From Histomonas meleagridis 2922-C6/04-290x (taxonomy: Eukaryota; Protista; Parabasalia): 64,000 nt of DNA. Both the position numbers and the translations under genes were made by a program. This document shows positions 1-64,000 of the stretch, piece by piece; within the stretch, counting starts at the first letter, position 1, and each line of letters starts with the position of its first letter. The notes under the pieces were generated by a model, which was not told the origin of the DNA, ran no database searches, and worked only from the letters and a program-made list of their open reading frames with translations. The stretch is taken from positions 372,001 through 436,000 of the forward strand of contig JAANOX010000083.1 in NCBI GenBank assembly GCA_020184695.1, given 5' to 3'.

Positions 1-2915
1 TCAATTAAAGATTTCGATTGGAATATGATATATGCTTTTAATATTGGCTCAATTAAATTAAAGTTTAATCGAGTTCGTGATGGTAATCTTTGATAAACAT
101 TTAATAAGATTGAAAAATCATTATTAATCGAATATATATATGAATCAATTTGTTCATCTAATGGTGACGCTATAGTAATTTTACAATTTATAGCTAATTT
201 TAATATATCTAAAAATATTTTACATTTATCTTTCTCAGGTTTCTTTGATATTTCATTTGATATTTTATTAATATTTGGTCGAATGATATATAAACTTATA
301 AATAACTTTTTAATTGATGTAATATCTTGTCGTTCAAATAATTTATGTAATAAATCTAATGGAAATGAATCTGGATAATAAAATACTATAGCTAATATTA
401 AATCACTTACCATTAAATCATCAATTTCTAATAATTGTGGTATTGATGAAGTAATAGAATCAGAATTAGATGAAAATAACATAGCTGTTAATATTTGGAA
501 GATATAATCTATGTTTTGTTGTGTCTTTAATGATTCTAAAATTAAATTCGAATATAATGATTTAAGTTGTGAATTATTATCATGTTCCCATAATCCTTTA
601 TTACTTAATGATAAAAGTAATTTTAATTTATCTTCATTAAGTATAGTATTTGCAGGATTAATAGAATTAATGAATTTACAAATAATATTAATAATTTCTC
701 TTAAACTAAAGAAGATTTTTAAGATATCAACAAGAATTGAAAAATGTTGTAATAATAATTTTTGTGTTAATGTATTAAATGAATTTTTAACTTTATCAGT
801 AACATTATATTCTGATATAATTTTACATAATTGATCAAATATTTGTTTAATTTTCTCAACGTTTTCTTTCTTTGGATTTAATTGATATGAATGTGCAGCT
901 AAATTTAATAAATATGGTAAAGTTCTAATTAAATTTCTATATTCTCGTGCAGATTGATCATTATCTAACGATTTAATAATTAATTGTAATAATATATCTG
1001 CTAACATTTTAAGTGATTCACTATTTTCTTTAATATCAAACTTCGAATTAATAATTTCTTCTACTAAACTTGAATATTCAGAACCTGCTCTTGATAATAA
1101 TTCGCCATACATTGATATTAATGAATTAAATGCATCTTGTGCACATTCAGGAATCGTAGAAATAATTTCGCATAATACTAATGTAATTTCAGGAGTAAAT
1201 TTCGCCCATTCACTCATGCCGCAAAACATGAAATTAGAGATATTATTCTTTAATTCATTCTTAAAGTTTTGATAATTTAATAATTTAAATAACGCAGGAT
1301 CTTGTGTTAATAATGTCGATGTATAAAACAATTGGATATCAAGTTTACCGATTGTTTTAGCATTATCAGGCTGATTTAATTTGAAATCAGTTGGTTTAAT
1401 TTTCTTAACATCTGTTATAGGATATAATTTAATACTTGTAAGTGCATTTTGATTAAAACATCCAATGTCATTAGTAATATGGAAAACACCATAAGCACAT
1501 GGTGAAAATTTACTTTCTGCAAACCCAATTTTATCAACTTGGATTAATAAATATAATGATGAGAATGTTGAATCAGTCTTCGTTAAATCAATTGTCGTAG
1601 TTTCAAAGACATTTTCATCATATTTACCATTAAATATTGGTGAACACCATAATGTTGAATCATATGATGTTTCCATAATACTTTCGAATCCTTTTGTAAA
1701 TGCTTTAGTATTACTATCAATTAATTTTAATATAAATCTCGTCTTAGAATGTCGTGCTTTTAATGTTAAGTTACTTAAGTTAATATTTAATAATGAGCGC
1801 TTCTCTTTTAATGATATAGTTGACGGTAATGATAATGGTGGAACTATACTATAAGTTTGTAAGTTTTGACTACTGACAATTTCTTCAGTAATACCAAAAT
1901 GTGGTGTAATAGTAGTTTGGAAATATGGTGTACATCGTGTAATGTTCTTTTCGATTTGTGGCGGTATCGGATCTTGTGTTACTTTCTGATGCATTATATG
2001 TCGTATAGATCCTTTAGATACCATAGATTGGATTTCTGTTGTTGTGCTTTTGCCCATATTTTCTTCTTGGATTTGTTCAAGTCCAACACATGCAAATGAT
2101 ACAAATTTTCGTTCATCTGCAACACCTTCTAAATGTGTTTTTATGTTATACGTATAAATACATAAATATATTTTGGTGGATAAATCACGTTTGTCTAATT
2201 CTTCAAATAATAAATCTGCATTGGAATAATTCGGCGATAAAAATACTGATACAGATGAACTTATAAATGTGTTTTTGTTGGGATTATATAATATAAGGCG
2301 ACAAACAACCGGATTCTTAAGCATTTTGACATTGATATTAACATGTAATACAATTGAACTGTTTTTAGAGACATCATCAACAATCTGTGTGGAAGTGCCA
2401 AAGACATCTCGGCCCCATGTTGATAATGTTGCTAACGACGAAAAAAATGATCGTGGATTACGAGGCAATTGAAGTACTTGACGAAGGTTATCGACATTGG
2501 TTGATAATGTAACGTGAGATGCAAGTGTATGAGCACCTGCATGTTTTTGACATAATTCAGCTTGTTTAACTACATCAATAATACGTTGACTAATTTGTAC
2601 AGCCATCGCTGGTGATACTTTAAGAAGTGCATTCAATGCGTATTTGATGGTAAGACCTGACTCAATGAATAAAATATCGTTTGATTTGGAAAGTAAAGAA
2701 TTTTGATCTAAATTAGTACCTTCATAAAAATCACAACATACCTCTGGAAAAATTCCTATTTTTCCTGTGTATAAATTTTTACCACGGAGCCAACCATCTG
2801 TTGCTTCAACAACATTGAAATGATCACCGACAAAAACTGTTATTTGATGAGGTCCTCTTTCAATGTAAGTATGTGTGATAACAGCAATTCCTTCTTTCTT
2901 TTTCCAGGAGCTCAT
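1..2915 (-). CDS. DOCK-A/B family Rac GEF (N-terminal SH3, DOCK_N, DHR-1/C2 region), 3' end runs off the window
   Basis: Not in the ORF track; translated by hand (from the ATG at 2915 to about position 880, no stops met). Starts MSSWKKKEGIAVITHTYIERGPHQITVFVGDHFNVVEATDGWLRGKNLYTGKIGIFPEVC (SH3, like DOCK1 ...GWYRG...KGIFP). Later TSTLLTQDPALFKLLNY matches the DOCK1/2 STKLTQNVDLLGLLKW motif after DHR-1. Confidence 0.85.
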   Translation of the reverse strand, partial: MSSWKKKEGIAVITHTYIERGPHQITVFVGDHFNVVEATDGWLRGKNLYTGKIGIFPEVCCDFYEGTNLDQNSLLSKSNDILFIESGLTIKYALNALLKVSPAMAVQISQRIIDVVKQAELCQKHAGAHTLASHVTLSTNVDNLRQVLQLPRNPRSFFSSLATLSTWGRDVFGTSTQIVDDVSKNSSIVLHVNINVKMLKNPVVCRLILYNPNKNTFISSSVSVFLSPNYSNADLLFEELDKRDLSTKIYLCIYTYNIKTHLEGVADERKFVSFACVGLEQIQEENMGKSTTTEIQSMVSKGSIRHIMHQKVTQDPIPPQIEKNITRCTPYFQTTITPHFGITEEIVSSQNLQTYSIVPPLSLPSTISLKEKRSLLNINLSNLTLKARHSKTRFILKLIDSNTKAFTKGFESIMETSYDSTLWCSPIFNGKYDENVFETTTIDLTKTDSTFSSLYLLIQVDKIGFAESKFSPCAYGVFHITNDIGCFNQNALTSIKLYPITDVKKIKPTDFKLNQPDNAKTIGKLDIQLFYTSTLLTQDPALFKLLNYQNFKNELKNNISNFMFCGMSEWAKFTPEITLVLCEIISTIPECAQDAFNSLISMYGELLSRAGSEYSSLVEEIINSKFDIKENSESLKMLADILLQLIIKSLDNDQSAREYRNLIRTLPYLLNLAAHSYQLNPKKENVEKIKQIFDQLCKIISEYNVTDKVKNSFNTLTQKLLLQHFSILVDILKIFFSLREIINIICKFINSINPANTILNEDKLKLLLSLSNKGLWEHDNNSQLKSLYSNLILESLKTQQNIDYIFQILTAMLFSSNSDSITSSIPQLLEIDDLMVSDLILAIVFYYPDSFPLDLLHKLFERQDITSIKKLFISLYIIRPNINKISNEISKKPEKDKCKIFLDILKLAINCKITIASPLDEQIDSYIYSINNDFSILLNVYQRLPSRTRLNFNLIEPILKAYIIFQSKSLI

Positions 2916-3513
2916 TGGTCTTTTTCTATTTTCAATCAATCAATTGTAATGGGCCCTTTCAAATTTGAGTGTCCCGACAATTGTTAACAATTGTTGTTAA
3001 ATAACCGTTCGATGTAAAATGACATTTCTGAATAATCCAGGCAATTTTTTCTTATGGAGGAAAATGCATATATCATTTTGTCTGATAAAGAAAATATTAT
3101 GTTATTCAATTAATAAAATAATGATGTGTAAATAACAATTATTAATAAATTGAAAAAATAATGCAAAAGAAAATAAAGTCGAGATCAAAGATTTCTTTTC
3201 AAAGATAAGAAATGTAAGCATTCAAAATTGAATGTAATAAAATGAATTTAGGGGATGTGGGGTTTTAAGGATCTCAAATATCATACATGAAATCATTTAC
3301 ATTATAAACAATTGTTAAGCATATATTAAAATAACAATAAACTATTCCTATAGATGAAAACAAATCATAAGTGGCTAAATAATTTAACGATGAAAACTCA
3401 TATATTTCAATTTTTCATAAATCACTCAAAAATACCAATTTACCCAAAATTGAATAAATTAAAAGTGGAATCAGAAATTTAACAAAAGTGACATTCAACA
3501 ATCAAAAGTGACA

Positions 3514-4545
3514 TCAATCAAGTCCAGACAAAATTTGTTGAATCAATTCCTTACATCTATTATTAATAGCTTCACTGGAACTATATTTTAGTGGGTTCAT
3601 TTTAGGGAATGAGTCCAAAATGAGCTTCATTTTATCTGGAGGAATTCGATTATTTGCTGCATAATCAAGAAAAATTAGTTGTGAAGCACATGCAACTGAT
3701 TTAAACTGTATATACTTATGTTTTTCTTGTGTAATCGGGTCATTTGAACTTGGCGGTATTTCATTTACAACATAACTTGAGGTCTGCATTAATTGTTCTA
3801 ATATCGTATCAACTGATATAGGATTCGGTAAATCAAATGTGTTCAAGCTAGACGCTGGCATAAGCTTAACGAGGTTCTGTGGAGGAACATAACATGGAGT
3901 TATGTCGGGTTGAAAGAATGAAACAAGAATGTATTCTTTGTCCATAATCTTTTTTGATCCCAAAACACGACAAACAAAAGCAGGACCATTTCCACTAGGA
4001 AGAGCTGCCAAGGACCCGAATTTTAGTTCTGATGCACTTGAACATGCTCTTGGAAGGGTTCTGTTGAGTGGTGGAAGAATAGGAATTTTTGTTTGCTGCT
4101 GTTGTTGAACAATTAATGAAAGACCCTCTGAAATTGAGCGGGAACGTGTTGGAAGTGGAGGTGGAAGTGTAGGAGCAGGTTCATTTTCTGCTTCATTTCG
4201 CGCATACTTTGCTCTAAATTTAAGAGGCATTGTTTTCATTGTTTGATAAAGTGGTGATGCTAAATTTGCCACGGATTTGGCGCTTTTCATCTGAAGAGAT
4301 CTATTATTTCTCTTGATTCGAACACCAGCAATAATAGCAACATATTGCTCATTGGCTGCCATTGCAATATCTTTAGTGGGTGTTTGAGCATCTAATAAAG
4401 AACGTTTGAATCGCCTGATAAAAGAACGAACTTGAGGAAGTGGACGAGTTGAACAATTTGAAAGTAACATGTCGTCTTTTTGCTGCTCAAGGCGAACAAT
4501 AGAACGAATGCTTTCAACCTCTTCATTGGTAAAAGGCGCAAACAT
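3514..4545 (-). CDS. Hypothetical 343-aa protein, possibly LIN-9/ALWAYS EARLY-like (N-terminal SANT-like helix bundle, central Tudor-like segment)
   Basis: ATG-initiated ORF with coding-like composition. FTNEEVESIR...RPLPQVRSFIRRFKRSLL...IAMAANEQY resembles the ALY N-terminus. ELKFGSLAAL...FVCRVLG...YILVSFFQPDITPCYVP resembles a Tudor fold. Family call is tentative. Confidence 0.7.
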   Translation of the reverse strand: MFAPFTNEEVESIRSIVRLEQQKDDMLLSNCSTRPLPQVRSFIRRFKRSLLDAQTPTKDIAMAANEQYVAIIAGVRIKRNNRSLQMKSAKSVANLASPLYQTMKTMPLKFRAKYARNEAENEPAPTLPPPLPTRSRSISEGLSLIVQQQQQTKIPILPPLNRTLPRACSSASELKFGSLAALPSGNGPAFVCRVLGSKKIMDKEYILVSFFQPDITPCYVPPQNLVKLMPASSLNTFDLPNPISVDTILEQLMQTSSYVVNEIPPSSNDPITQEKHKYIQFKSVACASQLIFLDYAANNRIPPDKMKLILDSFPKMNPLKYSSSEAINNRCKELIQQILSGLD

Positions 4546-5086
4546 GCCGAGAGTTGAATTAAAATTTAATGACTCTGTTTGGCGGGAAAAGTGACCTTAA
4601 ATAACGTTAAAAAAGTTTACAGCAAAGTGTTAAAACAAAAAATGAAAGAATACGTACCAAGAATTGACGATGTATCAACAAACCTACATCAACGAATAGT
4701 ATGTTTTATTTTATAACTTCCTTTGCTTTCTTAACTTTCTGTTCAATTGCCAGATGAAAGCTCGTTTACTGTAAACTAAAATTGTGTAGCGTAAAATGAT
4801 ATGCTTAATACATTATCGAAAATTAATTTTTATTGATTTATATTGTTAACAGATATTATTTGTATAAATATCAAATAAAAAATTTTCTTTAGAAATAAAC
4901 TTGCATTAGCGCATTAAAGTTTTAACCATATTTCGATTTAATGGATGATTGTTTTTAAAATAAGAATTTGTGCTGTGTTTTTTTATTGCTGGGTGTAAAA
5001 TCCCGTTTATTTTTCAAAAACCGGTTTCCCAATCGAACCTATTACATAAACTTCTCAAAAAACGCGGCTTCAAGACCAGATCCAAA

Positions 5087-5317
5087 ATGTCCTACCCTTT
5101 GATTTGTTTTGAGCGCACATCAATTCGAAACTCAGTTTACAGGTTTGACCCAGAAGATGTCGGCAGATCTCTTCGTCGTCCCCATTGTCCTAAATTGTTT
5201 TTCATGAAAAATAATTTTCTAAACTCAACAACAAGAAAAAATTTCGATCCAAATACTTTTGACAAACCCAAAAGCGTGATGGCAACTTCAAATTTAGACG
5301 GCTACGAATATCAATAA
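5087..5317 (+). CDS. Small hypothetical protein (76 aa, MSYPLICFERTS...GYEYQ)
   Basis: ATG at 5087 within track ORF 4970..5317; GC content is higher than the flanking intergenic DNA. No recognisable domain. Confidence 0.45.
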   Translation: MSYPLICFERTSIRNSVYRFDPEDVGRSLRRPHCPKLFFMKNNFLNSTTRKNFDPNTFDKPKSVMATSNLDGYEYQ

Positions 5318-5442
5318 TTATGTTAATATATAATTCTATATAGTTAGATTAAAAACTTATTTAATATTTACTTTGCAAGAATATTTTCCCGTAGAAGTTA
5401 TTTCAAAATAAGAATAATTCAAAAATTGAGAAAATTGTTTAA

Positions 5443-6024
5443 TTATTCATCATCCTCATGAGAATACAATGTAGAGATAACATATGACTGCCTTCTCGCA
5501 GTGTCTTCTGGTGCTTCTTTAATTTCACCTGTTTCTACTGCATTGGAAATCAAATCATTTAATTTTAATATCAAACCTTTTAGATCACTTTCAGAGGCTG
5601 TAAGATCATCACTCTTTAAACAAGATTCGGTAATTTTGAAAACTGATTTTTGAATGATTTCGATGAATGAAAGAGTTTTTTCCCCAATTTTTTGGGATCC
5701 GATTGGTGTCTGTTCGGAATTTTGAAGCGCATGTTCAATGATACCACTTGCATCTGCTGATTCACTAGCTGAAATAAGAAGTTTGGCCTTTTGTGAAAGA
5801 AGTTGTTCTTGAAGAGCTTTGCGCTTGTCTTCAACTTCAGCAAGTTCACTGCTCAATTTAGCCACTTGTGTCAGTTGTTCCCTTTGAGAATTTAATAAGC
5901 TGTTTTGAATTTGTTCCAATTTTTTTAGATAAAGATTTTCTTCTGTTACTACTTGCTCTTCCTCCCTAATTTCTTTCAAAATCGCATTGATGCTGTCCAT
6001 AGTATTTGTTTGCTTTTTGGTCAT
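5443..6024 (-). CDS. Hypothetical coiled-coil protein (193 aa)
   Basis: ATG ORF with heptad-rich E/Q/L/K N-terminal half. Confidence 0.75.
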   Translation of the reverse strand: MTKKQTNTMDSINAILKEIREEEQVVTEENLYLKKLEQIQNSLLNSQREQLTQVAKLSSELAEVEDKRKALQEQLLSQKAKLLISASESADASGIIEHALQNSEQTPIGSQKIGEKTLSFIEIIQKSVFKITESCLKSDDLTASESDLKGLILKLNDLISNAVETGEIKEAPEDTARRQSYVISTLYSHEDDE

Positions 6025-6615
6025 TTGAAAATTGCTGAAGCTGAATATTTAGGGTGGCCCAATTTCTTTTCATCAAAAAAATCATTTCTTACTTTATTCT
6101 TGATTGAAACAATGCACATTTTAAGACAGCGAAAAACAAAGCTTGAAGTGTTAAAGATTTTGGCTTTATTTAATTTGTATTTTTGAAATCATATTTTAAT
6201 ATAGTTAAATAAAAAATTAGCAAACGAATTCAACCCAATGACTTTTCATGAATTTCGATTGAGAAAGTAATTTCTCTTCGAGGTCGAAAAGAGCGTTTAA
6301 ACGAAAGTCATTTTATACGCGACCGTTTATTGCATTTTGGAAGAAAACTTTTTTGTCCAAAAAATAAATTTGACCAAGTATCAATCAAACTAATTCCTAT
6401 AGTAATGCTAACAATATTCGGTGCGCTTTGCATCTTCGCTCTTGACTAGGTCAAATTTTTCCCCATTGAAAGAATTTCTTTCTAAAGAAATGGCAGAAAT
6501 AACGAAAAAAGAAAAAAATCTAAACTGTCAAAAATTTTTTCAATTTCTTAATTCAAATTTGACTTAACGGTGATTATTTGTCGCTGAAATTTCTTTCGGA
6601 AGGCCACAATAAAAA

Positions 6616-8100
6616 ATGTTCTTTTGGAATTATCATAGCTCAAACACAATTAATGAACTTCTTAAAAAAGAAAATGTGGAACTTACTGAAATTCTTGATG
6701 AGAGCTCTCTTTCTTCTGTTTTACGAAATTCAAATCAAGAATTAATCGATTATTTTCAAAAGCCAGAAATTATAGAACAGCTCTTTGACTGGGCTCTTAC
6801 GGAAAAGTACAAGGATTGTCCAAAGGGACAAAAGTATTCGCGTTCTTCTGTCACTGTTTTTATCAATTCTCAACCATTAATGCAACAAAACTTCCTTCAA
6901 AGCGATATATTTATCGGAAGGTTAAAGAGGTATATTCAAGGTTGCGATTTAGAGCCTTTTCTTGTCGGAAATTTCCAAAGAATAATTGAAACTTATACAC
7001 GTTTAACTAATGGCACTTTTCTCGAAAAATTCCCTGAAATATTTGATTTCTTGATGAAGAACATTTCTTACTTAGGCATTTTTGAGCTTTTTATCTATTT
7101 AGTTACAGAATCCCCATTTAAAAATAGTATCACTGAGGATCTTTGGCAACAATATATAAACCTATCCAACACTGAATCTGGGTACAACATTGTTATATCC
7201 ATTCAACAAGCAATCAAAAAATGTGAAGATTTAAAGTCAATTTTCCAAACCGATGAAAATCTTCAATCATTATTAAAGACAGCTACAACCACAAACAATA
7301 AGATTCTTGCTACAGAAACATTCAATCTCATCGAAGAACTTTTCTCATCAAATCTTGATAATCCAATTATTCACGAATATGCAGCAAACTTCAAATATCA
7401 AAACGACTGTACCCTCTCATCTGCAATCCGCGTTTTCCGTGACCTCAAACCCGAAGTTATTGATTTCATATTCACATTTCCAATCAGCACTTTTGTTATC
7501 GAAGCGGTTGAAACGGTTTTTCAATCAAAAACCGTCGAAGAGCAGGCAAAGATCGTTGAAGAGAACAATATTCTTAATAGACTTATTGAGAATTCCATGA
7601 AACACAGGACTGAAGGACGTCTTGTTGATTTTGCAGAAATTATTTCAAAGATTGAAGGAATCCCAACAACAGATGTATGGAAACAATTTTGTCAAAATGA
7701 ACTTCGTAACAAGTTAACAAAACGAAACTCCAGCTATGGAGGTAGTCTTCCTTCACGTATGGGACTTTATACTGATACCGATGAAGATGAAGATGATGAC
7801 AATGACGATGATGATGAAGAATTAGCTGACTCAGACGAATTCCTTGATACCCAAATCGACATTCCTGCCTTCTCATCCGATGATAGCCTTGATCATGATT
7901 ATTCTGATGATGAAGATCATATTGGCGGTTCTCCAAAATCAGAAACAAAAGATGAAGAAAAGCCAAGTGTAGCAATACCTCTTTTAGACATACAGAACAA
8001 GGTTGACAAAACCAATTTACCGCCACCTCTAGAATCACCAAATCTACCAAATTCAACAACAGAAGAAACGAAGGACAGTGACTCAAATGACGCCCAATAG
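6616..8100 (+). CDS. SIT4/PP6 phosphatase-associated protein (SAPS family)
   Basis: N-terminus MFFW...INELLKKENVELTEILDE...NQELIDYF is typical of SAPS; helical body and long acidic C-terminal tail. Confidence 0.85.
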   Translation: MFFWNYHSSNTINELLKKENVELTEILDESSLSSVLRNSNQELIDYFQKPEIIEQLFDWALTEKYKDCPKGQKYSRSSVTVFINSQPLMQQNFLQSDIFIGRLKRYIQGCDLEPFLVGNFQRIIETYTRLTNGTFLEKFPEIFDFLMKNISYLGIFELFIYLVTESPFKNSITEDLWQQYINLSNTESGYNIVISIQQAIKKCEDLKSIFQTDENLQSLLKTATTTNNKILATETFNLIEELFSSNLDNPIIHEYAANFKYQNDCTLSSAIRVFRDLKPEVIDFIFTFPISTFVIEAVETVFQSKTVEEQAKIVEENNILNRLIENSMKHRTEGRLVDFAEIISKIEGIPTTDVWKQFCQNELRNKLTKRNSSYGGSLPSRMGLYTDTDEDEDDDNDDDDEELADSDEFLDTQIDIPAFSSDDSLDHDYSDDEDHIGGSPKSETKDEEKPSVAIPLLDIQNKVDKTNLPPPLESPNLPNSTTEETKDSDSNDAQ

Positions 8101-8699
8101 ATAGAATTAGTTATATACAAGTACTTAACTCGAAGCACATGACCAAAAGAAAACATATTCTTAAATAAAGAATTTAATTAAACAAGACATGTGATGTGAA
8201 ATTTTATCATGTGTTAACTTTCAGTTGCTGTTTTCTGTCTGATAATTTGTTTCAAACGTCAATAGCTCTCTTATCAATGTCAGCTAATTGGGCAATTAAT
8301 CCGTTTGTGATTTTTCCTCATTAATTTCCTTTTGAAATTGCATTCAGTTTTTCGATTCCATTAATTATAATAGCGACTATATTCTTTGTTTTGTTTCTCT
8401 TCGACTCTACATCAAAATTATGTTTGCTTTTAATGATCTTATTAATAATTATTAATGTTCCAATTGGATGTTTGGTTTAACATCACCTAGAAGTCTTGAT
8501 GGATCGAAAAATGGAATAACAATTGGACAAACACAAGATATTCTATGTCTTTTCAGTTAGAAAAGATGTGAAATAAAAAGCATCGTCTTGACCCAACAAT
8601 TGCTGATTGTCCATTCACCTCAGTTTCTGGTTGCAAAAACATGGATACACATACAACACCATCAGGTCTTTATCACATAAATCGTGTTTCTTGTTTTCT

Positions 8700-9868
8700 A
8701 TTTGCTCATTTTTTGTTGCACTTTCCAGCCATATATTACCAATTACCAATTCATTTGATATCTAATTATCTTTTGGTGTAACACCAGTTACAACTAATGT
8801 ATAAAAGTCATAATAATAACTATAATAAGATGAATAATATCTCACAGTGTAATCCTAATAAATGACATTTGAACGAATGTGTTAAAGTTAAAGTTACATC
8901 AGATGGAAGTGAATCTGAATAAGCAACTGATGCAGTGAATGTGTTCGACTTGGTGAATGTATCACTTTGTGCGCATGTGAATGCGAGTGTTGGCGGGAGA
9001 CATTCGTCAAGTGTTGTTCCCTTAGTAACATTAATATTTCCAAATGTTTCATTTTGATATGTTTCTAATGTCATAAATGTTGTCGCATTATGTAAATGCA
9101 TTTACATTACATATTATTTTGCTTTTTATGCAATTATTGATAATGAAGAATAAAATTCATCGAAAATGTATTAACATAAGTATTTGAATCAAAATTATTT
9201 TTTGATTTCGTAAATGTGTTTGAATTAGCAAATGTATATATGTTAGTAAATGTATTTGAGTTAGTGAATGTATCACTTTGTGTGTATGTGAATGTGCGTG
9301 TTGGCAGGAGACATTCGTCAAGTGTTGTTCCCTTAGTAACATTAATATTTCCAAATGTTTCATTTTGATATGTTTCTATTGTCATAACTGTTGTCGCATT
9401 GATATTAACAAATGCATCATTTTGTATTTCTGGTGAAGTTTCTCCATTAAAATGAATACATTGAAGTGATGTACAATTAGTAAATGCACATGAATTAATA
9501 TATTGAACATTTTCATCAATAAAAATTCTTTCTAAATTATTACAACTTGCAAAAGCATAATTCATAATAGAAATGACTGATTTAGGAATTGTAAATGTTT
9601 TACTTTTCATATTTGGATAACTAATAATTTGTGTAATTTCTTTATTATATAAAACGCCATCATTTTCATAATTCGAATATCCAATGTTTTCTTCTGAAAC
9701 ATTAATAAATTGAAGATTTGTACATTCTAAAAATGGATTTCCAATGGAAGTAACAGAAATTGATAAATGATTTATTTTGTTTGCTGTTTGAATTTTTTGT
9801 GAAAATATTTGACTCTTTATGTGTTTTATCTGATCAATTGGCATATAATTAATGCTATTGTTATGCAC
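8700..9868 (-). pseudogene. Fragmented BspA-like (TpLRR) surface protein relic
   Basis: Track ORFs 9134..9868 and 8820..9101 encode TpLRR repeats (IPKSVISIMNYAFASCNNL) and the BspA cap/Ser-Thr stalk. The 5' end lacks an ATG start and signal peptide, the stalk is duplicated, and the tail (YSYYYDFYTLVVTG...) is frameshifted with stops. Confidence 0.8.
8953..9400. repeat. 137-bp direct duplication (8953-9089 and 9264-9400) inside the BspA relic
   Basis: Both copies share cattcgtcaagtgttgttcccttagtaacattaatatttccaaatgtttcattttgatatgtttcta; both translate ...TYQNETFGNINVTKGTTLDECL.... Confidence 0.9.
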
Positions 9869-10009
9869 ATAACAAAATGCATTTTCATTGTTTTATTGTC
9901 AGTAAGAGAATTAAAATAATATTTATTTCGAATAAAAACATGCTTGTTGAAATTTACGAGGAGGATGAAAGTGCCAATGTGAATTAATATTATAATTAAT
10001 TGAGAATGT

Positions 10010-10560
10010 CCAGTTGATTATGAAGAACTTTCAAAGAATGATTGGGAACTTCATAAGCAATTAATTAAAGAAGGAGTTAATCCAAATGAACTTGCGAAAA
10101 TAATTAGAAATGTGAAATAGGAAAACTTCAAGAAATTTCATCACAAAATGATTTCGATTTTAATCAAAAAATTAAACCATCACTTTATGAAAGGTGTTCA
10201 TTCATTAATTCACAAAATGTTACACTAATTTTTGGATCTGTTAAATGCTTTAAATATTGACTTATGAATGGTGCAAAATTAGATAGCACAGGTAAATATA
10301 CAGTTGCAGGAGGAAATGAAGAAATCATTCATCATTTGAAGATGCACATTTTATGCGAATGAAACAGCATTTGAATTTCATCGAAATTATATATTTAAAT
10401 ATCTTTATGAAAATAAATCAGAAAATAATGAAGTTGATAATTTATTAAATCAAAGTATTATATATAATTATGAAATTCCAATATTTTTAAACAAAAAAAG
10501 GAAATAAAATATTTTTTTATACAAATATTTCACAAATAAACACTTAAAGAGGTTATATTA
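10010..10560 (+). pseudogene. Ankyrin/DUF3447-family relic (N-terminal region only)
   Basis: Hand translation gives EELSKNDWELHKQLIKEGVNPNELAKIIRN...FNQKIKPSLYERCSFIN...FGSVKCFKY*LMNGA...VAGGNEEII, with frameshifts and stops. Clear paralog of 39630..40010. Confidence 0.8.
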
Positions 10561-10614
10561 CATTATAGAGGCAGTACTTTTGGAATGTTATAACATTTAT
10601 TGTGTCACATTAGA

Positions 10615-11085
10615 TTAAAACGAACCTGAAATGTATCGGAAAATTGTGTTCTTTTCGATTTCTGTAAATTGGCTTTCGTCAAAAATATGAATGTCATTGC
10701 TATCGTTAAGAAATCCTGTGAACTTATCGAGCTCACTTAACGCCTTAAGATCTCTTTGCTCAGTTTGTTCTAATGGTACAAATTCGTCATTATTTTCAGT
10801 GTTATTTACATTGCCGATATTAACAAAATTTTTTGAAGTAAATACATATTCTTGAACATATTTTCTTATTACAGGCAACTTTTGTTTGATGAGTTTTGAT
10901 GAGTAGTTTTTTTTAATAAAAAGCTCTGTTCCAATAAATAAGTATACATCATACAACGTAAATGTTGGAGATACATTATCAACAATATCCAAAAAAGATT
11001 GGATGTATTGCTCAAATTCTCTTTTTTGTGTTAGGTCAATCTCCTGATTAGGGTCATTTGCTTTGTTGTTTTCTGATAATTCCAT
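10615..11085 (-). CDS. Hypothetical protein (156 aa)
   Basis: ATG ORF with coding-like composition; AAAAGTGAC motif about 20 nt upstream on the same strand. Confidence 0.65.
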   Translation of the reverse strand: MELSENNKANDPNQEIDLTQKREFEQYIQSFLDIVDNVSPTFTLYDVYLFIGTELFIKKNYSSKLIKQKLPVIRKYVQEYVFTSKNFVNIGNVNNTENNDEFVPLEQTEQRDLKALSELDKFTGFLNDSNDIHIFDESQFTEIEKNTIFRYISGSF

Positions 11086-11545
11086 TGGATCAAAAAACCT
11101 CCCGTGTCACTTTTCGCAAATCATTGAGCCAAATAAGTCGCAAACAATTCTTTAGTTGAATTCCTTTTTTTATTTTTTATTATCAAAACTTCTTTACAAT
11201 TGATAAATCATTGAGTTTTATTTTTAAGTCAGTAAAGTTTCAGAACGATATAGTTGAATGAATGAAAAATCATTGTATTTATATTCAAAAAATGGTAAGC
11301 ATTTGCTGCTACATGACACACGAAAAATTAAATAAAGTAGAACTACTGTTCCTTTATGAAAGAGCGATTATCATTTCATTCACGGCTGTTTAATATTACA
11401 TTTCAAGCCAAAATGCGAACACTCTCTTTAATTCACATCACCTGCAAATGTTTAAAGAACATCGAATTAAATCATTACACAATGTAAACACATCGACAAA
11501 ACGACTAATCAATTACCAAAAGATATATTTTTATTTATGAAACAT

Positions 11546-14158
11546 TTACATATCCTTAAATCTTTCCAAGAAATCCCTTTTATATTGTTCAAACTTTGAA
11601 GGCAACTTCATCTTTTCCACCATCTGCGGCAAGTTATTTTGCACGAACACCTGCAGCGTTTGCTTATGTATTGTCAACACTATCATCGCACACAAAGCCG
11701 AGATCTGCACCTGTATATCCATTTTCAGCAAGGTTGGGAAGTATGGTATTATATCCAAGTAATCACTTAAGTACAGATGCCTTCCCAAGTTATCGAACAG
11801 CAGCAATCCGCACTTGGCGAGTTCCTGGTTTGGCTGCACGAAGACCGTTTGTATGAACTCGTACAAAAAACCGCTTTCGCTCAATCTTTCAATGAACTCC
11901 AAATTATTTGCAGATATTCTTCTTATTGCAGTGACTATTGCTTGTACTGATTCCAATGGGCAATCTTCGATTACTTTCTTGAACATACCAATTAAATGAG
12001 TCATTTGTAATAATTTAAATCGCATTTCAGGATGTGAGAAAACAGATAAAAATATTTTCAGTTGTGAATTTGTATTTAAATTCTTTGGCTTTAACCAATC
12101 ATTGTTTTCGATGATGATCATGCAGCCTTTAGGCGAATCAGTAAGTTTACATATCAAACATAATGCTAATGGTTCCGTTCGTGCCGCTTTGATTAAACCT
12201 GCTAATAATCGTTTGCTGTTTGGGATAGTTGGCATTCGCGCAATGATTGACGTCGCTTCTTTAGGATATGTATTAAGTTGCCCAACGATAATTCCTAATG
12301 GAAGTTTGGAATAATCAAATGGTAAAATACATAACGATTGATATGCTATTTGAATCGCATCGGCATGATTACATTGAAATGCTTTCATGAAGACATCAGT
12401 AACAAAAGAATAATCAATTCCATTCTTTGCTATGTGATATAAAACATTTAAATATAACGCTGAATATTCTGATAATAAAAATGGATTACTATTAATGGTG
12501 TAGATTTCAACAATCTTACGAAAGTTGGGATTATTAACACACGTGTGATGAAATGATGACAATAAACATATAAATTTCTTCTCGTTGTTGGGTACATAAC
12601 GCATTAAATCATTGATGATGTCAAGTGGTATCGACCCGGGCATTACTTTGGAGATGCTAACTAATATTCGAAGATATGAATCAACAAATATTGATGACGT
12701 ACATTTCATAAAGCGAAACAAGTTATTGCTGATAAAATGGGGTACAAATAAAGAGTTGTCTCGTAATAGTTTGGATAAGTTATGGAATATTAATGAGATA
12801 ACTTGTTCTGATAACTTATGTTGAAGATTGGAAACAATTCGTTCAAAGAATTCTGGGGCTTGTTGAGCACTAATCCGTGAGACAATGGCTTTGAGTCCGG
12901 CCAAATATGTTGGTGATAATGGATTCATTAATACATCAAGTGATATATGATTCTTCTTGTAGATGTTGTCATGTGAACTAGCTGGAGCTATAAAGTTGAA
13001 CTGTGGTGGTTGGTACTTTTCTTGTTTTTCGGAAACATCAAGATCAAAAGGATGATGATCCTTTGATCTTTTGGAGGTAGATCGCCTTTCTTTGACAGGT
13101 CGTTTCTCTTTACTTGTTGAATGTCGTTCTTTACTTGGACGCCGTTCTTTGCTTGAATGACGCCGTTTTGAACTACTACTTTTTTGACTTGATGACTCAT
13201 CAGACGTCAGTTTGTCGACCGTTTTCTTTTCTTTGTCCAGAGTTTGAATGGTTTTCACAAAAGTGGCAATTTCAGAGAGGTTTGTTCCAGGAAAATAAGC
13301 ATTTTGTGTGGCAAATTCTTGGAAGACATCAAAAAATGTAGGTCGCTTAGTTGGGCTTTGTTCCCAACAAGCATCTATTAGGTTACTAAGACCTTCAGGT
13401 GCATCACTTGGGATTGCTGGCCTTTTTTGATTTTGACATACAGCAGTCATAATTTGATACGCACTCATACCTTCAAATGGAGTTTCTTCAGTAAGCATTT
13501 CCCACAACATAATACCAAATGCATAGACATCAACTTTAACATCATAATGTGAAGAATTAAACATTTCTGGTGCCATCCAATGTGGTGTGCCAATTGTGGA
13601 TGTAACAAGTTCGTTTTGTTCATTATGAAAACGAGAAATTCCAAAATCAATGACTTTTGGAAGACAGTTTGAATCTAGCAAAATGTTGAGGGATTTTAAG
13701 TCTCTATGAATAATTTTCATTGAGTGAAGAAAGCTCATTCCATGTGCTATACACATAGCAATTTTAGTTTTATCTGTACTGTCAAGAGTTGGTGAATTTG
13801 GTTTGTGCTTTAAAGCATCATATAAAGATCCTTGTTCAACATATTGCGTAACAATACAATATGGATACGTATCTGTATAACCCATTAAACCAATTAAATA
13901 AGGATCCTTACAAGAAGCCAAAATCATGACTTCTCGGACAAAATATGTTTTAGCACTTCCTTCTAGTTTTTTTGCTTTTAGAATTTTTAATGCAGTTCGA
14001 GTGTTTGTTGGAATATGAAGAGCCAGAAAAACTTCAGAATATGCACCACGACCAATAGATTTTATTTTTTGAAAGTCTGATAATGATACACGATAATTTG
14101 AAATAGGAGATAAAAGCTGAGGTAATGGGAGGTCTTTTGGCTCGAACAGCATTGCCAC
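11546..14158 (-). CDS. TKL-family protein kinase with Lys/Arg/Ser-rich linker and C-terminal ARM/HEAT-like region
   Basis: IGRGAYSEV, ALK, HRDLKSLN, DFG, GTPHWMAPE and DVYAFG motifs; HRDLKSLN is diagnostic of TKL kinases. Confidence 0.93.
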   Translation of the reverse strand: MAMLFEPKDLPLPQLLSPISNYRVSLSDFQKIKSIGRGAYSEVFLALHIPTNTRTALKILKAKKLEGSAKTYFVREVMILASCKDPYLIGLMGYTDTYPYCIVTQYVEQGSLYDALKHKPNSPTLDSTDKTKIAMCIAHGMSFLHSMKIIHRDLKSLNILLDSNCLPKVIDFGISRFHNEQNELVTSTIGTPHWMAPEMFNSSHYDVKVDVYAFGIMLWEMLTEETPFEGMSAYQIMTAVCQNQKRPAIPSDAPEGLSNLIDACWEQSPTKRPTFFDVFQEFATQNAYFPGTNLSEIATFVKTIQTLDKEKKTVDKLTSDESSSQKSSSSKRRHSSKERRPSKERHSTSKEKRPVKERRSTSKRSKDHHPFDLDVSEKQEKYQPPQFNFIAPASSHDNIYKKNHISLDVLMNPLSPTYLAGLKAIVSRISAQQAPEFFERIVSNLQHKLSEQVISLIFHNLSKLLRDNSLFVPHFISNNLFRFMKCTSSIFVDSYLRILVSISKVMPGSIPLDIINDLMRYVPNNEKKFICLLSSFHHTCVNNPNFRKIVEIYTINSNPFLLSEYSALYLNVLYHIAKNGIDYSFVTDVFMKAFQCNHADAIQIAYQSLCILPFDYSKLPLGIIVGQLNTYPKEATSIIARMPTIPNSKRLLAGLIKAARTEPLALCLICKLTDSPKGCMIIIENNDWLKPKNLNTNSQLKIFLSVFSHPEMRFKLLQMTHLIGMFKKVIEDCPLESVQAIVTAIRRISANNLEFIERLSESGFLYEFIQTVFVQPNQELAKCGLLLFDNLGRHLYLSDYLDIIPYFPTLLKMDIQVQISALCAMIVLTIHKQTLQVFVQNNLPQMVEKMKLPSKFEQYKRDFLERFKDM

Positions 14159-14702
14159 TTTTTAGAAAAGTTTTTTTGAAAAGATTTGAGGTTAACGATC
14201 ATTAGCCACACAAAAGTTTAGCGCGCGCAAAAATTTTCCGTTACCCTCAAAATTTCTGTAAAGTTGTTTTTGAATTTTCACATTATTTTATAAAGCTTTG
14301 AATTCATAATAAATTATATTTTATATAAAAACATTTTATTCCAGGAGACAAATAAAAAAATTATGATGTAATAATTATTAATTATTTAAAATAAACTTTG
14401 AAATTAATGCATAAACTATTACAACAAAAAACACTATATAGACATTGCTGCGAATCGCATAAAATGTTTAGAGCACAGGGTCCATAAAGCATTCAATACC
14501 TCACAAAAGTTTCAATTAATCCAATTTTCTCAACTTTTCATTCGTAAATAAATCATTCAATATTCAATTTTACACAAACACAGCCAAATATTTGATAAAA
14601 ACTGGAATCAATCGCTTATACGAAAAGTGCTTAGTATCCCTGTGTTTAGGCCCCTCCACAAAATCTGCTCAAATCATTAAACGGATTCTGGGTACGACCA
14701 AA

Positions 14703-17555
14703 ATGTCTGGAACAAATGAAATCCTTGCAAATTTAATTCTTCAAACAAAGGTTCCAGATAACAATGTTATACAGCAAGCTACTGTCCAATTAAATCAATT
14801 TATGGCTGCTCCAGATTCAATATTGCATTTTATTTCATTATTTGAGTCAACGACTGATGAAAATATGCAATACTCAGCATTAGTTTATGTTCTTATTTGC
14901 ATTAAAAAACACTTCTTTTCGCTTAATGAACAAGCACAATCACATGTCAATGCAAAATTAATTTCTTTTACGAATGCATCAATATCAGAAAGATGCCTTC
15001 TTCTACTCAGTCAAATTGTTTCGTTCATTTTTTCCAATAATAACAACAAAAACATGAATTTAATTTTATCCTCTTCAAATCAACAATTTACACTTTATGT
15101 AATTTCCGAATGCATTTACGATATACCAGATGAATTTTTCCAATCTAATTTCCAAGCTATTTTAACACTTGCTAATACTTTTCTTAATGATCCTCAAATT
15201 CGTTTTCTCGAAAACTTATCCAAAATATACATTAGGCTTGAATCCTTTGCACCAGATGCCTCTGTTTTCCAACCTATTTGCGCATTTCTTGTTCAATTAC
15301 TTCCTCAAGTTGAATCTCTTAATGATGAACAATTAGCTGCTTATTGGTATCTTTTTGATGATTTTGTAGCAGAATCATTACTTCCTCTTGAAGTTTTTCC
15401 ACAAGCGTTAGAAATCATTTCCAAATCTGAGAGAGGAATTATAGCCATCAAACTCTTTACCTCAGTTATTTATACACTTCCTAATGAACTATTTCAAGTT
15501 TTACTTAACACAGCCATCTCTGTTATCATTGGTGTTGTTTCACGTGAGAAATCGTTACCAACGGAATCACTTGAGTTTATATATGATGCGATTATTCAAC
15601 GTAATATTATTCAAGAGATAGTACCATTATTTAATACTCTTATTTCCGCTGGTAATGAAGATCATACAATTGTAGCTATTGGATTATTATATCCAATTCT
15701 TTCATCACAAGGCACATTAAAAGAATCGGAATCATCACTTTATATTAATACATTAATTAATGCTATACAATCAAATAATTATCATTTATTAGAAACAGCA
15801 TTATATGTACTTTCTAAATTAAATGATCGATCAAGTTCTATTACACAAGATATTATACCACTTATTAAAGTCATTTTACCACATTTAACATCTAATGATG
15901 ATTCTATATGTTATTTAGCATATAATGCGATTATTACATTATGTCAAGCATCAGACACAGATTTAATATCATTATTTCCTATTGTATGGTCATTACATAC
16001 GAACAATGCTATTAAAGAAACACAAATTAATTCATATATAACATTAATATCATCGATTATATCATCCACTGAAAATCTTGATGATGAAATTGTCGATAGT
16101 ATATTAGTTTGGCTTGATGAATTATATAATGAAAATAATCCAATAACAATACATGCATCAGCATTAAATATTATTACTGAGTTAATTATTAAAGATGAAA
16201 CACTTGTTGATTCTTTTTTACCACAAATTATACAAACGTTAAATCAAGGACTTAATAGTGAAAATGATGATGTTATACAAGATTGTCTTATGTTTTTACA
16301 AACATTTTCCAAAGCATTTAAAGAGAAATCAGTTCCAATTATTCAACAATTTTTACACTCACTTGAAAACCTTTTACATTGTCATCATAATCGACCTATG
16401 AGTCAAACAATGATGGTAACATCTTTTTATACAGGTTATAGTAAAGATATTACATTATTAATGCCATTATGTGAAATCATTGATAGTTTCTTAAATGATT
16501 TCGATTCACAAGAAAAACAAGATGATGGATGTCTTGCCATTACTTATTTATCACGAGTTTTAAGTACTTCTCCTTATTCTATAAAGTTCTTCCAAACAAT
16601 TATAGGAATTATAAGAAGAATTACTGAAATTGAGTTGCTTGAAACTGCTTTTAGATCATTAAAAGCATTATATAAAAGATGTCATCAATTTAATCCTCAA
16701 ATATTCATGGAAGAATCGATGAAATTCTTAAATGATTTGTTTGGAGGTAATATAACATTTTTAAATGGAGTTCCCCCTTATCAAGTACCAAAGTTTTCAT
16801 ATTTAATTGATTCTTTAATGGAATTTATTAGTTCTATTTTTATTTCTGGACAAACTAATATTGAACCAATCTGTGAATATTTACTTCAATGGTTACAAGT
16901 AGCAAATGAAGAAGAAATGTTTTCAATCATTGGTTCTTTATGTGATGCTGTTGAATATTGTAATATTGACTCAAGAATTACTATTAATATTTGTCAATTT
17001 ATTATTAAGTTTTCGAATATAATTAAAAATATCGACTTACAACAAAACATAGCTTATTTCATGTCTTTGATCTTAAAGAAATATCCACAAGAATTAGAAT
17101 TGGCTAAACAAATATTACCATTTATGATACAATGGTTTGAAAATGGTAAAAGTAAAGAAACTGGAACGCAAGAACTACTCGCAAACATTGCTTCGTTCTT
17201 CTTAGAATTCGCATGTTTAGATAATTCGTTCGATGAAAATTTGTTAATCGAAGCAATTAAAAAATTCCCTCCTTTCGATTTGGGTGAATCTGAAGCACAA
17301 TGTCGATCATTGTTAAGATTGACACAAAAAAATGTTTCCCAAAATGTTCAATTAAATATGGCTTTAAGTATTTCGAAATTAGTAACAGAGCCACCAACAA
17401 AATTGGCAAAAAGGAAAATTCCAAAGGATTTATATGATGCAATTTGTCAATTATTTAAACAAATGATGTGTATTCAAGAAATTGGGAATGGTATAATGTC
17501 TTTGTATGCAAGAAATAAGGCTAAAAAACAGGCTATTATGAAAATATTAAATTAA
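14703..17555 (+). CDS. Importin-beta/karyopherin-like HEAT-repeat protein (importin-4-like, divergent)
   Basis: Likely start MSGTNEIL at 14703. IBN_N-like N-terminus (PDNNVIQQATVQLNQF...) followed by all-helical HEAT-like repeats over about 950 aa. Confidence 0.75.
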   Translation: MSGTNEILANLILQTKVPDNNVIQQATVQLNQFMAAPDSILHFISLFESTTDENMQYSALVYVLICIKKHFFSLNEQAQSHVNAKLISFTNASISERCLLLLSQIVSFIFSNNNNKNMNLILSSSNQQFTLYVISECIYDIPDEFFQSNFQAILTLANTFLNDPQIRFLENLSKIYIRLESFAPDASVFQPICAFLVQLLPQVESLNDEQLAAYWYLFDDFVAESLLPLEVFPQALEIISKSERGIIAIKLFTSVIYTLPNELFQVLLNTAISVIIGVVSREKSLPTESLEFIYDAIIQRNIIQEIVPLFNTLISAGNEDHTIVAIGLLYPILSSQGTLKESESSLYINTLINAIQSNNYHLLETALYVLSKLNDRSSSITQDIIPLIKVILPHLTSNDDSICYLAYNAIITLCQASDTDLISLFPIVWSLHTNNAIKETQINSYITLISSIISSTENLDDEIVDSILVWLDELYNENNPITIHASALNIITELIIKDETLVDSFLPQIIQTLNQGLNSENDDVIQDCLMFLQTFSKAFKEKSVPIIQQFLHSLENLLHCHHNRPMSQTMMVTSFYTGYSKDITLLMPLCEIIDSFLNDFDSQEKQDDGCLAITYLSRVLSTSPYSIKFFQTIIGIIRRITEIELLETAFRSLKALYKRCHQFNPQIFMEESMKFLNDLFGGNITFLNGVPPYQVPKFSYLIDSLMEFISSIFISGQTNIEPICEYLLQWLQVANEEEMFSIIGSLCDAVEYCNIDSRITINICQFIIKFSNIIKNIDLQQNIAYFMSLILKKYPQELELAKQILPFMIQWFENGKSKETGTQELLANIASFFLEFACLDNSFDENLLIEAIKKFPPFDLGESEAQCRSLLRLTQKNVSQNVQLNMALSISKLVTEPPTKLAKRKIPKDLYDAICQLFKQMMCIQEIGNGIMSLYARNKAKKQAIMKILN

Positions 17556-18193
17556 TTTTTATAATATAATTTTTTTTTTTAAGATCGTAACAATGTATTT
17601 GGTCAAAGAAAAAATTTTGGGCCGACTTTTTGAGCCGGTGTAAAAAAGTGATTCTATGGTTTTGAATAATTTATGATGTAAAAAACTTTTTGATAGATTA
17701 TAATTCAATTGAGTTTGTTCAAATAAAATTTTTACCGTAAATTTTATTTCAAAAATTGGGAAAATAACATAGTCAATTACCCTATCGGTTGAATACTTCA
17801 CATTATTATCGCATTTTATCAATTTCTTTCTTGAGAATGTTAAAATTTGTAACTTTTTTAGTAAATCTTATTGACATGATACGCATGTGCTAAAATGCTT
17901 AGAATACATCATATTTGTTAAGTTAAATGAAAAAATTGAATTTTTAAAAAAGTGACTAACGGCGGTTTCGTTGGCGTAATAAACTTAAATGGTAAAAATT
18001 TCCATCATCTTCTTTAGCACCAATATTTTTTTGCTGATATTTAAGTTAATAGAAAAGTCCTTTTGTTCTCTATATTGATCCTAAAAAATAAAATCATAAG
18101 ATAGTCGACATTTTACAAAATTTTCTCCAAGAGGAAAATAACGCTTTTTGAGAATTAAACTCTCTAAACACAGTAAAACCGTTATTTTTAGTT

Positions 18194-18202
18194 AAAAGTG
18201 AC
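18194..18202 (+). promoter_or_regulatory. AAAAGTGAC (trichomonad M2-like upstream motif) just before the PAK start codon
   Basis: Exact motif ending 7 nt before the ATG at 18209. The same motif recurs at 3484, 3504, 4587, 11106(-), 17948, 49812(-) and 49842. AAAGTGAC is a reported over-represented Trichomonas upstream motif. Confidence 0.5.
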
Positions 18203-18208
18203 AATATT

Positions 18209-19540
18209 ATGAAGAAGGGACAAAAAGAATTAAATATTACCGAGCCATTAAGTGTAGAGCATATTGTTTCCGTGGAGGTTGATTCAAGAGGGAAGTTTCA
18301 CAATGTTCCTGAAGAACTTGCAAAATACATGCCACCAGGACGAGTTGCTGGTGTCGTCAAAAATCCAAAAGTTCCAATAACTTTAAGACCTGTAGCAAGG
18401 AAATTCGAAGGACCTTTACAAATTTCAGAACCACAAAGCTGTGAACATGAAGTTCATGTCTCAATCAATAGTGAAACTGGTCTTACAGGACTTCCTGAAT
18501 GGATGGAGCGCCAACTCCAAAATTCTGGAATTAACAAACAACAAGTTATGGCTCATCCAGGAGAAGTTATCCAAGTTATGAATTTCATGCAAGGGTCTTC
18601 TGAAGCAAAACCAAAATCACAACCACAAGCAAATCCAATTCCTCCAGTAAATCCAGAAGAATCCGAAGGTATTCCACAAATTGATCCGAAGACTCTACTA
18701 ACTGATATTGAACAGATCGGCTCTGGTGGCACTAGCACTGTTTTCCGTGCTAAGCTCAAGTCCAATGGCCAAGTAGTAGCTGTCAAAGCTATTGATTTAA
18801 GTCGAAACGAACGTTCGATTATTGAAAACGAAATTGAAGTTCAACGTGGCCTTAATAGTGAGAACATTGTTCAAATCTACAGAGTTGTTGAATCCAAGAA
18901 TTGGCTTTACATCATAATGGAATATGTTAATGGCGGAATGCTAACTGATGTTCTTACCATATGTAATCTTAGTGAAGCTAACATAGCGTACTTTGTCCAG
19001 AAAGTCCTTAAAGCACTCGTTGTCATCCACAGATCGCACAAAATTCACCGTGACATAAAAAGTGACAACATTCTTGTATCGTTAGAAGGTGATGTTAAAA
19101 TTGCAGACTTTGGTTATACAGCACAACTTAATAACAATAGTTCTAAAAGAAAGACTGTATGTGGCACACCATATTGGATGGCGCCAGAACTAATCCAAGG
19201 GTTCGAATATGATTATGAAGTCGATATTTGGTCGCTTGGAATTATGTGTATTGAAATGGCTGATGGAGCGCCACCATATATGGATGAACCGCCAATGAGA
19301 GCACTATATTTAATTGTGGTGAATGGCGTTTCGGGATGTGCAGATAAATCGCAGTGGTCACCACAATTTAATGACTTCTGTAGTAAGTGTTTAGAAAGAG
19401 ATCCATCAAAAAGACCATCAGCAGAGGAATTATTAAGACATCCATTCCTTTCAAAAGTTTCGACAAAGAAAGAAATAGCAGAAGTTATAAAGTTCGCAAT
19501 GACGGAAAAGAAGAAGAGAGACTCGGAAGAGCCGTTTTAA
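18209..19540 (+). CDS. STE20/PAK family kinase with two N-terminal CRIB motifs
   Basis: ITEPLSVEHIVSV and ISEPQSCEHEVHV CRIB-like motifs; kinase motifs IGSGG, VAVK, HRDIKSDN, DFG, GTPYWMAPE. Confidence 0.93.
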   Translation: MKKGQKELNITEPLSVEHIVSVEVDSRGKFHNVPEELAKYMPPGRVAGVVKNPKVPITLRPVARKFEGPLQISEPQSCEHEVHVSINSETGLTGLPEWMERQLQNSGINKQQVMAHPGEVIQVMNFMQGSSEAKPKSQPQANPIPPVNPEESEGIPQIDPKTLLTDIEQIGSGGTSTVFRAKLKSNGQVVAVKAIDLSRNERSIIENEIEVQRGLNSENIVQIYRVVESKNWLYIIMEYVNGGMLTDVLTICNLSEANIAYFVQKVLKALVVIHRSHKIHRDIKSDNILVSLEGDVKIADFGYTAQLNNNSSKRKTVCGTPYWMAPELIQGFEYDYEVDIWSLGIMCIEMADGAPPYMDEPPMRALYLIVVNGVSGCADKSQWSPQFNDFCSKCLERDPSKRPSAEELLRHPFLSKVSTKKEIAEVIKFAMTEKKKRDSEEPF

Positions 19541-19791
19541 TTGCTTTGTGAAGGATAAGTAAACTATTTTGAGACATTGATTTTATAAAATAAAAATTTT
19601 ATTTATTGAAAATTGCATAAGATTTAATCAATTTCCAAGCTCTTATTGTTAAAAAAATAAAGAAATTGTTTTCTTGAATGAAGGATAACACAAAGTAATT
19701 ACATTTTGATAATAAACGGTCGTGAATAAAGAAGACGTTTATTTTATGTGCCATTTTTGTAATGAAATTGAATTGGTTTGTTTGAAGTTCA

Positions 19792-20379
19792 ATGGGAGTA
19801 AGGGGATTGGGTTTCCTTAGCTCAAAAGATATTAACAACGATCCTACGCCATTCTTAAATCAATTCAGAGAAAACCTTTTTCAACTTGGGGCATTCGGAT
19901 TTGAAACATGGTGGTGCCGCACTTCTGTACAGAAGAGCAAATTTTCATCTGCAAGAAATAGTGATAAAGAAGTAAGGCTAATCACATTTTCGGATTCAAA
20001 CGAAATGATAGCTGTTTCTGGCAATAATATTTTGGTTTGCGATAACTCATTTAATTATATTCTTCAGGATTTAGGTTTCAATGGCCAAGTTTGTCCATAT
20101 AACATTGAAGGTGCTAACGCACAGCTCGGTGATTTCAAGATTCGATATGGCGTTTTTTATCAAAAAGAAAAACAACTCGGGATTTTAATTGATATAGAAT
20201 ATATGCCAATCGTATCTCTTTCATCTGATCTAACTCTGCTGTTTGAGAGTGCATTCCAAACATTAACCAAACTCCCATTAAAAATGTATTATCCCCAAAT
20301 TAGTGAAAATGCAAAATACACATTCAAAAACCTTGGAATTGATTATTTAAGGCTATTTAAAGATGTTCTGAATTCCTAA
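19792..20379 (+). CDS. MED20: Mediator subunit 20-like protein
   Basis: MGV...LFQLGA...LVCDNSF...IEGANAQLGDFKIRYG...GILIDIEYMP follows, in order, the MED20 motifs MGV...LGA...LIADTNF...IETRG..Y.DF.VKVG...GISVEVEYGP. Confidence 0.75.
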   Translation: MGVRGLGFLSSKDINNDPTPFLNQFRENLFQLGAFGFETWWCRTSVQKSKFSSARNSDKEVRLITFSDSNEMIAVSGNNILVCDNSFNYILQDLGFNGQVCPYNIEGANAQLGDFKIRYGVFYQKEKQLGILIDIEYMPIVSLSSDLTLLFESAFQTLTKLPLKMYYPQISENAKYTFKNLGIDYLRLFKDVLNS

Positions 20380-20630
20380 ATATTTTCTTATTTAGAATTT
20401 CTCTATATAATTTTAATTTTTCATATAAAATTATTATTATTTTTTTTCCTCTTTCAGATGTTCTGTGAAATAGTAACAGTAAAGAGAAAAAAAATTTATG
20501 AATAAAGATATCTTCTGCATTTTCGATGGGCGGGAACCTACGTTATAATATTATAATGACATTATGAGCCAAGTGATTTTGAATGTAAAACACGAATCCA
20601 AAGAGGACGTTAAAAAAAATTTGTTTTTGG

Positions 20631-21749
20631 ATGGAACCAATCTTTTTATCGAATTTTAATATTCTAGGCAAAAGTATCTCATCAATTTCGTTCCACCCAA
20701 AACGCAAGCAAATTTTAATATCATCTAGATCAAGTGGAATTTTTCTCTATACTATTGGAAGACAAAGTCGTCCATTTATATTTGAAGAAACTTTTTCTCC
20801 AATTCGTTCTACTTTTTCCCCTGATGGAAGTTTGATCTATGGAGCCTCAACTGAAGGAAAAATTGGCCTTTGGCGTATGCATAATTCCAATCGATCAATT
20901 GTTAAAATGGCACATCAATCAAAGATAAACGACATGGATAAATGGAATGAAAATGGTTATTTAATCACATGTTCAAACGATAAAAGTATTAAAATATGGA
21001 ATTCAAAATTAGATTTTCTCACATCAATTTCATCGCATAACAGTCATGTTACTACATGCCGCTGTAACCAGCGGGCAGATATTATAATATCAGGAGAAGA
21101 AAATGGAACTGTTAATCTTTGGGACGTACATGATACAAAATCTTCGATTTGGTCTCAATCATTTTGTATTAAATCACGTAACTCAATCTCTAGTGTTGAT
21201 TTTGATAGTACTGGTACATTATTTTGTGTTTCAACACATGATGGTGAACTTTCTGTTTGGGATATTCGTTCACTTGATGACTCTCCTAAAGTTATTCAAA
21301 AATATGATGTTAAATCATCTTGTGCAAGATTTCAACCAAAAAATCCTTTTATCCTTACAATTGGAAGTGATAACATTCCATGTATTTATGATTTACGTGC
21401 AAAATCACTTTTATATAGCTTTGAAGGTCATAAAAGAGTATGCTGCGCATGTGGATGGTCTGTTGATGGGGAAATGTTTGCTACAGCTGATATTGATGGA
21501 GTAGTTCTACTATGGGAAATGCCAAAAAAGAAAAAAAAGAATCCTTTCGAAACATTCGAAATAACGTCAGTTGAACCTTATCATCCACCTGAAATTAATT
21601 TAACTCCTGAATTGTTAATGTCTCAATTGGATTTAATCACAAAAATAGCAAATAAACTAAATGAGAAACTTGATGAACAGGAAAAAAGAATAGCAAAGTT
21701 AGCAGAAAGTTATCCAGAAATTGGTGGATTTGAGTATTATGATTGTTGA
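20631..21749 (+). CDS. POC1: POC1-like WD40 centriolar protein
   Basis: About seven WD40 repeats plus a C-terminal coiled coil (LMSQLDLITKIANKLNEKLDEQEKRI) resembling the Poc1 domain. Confidence 0.7.
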   Translation: MEPIFLSNFNILGKSISSISFHPKRKQILISSRSSGIFLYTIGRQSRPFIFEETFSPIRSTFSPDGSLIYGASTEGKIGLWRMHNSNRSIVKMAHQSKINDMDKWNENGYLITCSNDKSIKIWNSKLDFLTSISSHNSHVTTCRCNQRADIIISGEENGTVNLWDVHDTKSSIWSQSFCIKSRNSISSVDFDSTGTLFCVSTHDGELSVWDIRSLDDSPKVIQKYDVKSSCARFQPKNPFILTIGSDNIPCIYDLRAKSLLYSFEGHKRVCCACGWSVDGEMFATADIDGVVLLWEMPKKKKKNPFETFEITSVEPYHPPEINLTPELLMSQLDLITKIANKLNEKLDEQEKRIAKLAESYPEIGGFEYYDC

Positions 21750-22084
21750 ATATAAAAAAATGTTTATTATGTAAATGTAAAGATAACATTTTTTTTTTAA
21801 ATTTGATATAAAAATGTTTTTATGCACAACTTATTTTGAAGAGTACATCAGAGCTATATGAAGGTATTGTAAAAATATTGGTAAAATAGTCTATTGATAT
21901 TACCTGAATATTAATTTATATGCTTTTTTTAGTGTAAAATGATAAATGATGATATCATTTATTGCCTTGATGGTGATATTTCATTTAAAATAGATATTCT
22001 TTAATGAGATTGGATCATAACAATTTGAAATTCAAATTTATGCGAAACATGAAGAATAATGAAATTTCAGAAAAAAAAAAATAA

Positions 22085-23059
22085 TTAGAGTAATAGATTT
22101 ATTATGGAATCTACTTCAGCAGGATCTTTTGGTGCATTTTGACACTTTATTGTGCTATTTTGTTGAATCAATTCCTCAACCTTTCCTTTTAATGGGAATT
22201 CATCACCATCAAAAACAATTGTTAACTTAAGTTGCAACGCATTACATGCGCCAACAACATTTAAAATTTTTGTTACATTTTCAAGATCTGAAGAATCTTT
22301 TCCGGATGCAATATAAATTACTCCATTTCTTGGCTTAAGTGCCCAAAGTTCTTCTTGTAAACTTGCGCGGTGGTTACCATTCATTGAGCAAAAGTGCCAA
22401 TTTTTGCCTTTCTTTTGAATTGAAAGCATAACCGTTTGAATGAAGTTTGATGGAGTGTCTGCAATAATAGCAAAGTCTGCAAATGGTCCTTTTTCAAGAG
22501 CTTCTGGTATGCTTCCGATTCTACTTTTGATCACGCTAAATAGCTCTTCGCTAGTTAATGGATTGGCACGATCTTTTGGACTGATGATGTAATCATCAGC
22601 TTCAATTGGCGATGGCCATTTAACACCAATTGCAGGATCATCAAATCGTACAGAAAAGTCAAGTGGTGTATTAAAACATCCACCTTGTAAGTATACAATT
22701 GATGTATTATCTTCGGCTGCGAAAAATCCATGAGCGCAGAATGGAGGGATTAAAATTTGTGTTGTTTTATCAAGCCAAGCGGAATCCCATTTAAGAAATG
22801 TTGGTGAATCAGGACGAAGATCAACACAAACATCAAATGCTTTACCAGTTGGACAACAAACCAACTTATGATAAGGTGAACAATGAAGTCCACGAATTAC
22901 ATTTCTTTGAGATCGAGAAACAGTAACTTGTGGAAATTCAGGGCAAAACTTCGATTTAAGAATGTTAAAGAAAACTACTTCTTCCTCCCCGTTGATGTTT
23001 TTCTCTTCTGTTTTAAAGGTGAAGGCACCATCGACTCCTAATGGCTTGCCAGTGTCCAT
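22085..23059 (-). CDS. rmlC: dTDP-4-dehydrorhamnose 3,5-epimerase (RmlC) fused to a degenerate, truncated reductase-like domain
   Basis: RmlC motifs VIRGLH, KLV, FDVCVDLRPDSPTF, AHGF, VY and the C-terminal ISPKD. Residues ~195-324 resemble the NRS/ER-type SDR N-half. Confidence 0.88.
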   Translation of the reverse strand: MDTGKPLGVDGAFTFKTEEKNINGEEEVVFFNILKSKFCPEFPQVTVSRSQRNVIRGLHCSPYHKLVCCPTGKAFDVCVDLRPDSPTFLKWDSAWLDKTTQILIPPFCAHGFFAAEDNTSIVYLQGGCFNTPLDFSVRFDDPAIGVKWPSPIEADDYIISPKDRANPLTSEELFSVIKSRIGSIPEALEKGPFADFAIIADTPSNFIQTVMLSIQKKGKNWHFCSMNGNHRASLQEELWALKPRNGVIYIASGKDSSDLENVTKILNVVGACNALQLKLTIVFDGDEFPLKGKVEELIQQNSTIKCQNAPKDPAEVDSIINLLL

Positions 23060-23229
23060 TTAGCACTTTTTGGAGTGTCCCGCTTTTTTACGGTTTCTGA
23101 CTCTTCCGGTCGGGGGGGTCCATAAGTTTTGTATAAAAGATTTCAATATTGGGAAATTGGATTTCTGGTTTTTGAATAATGTAAATTGAAATGTAACACA
23201 GGCACAAAACCGTTCGTTGGTTCAAAATA

Positions 23230-23799
23230 ATGGGCGAGAAGCAATATATCAAAATTGTCTTACTAGGAGATGCAGCTGTCGGGAAAACTTCAATTATTAA
23301 CCTCTATACAGGAACAGGTGGGCTCAGCAAAGAAGCAACTGTTGGTGGCTGTTCAAAAGTTAAATCAATGAAATTTGACGGGATTGAATATGATATAAAT
23401 ATATGGGATACAGCAGGATCTGAGTCATACCGTGAAATTGTTCCAATGTATATTCATGGAGCTGCAGCTGCTATTATCGTAAGTGATTTAACATCTAAAA
23501 GCTCAATAGATAACATAAAATATTGGGTCAACTTCGTAAGAGACAATGCTGAGGATGCTATACAAATTGTTTTGTGTTTTAATAAGTCAGATCTTGTTGA
23601 AGAAAGAGTTTGTTCAACATCTGACATACAAGAAATAGCTGACTCTTACAACCTTCGTTTTTCCGAAGTTTCTGCTCTTTCTGGCGAAGGGATCAATGGT
23701 TTGTTTGAATCGATTATATCCGAGCTATTATATTCAAAAGAAAATTTCATACATAAGAAAGTTGCTTTGGAAGATACTAAAAAAGGATGTTCGTGTTAA
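23230..23799 (+). CDS. Rab-family small GTPase
   Basis: GDAAVGKTS, WDTAGSE, NKSD, EVSA and a C-terminal CSC prenylation motif. Confidence 0.93.
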   Translation: MGEKQYIKIVLLGDAAVGKTSIINLYTGTGGLSKEATVGGCSKVKSMKFDGIEYDINIWDTAGSESYREIVPMYIHGAAAAIIVSDLTSKSSIDNIKYWVNFVRDNAEDAIQIVLCFNKSDLVEERVCSTSDIQEIADSYNLRFSEVSALSGEGINGLFESIISELLYSKENFIHKKVALEDTKKGCSC

Positions 23800-24186
23800 G
23801 TATCCTATATCCATAGACAAAACTTTAAAGTACATTTCTAATAAAGATATTTATTTTTCAAATAAAGCATTAATACGAAAAATGTATTTTTAAAAGAATT
23901 TGTTTGTAGGCAAATAAATTACAAAGTAAATAAAAAATAAATTTGGATTGAAAGTTTTACAATATTTCTTTTTTTCGTTTTTCATTTGCATCTAGGTAAG
24001 AATAACTGAACGCATGTAGGTTAAAGAAAACAATTAGATCATTCGTACTATTTTTTACTCCTAAAAGATTGTCAATCTGCCAATAAAAAGCTTGAGGTTT
24101 TCGTGTGTATAACGATTATAATTTGAATTGGTATGGTTCGTTTTCAGAATTTTACACTCCGTGGCAAATAACGTATTCTGCCTGAG

Positions 24187-27100
24187 ATGAGAAAGATTGA
24201 TTTCTCTTCTTCTTCTTCTATTCATAGTGCACTTAATCAAAATCTAGCCCATATTACAGGTACAGAATCTTCAGTCAATACTGGCGATTGGCCTTTATTT
24301 TTACGTTATTCGCAATTTTCAAATTTTCCACCAATTGTTCATTTAATCCCACTCGTTTTTTTTGTTATACAAAGCATGTTAGTATCCTTAAAATTTCAAT
24401 ACAAAGGTGGATTCTATGAGACAAATATTATTCAAGCCATCTTTCTTTTCCATTATTTAGGAGACCTTTCAAGTACAGTTATTACAGGAGTTATTATTTC
24501 CACTGTAGTAGTTCTTGTTTCATTATGGATGATGTTAGTATATGTTGATTACAAAAAACGGAAAATTTCACAAAAGTCCAATTTGATTATCATCGGAATT
24601 TTTGGACATGTAGTTCTTCCAATTCTTGTAGTTTCCTGTAGTTTTATTAGTGGTTATCATGTTATGACACTCTTTCAATCTGCTACACCTACATTTATTA
24701 TATGTGCCATATATGAATTTATTGCTGCATTTTTTGGTGGATGTTTAATGATTTTTTATGAGCGATTTTCTATTTCCTCTGTATATTTTTTGCATTCATA
24801 TACATGTTATTGGGATGCTTCATTTTATATGACATCTTATATATTATTATCTGTGTGTGCATTTTTTGCTAACTTTGCGGCTCTTTTTGCACTTATTATT
24901 CAAGTCTTTATCATTGTAGTACATGCATTTTTTTATGTATGTCAAATCTATTTATTAATTAAATTACCATGTGTCTTAAAAATTGGTAACGCAATACATT
25001 TTTCACTTGCGATTACATGTATAATTTGTGATATAATGTTTTTTGTAACTGATAATCTTTTAGTATTAACACTTTTCCCCATATTTTTATTTATTGTTTT
25101 AACAATTATTAATTATATAATCTTAAAGAAAGTTGTCATAAAACTTATTGAAAGACCAGTAACCAATCAACAACAATTATTATTAAAATTAAAACTTGCA
25201 TTTACAGAACATCATTCTTCTTTTGTCGAAGGGAAGTTAATAGAATCTGCTTATAAATCGCCATTAATTGATAAAAATGGTAAACTTGTCATCGCACGAT
25301 TATGTTCATATTTCCCACAATATGATAATATCCTTTTATCACTTTTAGAAGATTTGTTTTCTGAGAATTCTATGGGATTTTATGATCAATTTTCGATATA
25401 TACTATAAACATAGCTAATTGTACACGACAAACGATTATACAATTAAATGATTTAAATGATGTTAAAGATAAATCAAATTTATTGACACAAACATTACGA
25501 CATTTTTGGAAAGGTTTAATGGAAATACCTTATTGTCCGAATGGTTATTCAACATTTTCTAAAATATCCAAAGAAATAAATGAAATTGATGAATTTTGGT
25601 CCGATGAAATCGAAATATATCCATTAAGTACAATTGTATCACAATCATATTCCAATTATTTGATAGAAAATCATTGTGATTTTGAAAGTGGTGCATTTTG
25701 GGCTTATAAAACTAACCAACTTCAAATGGGTAATATTTTTGATTTAGAATATTTAACGATATCATTTTTACATATGTTTCCAAGTTATACTGATGAAATA
25801 TTATCTCATGTTAAAGTTGCAAATTTAGATGATTTAGATTCAAAGAAGAAAGAAGAATCATTAAAATCTTTAATAAGTAATTCCGAATTAAAAGTCGAAT
25901 TCCAAAGAGCTGTACAAGATAAGAAATCTAAATACTTACCATTAATTAATAGTGTTTCATTGTATAGATTAATTATTGTAATCATTTGTTGGATTGTACT
26001 TTTAATAATTTTCGCAGGTTATCGAAATGAACGAATTGAACAATTAGAATTAATTAATCATATTACTCAAATTGAAGTATCTTTAAGTTCTTCATTAACG
26101 TCATTGTTATTTGCTAGTGGTACTGAATATGGATTAGTTTATTCACAAGAAGACTTCTTAACACAAATTCATGCTGATACGAATCAAGGACTTTTTAACT
26201 TAGAAATTAATTGGATGCAAAATGCTGTCGTTTTTGCAATGAATGGTTTACATTCATTTCAGTACTTTATTTCATATTTGATGAGACATATTTCTGATGG
26301 TAATCAATTTAATAATTTTTTGACTGTTTTAGAGAAAAAAGATTTACCAAGAATTGAAGAAACATTATCAAATAATGATAACTTATATGGGGATATTTCT
26401 ATTACATTATTAGCCATTGTTAAACGTTGTCAATCAATTCTTGCAACATATTTTATACAAAATATTACAACATCTGATTTTATAATTCCAATATATCATA
26501 ATTTAATATTTACAAGATTAAATGATTTAATAGATGCAATCGTATCCGATGAAAAACAACAAATAATTAGTGAAAATTCATTTAACAAAATTCCATTTAT
26601 AGTTTGTATGTTAATTTCGGTAATAACGATTCCATTAAATATAATATATTTTGCATTATTTTATCATGAATTAAATCAAATAATGAAATTATGTTATGAT
26701 TTACCAAATGATGTTAAAAAGACAGGAAGTGAATTTTTACTTATTAAACATGAACGAACTGAAGAAGCATTTAATCCAAATATATTCATAAATCATCGAT
26801 CATTTTGTTCATTATTACCAATTATAATATTTTTTGTAATAGATTTAGTTATTATGATAATATTTTTATATTCGATGAAATATGTTATTACAAGTAATGA
26901 ATCAATTGGTTCATTATCAGAAGCTGTTAGTTATGCAGGTAAAAAAGCTTCTACAATGATGTATATAATTGCCGAATTTAGTTCTTATTCTTTATTAAGT
27001 TTGAAGCCAGGTTTAAATGAAGATTTTCCAGAAGAAATAAGTGAAGCAATTGAAAACTTAAGTTCAGTATATTCTAAATTAATGAATTTTGATTTCGATT

Positions 27101-28554
27101 CCAATAATCGATATACTTCTATCATTCAAGGAATCGAGAAACAAACAAATTGTACTGTTAATTCTTCTTCTAATGAACTTCATCAAAGATATTCATGTAG
27201 TTCAATTGAACAAGGAATTGTTACATATTTAGAAATTGCTCGACATTTATTATTAAATGATCCATTACAAATAATGCGAACAATTGACTTTTTACATTTA
27301 TTCCATTTAGCTACTGCACATTTATATTATCCATTAATGAATTCATTAGAATATTATGTTGAATATGGGAAAGCTTCAAATGAATTATTTAATCAAAATT
27401 TAGCTATTTATTCAGTTATAGTATTTTTTATAGCAATAATTTCATTATTTATTAGTTTATATATTTATTCCATATATTCTAAAATATTTAAAGTCGGTAT
27501 TATGTTAATTCAAAGATTAAATCCTTTGGATACATTATCCGATCAAAAAATGGTTTCGTTTTTAATCGAAATCAAAAATAATGAACACGAAAGAGCAAAA
27601 AGTGCCGAAAAAGATGTATTTGATAATATATCACGTGCTATAATTTTAATTAATAAAAACGGAACAATCTTTAGTATGAATTCTGCATTTCAATCACTCT
27701 TCGGTTATGATCATGCACATATTATAGGTTCGACATTTGATAAATTCATTAAAGAAGAAAAAGCAATTGAATATTTAAATAATATAATTCAAGAAAATCA
27801 AAGTTCGGGTTATATCCAAACAAGTTGTAAGAAAGAAAATGGTTCACATATCGACGTTGAAATATATATTTCTGATCTTTTACCAGGTACAGTTGATCAT
27901 TCATTTATGTTTTCATTTACAAGTCTTTCAGATGAGAAAAGATTACAAAAGAAACTTGAAGAGTTAACAAATTCGAATGAAATTATAATGAAATCATTAC
28001 ATTTAGATATACTTAAAAACAAATCAGAAATATTAATTAAAAATGCAACGATTATACTTATTAAAATTAATGAATTTAATCTAAACGCTGGTCTTGCTGA
28101 GATTTGTTTAATGACTACAGAATTATGGAAAAATTGCGAAAAAATATTAAGAAAATATTCGAATTTATATAAAGTTTACTTAAATAATAATATTTTATGT
28201 GTTGTTGTACCAAATGATCCTGATGATATTATTAATAATAATATTGACGCGTTTAACTTCATAAATGAATGTTTTAGACAATGTGAAACTGAAACAAGTT
28301 TGTTACTGACTGCGTCAATGGAATATGGTAATGATATTAAAATAATGGAAATAAATAGCGAAAATAAATTGGTGAATTTGATATTCGGAAAAGCGTATGA
28401 TACAGCATTTAAATTATTACAATATGCTGTAGTTAATAGAGTTTCTGTCGGGCCAAATGTTTATACATCTATTGGGACTTTAAATAATTGTAATGTGGAA
28501 GAAAAAAGAAATGATGTTGTTGGGAATTTCTATGAAATTTGGTCAGTTGAATAA
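24187..28554 (+). CDS. Polytopic membrane protein with PAS domain and degenerate class III adenylyl/guanylyl cyclase domain (trichomonad TMAC family)
   Basis: Multiple TM clusters; PAS segment AIILINKNGTIFSMNSAFQSLFGYD...IIGSTF; C-terminal cyclase-homology region whose catalytic positions are substituted. Confidence 0.85.
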   Translation: MRKIDFSSSSSIHSALNQNLAHITGTESSVNTGDWPLFLRYSQFSNFPPIVHLIPLVFFVIQSMLVSLKFQYKGGFYETNIIQAIFLFHYLGDLSSTVITGVIISTVVVLVSLWMMLVYVDYKKRKISQKSNLIIIGIFGHVVLPILVVSCSFISGYHVMTLFQSATPTFIICAIYEFIAAFFGGCLMIFYERFSISSVYFLHSYTCYWDASFYMTSYILLSVCAFFANFAALFALIIQVFIIVVHAFFYVCQIYLLIKLPCVLKIGNAIHFSLAITCIICDIMFFVTDNLLVLTLFPIFLFIVLTIINYIILKKVVIKLIERPVTNQQQLLLKLKLAFTEHHSSFVEGKLIESAYKSPLIDKNGKLVIARLCSYFPQYDNILLSLLEDLFSENSMGFYDQFSIYTINIANCTRQTIIQLNDLNDVKDKSNLLTQTLRHFWKGLMEIPYCPNGYSTFSKISKEINEIDEFWSDEIEIYPLSTIVSQSYSNYLIENHCDFESGAFWAYKTNQLQMGNIFDLEYLTISFLHMFPSYTDEILSHVKVANLDDLDSKKKEESLKSLISNSELKVEFQRAVQDKKSKYLPLINSVSLYRLIIVIICWIVLLIIFAGYRNERIEQLELINHITQIEVSLSSSLTSLLFASGTEYGLVYSQEDFLTQIHADTNQGLFNLEINWMQNAVVFAMNGLHSFQYFISYLMRHISDGNQFNNFLTVLEKKDLPRIEETLSNNDNLYGDISITLLAIVKRCQSILATYFIQNITTSDFIIPIYHNLIFTRLNDLIDAIVSDEKQQIISENSFNKIPFIVCMLISVITIPLNIIYFALFYHELNQIMKLCYDLPNDVKKTGSEFLLIKHERTEEAFNPNIFINHRSFCSLLPIIIFFVIDLVIMIIFLYSMKYVITSNESIGSLSEAVSYAGKKASTMMYIIAEFSSYSLLSLKPGLNEDFPEEISEAIENLSSVYSKLMNFDFDSNNRYTSIIQGIEKQTNCTVNSSSNELHQRYSCSSIEQGIVTYLEIARHLLLNDPLQIMRTIDFLHLFHLATAHLYYPLMNSLEYYVEYGKASNELFNQNLAIYSVIVFFIAIISLFISLYIYSIYSKIFKVGIMLIQRLNPLDTLSDQKMVSFLIEIKNNEHERAKSAEKDVFDNISRAIILINKNGTIFSMNSAFQSLFGYDHAHIIGSTFDKFIKEEKAIEYLNNIIQENQSSGYIQTSCKKENGSHIDVEIYISDLLPGTVDHSFMFSFTSLSDEKRLQKKLEELTNSNEIIMKSLHLDILKNKSEILIKNATIILIKINEFNLNAGLAEICLMTTELWKNCEKILRKYSNLYKVYLNNNILCVVVPNDPDDIINNNIDAFNFINECFRQCETETSLLLTASMEYGNDIKIMEINSENKLVNLIFGKAYDTAFKLLQYAVVNRVSVGPNVYTSIGTLNNCNVEEKRNDVVGNFYEIWSVE

Positions 28555-28662
28555 CAAAAAAATTAAAAAAAATAAAAAGCGTATTTTATTGAATAAAAAT
28601 ATTTTTGTCAAAATTATTGAATAAAAATGTGTTAGTCAGTCGATTGGAATTTTCTTTTTTAA

Positions 28663-31287
28663 ATGAAGAAAATTTTTGTTGCAAATTTAGAGATACCACC
28701 ACCACAAAAATTTATACCTTCAATCCCTGTAAATTTTTTTCTTGACGTTAATAGAATAGATACCATTTATGTTCAATTTTCAAAATTTGCATCAGAAACT
28801 TCTAAAAAACCTACAAATAAATCATCTATAGATATAAAATTATATCAAGCTGAAATTAATTGGGAATTAGGAATTAAATCATTCGATGAATATTTAACAC
28901 CAATCAAACTGTCAGAAAGAGCAAATTTTACAGGTAATGTTTACCCTTATTCAATATCTCTTGAATCATTTCTTCCATTATATGCAATTGCAAATTTAAC
29001 AAAGATGGAAAAACTCATAACTTATCTTGAATTATCCCTTTATTCAATTATACCACCAGATATTGCACTATTATTTAAAACTCTTATTAGCAACTCCACC
29101 CTTCCATTTGATCGTTTATTAGGCACATTTAAACTTCTTTTATCAATATCAAAACCTTTAGATATATATATGTCAACATTAGAGTTTGCTCCTATAATCA
29201 CACTTTTTCGTGATAAAAATGGCTTTATTACGAATTGGTTAATAAGTGTATACAATATATTTTCCAAGAAAAAACTTTTTTCTGACGAAATTCATCGCAT
29301 CACAAAAAACGTTAAAACCGTTTCTGAAATAAGCACGTTTATTGTATGGGCATATTCACGATTTTTTCCTGATCTTAAAGCAAATATTTCTTCTTTCCCA
29401 CTTATTATTAATAGGTTTGATTTTAATGTTGATATTGAACTTGATGAGTCTCAAATTTATTGGATTTTTAAGCATAAACATAGTGGTCCAATATCTAATC
29501 ATTTAATAAATTGTGGAATACAATACATAAAAAACAATTTAAAAACTAAACCAAGAGAATGTAAATTAATTTATGATTCTTTAGTTAAATTCGATTCTTT
29601 TGATGTTGAAAATTTAGATTCACAACAAATCTCTGTTTTAATTCCACTTGCGTCTGATCCTCAAAATTCAAGTGCACACTTTAATCATGCCAAATTCTTT
29701 GATTTATTAGTAAATCGATTAAAAGAAATTGGCGATATTTCTGAAGTTGTTAAAGAAAACAATGAAAATTTCTTATCATTAACATGGGAACAAATTGTTT
29801 CAACATTTGATCCACAATTAGAGAATTCTTTTTATCTATATTGTAAATGGATCAATAAGAATCGGCCAACCTCATCATCCATTTTATATGAATTTCTTGA
29901 AATTATATCAAAAATTAAAATTAATACCAAACAAGAGTATTTTCTTCTGCTAGTTTTCAATGCGTTTTCATCGTCATATTTAAACGATACACAAATTCAA
30001 TTTTTGGGGCAGCTCAAAACGATCATTTTGAATTATGATTTCATAAGTTTATTCAGCTATATTTCAAAGAAGAAAAATGTAATTTATTTTAATTCACAAA
30101 CACTTCAATTTATTCATCAACGAACAAAAACTAATGCTGATGAACAATCTAGTTTTGTTAATATGTTAATAACTAAAGGATATGAAAACATTGAACCGAA
30201 TATATTATTACCGATTACTAACAAGAGTTATATGAATTGTATTAAATTAATGCTTACAACAAATATTAAAAATGAAACATTAAACAATGAATTAATTAAA
30301 ATGACACGTTTAATATTATGGGAACTTAAACCAATGGAAATTCGACTTGTATCAAATCTTTTACCATTTGATGTAGTTTTTAACACAGATTCCCCAATAA
30401 TATTAGCCAATGAAGACAAAGCATTATATTATTATACGTTATCTAAAGATAGTGATATGAATTTATTAAATTATTCGCAAATATCATTTCGTATTGCATC
30501 TAAATTTGGCGAGCCAATAATATTTCAATTTCCACCAAATGAAAATTCGCTTTATAATTATATTACTAATGATTTTAACTTTGATTTTGATAAATGGGAA
30601 ACATTTACATATCCACGATTCCAATATCATTCGTTACGACAAGTTACAATATATTTAATGTGTCCAACGAATTTAACATATTTATCGATAATAAAAAATT
30701 GTTTTAATTATATTGGCGTCAATGAAGTTAATATATATTTCATAGATAATTCTGTAACATCTATAGCAGAACCAATTGGCCCCATAATATTAATAAAACC
30801 TTTTAATGGTATAACTTGTGAAATACCATTAATGAATGCAATTTTTTCACGAATTACTAATTTGAAGTGTGGTTTCGCCATGAATGCAAATGCATTGAAA
30901 GATATTTTAAATTTGTGTCCACAGTTTCTTCCGAATATTTTCTCGTTCGATGATGACTTCTTAGAGAATATACAATGGAATGAAACGCCGGATGATATTT
31001 TACCTTCAAAAGAAAATTTGCCGATTTTGGAATTAAGAAATGGAATCGATGAATATTATCACTCAATTCCTTTCACAATATTTAAATCGGATTTGGTGTT
31101 ATCAAAAATGAGTTTTAATGGTGAGAGAGTGTTCGCAGCAAAATTGAAAAACGATGTCGCAATATTTAACTTCGACTTGTGTTTGGATTGCGAAAAAAAG
31201 TTTTTGGAATGTGCTTTGGTAAAGGGAATGGCGCAATGTATACTTTCGTTATTTGCAAACCTTTGCGATATAGACAGAATTGAATAA
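28663..31287 (+). CDS. Hypothetical 874-aa protein, paralog of 34042..37017 (possible BTB/BACK-like N-terminus)
   Basis: Long intact ORF sharing motifs (WAYSRFFPDL, ...HSIPF, RVFAAKL, IFNFDL) with the convergent gene. Confidence 0.85.
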   Translation: MKKIFVANLEIPPPQKFIPSIPVNFFLDVNRIDTIYVQFSKFASETSKKPTNKSSIDIKLYQAEINWELGIKSFDEYLTPIKLSERANFTGNVYPYSISLESFLPLYAIANLTKMEKLITYLELSLYSIIPPDIALLFKTLISNSTLPFDRLLGTFKLLLSISKPLDIYMSTLEFAPIITLFRDKNGFITNWLISVYNIFSKKKLFSDEIHRITKNVKTVSEISTFIVWAYSRFFPDLKANISSFPLIINRFDFNVDIELDESQIYWIFKHKHSGPISNHLINCGIQYIKNNLKTKPRECKLIYDSLVKFDSFDVENLDSQQISVLIPLASDPQNSSAHFNHAKFFDLLVNRLKEIGDISEVVKENNENFLSLTWEQIVSTFDPQLENSFYLYCKWINKNRPTSSSILYEFLEIISKIKINTKQEYFLLLVFNAFSSSYLNDTQIQFLGQLKTIILNYDFISLFSYISKKKNVIYFNSQTLQFIHQRTKTNADEQSSFVNMLITKGYENIEPNILLPITNKSYMNCIKLMLTTNIKNETLNNELIKMTRLILWELKPMEIRLVSNLLPFDVVFNTDSPIILANEDKALYYYTLSKDSDMNLLNYSQISFRIASKFGEPIIFQFPPNENSLYNYITNDFNFDFDKWETFTYPRFQYHSLRQVTIYLMCPTNLTYLSIIKNCFNYIGVNEVNIYFIDNSVTSIAEPIGPIILIKPFNGITCEIPLMNAIFSRITNLKCGFAMNANALKDILNLCPQFLPNIFSFDDDFLENIQWNETPDDILPSKENLPILELRNGIDEYYHSIPFTIFKSDLVLSKMSFNGERVFAAKLKNDVAIFNFDLCLDCEKKFLECALVKGMAQCILSLFANLCDIDRIE

Positions 31288-31320
31288 AGAATATTGAATG
31301 TTTTGATTGTAATTTTTATG

Positions 31321-31322
<2 letters not shown>

Positions 31323-31351
<29 letters not shown>
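31323..31351. repeat. (TA)n microsatellite, about 14 units
   Basis: tatatatatatatatatatatatatatat, just downstream of the 28663..31287 stop codon. Confidence 0.9.
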
Positions 31352-31353
<2 letters not shown>

Positions 31354-31465
31354 TTCAATAAGTTGAAGGAAATGTTTTCTTTAAAGATATAGTTGATTAA
31401 TATTCGTTTTCAAATTTAAAAATCATAACTTAAAAAATAAAAATAATCATAATTTTTAATTTTTA

Positions 31466-32233
31466 ATGAATACATTTACAGTATTGCTAAAGAATGGCAT
31501 TTTTAACCCCATATCTTATTTCATATTTTCAGCCAATAATAATGTTGTCAAATGATATATAAAAAGCTACGATACCACTTTGAAAGAAGGGATGAATATT
31601 GATTATATAAATTTTTCATTTTTTGGTTTAATGCTAATTTTAATATTTTAATACTCATTCATATTTTTTGGAATTAATCTTTATAATTTGGTATTACACT
31701 AATTAAAGCAGCCCAAATAGGTCTTATAGATGAAGTAACAAACAATAATATTACTTTATATTTTATAAAATATAATATATATATACATTATTTGGAAATT
31801 ATTTAAATTAAATAAAACATCGCTTATGATTGCTTCTGAAAACCATCATGTAGGAATAATTAAATTACTTCGTGAACAAAAAGGAATTAGTGTTAATGCT
31901 AAAAATATTTATTTGGTTTATTTAATATTGTTTTTATTTTTTAATACTTAATAATATTTTTTGGAATTTGCCTCTATAATTTGCTATTGGACTTGTTAAA
32001 TCAGCACAAATGGGTCTTATAGATGAAGTAAGACAACTTCTTGGACAAGAAGGAATTGATGTTAATGTTAAAGATATTTATTGGTTTTATTTCATATTTA
32101 TTTTTATAATTTGCTATTTCAAAATAATATTTGGAAATTATTTGTTCTATTTCAAACAGCGCTTATGATTGCTTCTGGAAAAGGTAATATTCAAATAGTT
32201 AAATTACTTCGCATGAAGAATTCAGTCTTATAA
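31466..32233 (+). pseudogene. Ankyrin-repeat relic with spacer-interrupted repeats
   Basis: Modules 31813-31914 (KTSLMIASENHHVGIIKLLREQKGISVNAKNIY) and 31982-32083 (AIGLVKSAQMGLIDEVRQLLGQEGIDVNVKDIY), each 102 nt. Spacers at 31621-31688, 31915-31981 and 32084-32151. One repeat is partly deleted and there is an in-frame TGA near 31553. Confidence 0.8.
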
Positions 32234-32543
32234 AATCAAATGATAATTCTTCATTCAGTAATAAAAACAAGAAAAATGTTAATACACTTAAATAAACGTG
32301 AATTCAAATCTAGTAAATTTATTTTTATCATAATCTCAACTAAAAATGATATTAATAATATCATTAAAATGATAATTGTGCGTTTAAACATGAGCCGCAA
32401 GATACAATAATATCATAATAATGAAGTTACTAAATAGATAATTTAATACATAAAGAAAGATTCCAAACATTTTATTTTAAAACATGCCCTATTCAAGGAA
32501 CAAGTTGAAAATACATTATATTAAATATGTATTAAGCATGATG

Positions 32544-32954
32544 TCAAGCAGATCCGTTTTGCATCAATAAATCATAGTAAGTGAATAATGTTGGTTTTAG
32601 TTCTTTGGGTGGAGGTTCCATAATCATATCAAAAAGACACTTTGGCTCTTGTTGTTGTTCTTGTGTATTGTTTTTATTAATGGCAGATGCTTCTTCTAAT
32701 TGTTTTGTATCTCCCCAGAGAGCACCTCCTGAAATTTTTGTTTCCTCACTTTCATTACTTGCTTCTTTATTTCCTTTTGAAGTTATGTTTCCTTCAAATT
32801 GTATATCGATTTCCTTTTTTTCTGGTTCGAGAGGGATCAATTGTTTTTTCTGTATAACCTTTCTGCTTGAATTTGAAGCAGAATGAGGAGTGCTATGAGG
32901 TGCTTTTCTTTCTTCTTCAATCTGTTCTTGTAAAATCGAAATGTATTCAGACAT
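32544..32954 (-). CDS. Hypothetical low-complexity protein (136 aa)
   Basis: ATG ORF, E/K/Q-rich, coding-like composition. Confidence 0.7.
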   Translation of the reverse strand: MSEYISILQEQIEEERKAPHSTPHSASNSSRKVIQKKQLIPLEPEKKEIDIQFEGNITSKGNKEASNESEETKISGGALWGDTKQLEEASAINKNNTQEQQQEPKCLFDMIMEPPPKELKPTLFTYYDLLMQNGSA

Positions 32955-33897
32955 TTTCTCCCTTTCTATTTTAGGAATTATGAATCTATCGAAATACGTT
33001 AAATTTCTTATCTAGTCACTTTTAATATAAATCTAATATATTATTCCTATTCAATTAAACGATTGTCAATTTCAAAAAAAAAACAATTTTTCAATGTCAT
33101 TCAAAACAATCATCAGGTGACTTCACAGATGAACAATCGCTATGCTCAATGACGAAGTTTAAAAAAGATAGCCACCAATGCTTCATTAAAATACATGAAC
33201 AAGAGAGGTATAAGAACGGGACACCCTAAGTTCCATATTCCTGCTCAGTTTATCATATGAAGGTTCTGAAGGTATTGATATCAACTAGATTCCAATGGCA
33301 ATTTATATAAAAATTAAATTTTTAAACCACCAAAAAGAAGTAGAAAATCAAAAGCTATAAAACATCAAATTAAAGGTTCTACTATATCACAATTGTCAAA
33401 TAATGAAACAACAGAAGAACCAAAGTTTATTGATTTCAAAGTCCATGGATATTTTTACTTAAATCCTCTACATAACTTCATTTCTTATAATCAAATATCC
33501 GATGAAAATCTCTCAATGGATGATGGCACTTATCAATTTGATAACTTTTATGAGAATGGCTCATTCTAATGTGGGAATGGTCTATAAACTGAATAAAAAA
33601 GAATCCTTATTTAAAAAAATTAATAAAAATACTTTTATATTAAAAATACTAAAGAGTTAGTAACGTGTAAACAAAATTTGTTAATAATACAATCATTTTA
33701 ATGCGAGAAAAAAAATATTTTTCCATTCAAGGCTAATTCATATATCAAATTTATTGTTTTCGAAGTTGTTAATTGAGAAATTACTTTATTAATTTAACGT
33801 TGACCCAATATCAAATGTTTAATTAAGTGTGTGAATCGATTCCTCTCATATGCGTATAAGTTGTACAACTCGGACTTACCACGGGACACTAAAATGA

Positions 33898-33995
33898 TTT
33901 CATAATTTCCACATTTAATACATATGACCAATTTCATAGTTTCCACATTTAATGTATATTTCCAAATTCACAATTTCCACATTTAATACATATTT
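33898..33995. repeat. Three imperfect tandem copies of a 34-nt unit (core tttccacatttaat)
   Basis: Core starts at 33906, 33940 and 33974 (period 34). Confidence 0.8.
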
Positions 33996-34041
33996 ATATC
34001 TCCAACAAAACATATAATATCAAACCAAAAAACAAATTTTA

Positions 34042-37017
34042 TTAACTTAATGTTGTTATGCTCGGCTGTCTTGCTGCCTCAGTTTCGCACAGCAACGACA
34101 GAAAGCACAGCGCCACCTGTCTCATTTTTACGAACGAGTCCAACTTTGTAATTTCCGAGTTTCCCATCATTGTGTTTAAGTTCAAGTCGAAGTTAAACAC
34201 CGACACAGGAACTCTTTCCAACGCTGCCGCGAATATTCTTCCGTTTTGCCAAGCCATTTTTGCTCTAAAGTTTTGATCCTTTTGCGCGGAGAACGGCAAC
34301 GAGTGGAATGTGGAGTCCACGTGATTACTTAGTTTCTCGACGAACAAATCGCATTTATTGGGCAACAACGAATTCGACGGCAAATCCCACACGATTTCAT
34401 TTGTTAAGTAATCATCGAAGAACTCGAACTTCGGCGGCTCATTATGGAACATGTTATTCCAAATGTGAGGATAATACGTGACGATGTCATGAATCACAGG
34501 CACGTTCATTAACAATGGTATATAATCACTTCGAATCATTCCATTTATTAACTTTTCGAAGTCAATAAATTTACAATTCGATGGCTTATACAAGATAAAC
34601 ACATCAGCATTATATTGGAAATATGTGTCTTCACTTACATATATTATATTCGTATTACTTTCATCATATCCGATATAATTTAATAGTTGATAAATCTCAT
34701 CAACCATGATATTATCTTCAGGTGATATTAAATATATACATATTAAACTTGGCGGTGAACTAATTAAATTATAATAATTAGTTGGTCGTGGTGATAATAA
34801 CATTTGCCATTCATTATATATATTAAACGTCTTACCCAGTTTCAATAGTTTATCCAAAACTGTGTCATTTTCGATTTCAAATTGGAAATCGTAATGTTTT
34901 GGTATCTTGTTTACTAATGTAAATGCACGGAATGATATATGAGGGAAACAAATGTTTTGTAAATGTAATGTTTTCTTATCTAACGCGTCACATTTTAATG
35001 AATAATATAATAATATATCTTCGTTAGATATGAAAAGAGGTTTTAATCTTGAACATATGAAATCTTTAAAAGGAATAACATGAATAAGTAATTCCAAATC
35101 TTTAATGTTTAATGAGTTTATCATTAATCGTGACATTTCAGCTATACTTTTCTTTAGTTTCATAATTTCTTTATTATTCTCATTACTTTTATAATCAGAT
35201 TTATCATATATTTGTAACACAATATTAAAATTATTCTCATTAATTGGTAATAACATTTTCGGATATGAAAATGGTATAAAAAACTTTCGAATTAATGCTA
35301 CATATTCATTCATTAAAAAAACATTCGTTTTACATTTCTTTCTTAAAAATGATAACCCTTTTTCTGATAATTTTAATTCTCGTTTGTTTTGTAACTTAAA
35401 TAACATATTATCAATCTTTACGTTTTGAAGTTTATTCTTTTGTTCACTAATTAATGGAATTACATTCGGATCTTTAATATTAAAGAGAATATCAAGTATT
35501 AAAAATATTCGATGTGGTCGTTTTTGATGATTAACTTTCGTAGATGGCAAACGTAAATATCGTTGGATTATATTAACGTCGATATTTGTTTTATTATACA
35601 TTATCCAATGATAAAATATCGAATCAACTTCTTTACAATTCTCTCGCATTTTACGATCACAAATACTTTGTTTATTATTGTTGTTAGTTATTCGAAAATT
35701 CGGATATGGCTGAGTGATTAAACTAAACGCTTCTTCTAAATATTTCCATGATAAATAATTTAAATCTTTGTTACGTTGTGAAATAGCTAATTGCCATTTT
35801 TGTAAATCATCTGAACATTTTATTTGTAAAATTATGGTACTAATGATCGCTATGTTTTTATCACTTTCTGCTAATGGTAACATATAACTTAATAATGCTC
35901 CATCACATTTCTCAAATGATATTAATGAATTATTAATAATATATTTATATAATGTCATCTTATCATTATAATTATGACATTTAATAAACAAATAAATAAG
36001 TTCTTTAATCGAATCTTCATTAAGTTTGGTATTAATGTTGTTTAAAAACCATATAATGTCGCTGACTGATATTAATGATAATGGTTCAACTTTTGTGAGT
36101 TTGAATTGTGATAAAAATGGGGTGATCCGTTCGCGGCCGTTTAAATCAGGGAAAAAAGTGGAATAAATCCAATAGATAAATGCAGAATTAGGATCTTCGA
36201 TATGTAAAAGAAGTAGGATATCTTGAATGGGTTGATGATACTCTGGATTTGAATTAAATTTGGGCGCAATGAAATATAACCAATTAATTATGGATTGCGG
36301 ATCATGTGGTGGATTTGATCTTTGAAGAAGAGATAGAACAACAGGCGCCATTTCAATACCACGAAATAATTGTGAGGGAATGGAGTCAATTGATGCTGAA
36401 AGTAAATCTAAAAGATCATTTTCAAATTGATCAAAATGAATATTAACTGACCTCATTAATGATATATGTGAAAGAACAGTAATAGATTGTGATAGTTGAA
36501 ATTGTTTTAATATATCTTCAACTTTACTTGCAAGAATATCAAGATGTAAACGACGTGAAATGAAATACATTGGTAAACATATAGAACTTGTGACAGTGGC
36601 AGGAATTACAGGAGAGCTTGTAATACGCTTGTTATTTTTGTGCTGTGGGTTTAAATATTTTTGAATCTGTATTATGGCATTTTTCCATGGGATATCAACA
36701 AAAGGAAGAATAATTTTGATTTCGGCTGGTTCATTGTCAGTAGAAATTATCTTAGGAATTTTATATCGAGGATGAGATACTTCGTTATTAAATGCATCAA
36801 CTGGAACAGTCATTTCATAAAAAGTATCATTTTCATCATATACAAAATCTACAATTACCATTTCACAATTTGGTTCCAATGAAAAATTTAATGTTTGTTT
36901 GGAAGCATATATTTCAAATGAATCCCTTGATGCCATTAAAAACCCAAAAGGAAAGGCGATATGAATAAAGTATTCATTTGTATAAATCATACAAAATTGA
37001 ATTAAGACGATTATCAT
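34042..37017 (-). CDS. Hypothetical 991-aa protein, paralog of 28663..31287
   Basis: Long intact ORF. YWIYSTFFPDL, FFDDYLTNEIVWD...LLP, FHSLPF, GRIFAAAL and VFNFDL align with the partner gene. Confidence 0.85.
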   Translation of the reverse strand: MIIVLIQFCMIYTNEYFIHIAFPFGFLMASRDSFEIYASKQTLNFSLEPNCEMVIVDFVYDENDTFYEMTVPVDAFNNEVSHPRYKIPKIISTDNEPAEIKIILPFVDIPWKNAIIQIQKYLNPQHKNNKRITSSPVIPATVTSSICLPMYFISRRLHLDILASKVEDILKQFQLSQSITVLSHISLMRSVNIHFDQFENDLLDLLSASIDSIPSQLFRGIEMAPVVLSLLQRSNPPHDPQSIINWLYFIAPKFNSNPEYHQPIQDILLLLHIEDPNSAFIYWIYSTFFPDLNGRERITPFLSQFKLTKVEPLSLISVSDIIWFLNNINTKLNEDSIKELIYLFIKCHNYNDKMTLYKYIINNSLISFEKCDGALLSYMLPLAESDKNIAIISTIILQIKCSDDLQKWQLAISQRNKDLNYLSWKYLEEAFSLITQPYPNFRITNNNNKQSICDRKMRENCKEVDSIFYHWIMYNKTNIDVNIIQRYLRLPSTKVNHQKRPHRIFLILDILFNIKDPNVIPLISEQKNKLQNVKIDNMLFKLQNKRELKLSEKGLSFLRKKCKTNVFLMNEYVALIRKFFIPFSYPKMLLPINENNFNIVLQIYDKSDYKSNENNKEIMKLKKSIAEMSRLMINSLNIKDLELLIHVIPFKDFICSRLKPLFISNEDILLYYSLKCDALDKKTLHLQNICFPHISFRAFTLVNKIPKHYDFQFEIENDTVLDKLLKLGKTFNIYNEWQMLLSPRPTNYYNLISSPPSLICIYLISPEDNIMVDEIYQLLNYIGYDESNTNIIYVSEDTYFQYNADVFILYKPSNCKFIDFEKLINGMIRSDYIPLLMNVPVIHDIVTYYPHIWNNMFHNEPPKFEFFDDYLTNEIVWDLPSNSLLPNKCDLFVEKLSNHVDSTFHSLPFSAQKDQNFRAKMAWQNGRIFAAALERVPVSVFNFDLNLNTMMGNSEITKLDSFVKMRQVALCFLSLLCETEAARQPSITTLS

Positions 37018-37043
37018 GAAAAACGTTATTTTGATTTAGCTAA

Positions 37044-38300
37044 ATGTTTGGTAAACCAGGGGCTTCTGTTGCTTCAAAAATGGATATGCTTGGTTACCAT
37101 AATGAAGCTAATGAATATTTAAAATTATTAGGCTTGCCTAAAGAAACAAAAGAAATTCCTACGTTAATGGTTAAAGGCCCAGAAACAAAAGAAGATATTT
37201 CAAAACATCCATTCCTAAATTATTTTTTACAAAAGCGTTTATTTAAATTTCGTTCTTCTGTTTTAAATGATCATGATCTTGGTACAATTAAAGCTGAAGT
37301 CATACGTGAAGATTCTGAAACTAAACCAATTACAGAAATACGATTTAAAAAACTTGCAGATCAAATTGGTCCAGCAAAATCCCATGTTTTTTCGCCTAAA
37401 ATATTAAAAAGATTTATCACAACAGACAAACAATTCAAATTTATTGATTATCTTCAATTCCTTCAAGCTTATAGTAGAGTTCAAAAAGCCTTTTTATTTA
37501 TGCTTCGAACAAATCCCACTATTGATAATTCGATGAGTGAAACTAATCTTCAAGAATTCATTTCTTCTTACATTAAAACAGTCAATACCCTTAAGCGTCT
37601 TGAAGGTGATCTCTCATGGTATAAAGAATTCTATATTCCAACAGTTATGAGTCGATTTAATTTTTATTTATTATCAAATAACGGTCGCTATGATATCCAA
37701 CAACTTCTTACCTCCAATTGTTTTATTGATTTTATATCCATTGATCAACAGTCACCTGATGAAAATTCCTTTTCACTTAAACAAACCATTTCCCTATATA
37801 ATTATTTTATTAAACTTGATACTGAAGAAGAAGGTTTGCTATCGATCAACAGTATGATCAAAATCGATTCAATGGAGTTCACAACCGTTTTCGTCGAACG
37901 TTTATTTGACACCCTCCAAACGTTTGATGGGAAACTTGACTTTACATTATTTTTACATGTTTTAATGAATTTAAGGAATATGGATGATAAACATTGTATA
38001 CCATTTTTCTTTAATATCATTGATGTTGATGAGGATGGAATAATTACAAGATTTGATATCAATTATTTTTATAAATCAATGATAAAAGACACCGAATTAA
38101 AAGGTCATGACTATGATAGTTTTTTCTCGAAATTATTAGATATAGCAGGTTGTACTTCTGAAGATATAACAAAAGAAAAATTATTACAATCTGGTGGATT
38201 TACATTGTTCTTTAAGTTGTTGATTGACATGAACACTTTTAAAGAAATGGAAGATGATGAAGAACAATTCGAAGGAGAAGAAGAAAAGGACGAAAACTAA
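37044..38300 (+). CDS. PP2A regulatory subunit B'' (PR72/PPP2R3-like, EF-hand)
   Basis: FIKLDTEEEGLLS, FVERLF, GKLDF..F and FFFNIIDVDEDGIIT..DINYFY are typical of B'' subunits. Confidence 0.85.
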   Translation: MFGKPGASVASKMDMLGYHNEANEYLKLLGLPKETKEIPTLMVKGPETKEDISKHPFLNYFLQKRLFKFRSSVLNDHDLGTIKAEVIREDSETKPITEIRFKKLADQIGPAKSHVFSPKILKRFITTDKQFKFIDYLQFLQAYSRVQKAFLFMLRTNPTIDNSMSETNLQEFISSYIKTVNTLKRLEGDLSWYKEFYIPTVMSRFNFYLLSNNGRYDIQQLLTSNCFIDFISIDQQSPDENSFSLKQTISLYNYFIKLDTEEEGLLSINSMIKIDSMEFTTVFVERLFDTLQTFDGKLDFTLFLHVLMNLRNMDDKHCIPFFFNIIDVDEDGIITRFDINYFYKSMIKDTELKGHDYDSFFSKLLDIAGCTSEDITKEKLLQSGGFTLFFKLLIDMNTFKEMEDDEEQFEGEEEKDEN

Positions 38301-38434
38301 AGTTTATTGTAATAAATATATGTTTTACTATTTTTATATGATCAAAATCAAAAGCAATTATAAATAATGCTTCAAATAATATAAAAAAAACCAAATATTA
38401 TTTAAAATTATTAAATTGTGATATTAAATTTCAA

Positions 38435-40060
38435 TTATAAAATGATATAATTAAATATTTTAAGTGTTGGTATTAATACTTTTTTGTTCAAGAGTAACTT
38501 AACTATATCTATATAATTTTTTTGCGTTGCAATCATAAGTGCTGTATTAAATAATTTAAATAATCTCCAAATATTATATTAAAATATAAAATTATTAAAA
38601 TAAATTTTAAATAAAACAAATCATTATTTTTAGCATTAATATCAATTCCATTTTGTTCAAGAAGTAACTTAACTATATCTATATGACAATTTCTAGATGC
38701 TTCCATAAGTGCTGTATTAAATAATTTAAATAATTTCCAAATATTGTTTTGAAATATCCCAAATATATCAAAACAAAAGTTAAACAAAACCAATAAATCC
38801 TTTTGGCATTAATATCAATTCCTTCTTGTTCAAGAAGTAATTTAACTATTTCTGTATGACCTTTTGAAGTTGCTAATGTAAGAGCTGTTTCAAATTATTT
38901 AAATAATTTCCAAACATTATTTTACAATGCTAAATAATTTAAATAAATTTCATATAAAACTAAAGGATATCTTTAGCATTAATATTAATTCTTTTTTGTT
39001 CAAGAAGTAACTTAACGATTTCTATGTGACCTTTTTCAGATGCTTCAATAAGTGCTGTTTTATATAATTTAAATAAACTTTAAATATTTTTTTGCGATAT
39101 ATAATTATCAAAATGAATTTTACATGAAATTTATTGATATATTTAGCATTGATATCAATTCTTTTTTGTTCAATAAGCAATTTAATCACATTGATTTTTC
39201 CTTTTTCAACTGCATTCATGAAAAATGTTTTAAATAATTTAAATAATTTTCAACAAATACAACGAAACATTAAAATGATAAAACAAATTTTTAATATATA
39301 ATTTAAATATTTGCATTTACGTCAAATTCTTTTTGTTGTATCATGTATTTAACGAGTTCATAATTTTTTGATTCAAGTATTTTATCAAATATATCTTCTG
39401 AAAAATTAAACTTCTTATAAAAATGTTTAAAAACATATAGGTTACCATATTTTATTGGATAATTAACAACAGATTCATCAAATTTAAACTCTTCTTCTAA
39501 AAATGAAAATATTTCATAATTACAATTGAGAATACAGAGACGTAATAAATCATAATGATTTAAACACCCTAGTTTATTTTCATCTAACTTTTCCAATTTG
39601 TTTTCATAAATATATTTAAAGATATCATTTCAATGAAATTTAATTGCAGTAATATATGCACCTTCAAATGATGCATGATTTTGCTCACATAAATAAATGA
39701 TTTCTTCATTCCCACCTGCAACTGCATATCGACCAGTTTTTACCATATTAGCACCATTAAGAAATAAATATTTATTACATTTAACTGATCCAAAAAATGC
39801 TGCATAATCAATTAATGTTACAAATGAAAAATTAATATATGTACATCTTTCATAAAGAGATGGTTCAATCGTTCGATTGAAATAAAAATATTTTTCTGTG
39901 GATACAAACTCTTGAAGTTTTTCAATATCATCATTTCTAATGATTTTAGTAATTTCTGATGGATTACATCCTCCTTTAATTAATTTCTTATGAAGTGCCC
40001 AATCATCCATTGAAAGTTCATCAAAATTTTCTAATAAATTTCAAATGGGTCAATTGTATC
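38435..40060 (-). pseudogene. DUF3447/ankyrin-repeat gene with every ankyrin repeat separated by a 68-71-nt spacer; appears disabled
   Basis: DUF3447-type region (FFGSVKCNKYL, AVAGGNEEII, AIKFH*ND) has one in-frame TGA at 39630. Four 102-nt ankyrin modules follow (39131-39232, 38961-39062, 38791-38892, 38618-38719), then a final frameshifted module. A 1-nt frameshift lies near 40035. Confidence 0.85.
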
Positions 40061-40383
40061 ATAACTCAAGTTTTCTCTTTCAACTTTTTGTTGACGATGG
40101 ACAAAATAGTATGATGAAATGTCTTCACAAAATAAAGTGACATGTCACTTACCGTTATTCATTTTTACAAAAAAAGTAACTGTTCATCAATTCTAAAGTA
40201 AAAATGAAAGTTATAATTAATTCATTGAGTTACATATAAAGTTATAAATAGAAAAAACAAACAAAAACAATAGAAAAAAAAAATCATTAATTAATACAAA
40301 ACATCCGAAAAAAAAATAGTTCAAACAACAAAAAATAATTTTTTCAGTTAATTTATGTTAAATGTTTATTATATATATAATTT

Positions 40384-42366
40384 TTATTCTGTGATTTCTG
40401 AGAAGAAAGCGATGTACGCAGCTTGACTTTCTTTTGTCAGATCGCATTTTGTCACTTTTGCATCATTGAATGCGAACCAATTTCCATTTCTTTTTGCCAT
40501 AGCAGTATAATGCCCAGAGTTCAGGCTGCCCGTGTGATTAATGACTCCCACCAATTCATACTTATGCCTTTTTCCATCCTTATTTAAGAAGAATTCTGAC
40601 AGATCGATTTCATTGTCCAAAACTATTTTCGAATTATCTCTTTCGTATGTTTTACCCAACGAAAATCTTTTGAAGTGCAAAATCAAATTTTTTGGTAATT
40701 TCAACAAATTAATTTTATGTATTGCACAAGTTTCGTTAAAACATTTTTCACATTTCCATTTGTTATCGATATCTAATTGTATTTCATTGAAGTATGAATC
40801 GATTAATTCCTCGATTGAAATCGGGTTCGAGATTGCCACTTTTCGTATACTTTTGAATCCGTATTTCAGATCGCCATAAGGTTCGTTGATGCTTACAACC
40901 AAATGTTCATTGCACATATATTTATTATTCACACCATCATTCATTAATGTAAACATTTTCGGCGGATCAACAATTTTAAAGCTTTTGATTGACTTTTTTC
41001 TCCATTCTTTTTCGAATAACATTTCGATTCGATTCCACACAATGATTTCTAAGTCATATGTACTTTGTTCTGTGTTTAATGGAACTCTAACTAACAATGG
41101 CTCACATATCTTTCGGTCTTTAGACTGAAGCCATAGTATTGTAAGTCCCAAATTTTCTTCCTCGTCAAAATGCGGTGGAATTTCTAACGCTAAAACTTCG
41201 ACAAATTCATATGTAAATGATGTCGTTAACTTTGTCTCTAAGTTTCGCGTTTTACCTAATAAGATAACAGGTAATGGCGGAATAGAGTTCATGCGTTGCA
41301 TTTGCTCATCTAAGTTCCACGGTGAAAATATTATTCGACGTGAAGAAGCAATTGGTAATGAGATCGATGAAAATGTTTCGTTAATTTCGGTCGAATGATG
41401 ACAATTGGAACATGTCGTTTTGGACGCGCTCTCGCCATAAAATAAAGGATTGATAAGTTCTGAGTTTTCTTCGTGAAGTTTGTCAATAAAAAATGATAAA
41501 AATTCGTGGGAATCATGTTGCGTCTTATCACCAAAAAATGGAACTAATGTAATAAATGAACGGCGGAGTTGTGTTGGATCAAAGACGGAATCATCAGTTT
41601 GCGTTATGGATTTGTAAAATTGGATAAATGAAGTGATGAGAAATTTATTTGGAAATTGAGAAAGTGAGGTGATAAAATGTGGAAGAGAAATAAGACACTG
41701 AAGTGAAGCATTCATGTAACATGTGTTCCCTAGGTTTTTAAGACCCGGATAAGGTGATGATTTTTTGGTAATAAATTTTTTATCTTTCTTGGGATTGGAT
41801 CGTGGCTTAGATGGTTGCTTAGGTGGTGGCGGTGGCTTCTTGTGTTGGGTGGTTACTGTAATAACAGAAGAATTAGTAAGTTTTGGAGTGATATATCCGG
41901 TATCTTCGATTTTGTTCTTATCTAATGATAAAACAATTTCATTCTCTTCTGGTATAGAAAACAGTTGTCTTAAATAATCAGTTAATTGCGTAAATGTTGA
42001 ATATTTTGATAAATTGAGTTTTTTGGTTGTATTTTGGAAATTAACAAGTATGTCGATAGAATACAATTTAGAGTTCCCCAAACAATCAAAGTTACACTTT
42101 ATTTCCATACCACTTCCAAATTCCATTAGAAGATCCTCCCATTCTTCTTTAGGAACAACAAAATAGTCTATATTAGGTTTTAAGTTTGGCTTTAACCTAC
42201 TTTTATTTTTCAAATCTTTATTGTTAATTTCAAGAATAGGAATATTATCTTTAGATGAAGATTCTAATTCCTTCACAAAAGATGCAGAAATTAAATAACC
42301 AGTATCTTTTTCTGTATACTTTCTTGTTTCAATTGTTTGAATTAGTTGATCATATATACTTTTCAT
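40384..42366 (-). CDS. Ubiquitin-specific protease (C19, USP4/11/15-like with DUSP-like and UBL-like N-terminus)
   Basis: GLKNLGNTCYMNASLQCL Cys box, QHDSHEF, HTGSLNSGHYTA His box, WFAFND. Confidence 0.93.
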   Translation of the reverse strand: MKSIYDQLIQTIETRKYTEKDTGYLISASFVKELESSSKDNIPILEINNKDLKNKSRLKPNLKPNIDYFVVPKEEWEDLLMEFGSGMEIKCNFDCLGNSKLYSIDILVNFQNTTKKLNLSKYSTFTQLTDYLRQLFSIPEENEIVLSLDKNKIEDTGYITPKLTNSSVITVTTQHKKPPPPPKQPSKPRSNPKKDKKFITKKSSPYPGLKNLGNTCYMNASLQCLISLPHFITSLSQFPNKFLITSFIQFYKSITQTDDSVFDPTQLRRSFITLVPFFGDKTQHDSHEFLSFFIDKLHEENSELINPLFYGESASKTTCSNCHHSTEINETFSSISLPIASSRRIIFSPWNLDEQMQRMNSIPPLPVILLGKTRNLETKLTTSFTYEFVEVLALEIPPHFDEEENLGLTILWLQSKDRKICEPLLVRVPLNTEQSTYDLEIIVWNRIEMLFEKEWRKKSIKSFKIVDPPKMFTLMNDGVNNKYMCNEHLVVSINEPYGDLKYGFKSIRKVAISNPISIEELIDSYFNEIQLDIDNKWKCEKCFNETCAIHKINLLKLPKNLILHFKRFSLGKTYERDNSKIVLDNEIDLSEFFLNKDGKRHKYELVGVINHTGSLNSGHYTAMAKRNGNWFAFNDAKVTKCDLTKESQAAYIAFFSEITE

Positions 42367-42432
42367 GGAAATTTAGGAATGAACTGTTGTATTATGCCAC
42401 CAAAAATTGAATGGAAATTTATAACTTAAAAA

Positions 42433-43119
42433 ATGTCAGCTTCAAACCAAATTCTTTTAAGGGGAACATATATTGTTGTTCGTGTAGATGGACGTGGTTT
42501 TACTAAGTTTTGCTTACAACATAAAATAAAACGTCCAATTGATGATAGACTTTGTAATGTAATGTTAGCTGCAGGGAAAGAAGTAATGAACCAATTCCAA
42601 GATATTGTCTTTGGATATGGTCAAAGTGATGAATTTTCCTTTGTCCTTCGAAAAAGCTCAACTCTTTTTGAAAGAAATAGAGATTTAATTATATCAAGTG
42701 TTGTTTCAGTTTTTACAGCTAATTTTGTTTTTAAATGGAGTGAATTTTTCCCAAGTACTCCTCTTCAACAAGCTCCCGCTTTTGATTCACGTGCAGTTCT
42801 TTACACAACATCACAAAATATCCACGATTATTTATCATGGAGACAAGCTGACTCTCATATTAACTCGTTATATAACTATACTCTTTGCGTTATAATGAGG
42901 ACAGGATTGAGTGGCCCTGAAGCAACAGAAGTTTTAACCGGAACATTTTCTCCACAAAAAAATGACATATTACGCAAACATGGAATCGATTTTATGATGC
43001 TACCAGAGTCGCATAGGAGAGGAACAACATATATAAGAGTTAACGGCGAGATCGTTTCATCAACAGAAGATATGATTCTGGATAAGTTTTGGGATAAATA
43101 TGGATACATTGTTGAATAA
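42433..43119 (+). CDS. THG1: tRNA(His) guanylyltransferase Thg1
   Basis: IVVRVDGRGF, YGQSDEFSF, FDSR and WRQADSHINSLYN motifs. Confidence 0.92.
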   Translation: MSASNQILLRGTYIVVRVDGRGFTKFCLQHKIKRPIDDRLCNVMLAAGKEVMNQFQDIVFGYGQSDEFSFVLRKSSTLFERNRDLIISSVVSVFTANFVFKWSEFFPSTPLQQAPAFDSRAVLYTTSQNIHDYLSWRQADSHINSLYNYTLCVIMRTGLSGPEATEVLTGTFSPQKNDILRKHGIDFMMLPESHRRGTTYIRVNGEIVSSTEDMILDKFWDKYGYIVE

Positions 43120-43696
43120 CAAATTCCAAAATGATTTAAATAAATAATATTATAATTGTTTCGTAATTACCTATTAGAGGCAATTATTTTTACCCAAATA
43201 TAATAACATCTCATAATACAATTAAATTTGTAAAATTATTTCCAAAGAAGGCTTATAACAGAAAAACATGTAAAACCAATTTCAAGATATCTTGATGGAA
43301 GTTCTTTAATTGTTACATTAATATCGCTTTCATATGATGAATATGACACTTGGTGACATATTATCAACTTGTATCAATAATTTGATACCAAAAACCATTA
43401 CCGCAACGAAAGAAAAGCTGGCAACGATCAAAGGTATTATTCCGAATTGTAATCCAATACAGAATCATTAAACGTAAAGAGTGAACCTTATGCCACATCT
43501 CTTTAAGTGAACTCATCCGCCCTTGATGATTTTTATTTATTATTAATTTCATTTTTGTTGATATAACATAATAGTTTTATGTAAAAACATATGCATCTAA
43601 ATTGAAGTTGCTGATGTTATTACATTAAATTCAATTTATTTATATTTTTATCAGAATTTACAATAATTCATTTCTTCATTGAAATGCATTATTTTA

Positions 43697-45097
43697 ATGA
43701 ATGACTTTAATCAAAATATTTCTGATTTTTATTATAAAGAGTATATAATAATTTCGTTTAAATCTTGTTTTCATGTTTTTACTGAAGAAACATTCCTCCA
43801 AAGGATAAAGCATGATTTCATAAAGTTCAGAAAAACTGCTGATAGTCAATGCAGAATAAAAAATGCCACAATGCAGATAAAAATGAGTGATGAATTACGT
43901 CTGACTGGAATAAAAAGATATACCGAAGATGTTAAATACGGAAGTATTATAGACTTTAGTATAGTTGATAAAGCCATTGAAAGTCAAATTTCTATCCTCC
44001 AAGAAATTAAAGAAGAATTTCAAAAAAAACTTCAAAATGAAGAATTTGTTATGGCCCAAACCATAAATCCTTGCAAAATATGTGATGAATTAATTCAAGA
44101 ATTAGAACATGAACATCCAGATTTAGAAAAAGAAACTATCAAGACATTTAAAGAAAGGATTCAAAATGAAATTTCGGCTAAGTGTGAAGAATTTAATGAA
44201 ATTATTGGGAAAATCAAAGCAAAACAACTTCAATCTTTAAAAGAGAATATTAATTCCTTTGTAACAAATTATGAACCAAAAATTATAAAATATATTGATG
44301 AAACCGAAGAAATTGATGAATCAGAAGTTTTAAGATTATGCAGTTATAATACATTAAAAAAAGAATGCACAAAAGCTGTTCAAATGATGAGTTTTAATGA
44401 TGGAGTTTATAATGACATTCTCGACCAAGTTAATCAATACAAAAATGAGCGAGTCGAAAATATTTATAATAAAATCATTGAAGATATTAAAATTGTCTGT
44501 GATAATAATATAGAGAAAATCAAGAAAAAAATCAAAAACAAAGTAAATAAAATCATAAACAAAGAAATTGCAGAACTTGAAGCAAAACTCAAAAATCTCA
44601 CATTATCCGAGTTAACCAGTACTAATATTCAAGAATTATGTGATTCGATCGTTGAAACGTGTAATCAAACACTTCAAAATCATTATCAAACTCCAAAATA
44701 TAAAAAAGTTCTAAACGAATTCCAAAATAAAATTTGTAATAACGCAATAAGCAAATATAAAAATGAAATAAGAAAAATCCTAAATTATGTCAAAGCAAAT
44801 TATAAAAAAAAAGAAAATGAGCAAATACCAAAAGTTGTATCAAAGCCATCCGGCGTTGATGAACAACGAGAAATGATCAAACAGATTGTGGATGACATAA
44901 TTAGTACAGAAGTAAGAAAGGAAACGCCTGAGATTAAAATTAGAGGGGATTCTCTTGATATTGGATTTATAAAATATGCAATAAAATTAAAATGCATGGA
45001 AAGAATTAAATATATTAAAGGAATAAATGATTCATTAATTAATGAATTTGATTATTATATAACAAAAAGCTTAAATGTAATGTTTGACAAAATTTAG
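43697..45097 (+). CDS. Helical/coiled-coil hypothetical protein, possibly the 3' part of a 5'-decayed gene
   Basis: Long K/E/I-rich ORF; first in-frame ATG at 43697. Coding-like fragments in two frames lie upstream (43235-43480). Confidence 0.6.
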   Translation: MNDFNQNISDFYYKEYIIISFKSCFHVFTEETFLQRIKHDFIKFRKTADSQCRIKNATMQIKMSDELRLTGIKRYTEDVKYGSIIDFSIVDKAIESQISILQEIKEEFQKKLQNEEFVMAQTINPCKICDELIQELEHEHPDLEKETIKTFKERIQNEISAKCEEFNEIIGKIKAKQLQSLKENINSFVTNYEPKIIKYIDETEEIDESEVLRLCSYNTLKKECTKAVQMMSFNDGVYNDILDQVNQYKNERVENIYNKIIEDIKIVCDNNIEKIKKKIKNKVNKIINKEIAELEAKLKNLTLSELTSTNIQELCDSIVETCNQTLQNHYQTPKYKKVLNEFQNKICNNAISKYKNEIRKILNYVKANYKKKENEQIPKVVSKPSGVDEQREMIKQIVDDIISTEVRKETPEIKIRGDSLDIGFIKYAIKLKCMERIKYIKGINDSLINEFDYYITKSLNVMFDKI

Positions 45098-45674
45098 AAG
45101 TTAAGCTTGCAACAAATAAATAGCATCAAAAACGATCGTTTGACATCGAATAAAATGCAATCGTCTAATTTAAAAATCTAAAATAAATAGCTGACATTAA
45201 CAGTAGTAGGGAGATACACTATACGCATAAAAGAATGAGACCTTCTTCGCAATGAAAATGTTATAGTACTTCCTTTTGTTTGCTTTGCAATGCTCCGCAA
45301 ACAACGCAACCTTTCAAAATAAAAATGTTTTACTTTTAATATATAATCATTTGTTGTTTGATTATTCGGAATGTTAAATTGGGTATCTTATGCAAGACAG
45401 TGTTCTATTAAACTTGAAAATAGTGAAAAAGGAAAAACAGTTGTTAATATTGCAAATTTAAACCTTCATGATTTGAATGGAAAACGTTTAAAGACATTAG
45501 TTGTTTTTTAAAAAAATGGAAATCGATTTTTTTTAGTTGGGTATTTTGGTTTATTTATTTTCAAGTAATGTTAAAGATAAAGAAACTTCAGCAAAACAAA
45601 ATGGTTATTCAGAAAAAAATGGAAACTTTATTGGGGCACCCCTAAAAACAAGCAAAGGCTCTCAAAAATCGTTG

Positions 45675-46409
45675 ATGGACTCGGTCACATCCCAACGCGA
45701 TACTTTTTACAGAGCAGCAAAACAAGAAGGATGGAGAGCACGATCAGCCTTTAAGTTGATTCAAGTTGCTGATCATTTCCATCTTTTTGATAATGTAGTT
45801 AGAATTGTTGATCTATGTGCTGCGCCTGGGTCTTGGTCACAAGTATGCGCACAAAAACTTGAAGGAATTCCTGGAAGCAAAGTTGTAGCTGTTGACTTAC
45901 AGCCAATGGCACCAATACCTGGAGTTATTCAAATACGTGGTGATATAACATCACCTGAAACAGCAGAATCCGTAATTAATGCAATGGGAGGTGAAAAAGC
46001 GCAATTGGTTATCAGTGATGGAGCTCCAGATGTTACAGGACTTCATGACCTTGACGAGTATATGCAATCTCAACTTGTATTTGCAGCATTTAATATTGCA
46101 TGTTTTATGCTTGAAGAAGGTGGAACATTCATGGCAAAAGTATTTACAGGAAGAGATATCCATGATTTGTTTTCTTCATTATCACCATTCTTTGAAACAG
46201 TAACAACAATGAAGCCAAGAGCTTCACGTGCAGCATCTTTGGAGTCCTTCATTGTTTGCCAAGGTTTCAAAATGCCACCCAATTATAAGCCTAAATTAGC
46301 AGCAGATCCTATGACAGAATTTGAGGCCGACCAGCCTCTTTGCCCTGCATTTGTTGCTTTTGGTGATCTTTCTGGTTTTGATAAGCATCCAGAGTCATTT
46401 GAATGGTAA
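45675..46409 (+). CDS. TRM7: tRNA (C32/G34) 2'-O-methyltransferase Trm7/FTSJ1
   Basis: RDTFYRAAKQEGWRARSAFKLIQV, DLCAAPGSWSQV, VAVDLQPMAPI and DGAPDVTGLHDLDEY. The probable start is the ATG at 45675, not the track's alternative start. Confidence 0.92.
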   Translation: MDSVTSQRDTFYRAAKQEGWRARSAFKLIQVADHFHLFDNVVRIVDLCAAPGSWSQVCAQKLEGIPGSKVVAVDLQPMAPIPGVIQIRGDITSPETAESVINAMGGEKAQLVISDGAPDVTGLHDLDEYMQSQLVFAAFNIACFMLEEGGTFMAKVFTGRDIHDLFSSLSPFFETVTTMKPRASRAASLESFIVCQGFKMPPNYKPKLAADPMTEFEADQPLCPAFVAFGDLSGFDKHPESFEW

Positions 46410-46578
46410 AACATAGATTCGCATAATTTTTTAACGATCAAAATTCATTGATTTCCTCAAAATTGAAGAGTTTATTCATTTACACCACCCCAAACTTGAT
46501 GAGATTTAGTGAAGATACATAAGTTAAAAACCAAGTATAGAAAACTTACAATATTGAGAATCATTCACATAAAAATGA

Positions 46579-47490
46579 TCAAACAGTTATTTTATTGAAT
46601 GACTCATATTCAATGAAATGGGTTGAAACATGATTTAAACCTATTTTCCTTGAATTTAACAATATGCATGCGTTAGAAGAAGCATCAATAGTTTCCATTA
46701 GAACATAAATATTTCCATCTCTTCCCAATTTAATTTGATCAATTACACCAATATTTGAAATGAAATCTTTCAACTCTTCTATGTCAGTGCAATCGGTTAC
46801 AACAAATGCTCTTTCACATGCTCTCTTGAAAAATGGAGTTACAATTAATTCTCCATTTTTTGTTGGGAATCCATTAAATGTACGATATGCAATTCTTGCT
46901 GCGGCTGTTGACCCAAAGAATATGATGTAAAACCTAAGGTCGCCAATGTGAGTAACTTTGATACATGTTATTTGACCACACCTTGCGAAAAATTGATATA
47001 AATCTTTTTCTTCGCCATGAAAGTTTTGAACAAAAACGGGCGGTGTGGCTTGCTGTAATGGAAGGGATATGTTGGAAAGCTTCTTGTTTGCACTCTTGAT
47101 CAAGTACTTTAAAAAAGAATTTTCATTTGAAAATAATCTAACATAAATTGTTGCGCCATTAAATTGTTGATGTTGAAGAGACTGAAGTTTTGAAGTTGTT
47201 ATCTCTTCTGCTAGTTGGATCACAACAACACCGACTTTATTTTCATGCTGAAAATCTCTGAAAACAGAAACATCCTCAATGCCTGTCTTGAGTATCTGCT
47301 CAATAAAACTGTATAATTCATAGGTAGAAAAGTCAATATACTTGTCAAAAGTAATCGAGAATAAATATCCTTGAACTTCTTTTAATGCCAACGAAACAGG
47401 TTTATTGTGAATTTGTGTTGCAGGATCTTGCCTTTGAAGAGTGTATCTAATTGTATCTTTCACATCTTCAACAACTTGGTTTGGGTCCAT
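46579..47490 (-). CDS. RRM-containing RNA-binding protein (several degenerate RRMs)
   Basis: PVFVQNF...LYQFFARCGQI...YIIFFGSTAAARIAYRTFNG and YVLMETIDASSNACILLNSRKIG...VST RRM patterns. Confidence 0.75.
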   Translation of the reverse strand: MDPNQVVEDVKDTIRYTLQRQDPATQIHNKPVSLALKEVQGYLFSITFDKYIDFSTYELYSFIEQILKTGIEDVSVFRDFQHENKVGVVVIQLAEEITTSKLQSLQHQQFNGATIYVRLFSNENSFLKYLIKSANKKLSNISLPLQQATPPVFVQNFHGEEKDLYQFFARCGQITCIKVTHIGDLRFYIIFFGSTAAARIAYRTFNGFPTKNGELIVTPFFKRACERAFVVTDCTDIEELKDFISNIGVIDQIKLGRDGNIYVLMETIDASSNACILLNSRKIGLNHVSTHFIEYESFNKITV

Positions 47491-47588
47491 TTAGGGAAAC
47501 AGTTAGAGAACGTAAAATATTAACGATCAAAACCGCCGTTTGGAGAAAAAAAATATTTTTCATCAAAAAACACAAAATTTAATAATAT

Positions 47589-48839
47589 TCACAAGTTTTC
47601 AGGAGACGCCAACATAGGTGTTTCAAGTTCCTCTCCACCTCCTTCAATCTTTGCTTCATCTCTTGAAGTCATCCATTTCTTCAAATGTATATAGACTTCC
47701 AATGCAATAATTACTACAACCAATACACCTACGACTGATAATGCTCCAATTACAAATGGATTTGTCTTTTTAGATAGTCTTTCCTTAACTTCAGCTTCTG
47801 ATGCCGAGAATAATGTGCTTATTTGTATGTATGCATCTGATGGAGTTTTCTCAATGACTGGAATGTAAGCACAATTTTCATATTTATCTTCAGCTCTCTC
47901 ACTTACTTCGAAAGCTGTATCTTGTAAATATGCTTGCACTTTACAACTGTTTGGGTGTTCTTTACAATAACCACATTCAGAAGATGTTTGGATTGAATTT
48001 TCTTGACTTTTATCAAAGGCCGTGAAAAAAATAGAAATTTTGGTGGAACCAACAACTAATATATCATCTCCGTTTCCATTCAGACAACTATTTAATGTAA
48101 AACAACAGTTTTGGAAGTATAAATCATTTGCAGAAGTGGTATTAACATATGGATCAAAAAGTGACATTATAGAACCGCCGCCAAATGCATTTGATGCGGT
48201 TTTGTTGTCGTAATTGCAACTGTTGTCATGAAATTGGGATGTGAAGAATTGGATGCTAGAATGGTTAAGCATGCAAGCGCCACCGGCTACTGATGAGGAA
48301 CAATTTTTAAATAAAATAGAAATCATTATGACACTATATATGTGTGAAAGATAAATAGCACCGCCTGAATAATCAGAGTGTGAATCTGTAAAGGAACATC
48401 GAGAGATCTGAAGAAATTTATTGACCGATTCTTGAGGTTCAGATTTCTCTGAATCCAAAGGATTATTTGTATACGTAGCAATTGAACCACCAAAAAGAAG
48501 TGCTGTGTTGTTTGTATAATTAGAATCTTCTGATACGTAGTCAGAAAGGAAAAGAGCAATAGCGCCACCAATTGTTGCATAATTTGATTCAAATCTACAA
48601 TTGGTAGTTTTTAATTGTCCATTTTCAATTAAAATTGCTCCGCCAGAGGAGTTGTACAACCCATCTCCAAGAGAAATACAATTAATAAATGATGAATTAT
48701 TAACAATTATGACTGAATTTTTAAACTTTCTATCATTATTGGGCCCAGTATAAGTAAAGCCATCCAAAAGACCTTCCTGATTGTTTGATGTATCAATTAT
48801 ATGAAAAGAGAACGCTAAAGCTTGGAAAAGTGGTAGCAT
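47589..48839 (-). CDS. Pmp-like (polymorphic membrane protein) single-pass surface protein
   Basis: Alternating GGA(I/C) and FxxN motifs (SSGGAILI, FESNYATIGGAIAL, YSGGAIYL, FHDN), TM FVIGALSVVGVLVVVIIALEVYI, short acidic tail. The start is taken at MLPLFQALAF (signal-like); an ATG at 48884 is the alternative. Confidence 0.85.
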   Translation of the reverse strand: MLPLFQALAFSFHIIDTSNNQEGLLDGFTYTGPNNDRKFKNSVIIVNNSSFINCISLGDGLYNSSGGAILIENGQLKTTNCRFESNYATIGGAIALFLSDYVSEDSNYTNNTALLFGGSIATYTNNPLDSEKSEPQESVNKFLQISRCSFTDSHSDYSGGAIYLSHIYSVIMISILFKNCSSSVAGGACMLNHSSIQFFTSQFHDNSCNYDNKTASNAFGGGSIMSLFDPYVNTTSANDLYFQNCCFTLNSCLNGNGDDILVVGSTKISIFFTAFDKSQENSIQTSSECGYCKEHPNSCKVQAYLQDTAFEVSERAEDKYENCAYIPVIEKTPSDAYIQISTLFSASEAEVKERLSKKTNPFVIGALSVVGVLVVVIIALEVYIHLKKWMTSRDEAKIEGGGEELETPMLASPENL

Positions 48840-49135
48840 TTGGTTCAAAAAGTGACGTTTCTTATCGACGCTGGAGCTGATCATAGACGAAGAAAACAGT
48901 GACAAATCTTTGTAATTCAATCGAAAATAAGGGCAAACACATCTTGAACATTTGGGTTTAGAAGCATTTTTCTGATGAATTTTATTATTAACATTTCTTA
49001 TTGAAAGATTTTAAGTTTTAATATTAAAGCTTAATGGTTATGCACTGAAATTTCCGCTTTGACTTTAACATCACAAAAGAATCTTTTTCGAACAAACAAA
49101 ACATAACTAGAAAAAACAAAAAAATGCATGTTTTT

Positions 49136-49576
49136 TTAGTTGATCATCTCGGCTCTTACAAAGTATTCGTCATTATTAGCAGAAACTATTGGTGGGTTCT
49201 TTCTTTGTAATAATGGTAATGGAGAATGTCTAAGTACGAAATTCAATATAAGGTAAACAATTGCAAAGATCCAAAAGATGATTGCTTGTGCCAACCAAAT
49301 ACCATATTTTCCAAATAATAAAATTCCTATCAAAAAGAAAATGATTGCCTTTCCCCAAATCTTACATATGAAATCAAAGTAACGGAATATTGAGAACACA
49401 TATATTTCAGAGATAATAAGGAGTACGCATAAGAATAAAACTAATATAGCTATAACCATGATTTCAAATAATCGATAATTTTCAATTATACGTACAAATG
49501 ATATTATAGCGCCGAAAAGACCCAAAAGTATTGTTGTAATTTGTGAAACCAGAGCGATTATTGATTGCGGTATCAT
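49136..49576 (-). CDS. COPI-associated (Tvp15-like) small membrane protein
   Basis: Four hydrophobic helices with the ISE..Y...YFDFICKIWGKAIIFFLIG pattern of the COPI_assoc family. Confidence 0.7.
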   Translation of the reverse strand: MIPQSIIALVSQITTILLGLFGAIISFVRIIENYRLFEIMVIAILVLFLCVLLIISEIYVFSIFRYFDFICKIWGKAIIFFLIGILLFGKYGIWLAQAIIFWIFAIVYLILNFVLRHSPLPLLQRKNPPIVSANNDEYFVRAEMIN

Positions 49577-49799
49577 TAACTTTTGTTAATTAACATTAAA
49601 TTCAATAAAAAAGTTACTAACAGTAAACTTTATATAAAGTTTCATCCTATTGTATGAAAGAATTCTTTCGATATTATATGTGAAAATCTCAATGTTTTAA
49701 AAGTTTATTCCAGGCTTTCTTTGTTTTAAAATAAAAATTTGTTTCAAATCCATAATTTTTATATAAGGTATTCTTCTTTTTATATTGACCGCCGATTAA

Positions 49800-50179
49800 T
49801 TTTCGATACATGTCACTTTTTTATCCAAAAAATCGATTTGGAAAAGTGACGTTATTTATCGATTTTGTCTGGTATTTCTGAATCAAAAAAGAAGCCGTTA
49901 TTGGAACCACATCCCCTCGTGTTTTGTAACGTTTATGATACTTTGAAACAGAAGTGATTAATTTCAACAGCGAAACAATGATATATTTATTAACTTTTTC
50001 ATCAATGAAAGAGAAGGACGTCTTATTTTATCTTCTGGAAGGCTTCAAAAATTATTGAACACCACCGTTAATTTATCGATAAAACCGTAAATCGAATCGA
50101 ATCGACAATCGAACAATAATACGGCTATTTATTGATAAAAGCAGACTATTTCATCGATTTTTATCGATTCCCAACCCTA
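49800..50179. mobile_element. Possible single end of a hAT-like MITE/transposon relic
   Basis: CpG-rich segment with clustered ATCGA(T) repeats, ending in atcgattcccaacccta (reverse complement TAGGGTTGGGAATCGAT, a hAT-style terminus). No matching second end or target-site duplication was found. Confidence 0.35.
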
Positions 50180-50406
50180 TTCTTTATTCATTTTATCACA
50201 TTACATAAATTTGAGAAATTATACTCAGTATTTTTAATAAGCACCATGCCCACTCCGTTGGTTGGGTAAAATTGTAACGAGGAAAATGATAAAAAGTGTT
50301 AACACATTTTTGAATCTCATGAAGTCGAATTTATTCATCAAAACTTTTTCAATTATTTACACTGGCAAAAATTTGATGTTCTAATTAAAATAATCTCAAA
50401 TTTTAT

Positions 50407-53400
50407 TTAATTAATTTTAGGATTTACAATTAGCTGAGGATTTGGTACTTCCTCGCCACATAACATACATTTTTTATCTTGTTGCATCAAAGCAAAAGAA
50501 CTTGGCATTCCACATTTTGGACATTCGCACCAATCTTCTCTTGTCATATGCATTCCAGTTGCAGCATCGAAAGGCAAACTTGTTTTACATTTTGTACAAA
50601 CCAATTCTGAAATTGGTAAATCAAACCCGCAAACAGGGCATTTAGTTTTTTCTTCTTCAATTTCCGAAGTATCTTTTCTTCTTACAGTTGTTTGAATTTT
50701 TCGTAACATATCTTGTTTTAATTGACCTTCATATTCAGGCTGTAACAATTTTGTGGCTATTTTGAATGCGCTTTTCTTCATTCCAGCACGAGAACATTCG
50801 ACCACTCCCATTACCAATAAGTTAACTGAATGTTTTGGGAATTTATTTACATATTCTGAAAGTCTTCTTAATAACAATGCTGTAATTACTTTATTCTTTT
50901 CTTTCATTGGCTTAATTAACAGATATGAATGAACAATCATTAAACTTTTCTTCATTTCAGCACTTACATTATAATTATGTTTTTGTAATTGTTTCATTAC
51001 GTCAAATAATAAATCACGAGAAGCTCTATATTCGCCATTAGCCCTTAAATCTTCTGATATTTGTATAGCTGTTTGTGAAGCTTCATCATATCTTTGCATT
51101 ATAATGAACATTCGTAACAAATATCGTAAATCTTTGTTCTTGTCCCTAATATTCGCATTAAGGAAATCAAATAATTGTTCATAAATTTCACGATCTTTAA
51201 TTCTTTCAGCTAAATCTAATGCTCCATCTAAAGCTTTATCAGAGCCATCTGATATATAACAATTTAATGCGCGCATTGGATTATTTGCTTTCTCAAAGAA
51301 CTTCGCTGCTTGTATCATATCATTTCGATTACAAAAGTATGTTGCAATAGCTTCATATTGTTGTTGTGTACCTGAATCACTAATTAAATCTGCAAACTCA
51401 TCCATCTTATTATGTAATTCAGCTATCCGAAATGCGTCATCTGAACGATTTGCTCTTATCATGAATTCGATTGCATATCTAAAGTTATTTAATTGGATAC
51501 AATGTTCAGCTACTAAACGACATACTGAAATAATTGGATGTTCACGTGCTACATTTGCAGCTTTATCCAGATTTATTTTCAACAATACTCTAACTAATGA
51601 TTCCCAATCATTACTTTTTTCAAATGCAGTTGCAGCTGATTCTAAATTACCAATACGTTCAAGTTGTAATCCAATCGAACGTAATACTTTTGTATCAGTA
51701 ACTTTAGGTATTAAATCAGTAGCACTTTTAATCTCATTAGCTCTAACGTAACATTGAGCTGCTAAATTATATTCTCCAACTCTAACATATAATTGTGCTG
51801 CATGTGTAAATGCACTTAATTTCTCTAAGATATTTGCACATTCCGTAATAAGTTTCACATCTTTAATCTTAGCTAATTGTTGCATCCCTTGTTCAACTTT
51901 ACCTGCTAATATTAAACATCGAATTATACCATCACGTGAAGAACGCGCATAAGGTTTACACCGAATTGATTCCTTATATTGTTTGATGGCTAATGAATAA
52001 TTACCAGTAAGTTCATTCTGGCGTGCAGAATCATGTGATAATTGGGGTATCCGTGATGGGTCAAGTGTTTCCGCAAGTTTTAATGCATAATCAAATTGTA
52101 ATAATGACGCGCGCATATCAAGTGCCATTTGAGGTCTTGAAGATTCCAAAAAGTTCTTTTGCGCTGACCCGAAATCATTGTTCATCATCGATACATAACC
52201 TTTAAGAAATGAATATTCACGTTCTTTAACTATTGGCTGTAATACATTACGCATTGATGCATCACCACATTGAGAAAATGCTTCTGACGCAATTTCAACA
52301 CATAATGAATCTAACGATGATTGTCCGACTTTCTTTATGAGCTCTTTGTTATTAAGTTTAAGTGCTATTTGAAGCGCTTTACGATTTCGTTGAAGATTTA
52401 ATAATTGAAGAACCGCTTTTTCACTTTCATTCTCTATTTCATTATGTGATGGCATTATTTGAGTTTGTTCATTTGATTGTGAATCTAAATATGTCAAATT
52501 ACCATTAGACAAACAAAGTGCTGACTTCATTGATGAAATATTTGTATGTCCAATTTGTTTAAGTTGTGGTCCTAATACATTTTGATCAGTGAAATGATAT
52601 ATTGCGACACTTTTATTCCCAATTGTTACAAAGACATTTCGATCTGATATATCAAATAATGTCGTAGAGCAGTCAATTGTTTTACTTGTACCTGAAACCG
52701 ATAATATCGTTGACTTAATAGGATTGAATAAGAATACGTTATTCTGAACATCGATAAACACAAATCGAGTTTCACTTAGATTGGCGGTTATGGAGGTTAC
52801 CGATACGGGATGCTTATAACCGTCAACGAAAGATTCAGTTTGAATATTAAACATTCGAACTTTACCATCATCAGTAGCAATTAATAACAAATATTCAGCA
52901 AGTGCAAAGGTTGTAACTTTAGTTTCAATATCAGAGTCAGGGAATATAAACGGTTTTTTCGACTGATCAAAATATGTTAACATAACTTTACCTGACATTA
53001 AGACTGCATATGCATTATCACTTATTTGAATGGAATCGACTGATGATGATAATTCAATGTTGGAAAGTAATGACCCATTATTTATGTCATAAAACCAACA
53101 TTGATTATTAAATGCAACGGCAAGTTTCGTTTGACATATCGCAAGTTTTTGTGGTTGCGTTTCAATTGTTATCTTCTTAGTTTTCTTTCGATGCATATCA
53201 CTAATAATTAACGTAGTTAATGAATCAGAATAAACTGCTATTTGACATTTCGTGGCAGTAAGAATTGGGACTTCAACTAAATAAATAAGTACTACACCAC
53301 AACTAATACCAACAGCACCACATGTCCCATCAGGAGATAGTAAAACCGTTGTGACTTCACCGGTGAATTCACTAGGGAAACGAATTTGGTCATCTGTAAT

Positions 53401-54276
53401 GTTTTTAGGATCTCCAAGATTAACTTGTTTCATTGATGAACCCGAGCAAATGAGTGCTTTAGAATGAACGGCATCGGCTTTGTTTGTGATGGTTGTGAAC
53501 ACTTGTCGATCTGTAGCAATTTCACCATCAAATCCAACTAATGATAATTTGCCTGTTGAAAATTGGACAAAAATATAACCACTGCTAAGTGTAAGACACT
53601 TAATGATTGTTCCTAAATCTGTGTCAAAAGGAATTTCGGTAACTTTATTGTTACTATATTCCCAAATATAAATCACTGGTTTGTTAGTTCCGGCAAATAT
53701 CATATGCATTTGTTGGTCCATTCGAATGAAATGGGGAAATGCTGGCGTATCATTGATCTCATGACGTGCAATAACTTCACCACGAACTGAATTAATACTA
53801 ACTGAATGGTCATCTGAACATAACGCAAGTTGTTTTTTGGTATTCCATATACCATCTGTAATTCTCCCGCAATGAGTTCCTTGATAAGTTTGAGCTTGTC
53901 CAGAATTCCGTTCCCATATCCAAAATTTCCCTTTATCAGAACCGGCAGCTAAATAAGATCCAGACCTAGAGAAAGAAATCCAAGTTGGTTCAAAAGGAGC
54001 TTCAACTTGATCGATTTCTCTTGTCATTAAGTTGAATAAAGTAATATCTGATATACCTTTTGAAGCAATTGCAAGTGCTTTGTTATCAGAATCCCAACTC
54101 ATTAGTTTGGGACTTTCGATTGGTACTGTCGAAAACTTTGATCCATTCCGATCATATATCAGAACTTGGTTCTTACTTCCAAAGCATGCAACCATTTTTG
54201 AGTCGCGACTCCAGCAGACTGTTGGCGATGAATTACGTCCTATTTCATTTTGATCTACTTTAAAAACGAGTTGCAT
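50407..54276 (-). CDS. WDR19: Intraflagellar transport protein 144 (WDR19)
   Basis: N-terminal WD40s (GTHCGRITDGIWN..QLAL), TPR-like solenoid, VECSRAGMKKSAF...LLQPEY...KIQTTVRR, and C-terminal CxxC zinc-ribbons. Likely start MQLVFK at 54276. Confidence 0.92.
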   Translation of the reverse strand: MQLVFKVDQNEIGRNSSPTVCWSRDSKMVACFGSKNQVLIYDRNGSKFSTVPIESPKLMSWDSDNKALAIASKGISDITLFNLMTREIDQVEAPFEPTWISFSRSGSYLAAGSDKGKFWIWERNSGQAQTYQGTHCGRITDGIWNTKKQLALCSDDHSVSINSVRGEVIARHEINDTPAFPHFIRMDQQMHMIFAGTNKPVIYIWEYSNNKVTEIPFDTDLGTIIKCLTLSSGYIFVQFSTGKLSLVGFDGEIATDRQVFTTITNKADAVHSKALICSGSSMKQVNLGDPKNITDDQIRFPSEFTGEVTTVLLSPDGTCGAVGISCGVVLIYLVEVPILTATKCQIAVYSDSLTTLIISDMHRKKTKKITIETQPQKLAICQTKLAVAFNNQCWFYDINNGSLLSNIELSSSVDSIQISDNAYAVLMSGKVMLTYFDQSKKPFIFPDSDIETKVTTFALAEYLLLIATDDGKVRMFNIQTESFVDGYKHPVSVTSITANLSETRFVFIDVQNNVFLFNPIKSTILSVSGTSKTIDCSTTLFDISDRNVFVTIGNKSVAIYHFTDQNVLGPQLKQIGHTNISSMKSALCLSNGNLTYLDSQSNEQTQIMPSHNEIENESEKAVLQLLNLQRNRKALQIALKLNNKELIKKVGQSSLDSLCVEIASEAFSQCGDASMRNVLQPIVKEREYSFLKGYVSMMNNDFGSAQKNFLESSRPQMALDMRASLLQFDYALKLAETLDPSRIPQLSHDSARQNELTGNYSLAIKQYKESIRCKPYARSSRDGIIRCLILAGKVEQGMQQLAKIKDVKLITECANILEKLSAFTHAAQLYVRVGEYNLAAQCYVRANEIKSATDLIPKVTDTKVLRSIGLQLERIGNLESAATAFEKSNDWESLVRVLLKINLDKAANVAREHPIISVCRLVAEHCIQLNNFRYAIEFMIRANRSDDAFRIAELHNKMDEFADLISDSGTQQQYEAIATYFCNRNDMIQAAKFFEKANNPMRALNCYISDGSDKALDGALDLAERIKDREIYEQLFDFLNANIRDKNKDLRYLLRMFIIMQRYDEASQTAIQISEDLRANGEYRASRDLLFDVMKQLQKHNYNVSAEMKKSLMIVHSYLLIKPMKEKNKVITALLLRRLSEYVNKFPKHSVNLLVMGVVECSRAGMKKSAFKIATKLLQPEYEGQLKQDMLRKIQTTVRRKDTSEIEEEKTKCPVCGFDLPISELVCTKCKTSLPFDAATGMHMTREDWCECPKCGMPSSFALMQQDKKCMLCGEEVPNPQLIVNPKIN

Positions 54277-54334
54277 GATAAATATACGTTTTTTTTTGAC
54301 GAAAACAAAAACATTCAAATTATTTTGACTTATT

Positions 54335-55459
54335 TTACTTATGTTTGGATTTTTTATAAATTAATGCATCATATGCAATACCATAATTATCTTCATAAGG
54401 TCTTTGTCGTTCTTTAATTTTGGACGGATATATTGGATGAATAATTTTCTCTTTATATGGGAATATGTCACCATATTCTGAATCTAATTCATAATCTCCT
54501 GTACAGCCATAACAACAACAACCACAGTCACAGTAACATTTTCCTTGTTTCCACATATCACACAAAACACCAATAATAAAAAATCCAACAACAGATCCAA
54601 TTACACTACAAACAACAGTAATCGTCTTATTTTTACCATCACTCGTTCCTTCAGATTCTTGACAATCTTCTTGTCCTTTTTGCACGGTGAATTTTCCAAA
54701 TTTATTCCCAATGACTATAATGTTATCATCAAATGCATCATCTGCAATAGTTGGCTCATACATATCCATATAATAAATACATCTTAATGAACTACATTGT
54801 GTAAACGCTTTTGAGTTAATATATGAAACATATTGAAGATTGACTGAGTATAATGATGTGCATAATTCAAACGCTGATTCGTGTATATTGTACTTTTTAC
54901 GTTTGAGTGTAATATCTGTTAATTTTATACAACCATAACATGTGAATGCTGAAATAGCTTTAGTATATAAAGAAAAAGTAATCTCTGTTAAAGAAAGTGC
55001 ACTCATAAAATGTATAATTTCCAAAATGAGTTACATCACTTAAATCAATTGATTGAAGACTTTTATAGTAACAAAAGCAATAATGATTAAATTTTTTTGT
55101 TTGCCTTCAATTTTAATTCTTTCAAGACTCTCGCATCCAAAAAATGCATAAGGACCTAATCCTGTACAAAAATATGGTATTTCAATTGATTTGATTCCGG
55201 TACAATAATAAAATGCATAATCATATATAGTAGTAATAGATGTAGACAATTCAATATCGGTCAATTTGTCCCAATGATAAAATGCTTTATTTCCAATAGC
55301 GTTAACACCTGAACCAATAATAAGCTCTGTAGTTGTTTCTTTATATGATTCGTAATCACCCTCTAAAATATATTCATCATTTTCAATTGTTAGAGTTTCA
55401 CAAAATGAGTTTATAAGTAATATTACAAAAAATATGAAATGCAATTGAGGGGGTGGCAA
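54335..55459 (-). pseudogene. BspA-like surface protein disrupted by a compensating -1/+1 frameshift pair (or assembly errors)
   Basis: Signal peptide and TpLRR in 55040..55459, and LRR-TM-tail in 54335..55024, are in the same frame. The roughly 105 nt between the indels read FNHYCFCYYKSLQSIDLSDVTHFGNYTFYECT only in a shifted frame. Confidence 0.8.
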
Positions 55460-55677
55460 AAATTAACATTCAAAATTAACCACATATTTCGCTTCATAAA
55501 CTCGTTAAATTACCGGCCAAAATGAATTCAAACTTCAATATAACGATACATTTTTCAAAAGAGAACGTTATAATTTTTTTGAGTTTATTTTATAAACTAA
55601 ATAATGATTGAAGTATAAGCAAAGTTACGTGTTAAATCCCTAATAAAAATGAATATTCTTTATCATTGTACAGTTTA

Positions 55678-58011
55678 TTATGTCAGAGATGCACCGATTA
55701 AAACAATCAATTTTTCATCTGCTTCTTTCAGTTGCCTAAAAACTGAGGAATAAGCAGATAATTCACTGCAATTTTCAACAGCTGAATAATAATCAGCTCT
55801 TGGAGAATTAGCAATAAGAAAATGAAATGCAGCTTCTTTTATATCATTTTCTTCTACTTGTTGCATTACCTTTACCCAATCCTCAGATGTTTTTGCAAAT
55901 TGTCTTAAGAATCTTAATGGAAATATTGTATCTCCAAATGTTTCAAGTGCTTCTTTATACCGTTTTGTTTTAGCAAAATTAATTCCTTTAACAATGTTCT
56001 TAATCGACCCAGGAACATCGTTCTCTAAAACGCTATACTCAGTTATACATTGCGCCACAAATTTCACCATTTCACTTCCCTCAATCCAACCGCAAAATTT
56101 TGGCACTTTTGGCCAATCCGAAAAGTGCCAATTCGCGTCGAGAAATTTTCCTGCGATTTCTAAAGCTTCTTGAACTCTTTCATGTAAAAAGAAGTAAGAA
56201 GCTTTTCTTTCATTAATATCCCATTCGTTGTTAGCGAATTCAGGCTTACCAATTCTCACCAAAGTTGAAGATGTTAAATCTTTTGAAATCATAGTTAATA
56301 ATTCATCATCTATTAACGTTAAAGTAGAATCAGGAATATTTAAGAACAATAGTTTTGCGTTTTCATGTTCATTTTCAACAGATGCTCTAATTGCTTTATA
56401 TAAATCTAATATCGAAGACTCTGGTAAGTTCACACTACACTTTAATTGTCTTGTTTGTATCAATTTCATCACAGCAACATCTGAAGGTTGAATCAGTAAA
56501 ATTTCACTTAACATTTCCGTTGTAATTTCTTCTTTTTTCAAATTTGTTTTCTCTATGAAATTTCTTTTAATTTTTGGGTTTAAATGGTTTATTTCATTCA
56601 ATGCCTTTTTTCTTTTTCTTTGACTTAATTTTCCTGTGTTAAACGCATAAGAGAGTAAAGACGCAGCTTCAGCGGGTTCATTTATCTTTTTCTTGTTTTT
56701 ACTCTTTAGTTTCTCCATTGCAATCTTATAAGCATTCTCCGCAAACAATGGATTACTTTGATTCATTAAAAAGAGTCCAATCATTTTTGTGTCAATTGAA
56801 GATGATTTAATTGCGGCTTTAATTAACACGTCGATCTTTTCGAATTTGAGGATATAAACTCCTGGCCCTTCATCAGACGTAGTAATGATAACGCAATAAT
56901 TATTATTCGCGCAGACGAATTTGATGTTCATCATTTTGATGTCATCGCATGCCAAAAGTTGTCCATATGAATAATCTAAACTTGATTTATCTGGATTTGG
57001 AATATACCGAATTTGATCTTTGTTATATAATATTAAAAAGTTTTCATTATATAATATATCAGTGACTCCATCACTTGTTTGAATCATTAATGGATCATAG
57101 ATTTCTTTGCCATTTTTATTAGTGCTACGTTTACATGATAGAATAGCATTGTTTGTGACTAAAATTAATGTCTGCGATGAGATAAATTGAATACTAATGG
57201 GTTCACCGGGTAAATGAAGACGAAAAACCGTAGTAACCGAAACGATATGATTAGGTAAATGACGTTCTAAAAAAGAAAAGTTTTTGTTCTCTTGTGAGAC
57301 ACCAAAATCAATGGTAAGTTGGTTTTCTTCTAGCTCATAACATTCTGAACCTGGAATATATGGAGTGGTATCATACTCTTGAGGTTCATTTGTTATTTTT
57401 AATAAAAAAAGATTGTTGTTGTTAACAAGTGCTAAACTATCACCAAGAAAACTAAATAAGGACGGTTTCATGGGAAATGGTGGTATGAGAATAAGTCTAA
57501 ATACGGGTTTATCATAGATATCCCATATAAGTGCAACAGAATCTGAAACTATAATAATGGAATTTCCATTAATTTGAGCAGTTGCACTGGTTCCTTTTTC
57601 AAAATTAGCTAATAATAATACTTGTAATTCATTTGGATTAAGATTAGGAAAATACCATTGAACTGGACTTATATAATTATCTGGTAAAATAATGCTATGT
57701 CGAGATTTTGATTCACCTTTTCTCCAATTTAATAATAACTTGAATTTTGTTCCATTTGAATCTCTTTCAAGAAATAAAATTGCATCATTTGATTCAGAAT
57801 ACCAAAGAGATTCTACATTTTCACTTTTAGTAAAAATTCTATGTGTTTCATTCAGTGGGTCTATCTTTTGAACCGAAATGTATTGTAAATCTTTATTTAA
57901 TAATATAAGTTCTTCATTATTTGTTAACCCAGCAGCTGTTGGACAGAACTGCTGAGTATTTTGTTTCGAATGAAAAGGGATTTGATTGACAACCTTTGGG
58001 AAATGAAACAT
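55678..58011 (-). CDS. HPS3: HPS3-like (BLOC-2 subunit) beta-propeller/solenoid protein
   Basis: VESLWYSESNDAILFLERDSNGTKFKLLLNWRKGESKSR matches the HPS3 N-terminal block ([40 protein letters not shown], recalled from human HPS3). Confidence 0.6.
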   Translation of the reverse strand: MFHFPKVVNQIPFHSKQNTQQFCPTAAGLTNNEELILLNKDLQYISVQKIDPLNETHRIFTKSENVESLWYSESNDAILFLERDSNGTKFKLLLNWRKGESKSRHSIILPDNYISPVQWYFPNLNPNELQVLLLANFEKGTSATAQINGNSIIIVSDSVALIWDIYDKPVFRLILIPPFPMKPSLFSFLGDSLALVNNNNLFLLKITNEPQEYDTTPYIPGSECYELEENQLTIDFGVSQENKNFSFLERHLPNHIVSVTTVFRLHLPGEPISIQFISSQTLILVTNNAILSCKRSTNKNGKEIYDPLMIQTSDGVTDILYNENFLILYNKDQIRYIPNPDKSSLDYSYGQLLACDDIKMMNIKFVCANNNYCVIITTSDEGPGVYILKFEKIDVLIKAAIKSSSIDTKMIGLFLMNQSNPLFAENAYKIAMEKLKSKNKKKINEPAEAASLLSYAFNTGKLSQRKRKKALNEINHLNPKIKRNFIEKTNLKKEEITTEMLSEILLIQPSDVAVMKLIQTRQLKCSVNLPESSILDLYKAIRASVENEHENAKLLFLNIPDSTLTLIDDELLTMISKDLTSSTLVRIGKPEFANNEWDINERKASYFFLHERVQEALEIAGKFLDANWHFSDWPKVPKFCGWIEGSEMVKFVAQCITEYSVLENDVPGSIKNIVKGINFAKTKRYKEALETFGDTIFPLRFLRQFAKTSEDWVKVMQQVEENDIKEAAFHFLIANSPRADYYSAVENCSELSAYSSVFRQLKEADEKLIVLIGASLT

Positions 58012-58047
58012 TTGCTGGTTGCCACTTTTGTGTAAGCATTATCGTGC

Positions 58048-58085
58048 GACGGTTTTCAGGATAAAAACGAACCCAATTAACGGTT
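58048..58085 (+). promoter_or_regulatory. Two M3-like RRCSGTT motifs in the 95-bp divergent promoter between the HPS3-like gene and CCT6
   Basis: GACGGTT at 58048 and AACGGTT at 58079, the latter ending 22 nt before the CCT6 ATG. Both match the Myb-bound trichomonad M3 core-promoter consensus. Confidence 0.5.
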
Positions 58086-58106
58086 TCTTCGGCCACTTTA
58101 CGGACA

Positions 58107-59699
58107 ATGGCAGCTGTTTCCCAGCTTAACCAACAGGCTGAACTTTACAGGCGTGATCAAGCCTTGACAATGAACTTGAACGCCTCTCATAGCTTAGCAG
58201 ATATCCTCAAAACAAATCTTGGCCCAGCAGGCACATTAAAAATGCTTGTTGGTGGTGCAGGTGATATCCAACTTACAAAAGATGGAAATGTTCTTCTTAA
58301 AAACCTCACCATCATCCACCCAACAGCTATGCTTATTGCACGTGCTGCTGTTGCTCAAGATGATAATACAGGCGATGGTACAACATCAACAATTGTTTTA
58401 ATCGATGGTATTCTTAAGAACTGTGAACGTCGTCTTGCTGAAGGTGTTCATCCACGTGTATTAACAAACGGTCTTGAAGAAGCTCGTGAAGAAGCATTAC
58501 GATTCCTTGATTCATTCAAAACTAAAATTGATCAAAACAATCGTGATGTTCTTCTTGAGGTTGCACGCACCTCAATTGGCACCAAACTTCCACAAGATTT
58601 AGTTAACCAATTAGCAGAGATTGTTACTGATGCTGTCTTAACAATCAAACCAGAGAAAGGACCAGCCGATCTTCTTATGGTTGAACAACTTTCCATGCTT
58701 ACCAAATTAGCAAATGATACTCAATTAGTCAAAGGTTTAGTATTAGATCATGGACTTCGTCATCCATTAATGAAGCGTAATCTTCATAACTGTTATATCT
58801 TAGCACTTAATGTCTCATTAGAATTTGAAAATACCGAAGTTAACACATCTCTTAATGCAACCAACGCAGTTAATCGCGAAAAACTTGTCAAAGCCGAACG
58901 TTCATTTGTTGACAAGAAGGTTCAAGCCATCATTGACTTAAAGAATGAAGTATGCAAGAATGGCGAAGATTTCCTTGTCATTAACATGAAAGGTATAGAT
59001 CCACCATCATTAGAAATGTTTTACAGAGCCGGAATTTCCGCATTACGTCGTGCCAAACGTCGTAATATGGAACGATTACATGAAGCATGTGGTACTATCG
59101 AAACAAACAGTGTCGAGAACCTCACCAAAGACTGCCTTGGATGGGCCGGACATGTCTGGGAGACTATTTTAGGCGAAGATCACTTTACATTTGTTGAAGA
59201 TTTGAAGAATCCAAAGTCCGTTTCCATCTTAATCAAAGGTCCAAACAGCCACACCATCAAACAAATGCAAGACGCTATCCGTGACGGACTTAGAGCTGTC
59301 AATAATGCAATTGCAGATGAGGCAGTCATTGTCGGAGCCGGCGCATTCGAAGCAGCGCTCTCTGCGCACTTACACGAGTACAAGAAGAACGTCGACGGAA
59401 AGAAGAGACTCGGCGTTGAAGCATTTGCTGAAGCTGTTTTGGAAATTCCTCGAGTTATCGCTCACAATGCTGGCCACGACGCTGTTGATGTCATAGTTGC
59501 ACTACAAAACGCCGCAGACAAAAAACAAATTGTTGGAATTGATATCGATAATGGTGAGATGATGGACCCGAAGACAAAAGGAATTTGGGACAATTATTGC
59601 GTGAAGAAGAATCAAATACAATCGGCTCCTTTGGTCGCTACACAATTGCTTTTGGTGGACGAGGTTTTGAAAGCAGGAAAATCAATGAATAAGCAGTAA
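58107..59699 (+). CDS. CCT6: T-complex protein 1 subunit zeta (CCT6)
   Basis: LKTNLGPAGTLKMLVGGAGDIQLTKDG, QDDNTGDGTTS, GLVLDHG, LLLVDEVLKAG. Confidence 0.96.
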   Translation: MAAVSQLNQQAELYRRDQALTMNLNASHSLADILKTNLGPAGTLKMLVGGAGDIQLTKDGNVLLKNLTIIHPTAMLIARAAVAQDDNTGDGTTSTIVLIDGILKNCERRLAEGVHPRVLTNGLEEAREEALRFLDSFKTKIDQNNRDVLLEVARTSIGTKLPQDLVNQLAEIVTDAVLTIKPEKGPADLLMVEQLSMLTKLANDTQLVKGLVLDHGLRHPLMKRNLHNCYILALNVSLEFENTEVNTSLNATNAVNREKLVKAERSFVDKKVQAIIDLKNEVCKNGEDFLVINMKGIDPPSLEMFYRAGISALRRAKRRNMERLHEACGTIETNSVENLTKDCLGWAGHVWETILGEDHFTFVEDLKNPKSVSILIKGPNSHTIKQMQDAIRDGLRAVNNAIADEAVIVGAGAFEAALSAHLHEYKKNVDGKKRLGVEAFAEAVLEIPRVIAHNAGHDAVDVIVALQNAADKKQIVGIDIDNGEMMDPKTKGIWDNYCVKKNQIQSAPLVATQLLLVDEVLKAGKSMNKQ

Positions 59700-60063
59700 A
59701 CCATTGAATTGGATTTGTGAATGGATAAAGCAGCGAAAAATTGATTGTATTCAAATTTGAAAGGCTAATCCAGCCAGACGGTTGTATCAAAAATGACGTC
59801 GAATCGCATAATATTATCAAAAAGTGAAAATCCTCTTGATCAAGAATTTCAAATTTTGAATAGTTAGGAAAATTCATATTTGAATACTTTTCACCACAAA
59901 TGCTGAATTTCACTTGACTATTCGCCTTTTTCATAATATAAACGGCGATAACATTCAAAATTTCTGATAGTAATCGGCTATATTGAATTTTGGATGAATT
60001 CTTCACCACAATGGACCGCCTTGAACAAAAATTAAATCTCAAAGTCTCAGCAGGAATTGCACA

Positions 60064-63000
60064 ATGTTGTTTTTATTATGCATCTACTCATCATGTGATA
60101 TTCTTAATGGTACAAAACAGGTGGTATTAACAACAAATAAATTTGATCAATTCAGCAAATTTAGATCCATTTTAAATAAATTATCAAAGATATTCCATAT
60201 AAAAAAATTACATGGGCAAAGAAAACTGAAAATATTTTTTTTCACTTGTTTTTGTTTATTAAGTCATTTTTTTGGAAACATGTTCAAAATATTTCCATAT
60301 TGTATTCCTTCCATCTTATCATTTGATTCGCTTATGTCCATCATAAATAATTCGCGTTATTTTGATTCACTATTTTCTAATATTAATATTAATGTTCAAT
60401 CTAAACATAATTGCTTACTTCCAAAATATTTCTTTCTCTTCTCTTATTTGTCATTATTTGTCTTAATAAGTCTTTTTATTATTATTATTTATTTGTTTTT
60501 ATTTAAAGTAATGAATTATTTTAAAATATTTTTAAGGAAAATACTTTATAAAGAAAAAATTAATCATAAAATTCTTCCAATTTTACTGATCCTTTTTTAC
60601 AAACAAGCATCAGAAATATGTTTTTCAAATTCTACACTTACAATAACCAATATTAGTGAATTTGATGAAATAAATCAATATAAAAGTCAAACAAAATACA
60701 TTAATTTTAGCGGTGATGTAATCATAATTCAGGAGAACTCTTTTTATGGATGGGATAATTTAACATCAGTAGAAATAGGTCAATCAGTCACTTCAATTGG
60801 TAATCATGCATTTTCGTTTTGCTTTAATCTTAAAACAGTTATAATTGGAGATCATGTAGAAACCATTGGAAATTTTGCATTTTCAAATTCATCATTATCA
60901 GATATCATCATTCCAGCATCAGTCACTTTTATTGGAGAAGGAGTTTTTGCAGGTTGTTCTGTTCTTAAATTTATTAATGTATCTGATAAAAATATGAAAT
61001 ATTCTTCAAATGATGGAATTCTTTATAATAATGATAATACTACTATTATTTGTTATCCTGCAGGAATTACTGCTGAAAAGTTTGAAATTCCTAATTCAAT
61101 TGTAACAATAGAATGTTATGCATTTTATCAATGTAACAATTTAAAAAATATTATTATTGGAAAAAATGTCACAATAATTGGAGAACATTCATTTTATAAA
61201 TGTTCAAATTTAATAAATATTTCAATTCCAGATTCGGTATCTACAATTGGAAGTTATGCATTTTATAAATGTTCAAAATTAGAAAAAATTACAATACCAG
61301 ATATGGTAACTTCAATTGAAAGTAATTTATTTGATGGTTGTAATGCATTATCATATGTATTAATTGGGGAAAATGTAAATGAAATTGGAAATTATGCATT
61401 TCATTATTGCTCTTCTTTAGAAAGTATTTCTATTCCAAATGAAGTGACTTCAATTGGTAATCATGCATTTTATTATTGCTCTTTTTTAGAAAGTATTTCC
61501 ATTCCTAATAAAGTAACTTCAATTGGTAATCATGCATTTTATTCTTGCAAGAAATTAGAAAGTATTTCTATTCCAAATGAAGTGATTTCAATTGGTAATC
61601 ATGCATTTTATTATTGCTATAATTTAAAAGCAGTTGTTATTGAAGATAATTCTAAATTACAAAATATTGGAAATAATGCATTTCAATCATGCGAAGCATT
61701 GGTTGATATGAGAATTCCTACATCAGTCACTTCAATTGGAGAAAGTGTTTTTGCAGGTTGTTCTGTTCTTAAATTTATTAATGTATCTGATAAAAATATG
61801 AAATATTCTTCAAATGATGGAATTCTTTATAATAATGATAATACTACTATTATTTGTTATCCTGCAGGAATTACTGCTGAAAAGTTTGAAATTCCTAATT
61901 CAATTGTAACAATAGAATGTTATGCATTTTATCAATGTAACAATTTAAAAAATATTATTATTGGAAAAAATGTCACAATAATTGGAGAACATTCATTTTA
62001 TAAATGTTCAAATTTAATAAATATTTCAATTCCAGATTCAGTATCTACAATTGGAAGTTATGCATTTCGCTTATGTACTAAATTAAAAAATGTTACTATA
62101 GGAAAAAATGTTACAGTAATTGGTGAATATTCATTTTATCAATGTAATTCTTTAGTAAATATTATAATACCTAATTTGGTCACTTCAATTGGAAATTCTA
62201 CATTTCACTCATGTTTCAAATTAGAAAGTGTTACTATAGGAAAAAATGTTATAGTGATTGGAGAACATTCATTTCATAAATGTTCAAATTTAACAAAAAT
62301 TACAATTCCAGATTCAGTTACTTCGATTGGAAATCATGCATTTTACTCATGTACAAAATTAGAAAGCATTATTATTGGAAAAAATGTTAAAGTAATTGGA
62401 GAACATTCATTTCATTCATGTAGTTCTTTAGTAAATATTACTATTCCAGATTCAGTTACTTCGATTGGAAATCATGCATTTTACTCATGTACAAAATTAG
62501 AAAGCATTATTATTGGAAAAAATGTTAAAGTAATTGGAGAACATTCATTTCATTCATGTAGTTCTTTAGTAAATATTACTATTCCAGATTCAGTTACTTC
62601 GATTGGAAATCATGCATTTTACTCATGTACAAAATTAGAAAGCATTATTATTGGAAAAAATGTTAAAGTAATTGGTGAATATTCATTTTATCAATGTAAT
62701 TCTTTAAGAAAGATTTCAATTCCAGATTCAGTAACTTACATTAAAAGTTATGCTTTTCATAAATGTGAAAACTTAATAACAGCAATCATTGGTGAAGGTA
62801 TAATATCAATTGGACTTTGTGCATTTCAAGATTGCAGCAATCTCAGCTGTATTTATTATAAAGGTGATACATTGCCATTTATAGATGCTTATGCATTTAG
62901 TGAAATCTCGACACAATATGTTATGACATCAAATATATATAATGATACAACATTCGGTAACCTTAATGTTTCCAAGGGATCATCGATCGGTGAATGTAAT

Positions 63001-63558
63001 CAATATCCATGGCCAACAAATACATTTACACAATCAAGTTCATTTTCTCATTCGAATTCAAACACATTTACAAAGTCAAATATTTTTATAGAATCAAATA
63101 CATTATATTCATTAACACTAACACATTCATTATCTATTACCCAAACATTAGTCATCAATACATTTTTAACCAAATCGTTCATTCAAACATTGACTAATTC
63201 CATTTCTACATTTATTTATTCCGATTTTATTTATTATAATTATACCATTATCCAATATTCCACGTATTATATCTTTTATTCATATTTTTATTTTACTATT
63301 ATTCAAACATATACTCAACAAAATCAAAATATTTCAACTAAAGCTTTAATTGGTATTGTTTGCGGTTCAATTGCTGCTGTTATATTAATTATTGGAATTG
63401 TTATTTTTGTTGTTAGGCATAATCAAAAACAAAAATTACAACAAAACTCACATATATTATCCAGAAGTTTTTCATCCAACAGTAAAAAACAGCTTGAACA
63501 AATTGATCAACATGAAATGGATGAATATGTTCAACAAGAAGATGACAATTGGATATAA
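60064..63558 (+). CDS. BspA-like leucine-rich-repeat (TpLRR) surface protein with Ser/Thr stalk, TM and acidic tail
   Basis: About 30 IPxSVTSIGxxAFxxCxxL repeats, cap motif TFGNLNVSKG, TM LIGIVCGSIAAVILIIGIVIFVV. The true start may be the ATG at 60511. Confidence 0.92.
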   Translation: MLFLLCIYSSCDILNGTKQVVLTTNKFDQFSKFRSILNKLSKIFHIKKLHGQRKLKIFFFTCFCLLSHFFGNMFKIFPYCIPSILSFDSLMSIINNSRYFDSLFSNININVQSKHNCLLPKYFFLFSYLSLFVLISLFIIIIYLFLFKVMNYFKIFLRKILYKEKINHKILPILLILFYKQASEICFSNSTLTITNISEFDEINQYKSQTKYINFSGDVIIIQENSFYGWDNLTSVEIGQSVTSIGNHAFSFCFNLKTVIIGDHVETIGNFAFSNSSLSDIIIPASVTFIGEGVFAGCSVLKFINVSDKNMKYSSNDGILYNNDNTTIICYPAGITAEKFEIPNSIVTIECYAFYQCNNLKNIIIGKNVTIIGEHSFYKCSNLINISIPDSVSTIGSYAFYKCSKLEKITIPDMVTSIESNLFDGCNALSYVLIGENVNEIGNYAFHYCSSLESISIPNEVTSIGNHAFYYCSFLESISIPNKVTSIGNHAFYSCKKLESISIPNEVISIGNHAFYYCYNLKAVVIEDNSKLQNIGNNAFQSCEALVDMRIPTSVTSIGESVFAGCSVLKFINVSDKNMKYSSNDGILYNNDNTTIICYPAGITAEKFEIPNSIVTIECYAFYQCNNLKNIIIGKNVTIIGEHSFYKCSNLINISIPDSVSTIGSYAFRLCTKLKNVTIGKNVTVIGEYSFYQCNSLVNIIIPNLVTSIGNSTFHSCFKLESVTIGKNVIVIGEHSFHKCSNLTKITIPDSVTSIGNHAFYSCTKLESIIIGKNVKVIGEHSFHSCSSLVNITIPDSVTSIGNHAFYSCTKLESIIIGKNVKVIGEHSFHSCSSLVNITIPDSVTSIGNHAFYSCTKLESIIIGKNVKVIGEYSFYQCNSLRKISIPDSVTYIKSYAFHKCENLITAIIGEGIISIGLCAFQDCSNLSCIYYKGDTLPFIDAYAFSEISTQYVMTSNIYNDTTFGNLNVSKGSSIGECNQYPWPTNTFTQSSSFSHSNSNTFTKSNIFIESNTLYSLTLTHSLSITQTLVINTFLTKSFIQTLTNSISTFIYSDFIYYNYTIIQYSTYYIFYSYFYFTIIQTYTQQNQNISTKALIGIVCGSIAAVILIIGIVIFVVRHNQKQKLQQNSHILSRSFSSNSKKQLEQIDQHEMDEYVQQEDDNWI
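60943..62067 (+). repeat. 321-bp near-identical internal duplication (60943-61263 and 61747-62067)
   Basis: Offset 804 nt (268 codons); I found one mismatch, synonymous (tcg/tca). Confidence 0.9.
62305..62675 (+). repeat. About 2.7 identical tandem copies of a 138-bp (two-LRR) unit
   Basis: Units begin at 62305, 62443 and 62581 (attccagattcagttacttcgattgg...). Confidence 0.9.
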
Positions 63559-64000
63559 AGCGAATATTAATATCATATGTTCAAAATGCAAATCATTGTA
63601 ACAAAATCGTTTGTAAAAATATATAATAAAAATTTATTTGTTAATTTAAAGAATATGTATTTATTTATGAATTTTTTTTCAGAACAAAATTTTTTACTTT
63701 GAAACATCAGTAAAATTTAATGTTTATTTCACGATTCTCGTTCCGCTATGAGTTTTTAACCTTTGCTAAAACCCATTGAATTTCATTTTTTCGAAGAATT
63801 TCATAAATTTTACTTGATATTTTTTTTTGTTACACACTCTCTTTTCTGCTTTTAAATTTCAAGGGTTGATGATATATGTTTATTGAAAATTGTTTCGATT
63901 GATTTTTGAGAATTTCTGTACAAAACAACCTAAGAAGTGTGCCTTAATATATCCTATTTTCAATAATATATTTCCTAAAATAGACAAGATTTTCAAAACG

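Follow-up and report, generated by a model that had tools for sequence, protein, structure and literature searches.

The minus strand of the window (the whole 64,000-nt stretch of Histomonas meleagridis DNA analysed here) in all likelihood carries a transcribed DUF3447/ankyrin gene in which the single codons of the hairpin tips are set apart by four 17-nt pieces that are removed from the RNA. RNA contigs lack the 17-nt pieces at one hairpin junction (J0) and at the 3' end of the locus, and at a second junction (J1) the match breaks off at the predicted edge. The copy present in the window is probably a decaying gene, yet one that is still transcribed and processed.

The locus begins with ORF1 (39633-40010, minus strand, like all features described here unless indicated), which encodes 126 aa identified through a search for relatives as the N-terminal domain of the family. 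This search returned 2,199 relatives at E<=1e-3 (best E=1e-44, 66% identity), the best being H. meleagridis 'caskin' gene models, with T. foetus DUF3447 proteins also named; the N-terminal homology of ORF1 to Histomonas and Tritrichomonas proteins places the gene in the DUF3447/ankyrin family of parabasalids. ORF1 and ORF2 share one frame and are separated by an in-frame TGA (39630-39632), a disabling lesion at a site where relatives read FH(Q/R)ND and the window copy FH*ND. Removal of this TGA by a 17-nt piece at 39618-39634 was rejected: the length is right, but the frame is broken, and paralogue contigs are colinear there. The second part of the N-terminal region (39309-39629), which ends in ...EFDVNAN, is represented in an RNA contig and has a weak match to DUF3447, below the Pfam cut-off for ORF2 itself. 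Further along, TRF delimits a tandem array (38452-39185) of one 170-nt unit in 4.3 copies with 75% matches. Differences among the modules by codon position (85/45/86) hint at protein-level constraint, and translation of the modelled mRNA predicts that the processed message ends in ...IIIENNFK* with its last codons and TAA stop at 38398-38412.

Each of the spacers that interrupt the ankyrin modules is built from four pieces, every one exactly 17 nt long, with 3-nt exons between them, giving a period of 20 nt. All pieces lie in phase 0, four to each ankyrin beta-hairpin, and the hairpin-tip codons that are encoded singly correspond to positions 32, 33, 1 and 2 of the Pfam Ank profile. With scores of 29.6-34.4 bits, long exons 2-4 exceed the curated PF00023 cut-off of 21.1 (exon 1 is weaker); they cover profile positions 3/4-31 of 33, so that nothing but the hairpin-tip codons is absent from them. 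Nine of the 12 hairpin gaps measure 83 nt, and 17 nt is the only piece length that decomposes the gaps. Removing the pieces restores canonical ankyrin hairpins, for example INAKDESGETAL at J2 and INAKNKYGNTAL at J4. Only registers 2 and 3 yield Gly at loop position 4 (6/9) together with D/N/S at position 1. Registers 0, 1, 4, 5 and 6 were ruled out because their loops are hydrophobic nonsense, and a register slid by -1 predicts 39310/39232/9 at J0, unlike the observed endpoints. A decoder seeking the fewest excisions was uninformative, merely dodging stops with cuts of 13-23 nt.

The first junction, J0 (39232-39308), comprises pieces at 39292-39308, 39272-39288, 39252-39268 and 39232-39248 around the single-codon exons AAA (39289-39291), AAT (39269-39271) and GAA (39249-39251); it rests on the parse and on an RNA contig that skips 39232-39307 with eight letters in between. 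Long exon 1 (39139-39231) holds ankyrin module 1 and the first loop codon, TAT, and is supported by Pfam Ank_3/Ank matches and an RNA contig spanning 39138-39231. J1 (39062-39138) has pieces at 39122-39138, 39102-39118, 39082-39098 and 39062-39078 and codons AAA (39119-39121), TAT (39099-39101) and AAA (39079-39081), giving a degenerate YKYKK loop. Module 2 and its loop codon GAT form long exon 2 (38969-39061; Pfam Ank E=7e-7, profile positions 4-31 of 33), followed in the parse by J2 (38892-38968), with pieces at 38952-38968, 38932-38948, 38912-38928 and 38892-38908 and codons GAA (38949-38951), AGC (38929-38931) and GGA (38909-38911). Long exon 3 (38799-38891; Pfam Ank E=5.5e-8) carries module 3 and the loop codon AGG. 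The irregular J3 (38719-38798), where an alignment reveals a 3-nt TGG insertion, is tentatively parsed into pieces at 38782-38798, 38762-38778 (which starts TTTT), 38739-38755 and 38719-38735, separated by the codon AAC (38779-38781), a 6-nt exon TGGGAT (38756-38761) and the codon GGA (38736-38738). Long exon 4 (38626-38718; Pfam Ank E=2.2e-8, profile positions 3-31 of 33) contains module 4 and the loop codon AAT and leads into J4 (38549-38625), parsed as pieces at 38609-38625, 38589-38605, 38569-38585 and 38549-38565 with codons AAA (38606-38608), TAT (38586-38588) and GGA (38566-38568). Long exon 5 (38457-38548), the decayed module 5, reads NTALMIATQKNYIDIVKLLLNKKVLIPTLK and is covered by RNA contigs. 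Beyond it lie piece A (ATTTAATTATATCATTT, 38440-38456), directly missing from RNA and ambiguous in register by 1 nt only, a 10-nt exon (38430-38439) seen as ten letters between aligned blocks (X2 record 9 and X4 record 23), and piece B (ATTTAATATCACAATTT, 38413-38429), missing from RNA in X2 and X4.

RNA evidence was drawn from the assembled contigs of four runs (X1-X4) presumed to be RNA, read through their alignment endpoints. Depth drops more than 10-fold at an intergenic bin (40077-40257) in X3 and X4, indicating that these runs behave as RNA. At the 5' side, a 447-nt contig without mismatches (X2 record 13) joins 39308-39613 to 39138-39231 with eight letters between; the 17+3 model gives J0 (39308/39231/8) exactly and, as a blind prediction, the 5' boundary of J1, where the colinear RNA match ends at 39138. 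The model likewise matches the 3'-end endpoints (38457/38412, with ten letters between) exactly. Three contig forms occur at this end: a colinear form of 1,481 nt, a form of 1,464 nt from X3 in which 17 nt are left out at 38440, and a form of 1,447 nt from X2 and X4 with a net 34 nt removed. The shortened forms are locus-specific matches, extending over hundreds to 1,338 nt at 0 mismatches, and the long RNA contigs that enter from the 3' side all halt at 38548, the predicted exon edge bordering J4. No locus-specific spliced contig for J2-J4 was found among the contigs of the RNA runs; an unspliced one exists for J2 (X1 record 6, 38862-38998), and one contig (38638-38726 plus 32 unlike letters) is unexplained by the J3 parse. 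Paralogue transcripts carry intact loops (NAKNNRGNTAL, NAKDVYGNTAL) at very high depth.

The same 17-nt/single-codon architecture recurs at other loci. At one H. meleagridis locus (L002), removal of 16 pieces of 17 nt yields a single ORF of 1,113 codons, fusing a 506-aa ORF, four repeats and a 505-aa ORF; the NCBI model of this gene (KAH0793109.1) has 506 aa and ends at the first piece. A further locus, L001, shares the architecture of the window locus, and the window itself contains, on the plus strand, a second fragmentary ankyrin locus parsed in the same way (31560-32230). Its junction Jc has pieces at 32076-32092, 32096-32112, 32116-32132 and 32136-32152 and codons CAT, GCT and GGA, reading NVKDHAGQTAL, while its junction Jb (31904-31982) includes one 16-nt piece. 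Judged from genomic sequence, Tritrichomonas foetus seems to possess pieces of a related kind, 17-25 nt long and of the form GT...YAT (GT start in 7/7), an apparent counterpart that suggests a lineage-wide tritrichomonad feature. Two loci, L007 (T. foetus) and L004, were left out of the evidence, having junctions without a clean parse. Searches of transcript-derived proteins returned no matches for ORF2 or for the C-terminal ORF of L002, the latter search being swamped by low-complexity words, and no longer members were found among the 90% protein clusters.

The termini of 49 pooled pieces define a consensus R-U-U-U-A...A-U-U-U (60% T), with U at positions 2-4, A at 14 and U at 15-17. Position 1 is a purine in 48 of the 49 and A in 36; 29 pieces start with AT and 10 with GT. 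T occupies each of positions 15-17 in 45-47 pieces, and 42 end in TT. Natural variants with an initial T lie at 38762-38778 and 38374-38390. U2-type GT..AG ends occur in 0/49 pieces, a 3' AG in 0/49 and U12-type AT..AC ends in 0/49; in their RNA-supported registers, pieces A and B read ATTT..ATTT or this shifted by one, never AG. A U12-like lead, ATATCCTT at 38962-38969, was discarded: it straddles the GAT codon and the first piece of J2, and the other junctions lack it. The trichomonad ACTAAC motif is absent from all pieces. Elsewhere in the window lies a candidate conventional GT..ACTAAC..AG intron, so this genome appears to possess the canonical signal as well. In a search for folds of the bulge-helix-bulge (BHB) or IRE1 type, the five junction regions folded no better than shuffled sequences (z-scores +0.42, -1.42, +0.35, +0.19 and -1.87) and had no structure in common; Rfam gave no match, and for end pairing of the euglenid type, the RUUU and AUUU termini lack complementarity, nor was any stable fold predicted.

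As for the machinery, our working guess, of roughly even confidence, is a spliceosome-type, intron-defined reaction. The 5' RUUU would be recognised and the 3' cut set by distance and the U-tract instead of an AG, as in minimal fixed-length introns elsewhere. On the main reading of the locus, the pieces leave the RNA one at a time, since forms from which none, one or two have been removed coexist, and what remains is an mRNA whose hairpins follow the canonical D-x-x-G-x-T-A-L pattern. The 170-nt array probably arose by duplication of a repeat unit already carrying its four pieces, the window copy later gaining its nonsense codon and some degenerate loops. A spliceosomal route has to contend with the missing 3' AG, with the A in place of G at position 1 of most pieces, with a conserved A just 4 nt from the 3' end and exons of 3 nt, and with the candidate conventional intron in the same window.

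A non-spliceosomal removal might act on the same anatomy, with an endonuclease making the cuts and a ligase of the RtcB or Trl1 type joining the exons, in a manner analogous to tRNA-intron or HAC1/XBP1 splicing; we consider this rather unlikely. Such an endonuclease would measure sequence and length, its cuts falling just ahead of the first AUUU and behind the final one. The absence of AG or AC from every 3' end, the prevalence of A at position 1 and the strict 17-nt length in Histomonas all fit it, and the 3-nt exons would be hard to fit with spliceosome footprints. Pieces A and B, moreover, are removed even in a decayed and possibly non-coding tail, so that recognition looks autonomous. Against it stand the failure to find a bulge-helix-bulge, a shared stable fold or an Rfam match, the 5' purine-T and the uniform GT starts in T. 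foetus, which resemble a degenerate 5' splice site, and the fact that no enzyme candidate was identified. With somewhat less than even confidence, we propose that a new RNA excision system, either non-spliceosomal or a spliceosome dispensing with the 3' AG, acts on 17-nt RUUUA...AUUU elements and allows arrays of single-codon exons, being pervasive in Histomonas ankyrin genes and taking the GT...YAT 17-25-nt form in Tritrichomonas. If so, skipping of the hairpin-tip exons, which encode target-binding residues, might vary loop length and sequence.

The pieces might instead be absent at the DNA level, the RNA itself remaining uncut, through programmed excision or allelic indels, or because the shortened contigs derive from paralogues or retrocopies that have no introns. 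We consider this improbable, although the DNA data are those of the assembly and two samples, the contigs are strandless and drop rare variants, each run yields mainly one 3'-end form, and the family is highly multicopy. The pieces occur in the assembly and in both DNA samples (with 0.75 and 0.64 of the sampled words present), and all genome copies in two assemblies and in metagenomes keep them. The short forms run on, at 0 mismatches, into 1.3 kb of a unique neighbour gene and into a unique upstream stretch of 306 nt, and the three forms, 17 nt apart in one clonal background, are otherwise identical over 5.4 kb.

Slightly less probable again is a dead, satellite-like tandem pseudogene fragment undergoing no processing, with the observed joints produced by cross-mapping of paralogues. 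The 170-nt array, the nonsense codon, the degenerate J1 loop and the irregular J3 would all suit such a relic, as would the paralogue origin of most RNA joints, whose matching sides are short. Record 13 and the 3'-end contigs are, however, locus-specific over hundreds to 1,338 nt at 0 mismatches, and the same architecture preserves the long ORF of the intact L002 gene.

The preliminary description had each repeat interrupted by one non-canonical 68-71-nt intron positioned at NAKxxx-x|xTAL. Much of what it reported was borne out: four 102-nt modules on the minus strand (39131-39232, 38961-39062, 38791-38892 and 38618-38719), spacers of 68, 68, 71 and 68 nt (39063-39130, 38893-38960, 38720-38790 and 38550-38617) that break the frame and carry stops, a conserved motif at the spacer 3' ends (5 occurrences versus 0 expected), a disabling lesion in this copy, which is the in-frame TGA between ORF1 and ORF2, and intervening sequences lacking GT-AG or ACTAAC, which proved to be missing from transcripts. 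The excised unit is nevertheless the 17-nt piece, four per hairpin, and a single-block intron is now highly improbable. Taking out 68 or 71 nt does bring successive modules back into frame; J0, however, keeps eight letters and no single 68-nt cut explains its endpoints, the RNA match at J1 ends at 39138 where the proposed boundary requires 39131, and RNA forms shortened by 17 and 34 nt exist. Nor does block deletion give the 'clean repeats' claimed for it: glycine reaches the hairpin tip in 0/9 cases and stops appear in L002 and L001, the 'spacer' retaining three single codons, including the glycine codon of TTTGGA. The supposed GTTTT(A/G)T intron start falls inside the first 17-nt piece, and whole-spacer GT...ACAG boundaries (76/79 nt) were also rejected, since they shift the following module to a wrong frame that runs into stop codons. 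Translational bypassing or frameshifting over the pieces in unprocessed mRNA, for which the AU-rich gaps of fixed length would speak, is just as improbable, since the pieces are missing from RNA contigs, which disfavours an untranscribed relic as well, and since L002 would need 16 consecutive 17-nt hops with single-codon landings, for which we know of no precedent in one gene.

Our search of the literature found no description of 17-nt micro-introns between single-codon exons. If confirmed, the pieces would form an intron class outside current rules, lacking AG, usually beginning with A, of constant 17-nt length and arrayed up to four in a row around 3-nt exons, and the minimal size of exons and introns and the minimal definition of a 3' splice site would become testable. 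According to the H. meleagridis genome publication (PMC8529796), genes contain no more than one intron. NCBI models of this ankyrin family end at the first hairpin, which leaves a large family of genes mis-annotated in an important poultry pathogen.

Among known systems, minimal introns are nearest in size. Those of Stentor and other heterotrich ciliates measure 15-16 nt; minimal introns have canonical spliceosomal termini and lie between ordinary exons in many gene types. Mikrocytos mackini has minimal spliceosomal introns of 16-17 nt (PMC10245619). The 17-nt pieces share with such introns the size class, a very narrow length range, removal from RNA and conservation along the whole intron, but differ in having no GT..AG in any of the 49, a mostly A start and a U end, and in standing four in a row with 3-nt exons; so far they have been seen in ankyrin hairpins only. 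Introns of T. vaginalis and T. stableri fall into type B (23-28 nt) and type A (56-196 nt), with GT/AG ends, a 12-nt 3' motif in which an ACTAA branch site is fused to the AG, and one or few per gene (PMC12316389). They belong to the same phylum and are similarly short and U-rich with a 5' purine-T, whereas the pieces have no AG or ACTAAC and number 16 in one gene. The published trichomonad pipeline drops junctions without canonical motifs (PMC12316389) and therefore could not have seen the 17-nt class. Microexons of 3 nt are documented in animals and plants (PMC7392893, PMC8831610, PMC8632122) and, like the single-codon exons, leave the reading frame intact and regularly escape annotation and alignment programs, although they are rare and isolated, with long GT-AG flanks and exon-definition enhancers, whereas here three stand in a row, 17 nt apart.

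Other likenesses lie outside conventional splicing. Non-conventional introns of euglenids occur in nuclear pre-mRNA without GT-AG, alongside conventional introns; they are longer and of variable length, and base pairing between stretches close to their two ends defines them, unlike the 17-nt pieces with their fixed length and no pairing or stable fold found. Introns of tRNAs (BHB type) and the IRE1-dependent introns of HAC1 and XBP1 (26 nt in XBP1) are short, lack GT-AG and are removed by endonuclease and ligase. The size range of tRNA introns is common to the 17-nt pieces, while the bulge-helix-bulge or paired stem-loops that these introns need are not predicted at the junctions here. Ciliate IESs and translational bypass elements (T4 gene 60, the mitochondrial 'byps' of Magnusiomyces) are short, AT-rich, frame-breaking inserts that expression has to disregard; IESs are TA-bounded and are eliminated at the DNA level, while bypass elements remain in the mRNA. 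The 17-nt pieces are likewise short, AT-rich and frame-breaking, but they are present in the DNA of the assembly, two samples and other assemblies, have no TA-TA boundaries, and are absent from the RNA contigs, in which a bypassed gap would be kept.

The ankyrin array is part of a minus-strand gene beginning at 40010, whose 126-aa ORF is continued in frame, beyond a lone TGA (39630-39632), by an ORF of 97 aa. The window has a G+C content of 29.5%, and the standard code gives long uninterrupted ORFs in it; an (AT)n microsatellite of ~27 nt (31326-31352, plus strand) lies immediately downstream of an 874-aa ORF. TRF reported a single 170-nt array at 38452-39185 (4.3 copies, 75% matches), and direct reading of the minus strand at 38550-39305 recovered the four 102-nt modules and the spacers of 68, 68, 71 and 68 nt given in the preliminary description. 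The conserved 3' part of these spacers, ATTATTTAAATTATTTAATACAG, occurs five times against zero expected with up to three mismatches allowed.

Contigs from four RNA-labelled runs (X1-X4) were aligned to positions 37000-42400. In the intergenic bin 40077-40257, depth drops to 0.06 (X3) and 3.07 (X4), compared with 26-36 over the adjoining UCH gene, and these runs therefore behave as RNA rather than DNA. One X2 contig (record 13; 447 nt, 0 mismatches) aligns as two blocks, 39308-39613 and 39138-39231, with 8 letters between them and 39 further letters beyond 39138. At the 3' end, the contigs of all runs stop at 38548 and take three forms that are identical apart from the following differences: 1481 nt and colinear in X1; 1464 nt in X3, lacking 17 letters at 38440; and 1447 nt in X2 and X4, with 10 letters in place of 38413-38456 (net loss 34). 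The recurrence of 17, 34 and 68 (4 x 17) in contig and spacer lengths pointed to a unit smaller than the spacer. The convergent neighbour (37044-38300, plus strand) and the 3' end of the ankyrin gene share RNA contigs (37068-38548), their transcripts overlapping or abutting, and this arrangement may account for the different dominant 3'-end form in each run's assembly.

Parsing the hairpin gaps in 20-nt steps, one codon plus 17 nt, resolved the minus-strand junctions into 17-nt pieces separated by single-codon exons. Junction J2 parses as GAT/17/GAA/17/AGC/17/GGA/17/GAA ACA and reads INAKDESGETAL, J4 follows the same 20-nt steps and reads INAKNKYGNTAL, and J0 parses as AAT/17/AAA/17/AAT/17/GAA/17/AAA ACA. 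A simulation then extended the predicted mRNA colinearly along the genome as far as it would go, and the resulting endpoints were compared with those of the contigs. The simulation yields the observed endpoints at J0 (39308/39231, 8 letters between), at the 3' end (38457/38412, 10 letters between), where two additional pieces are removed (ATTTAATTATATCATTT, 38440-38456, and ATTTAATATCACAATTT, 38413-38429, both minus strand), and at J1, where a blind prediction placed the stop at 39138, as observed; the boundary originally proposed for J1 predicts 39131. Neither any single 68-nt excision nor a register slid by one reproduced the J0 endpoints. The long exons match Pfam Ank above cut-off from profile position 3 or 4 to 31 of 33; the codons they lack are the hairpin-tip positions 32, 33, 1 and 2, three of which are supplied by single-codon exons and the fourth by the codon that ends each long exon. 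The non-canonical intron proposed in the preliminary description was essentially right as an idea and wrong in unit and junctions: the element is a 17-nt micro-intron, present four times per hairpin.

Many paralogue contigs of very high depth align to exons only, with intact loops between (e.g., NAK-NN-RG-NTAL and NAK-DVYG-NTAL), and an unspliced contig (X1 record 6) runs across J2. A 121-nt contig (X1 record 2/X3 record 17; 38638-38726, minus strand) matches the last J3 piece for 8 nt beyond the predicted point and then runs on into 32 unlike letters; a cut at another site, a skipped exon or a paralogue of nearly identical sequence could account for it.

In a pool of 49 pieces, 36 open with A and 12 with G, positions 2-4 are T in 40, 45 and 42, and positions 15-17 are T in 47, 45 and 46, with A at positions 5 (32/49), 11 (34/49) and 14 (38/49). 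Overall the pieces are 60% T and 31% A, begin mostly with AT (29), GT (10) or AA (6), end in TT in 42 cases and all lie in phase 0. GT..AG or AT..AC ends and the ACTAAC motif were found in none of the 49. From repeat to repeat, conservation is equal for pieces and modules (62-83% identity among homologous pieces, 67-87% among modules), and the most variable columns are the single codons. A further 17-nt homolog of a junction's last piece, TTTTTTTTATATTATTT (38374-38390, minus strand), begins with T and is kept in the contigs of all four runs; this natural variant, which may lie past the stop codon, would fit a requirement for a first-position purine.

A second ankyrin fragment in the window (31560-32230, plus strand), probably a gene relic, parses as GAT/17/CAT/17/GCT/17/GGA/17/CAA ACA and reads NVKDHAGQTAL, with one piece of 16 nt (its T-run shorter by one base) and a terminal LLRMKNSVL*. 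A search with the 126-aa ORF returned 2199 relatives, and many of the relatives' predicted proteins end just within the first hairpin (...IDINAQNI, ...ININAKDI, ...IDINVKDI). One of these relatives (P0009) is the H. meleagridis protein KAH0793109.1 ("caskin", 506 aa), whose locus (GCA_020186115.1, WSYJ01000186.1, L002:4001-7614) holds four 83-nt hairpin gaps with four 17-mers in each. Once the 16 pieces are removed, a single frame of 1113 codons runs from the 506-aa ORF through four ankyrin repeats into a 505-aa ORF; the public model ends at the first 17-mer, the 3' ORF being called as a separate gene, and the family appears to be systematically mis-annotated. The pattern recurs on a metagenome scaffold (L001), where the reading is DNSGRTAL. 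Over 12 gaps, 9 of them exactly 83 nt, a decomposition into four pieces and five codons works only with a piece length of 17. Gly at loop position 4 (6/9) together with D/N/S at position 1 arises only in registers 2 and 3, two placements of the piece boundaries between which the RNA endpoints select register 3; joining across a single block gives Gly at that position in 0/9 and two stops.

Tritrichomonas foetus offers a lead in the same direction, its ankyrin hairpins being possibly interrupted, judging from genomic sequence, by GT...YAT pieces of 17-25 nt. In TRFO_38306 (L003:4650-5120, GCA_001839685.2), removal of seven pieces (25, 19, 19, 17, 19, 18 and 19 nt), all with GT starts and YAT ends and some with single codons (GGT, CGA and TCT) between them, lengthens the 553-aa ORF to 706 aa and adds four repeats, with loops YKTSTGLTALH and NARMRSGKTPLH. 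GTTT...YAT units measuring 18-21 nt abound in another locus of that assembly (L008:4230-5140). No parse was obtained for a third T. foetus locus (L007).

The window copy itself probably represents a young pseudogene whose transcription and processing continue. Its TGA stands where relatives have Q or R (FH[QR]ND), its J1 loop, YKYKK, has degenerated, J3 carries a 3-nt insertion and a second piece beginning with T, and the last module has decayed; the modelled processed message would end ...IIIENNFK*, with its stop at 38398-38400.

The pieces are present in DNA (the assembly, two DNA samples at 0.75 and 0.64 of sampled words, and other assemblies) and missing from RNA contigs, one at a time or in sets, which makes them introns by operational definition. 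We give about even credence to their removal by a divergent spliceosomal route. U-rich pieces that begin with a purine-T, keep to a narrow length, as minimal introns do, and are removed stepwise and independently would fit a spliceosome-type reaction. Against it stand the lack of AG, the predominance of A at position 1, the closeness of the conserved A to the 3' end (4 nt), exons of 3 nt, and a candidate conventional trichomonad-type intron in the same window, GTTTACACGTTACTAACTCTTTAG (33661-33684, minus strand; 24 nt, GT..ACTAAC..AG), which lies in an intergenic or small-gene region and is useful as a canonical comparator for this genome. Removal by a non-spliceosomal RNA route seems to us rather doubtful; its endonuclease-ligase form finds no structural support, the junction regions folding no better than shuffled sequence (z +0.42 to -1.87), with no structure common to them and no Rfam match. 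DNA-level or artefactual explanations share the remaining weight with routes not considered here.

A full-text literature search, of incomplete coverage, turned up no account of 17-nt introns without GT-AG ends or of single-codon-exon arrays, and an earlier description elsewhere is possible. The H. meleagridis genome paper describes introns as scarce, with a maximum of one per gene (PMC8529796), and a 2026 T. foetus assembly treats predicted introns as unvalidated. The trichomonad introns known so far have GT-AG ends, a length of 23-196 nt and a fused ACTAA branch motif, and the current trichomonad pipeline drops junctions without GT-AG/ACTAA motifs (PMC12316389). For the divergent spliceosomal route, the likeness to a known system is one of narrow length, the minimal introns of Mikrocytos measuring 16-17 nt (PMC10245619).
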